7,340 bases of DNA from Chlorokybus atmophyticus (Eukaryota; Plantae; Mesostigma and Chlorokybus algae). The notes below the pieces were generated by a model, which was not told where the DNA came from, made no database searches, and saw only the letters and a list, made by a program, of their open reading frames with translations. Of the stretch, positions 1 to 7,340 are shown one piece after another. A program made the translations under genes and the position numbers. Every line of letters begins with the position of its first letter. Position 1 is the stretch's first letter. The stretch is from assembly GCA_009103225.1 (NCBI GenBank), contig RHPI01002262.1, positions 666,962 through 674,301 of the forward strand. Direction: 5' to 3'.

Positions 1-562
1 ACTCCGCAGCTTCTCTTTTGCGACTTGTGAGCTCCCGCAAGTAGAAATAGGCTGTGCATTTGCGAGATTGGTCATGCTGTTCATGTGCATGACACTGGAG
101 GTTGTGCATGAGGGTGTGCATGTGGTATTGACAATGTATGTCAAGTGCAAGATACTTGAGGCTGTGCATGTGCAAGATAAAAGAACCCTAGCATGTGGCA
201 TTGACAGTGCATCGTAACCCACCTTGGTTATGCCAGTCTTGTTTGGTCCTTTCAATCATGTCGCCGTGGTCGCAGCTGCTGGTGGGTCGGATTTTCTTAG
301 GAGCAGTATTGTGGTGTGCCTTTGCCCACTCGGAGGGGGAGCCCTGTAAGATATCGCCCGAGTCACTGTTGTCATTGGATGTGCCCTTGGTAGTCTTGGT
401 GGGGTTTGACACCGAGGACACCCCTTCGGCACCCTGCCCGCCCTGTGCGAACATGGAATTCATCCCCGGACCTCGACCAAAATGCCCACTACGCCCCTGG
501 TAGCGCCGCCAACGATCCTCCAAACGCCACATACCCTCGGCATCACGCCCCTGTAAGGGCAT
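1..562 (-). CDS. Unknown spliced gene X, copy 1 (exon 562-223, intron 222-52, exon 51-<1); 3' part outside the window
   Basis: ORF from ATG 562 (or ATG 463, MNSM) with coding-like codon use. Donor CAAG|GTGGGT at 222 and acceptor TGCACAG|CC at 52 give a phase-1 join that restores the frame (HNQ-A-YFYLRELTSRKREAAE). The start codon is uncertain. Confidence 0.7.
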
Positions 563-598
563 AGCCTGGCGGAGCTATCAATGGTGTTTTCATGCGCA
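1..598. repeat. Repeat unit X, copy 1 (left part outside the window), direct repeat of copy 2
   Basis: 1-55 is identical to 5161-5215. 262-598 matches 5441-5776 with 9 substitutions and one 1-bp indel by manual alignment (~97%). It ends in the same TTTCATGCGCA. Confidence 0.97.
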
Positions 599-639
599 GG
601 GGGACTGACATTGCCAGAGTTGTCAATGGTACAAACTGC

Positions 640-681
640 CATTGTACAAAGGTACCATTTCAATGGTACCTTTGTACAATG
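640..681. repeat. Perfect inverted repeat, 20-bp arms, 2-nt loop
   Basis: CATTGTACAAAGGTACCATT-TC-AATGGTACCTTTGTACAATG. Confidence 0.98.
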
Positions 682-732
682 CCTATACCTTTTGGCAAAG
701 GCATCTTCGTACCATTGAAACGGTTCAATCAG

Positions 733-1245
733 NNNNNNNNNNNNNNNNNNNNNNNNNNNNNNNNNNNNNNNNNNNNNNNNNNNNNNNNNNNNNNNNNNNN
801 NNNNNNNNNNNNNNNNNNNNNNNNNNNNNNNNNNNNNNNNNNNNNNNNNNNNNNNNNNNNNNNNNNNNNNNNNNNNNNNNNNNNNNNNNNNNNNNNNNNN
901 NNNNNNNNNNNNNNNNNNNNNNNNNNNNNNNNNNNNNNNNNNNNNNNNNNNNNNNNNNNNNNNNNNNNNNNNNNNNNNNNNNNNNNNNNNNNNNNNNNNN
1001 NNNNNNNNNNNNNNNNNNNNNNNNNNNNNNNNNNNNNNNNNNNNNNNNNNNNNNNNNNNNNNNNNNNNNNNNNNNNNNNNNNNNNNNNNNNNNNNNNNNN
1101 NNNNNNNNNNNNNNNNNNNNNNNNNNNNNNNNNNNNNNNNNNNNNNNNNNNNNNNNNNNNNNNNNNNNNNNNNNNNNNNNNNNNNNNNNNNNNNNNNNNN
1201 NNNNNNNNNNNNNNNNNNNNNNNNNNNNNNNNNNNNNNNNNNNNN
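733..1245. other. Assembly gap (513 N)
   Basis: Run of N; the length is only an estimate. Confidence 1.
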
Positions 1246-1496
1246 CATGTAACAGCACCACCGTCGCCGGTGATGCCCCTTCAATCCTCTACCCCAACAC
1301 CCACACCGCCTATGACAAGCCTTTCAACGGCGTGGCCGCCACTGAGCAGAGAACTGAAAGTCCCCACATCAGATTGATGTGACCTTTTATATCAAGAGTA
1401 TATCAACTATATGCCTCTCGATAATTAACTCACAACTAGACATCGACCCTACAGATAGGGTAGTTAGGAAATCTAGCGTGAGCCAATCACAGCTCA

Positions 1497-1554
1497 GATA
1501 AGGTACCTATCGATAAGGTACCTATCCAAAGATACCTATCGTAAGGTACCTAAC
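1497..1554. repeat. Tandem 15-mer GATAAGGTACCTATC x2 plus two degenerate copies
   Basis: 1497-1511 = 1512-1526 exactly; GATACCTATC at 1531 and GTAAGGTACCTAAC at 1541. Confidence 0.95.
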
Positions 1555-1977
1555 GAGATAGTGATCACATTATATCAAATGTGACACTAAATAGGCTTGA
1601 ATAAGCGGTTCTACACCCATTGGGACTTATTTAAGCTATGATAAAGCATCATAGCCTTTAATAAGCGAGGAACCGTAGAAAAGAGGTATAAATAAGCATA
1701 TTTGAATACTTATTCATACAAAATGTGTTATTTAGGTAGCAATAATACCCCTATTATTATTGCTCCCGTTACAGTGAAGTTATATTACAGTGCAATAAAG
1801 CCTTATTCGAAGCTGCGCAATTCAATAAGATTCGGGCCTACCATGGGCTGTGATAACAAAAGCTTTGTTTTGTCACCTTATGACCTTGAGGCGTTATTAT
1901 AAGCAAACGTATATAGCAATGCTATACCCAGTATCTACTAGCCTTGCCACATAAACATATCACGTTTGCTTATAATA

Positions 1978-2050
1978 GCAAACTTTACACGGTGACTGAC
2001 GAGACTGAGGGACTGTTGGATGCCTGACCCTATCTGACCCTAACGGACCC
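1978..2050 (+). repeat. Duplicated module, copy A, followed by a 10-bp-period GACCC array
   Basis: GCAAACTTTACACGGTGACTGAC (1978-2000) matches 4209-4231 at 22/23. GACTGAGGGACTG (2003-2015) = 4236-4248. GACCC occurs at 2026, 2036 and 2046. Confidence 0.9.
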
Positions 2051-2458
2051 AACGGCTTGGGCCACAAAGGGACCAATCAACTGCCGGTGCGTATTGTGGA
2101 CAATAAGCAATTGCCGATCGCCAATCGTACAGTACAGTGGACTGTTGCCTACCGGTGATGACGTGACATCAACATATTTTTACGGCCGACCGCCGGTCAT
2201 ACTGCTTCCGGCGACCTACCTGTAATAGCAAGTAAGTGTATATTCAGGCCCCTAATGGCGGCGGTCGATATTGGTGAGTCGGAGTTGACCCGCGGCCGGC
2301 CGTCGGCTGTACATAAGCCGCGACGACGACTTATGAACCTACATTGGCAAGCAAGTGACCACTCAATCTTAACTAAGTCTCTGCTAAGAGGGACGAGCGA
2401 TGGCGGCGAGTACCTGTCAGTCCGCTGAGTTATACTCGGCACACTTAATGGAACAATA

Positions 2459-2561
2459 GTACCATTGCGATGGTACAACAGTCCCATCAAAGTATCATAT
2501 ACGGTACTCATCATTCAATGGTACATCGGTGCTGTCGTACCATTTAGTGGTACGACTGTAC
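2459..2561. repeat. GTAC cluster with small hairpins
   Basis: Seven GTAC in 103 bp (2459, 2473, 2504, 2521, 2537, 2550, 2558). Inverted pairs: GTACCAT-tgcg-ATGGTAC (2459-2476) and GTCGTACCA-tttag-TGGTACGAC (2534-2556). Confidence 0.9.
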
Positions 2562-2641
2562 CATTGAACTTGAAGGCGTTGAGCGTTTGAAATGCAGCAG
2601 CGTTTCAAACGCTGAACGGTTTCATTTACAAGGACAGGAGT

Positions 2642-2712
2642 GCGGCGGCGGCAACGGCGGCGGCGGCGACGGCGGCGGTAGCGGCGGCGGTGGTGGCGGC
2701 GGCGGCGGCGGC
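2642..2712 (+). repeat. Imperfect (GGC)n microsatellite
   Basis: ~70 bp of GGC units with a few AAC/GAC/GGT/AGC interruptions. Confidence 0.95.
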
Positions 2713-2997
2713 ACGGTTGGTGAGTTTGTGTATATGCGTGTACACAGAGTAGTTGAGTTACATGTGCATGATGGCGTTATGTCAAGTGCAACAGCGCAAC
2801 CCGCCCTTCTTATAGGCCAGGCCAGGCCAAGCCAGGCGGCGGCATGGTAGGTGAGTTTCTGTGTATGTGTGTGTATGATGCCTTTGTGTTGACGCCCTTC
2901 TTGCCGACCAGGCCAGAGGAGGAGGAGCGGCGGCGCAGGCGCGGAGGAGTGGAAAGTGGAGGAGCGGCGGCTGAGTATAAGGGTAGAGTATATAGGG

Positions 2998-3018
2998 TAG
3001 TAGTAGTAGTAGTAGTAG
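2998..3018 (+). repeat. (TAG)7 microsatellite
   Basis: Seven perfect TAG units. Confidence 0.97.
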
Positions 3019-3180
3019 CTCGATGTAGTTTACATTGTAGCGTAGCAACATGTTACAATGTTTATTGTTATTATATTATATTTGTGAATCACTTAAGTTA
3101 TTATATAATATTATATATTTGGGACTAGCCGTCTCTCACAGTTGACGACAATCACATGCAGTGCCTGCTCGTGACTGAAT

Positions 3181-3359
3181 GGTACCGATAGGTATTGGGG
3201 ACAGTGACGTCAGGTACCTTGAAGGTACCATAAAGTACCTCAAAGGTACCTGATAGTTGGGTACCTTCGAGGTATAGTCGCCGGTACCGAACTGTTGGGT
3301 ACCGGTTAGTTAGGTCAAGTCCCCTTTGCTTGACTGATGGGTATTTAACAGGTACCTGT
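3181..3359. repeat. GGTACC cluster
   Basis: Eight GGTACC (3181, 3213, 3224, 3245, 3260, 3283, 3298, 3351) plus AGTACC at 3234. Includes GGTACCTT-g-AAGGTACC (3213-3229) and the palindrome ACAGGTACCTGT (3348-3359). Confidence 0.93.
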
Positions 3360-3663
3360 CAGTCTAAGTTAGTCCCTTTATTAAAACGGCCGCCGACTGA
3401 TGGTGACGGCCGTTATACTCAGGTCTCTGTATCGAGATTACAGGTGGACTAAGGTACGACAGTCTAAATGAGTATCCTCATGTGCACGGCCGTTGCCAAT
3501 ACTTCATCGGCCGGCAGGGGAAACAATTTGCGACGTTGTTGAAATGCGTTTTGCACAATGATGTATATTGCATGTTTTGAAGTTGTAACTTATACTACTT
3601 GAAGACAACAAATTGATTGGTGTTCATCGCGGAGTTGACGATGATGCCAATGGTAAAGAAAGT

Positions 3664-3690
3664 CATTGAAAGCATTGAATGCTTTCAATG
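3664..3690. repeat. Perfect inverted repeat, 13-bp arms, 1-nt centre
   Basis: CATTGAAAGCATT-G-AATGCTTTCAATG. Confidence 0.97.
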
Positions 3691-3804
3691 GTTTCAATCA
3701 AGTTAGTAATGAACAATGTTCAAACTCAATTAAACTAATTCTGCAGTCAAGTAACACGAGAGTGAAGCATTGCATGAAGCGTTTACAAACAAGTGATTCA
3801 CTCC

Positions 3805-4145
3805 GCGTGTGTGCGAGCGAGTGCGCGCGTTACATATACATGAGTGCGTGTTCACAAGCGCATTTTGTCGGCGCATGCCACACATGCATGCACGCCATCA
3901 TCACGCGCAATGGCATCTACCACTACATTGTTACATTCATGACCGCCATTCTATGTGCCTCAATTACCCCGAGCATATGCATGCACAACCCCCAACAACT
4001 ATTCATTGTTAAGCGGATGCTGTAACTTTTCCAAAATGCGTGTGCATGCGTGCGAATGCGTGTGAGAGCATGGTTGTGTGCAACAAATGCAACACGATGA
4101 TTGTGATGTTGTGCTTGTGTGTTGCTTGTGTGCTTGCATTGTGTT
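3805..4145. other. Low-complexity TG/CA/GC alternating purine-pyrimidine-rich tract
   Basis: Runs such as GCGTGTGTGCG, GTGCGCGCGT, CACACATGCATGCACGC and ATGCGTGTGCATGCGTGCG. Confidence 0.75.
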
Positions 4146-4208
4146 CAGTAACACAATACCATAACACAGCGACTGACGTGCCGGTACATGCGCCAATACG
4201 CGTACGTC

Positions 4209-4290
4209 GCAAATTTTACACGGTGACTGACTAAGGACTGAGGGACTGACTGGTGCCTGAGCCTGCCTGAGACTGCCTGTTGCTGCCTGA
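4209..4290 (+). repeat. Duplicated module, copy B, followed by a 10-bp-period TGCCTG array
   Basis: Matches 1978-2027. TGCCTG occurs at 4254, 4264, 4274 and 4284. Confidence 0.9.
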
Positions 4291-4767
4291 AATACTACTT
4301 TGGGACTGTTGGGTTTGCCGTTGGCTTAAGTGGACTGGCGCAGACGGCCGCGGGCCGAAAGTGGTTGTCAGTGGCACTAACCGGCCAGAAGTTGTCAACC
4401 AGTTACCCTTTGGTCGATGTGCACAGACGGCCGTTAGCCGGTAGTTACGGACAGCTGACAGCGATAGCCGGCAGTTTCTTTGCCGTTACACTGCTGTTAA
4501 TATGTGACCCTTGCCGTTTGACAAAAGTTGGCAATTCTTGCCGTAAGCCAACACTAACATGCCATGCAGCTTGTACAAACCTTGGACTGATTGTTTGGTC
4601 TTGCACCTAAAAGCCCACAATATATACAATGTACGGGCAGTGGTGAGAGTATGTCCACGTACAACTGAGCAGCCGACTTGCGCATGAAACTACCCTACAA
4701 CATTGAGTCTAGCTGTTGAACTCATGCGCAGCTTGTCAACCCGTGGTGCCTGCCTCAGAACTCCTCC

Positions 4768-5740
4768 TCAAACCCCCTCCTCCTGTTCCTCCTCCGACGA
4801 GTCTTCTGCTTCAACGCCGGAGTCATCTTCATCCGCTGCCTCGCTCGCTGACAGTACAGCGGCTACTTCGTCCTTCAGCTTGAATGTCAGCGCCTCGCCG
4901 TGCACGCGCATGCGCTTGATGGTCGCTTTGAGAGTGACCACCTGCATTTGGTAATGCTGTAAGAGTGGCGTGCTGCCATAGGCCTAGCCCATCAGCATAC
5001 ACACGCTTACCTCGTCCTCCGCTTTGTTGCACTCCGCCAGACAGACAGTCAGCCTGCCGCGCTGCTCTTGGTTCACTCTGACCAACATGGCAATCTGCAA
5101 GCATACTGCTTAATTACCGCTGGAAACATTAAACTAGGTCATAGATTACCCGTTCGTTTGACTCCGCAGCTTCTCTTTTGCGACTTGTGAGCTCCCGCAA
5201 GTAGAAATAGGCTGTNCAAAGCAACTTTCGTCTCCTGCAGGTGGTGCACCTGCCTGGCGGTGATGATGATATCATCAACATACACGAGCAGCCAGACCTT
5301 GTTGTCTGCATGGATGAAGAGCCCAGGGTCTGCAGAGGATGCGGTGAAGCCAAGTGCCTCCAGCTCCTTGGTGAGCTTGATGTGCCACATACGCGGTGCC
5401 TGTCGCAGCCCGTACAGTGCCTTGATCAGCTTGCACGCTNCGCCGTGGTCGCAGCTGCTGGTGGGTCGGATTTTCTTAGAGGCAGTATTGTGGTGTGCCT
5501 TTGCCCACTCGGAGGGGGAGCCCTGTAAGATATCGCCCGAGTCACTGTTGTCATTGTATTTGCCCTTGGTAGTCTTGGTGGGGTTTGACACCGAGGACAC
5601 CCCTCCGGCACCCTGCCCGTCCTGTGCAAACATGGAATTCATCCCGGACCTCGACCACAATGCCCACTACGCCCCTGGTAGCGCCGCCAACGATCCTCCA
5701 AACGCCACATACCCTCGGCATCACGCCCCTGTAAGGGCAT
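4768..5740 (-). pseudogene. Unknown spliced gene X, copy 2 (exons 5740-~5441 [rest lost in the N-bounded segment], 5211-5150, 5094-5011, 4956-4768); 1-bp frameshift near 5643
   Basis: Intron 5149-5095 (55 nt, GTAATC...TTGCAG) and intron 5010-4957 (54 nt, GTAAGC...TTACAG; alternative in-frame acceptor at 4942) are both phase 0, and each removes an in-frame stop. Spliced product: YFYLRELTSRKREAAESNER-IAMLVRVNQEQRGRLTVCLAECNKAEDE-HYQMQVVTLKATIKRMRVHGEALTFKLKDEVAAVLSASEAADEDDSGVEAEDSSEEEQEEGV*, with TGA at 4770-4768. CCCC>CCC versus copy 1 breaks the frame upstream of ATG 5642, so it is intact only if that ATG is the start. Confidence 0.7.
5217..5439 (-). mobile_element. Isolated copia reverse transcriptase (RVT_2-type) fragment flanked on both sides by single N
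   Basis: Translates as ACKLIKALYGLRQAPRMW...ADPGLF...LLVYVDDIII, containing the KALYGLRQAPR and YVDD motifs of copia RT. N at 5216 and at 5440 mark its exact boundaries. Its placement is probably an assembly artefact. Confidence 0.93.
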
Positions 5741-5776
5741 AGCTTGGCGGAGCTATCAATGGTGTTTTCATGCGCA

Positions 5777-7340
5777 ATCTCGTCNTCCATAGCACGCTGC
5801 CATTGCTCCGCATCTGGTGCTAACAATGCCTCCTCGTAGGTGCTTGGCTCCTCATTCTGCACACTGGCGACGTGTGCCTTGTGTAGGAAGTCAGGTGCCT
5901 TTCTCTCCCTCACCGGGTATCTCCGAGCGGCGTGCTCCTGCTGGAGGTGCGACTACTTGTCTGCTACAGTGGAGTCCTGCTCACCCTTATCGTCGATGAT
6001 GGCCTTGCCTGTAGCCTCCACTGTTTCAGGATGCTCCGGCTGTGCTTCATCTTCAGGAAAGAAGCCTGCTTCTGGTTGTGATAATCCCTCGTGGAAAACC
6101 ACCTCTCTGCTCACGATGATCTTCTGAGTGTCCTCGAGCAAGATCCTGTAAGCCTTGGAACCCGGTTCATAGCCAACGAAGATGCCCTTCTTGCTGACCG
6201 GCTCCAGCTTGTGCCTGAGCTGTTTAGGCACTAGTGCATATGCCGTGCATCCAAACACACGCATACCACTCACATCTGGTGTGGCTCCATAGAAGTGCTC
6301 CCACGGAGTCTTCTGCTCTGAGCTCACCGAAGACCTGTTGCGGATGTAGTTGGCAGTGAGTACCGCCTCCTTCCACATACTGTCTTCCATCTTTGTGTCG
6401 TTGAGCATGGCTCGAACACGCTCCAAGAGTGTCCTGTTGAGGCGTTCAGCTGCTCCATTCTGCTGCGGGGTGTAGGGTGCCGTTGTCTCGTGGCGTATGC
6501 CCTCGCTGGCGAAGAACTCCTTCAACTCCTTGTTGATGTACTCCCCGCCTCGATCACTCCTCATTGCCTTCATCTTGTTGCCAGACTGCGTCTCCAACAA
6601 GGCCACGACTGTGCGCACAGCTCCAGCAACTTCTGACTTGAGCGTCAATGGAAAGATGATGGACAGCTTGCTGTAGTCGTCGAGGAACGTAGCAAAGTAC
6701 CTGGCCCCTCCCTTCGCCACAATGCGCATAGGGCCACAAACATCCATGTGCACAAGCTCGCAAGGATGCTGACTGCTAGAAGAGGATGATGGGAATGGCA
6801 TAGCATGCTGCTTTGCAACCAGGCATGGTTCACAAAGTGCACCTGATGCTGTCTTGAGTTCTTCTGTGCTGAGATGGATGCCCTTGACCATCTTCTCAGC
6901 GACAAGGCGAGTGAGGTTGACGTAGCTGAGATGCCCGAACCTCCGTTGCCACAATGTTGGCGACTCCTTGTCCTTCACCACCATGGCTTCAATGTCTCTG
7001 TCTTGAGGCTGCTCCACGTGGTAGAGCCCTCCCGGATCAGCGATTCCAACCATGTGCACGACCCCATCAAGGATGACTGTGCAGCCACCCTTCCGAAATA
7101 GGATCTCCGCGCCTAAGCGCTCCGCAACCCTCACAGAGAATAGACTCGCAATAGCCTTAGGAACATGCAGGACGTTGCGTAACAACACCTCGCGTAGTGT
7201 GTTACCAACCTTGCACTGGAGTCGCACGTTGCCAACTCCCTCAGCCACCAGTACTTCGCCACCGAAGCCCGCCACCTTGATTGTGGACGTCAGCTTCCTG
7301 TAGCCCTCCATCACCTCCTTGTTTGGTGTGAGATGACGAT
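5777..7340 (-). mobile_element. Ty1/copia LTR retrotransposon, internal pol region (truncated, decayed; continues beyond the right edge)
   Basis: The minus-strand frame runs from the window edge (RHLTPNKEVMEGY, protease tail) through GxGxVRL/VLHVP (Pol beta-barrel), LWQRRFGHL...CEPC (GAG-pre-integrase Zn finger), VHMDVCGP / FLDDYS / RSDRGGEY / QQNGAAERLNRTL (DDE integrase) and VFGCTAY...GIFVGYEPGSKAYRI (SH3) to EEPSTYEEAL...WQRAMxDEI (start of RT). Integrase-before-RT order is diagnostic of copia. No LTR, PBS or PPT in the window. Confidence 0.97.
5777..7340 (-). pseudogene. pol: copia pol polyprotein, interrupted by an in-frame TAG at 5953-5955 and truncated at 5777
   Basis: ORFs 5953..7314 and 5551..5913 are in the same frame (starts differ by 1401 = 467 codons). 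Reading through the TAG gives STVADK*SHLQQEHAARRYPVRERKAPDFL...EEPSTYEEAL, a typical IN-RT linker. RT homology stops after DEI(A). Confidence 0.9.

Follow-up and report, generated by a model that had tools for sequence, protein, structure and literature searches.

Direct copies of a repeat of about 1.1 kb beside a Ty1/copia polyprotein gene in the draft genome of Chlorokybus atmophyticus, and a copia RT piece probably misplaced by scaffolding

The window analysed here is the whole stretch of 7,340 nucleotides from contig RHPI01002262.1 of Chlorokybus atmophyticus. It contains two direct copies of a repeat unit (X), the DNA between them (the core), and part of a Ty1/copia retrotransposon. The features are as follows.

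1-598, plus strand: left copy of X, partial, as the window start falls inside the copy; its blocks 1-58 and 261-598 match the right copy
229-562, minus strand: proposed exon 1 of an ORF in the left copy of X, with the ATG at 562 and a donor GT at 228-227
588-598, minus strand: TGCGCATGAAA, the terminal inverted-repeat arm with which the left copy ends on its right side
599-732, no strand: hairpin cassette (z -8.2) with a perfect 20+20 palindrome at 640-681 and four copies of AATGGTAC, ending at the gap
733-1245, no strand: assembly gap of 513 N between the left copy and the rest of the core
1246-4678, no strand: sequenced core, with clusters of the motifs AATGGTAC, AGGTACC and ACGGCCG, palindromes and a (GGC)n run
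4679-5776, plus strand: right copy of X as assembled (1098 bp), bounded by TG...CA and by an 11-bp terminal inverted repeat
4768-5211, minus strand: proposed exons 2-4 of the X ORF (5211-5150, 5094-5011 and 4941-4768, the last with the stop), with GT-AG borders and in phase
5217-5439, minus strand: copia RT piece, 223 bp, covering RVT_2 positions 114-185 with the YVDD motif, and with single Ns at 5216 and 5440
5441-5784, plus strand: right part of the right copy of X and 8 bp of copia, reaching a single N at 5785 and holding the X/copia junction (5776/5777)
5777-7340, minus strand: Ty1/copia pol, with Pol_BBD, gag_pre-integrs, rve and SH3_retrovirus, then a linker and WQRAMxDEI, the first motif of the RT

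Thousands of copia polyproteins share 45-56% identity with the copia pol. Its Pol_BBD, gag_pre-integrs, rve and SH3_retrovirus domains were located at 5953-7338; one in-frame stop was found (5950-5952), and the gene runs past the window end. The integrase precedes the RT, and the RT is of the RVT_2 type (RVT_2 piece at 5219-5438), as in Ty1/copia elements. Read on the minus strand, the 8 bp past X give D-E-I and continue the frame of the upstream WQRAM; relatives have W..AM..E[ILM] at this place. The copia is interrupted right after AMxDEI, at the front edge of the RT domain. The sequence-only reading had pol abutting the right end of X in mid-RT; pol does abut position 5776, but the cut lies at the start of the RT. 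A simple insertion of the right copy, with the RT resuming at 4678, was considered because excising X precisely preserves a frame that appeared RT-like by eye, but it was ruled out. The left flank of this copy (below 4679) contained no Pfam domain and was not copia RT, and its Smith-Waterman scores were inside the shuffle range. Moreover, a tblastn search with 47 full-length copia relatives gave matches at 5205-5450; its other matches below 5777 were GGC low complexity, as were all those in the core.

X is a discrete repeat unit of about 1.1 kb with LTR-style ends, which is present in at least two copies in the genome. The ends of the right copy are TGCGCATGAAA (4679-4689) and TTTCATGCGCA (5766-5776), so that it has both TG...CA termini and a short inverted repeat, as had been proposed; only its start was shifted, to 4679, one base earlier than the earlier reading had implied. 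The 11-mer TGCGCATGAAA occurs at 4679-4689 (plus), 5766-5776 (minus) and 588-598 (minus), which are three matches compared with 0.18 expected. Both copies of X share the same sharp right end: position 598 meets a hairpin-rich stretch, whereas 5776 meets the copia pol, and both junctions (598/599 and 5776/5777) lie within uninterrupted sequence. An exact 22-mer from the X end gave no match in a metagenome collection.

The left copy is truncated by the window start, which leaves no more than 395 bp of the unit for comparison. These comprise one block of 58 bp (1-58 and 5161-5218, one N apart) and one of 337 bp (261-598 and 5440-5776, with 327 of 338 columns identical and one 1-bp indel), at 97-98% identity. 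Ten differences between the copies show that two distinct X sequences exist. The two copies had been described as direct repeats of about 1.1 kb with ~97% identity. The direct repeats are real, but the match is not continuous: the middle of about 200 bp differs, as 59-260 of the left copy (202 nt) and 5219-5439 of the right copy (221 nt) are unrelated and of similar size. The left block is rich in GTGCATG and has no counterpart in the right copy.

The corresponding block of the right copy is the copia RT piece, which matched RVT_2 at E 7e-17, the YVDD motif included. Both of its edges are homology breaks, and they coincide exactly with the single Ns at 5216 and 5440. The piece keeps the orientation of the copia. 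Its distance to the pol break is 337 nt, against a spacing of 351 nt (range 345-357) between the two corresponding motifs in 31 relatives, so that it sits only 14 nt off its native distance. It is likely that the RT piece is no biological feature but results from two scaffold paths that were interwoven during short-read assembly, and that the right copy of X as written is chimeric and not the real sequence. A short-read scaffolder might have placed a 223-bp RT contig, derived from intact copia copies of the same family, between two contigs of X; the RT contig would probably have displaced a low-complexity block like 59-260 of the left copy. The published Chlorokybus assembly was built from Illumina reads only, using SOAPdenovo2 (k=85), GapCloser and Pilon (PMC7027972), and GapCloser has been characterised as greedy, preferring filling over accuracy (PMC9575681). 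A real copia/X mosaic, generated by template switching or gene conversion, would agree with the sequence as deposited and with the intact 73-codon frame of the piece; but it is very unlikely in view of the Ns at both junctions, and of a piece that is out of frame with the neighbouring pol (337 nt). The copia orientation, the near-native spacing to pol and the length-matched unrelated DNA between them also argue against it; the chance of this arrangement in a random event was estimated at about 2%.

No TSD of 2-10 bp was found around the right copy alone, in agreement with the sequence-only reading. Considered as a TIR DNA transposon, X alone has the 11-bp inverted repeat, but the right copy lacks a flanking TSD at k = 2-10. 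The absence of a canonical PBS or PPT next to the repeats was also borne out, in both orientations: no TGG occurs within 20 nt of either repeat, and purines make up a fraction of 0.55 (plus) or 0.35 (minus) over the last 20 nt, with no PPT by either repeat. A self-priming PBS of the Tf1 type was ruled out, as the complementarity to the repeat never exceeded 8 nt. Neither the PBS nor the PPT of a non-autonomous LTR retrotransposon (LARD/TRIM) is thus present. Both would be expected to persist, given that the repeats of the pair have kept ~97% identity; their absence counts against membership in the LTR retrotransposons and does not establish a new class.

The sequenced core is an internal domain without gag/pol. 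As the earlier reading had stated, it contains no RT, transposase or recombinase: a Pfam search of the core ORFs on both strands revealed no protein domain, in a core of which 513 bp are Ns. No Rfam match was found in the core and no tRNA gene in the whole window; a known RNA, tRNA included, was thus rejected for the core. No reading frame spans the gap. The left and right copies of X are linked only through the scaffold join over this gap, and the sole support for the join is the rare 8-mer AATGGTAC, which is clustered on both sides (four copies at 625-716, four at 2459-2565 and one at 3178-3185, compared with 0.2 expected).

Each terminal repeat had been thought to be filled by a gene with three introns. 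All four proposed exons have GT-AG borders and keep the phase; however, the ORF can be assembled only by combining the two copies. The exon 1 equivalent in the right copy is frameshifted by a 1-bp deletion, and five of the eight substitutions between the copies are at codon position 2, which is a neutral pattern. No relatives of exon 1 were found in a word-based protein search (which sees proteins of 61-194 aa only); the ORF belonged to no Pfam family, and it had no usable match and low recognition in the atlas. The putative gene is an orphan spliced ORF that is unsupported as a gene.

The sharp border of X against the RT, the non-copia left flank and the lack of a TSD around the single copy make a paired X-core-X inserted in the copia the simplest model. 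The repeat, its ends, the copia junction and the foreign RT block with its geometry are observed, whereas we infer that both copies belong to one unit. We tentatively read it as a non-autonomous LTR-type (LARD-like) unit of ~6.3 kb nested in the copia, a reading that is plausible without being firm. The interior between the two direct copies of X would be non-coding, rich in motifs and about 4.1 kb long; the unit would have entered the RT-coding region of a young Ty1/copia directly after AMxDEI, and it may have moved by an LTR-type pathway on the proteins of another element. The remaining copia should then stand left of the window, and TGCGCATGAAA, as the left outer end of the unit, is expected about 481 bp before position 1. 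The unit is known from one instance, whose left outer end and any TSD of the pair lie beyond the window. The proposal of one element inserted in the copia is thus retained as regards the nesting, which is reasonable; it is weakened by the missing PBS and PPT, by a pair joined only over the gap, and by the probably chimeric right copy. The claim of an unusual, novel mobile element was not supported: there is no evidence for a new kind, and the right copy in the draft assembly is probably in part a scaffolding artefact.

X might instead be a stand-alone repeat of 1.1 kb, either a TIR-type element or a solo LTR, which was inserted twice independently about 4 kb apart. The TSD of the right copy would then have been lost by an ectopic recombination or deletion joining a copia-borne copy to a core-side copy, and the core would be merely intervening DNA with GTAC-cassette repeats. 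An 11-bp terminal inverted repeat bounds X itself, neither a PBS nor a PPT ties the core to it, and the domain-free core is made of short motif clusters and palindromes. But this account requires two nearby copies in the same orientation and an additional rearrangement, and the TSD of the right copy is absent at every size of 2-10 bp; moreover, a deletion is unlikely to stop exactly where the element ends unless two copies recombined. We consider it rather unlikely as a whole.

The layout might also be a product of scaffolding, with no X-core-X in the genome, if a contig with the left copy was misjoined to the contig with the core and the right copy, and/or if the right copy merges reads from several loci. 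This is unlikely; it is nevertheless consistent with a gap that begins 134 bp past the left copy, with three single Ns within 570 bp in the right copy (two of them on homology breaks), with an RT contig that is demonstrably misplaced, and with the Illumina-only assembly by SOAPdenovo2 and GapCloser (PMC7027972). Against it, both contigs are long and include non-repeated sequence, and scaffolders usually position such contigs correctly; the clusters of AATGGTAC on the two sides of the gap and the two distinct X sequences also argue against it. The least probable account is a real mobile unit of ~6.3 kb without tRNA-primed reverse transcription, which would be a compound transposon mobilised by the outer inverted-repeat arms of the two X copies or would use a recombinase encoded elsewhere, and whose X ORF would be functional cargo. 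The PBS and PPT are absent although the repeats are ~97% identical, the outer arms of the direct X pair make an 11-bp inverted repeat, and the four exons are properly bordered. However, the sequenced core has neither a transposase nor a recombinase, the ORF has the defects described above, and there is a single instance in a draft assembly with shown errors.

Several known systems resemble parts of this structure. In compound (composite) transposons and macrotransposition, paired TIR elements flank unrelated DNA, with their outer arms inverted. Similarly, two copies of X with their own inverted repeats surround unrelated DNA, and their outer arms form an inverted pair; whereas no transposase family is assigned to X, the single X has no TSD, and its TG...CA ends are LTR-like. 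The DIRS/PAT-like tyrosine-recombinase retroelements do not follow the classical PBS/PPT logic, are not expected to have a TSD and are common in green algae; for example, TOC1 of Chlamydomonas is a non-autonomous member. X-core-X shares terminal repeats without a classical PBS/PPT, but it contains no tyrosine recombinase, RT, split direct repeats or internal complementary region; it may be a non-autonomous derivative of this type. The host itself has the Ty1/copia order (Pol_BBD, gag_pre-integrs, rve, SH3_retrovirus and RVT_2), except that it is cut at the RT start and is only a fragment within the window.

The LARD and TRIM non-autonomous LTR retrotransposons (Kalendar et al. 2004; Witte et al. 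2001) are compared here as summarised in PMC6696364. Like these, X-core-X as assembled has direct TG...CA repeats, a short inverted repeat, a non-coding interior and a total length above 4 kb, and it is nested in another retroelement. In contrast, it has no PBS or PPT beside either repeat and is a single instance; its interior consists of GTAC-type motif clusters and palindromes instead of a conserved folded RNA domain (PMC6696364).

The main value of this locus is a caution: a copia RT contig was probably slotted into an unrelated repeat near its native distance from pol, where it looks like an exotic mosaic and a "hidden gene". Other unusual repeats of this genome should be interpreted only after a check for single-N joins. 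The repeat content of this early-branching streptophyte alga is little known; if the paired unit is both real and recurrent, an unclassified non-autonomous element that lacks PBS and PPT would be added to it, a finding of modest interest to specialists in transposons.

Direct repeats of 60 bp (1978-2037 and 4209-4270) contain CACGGTG; they were rejected as Transib/CMC-type ends, as the similarity begins about 10 bp upstream of CACGGTG and there is no inverted partner.

The repeat unit X (about 1.1 kb) is present in the window as a partial left copy (X_left) and a full right copy (X_right), and the right copy adjoins the pol gene of a Ty1/copia retrotransposon. The layout is as follows:

1-598, + strand reading: X_left, partial
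599-732: hairpin cassette
733-1245: assembly gap
1246-4678: non-coding core
4679-5776, + strand reading: X_right
5777-7340, minus strand: Ty1/copia pol, with Pol_BBD, gag_pre-integrs, rve and SH3_retrovirus domains

X_right is 1098 bp long and begins with TGCGCATGAAA and ends with its reverse complement, which also closes X_left (588-598). The arm gave three matches against 0.18 expected, a number reached by no shuffle, and the TG...CA ends and inverted repeat described for X in the sequence-only reading were thus confirmed. On its right side X stops abruptly at the same point in both copies, although the flanking DNA differs, and each junction lies within uninterrupted sequence; therefore, X is a discrete unit with defined ends, and at least two copies exist. 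Only 395 bp of X could be compared, because the window starts within the left copy. Positions 1-58 match 5161-5218. Ten differences, one of them a 1-bp indel, separate positions 261-598 from their counterpart at 5440-5776, and the middle blocks (59-260 and 5219-5439) are unrelated. The direct copies reported as ~97% identical therefore agree in two blocks, but the match is not continuous.

The copia pol shares 45-56% identity with many copia polyproteins. Its reading frame has one in-frame stop in ~520 codons, and this sole stop (5950-5952) is located in the integrase-RT (reverse transcriptase) linker; the remainder is open, which suggests that the copia element is young. The last motif legible ahead of X is WQRAMxDEI, which in relatives marks where the RT domain begins. 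The copia is therefore cut at the start of RT, and not in the middle as had been proposed.

Translated on the minus strand, the middle block of X_right (5219-5438) corresponds to RVT_2 positions 114-185, including the YVDD motif (E 7e-17), and 44 full-length copia relatives align there. This RT block has the orientation of the adjoining copia pol. The flanking motifs are spaced by 117 residues (range 115-119; 351 nt) in 31 copia relatives; the same spacing in the window is 337 nt, occupied by unrelated X sequence. The sizes of the replaced block in X_left (202 nt) and of the block in X_right (221 nt) are alike. The three single Ns of the window are all inside 570 bp: those at 5216 and 5440 form the edges of the RT block, exactly at the homology breaks, and that at 5785 is 9 bp past the X end. 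They behave like unresolved contig joins, and therefore repeats may be interleaved in a similar way at further single-N positions of the assembly.

The Chlorokybus assembly was built solely from Illumina data, using SOAPdenovo2 (k=85) followed by GapCloser and Pilon (PMC7027972); GapCloser has been termed greedy, favouring filling over accuracy (PMC9575681). The RT block in X_right is probably an interleaving of two assembly paths, in which the X path of this locus would be combined with an intact-copia path backed by read pairs from other family copies. A real biological mosaic is improbable, since we estimate that a random biological event would place the block in this orientation and at this distance in only ~2% of cases. 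As previously noted for the single copy, no target-site duplication of 2-10 bp was found around X_right alone; so either X, core and X are one inserted unit, or X_right was rearranged. We tentatively prefer a non-autonomous LTR-like unit nested in the copia, in which a scaffolding artefact has altered the right repeat, at somewhat below an even chance. It is rather unlikely that the two X copies are independent and that a rearrangement followed. A wrong scaffold join is quite unlikely; the AATGGTAC clusters on both sides of the gap (733-1245) are the sole in-window support for the join as assembled. Resumption of the copia RT left of X_right was also considered and rejected: precise removal of X leaves a frame that is RT-like by eye, yet has no Pfam match; tblastn gave no match there; and the alignment scores against the RT fronts of 14 relatives were within shuffle range.

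The X repeats indeed lack a canonical primer-binding site (PBS) and polypurine tract (PPT): the 20 nt next to each repeat contain no TGG in either orientation, and no purine runs adjoin the repeats. Self-priming complementarity at the repeats did not exceed 8 nt; the window contains no tRNA genes, and Rfam gave no match of note. The non-autonomous LARD and TRIM elements are depicted with PBS and PPT (PMC6696364). X-core-X resembles them in its overall architecture, TG...CA ends and inverted repeat; whereas PBS and PPT, both of which define these elements, are absent, so that it fails as a member. That X-core-X represents a genuinely new mobile class is very improbable.

A spliced ORF of 217 codons can be drawn in X, with every border GT-AG and consistent phases:

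562-229, minus strand: exon 1, left copy
5211-5150, minus strand: exon 2, right copy
5094-5011, minus strand: exon 3, right copy
4941-4768, minus strand: exon 4, right copy

The proposal that each repeat is filled by a 3-intron gene is weakened, as the four exons exist solely as a composite of the two copies. No Pfam family was found for exon 1 or exon 4, and a word-based search among proteins of 61-194 aa gave no relatives of exon 1; an atlas search with the ORF gave no usable match, with low recognition. Five of the eight substitutions between the copies fall at codon position 2 (one at position 1 and two at position 3), and the right copy is frameshifted by a 1-bp deletion, which is a pattern of neutral decay. 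All of these results speak against a working gene.

ORFs on either strand of the core contain no protein domains, in agreement with the earlier failure to see an RT, transposase or recombinase. Short motifs abound in the core on both strands, including AATGGTAC (9 observed, 0.2 expected), AGGTACC (16 and 0.66) and ACGGCCG (10 and 0.6), and has strong palindromes (z-scores -3.6 to -9.6). It is therefore structured at the DNA level, as had been suggested, but nothing points to a functional RNA. The ACGGCCG copies lie within 2182-4434, and many are part of the palindrome ACGGCCGT. Strong hairpins arise where AATGGTAC and GGTACC (GTAC-core) motifs cluster in both orientations (599-732, 1497-1556, 2459-2565 and 3178-3357); these clusters resemble arrays of subterminal repeats in DNA transposons, or groups of binding sites. 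After a (GGC)n run (2642-2712), a segment of ~38 bp that ends in GGTGAGTTT occurs twice (2704-2741 and 2835-2872); it has the appearance of an exon-intron border that was duplicated in a glycine-rich ORF, and gave no family match. A ~60-bp direct repeat (1978-2037 and 4209-4270; 82% identity, 2231 bp apart) carries CACGGTGACTGAC, and a 2-mismatch version of CACGGTGACTGAC overlaps the end of X_left (597-609).
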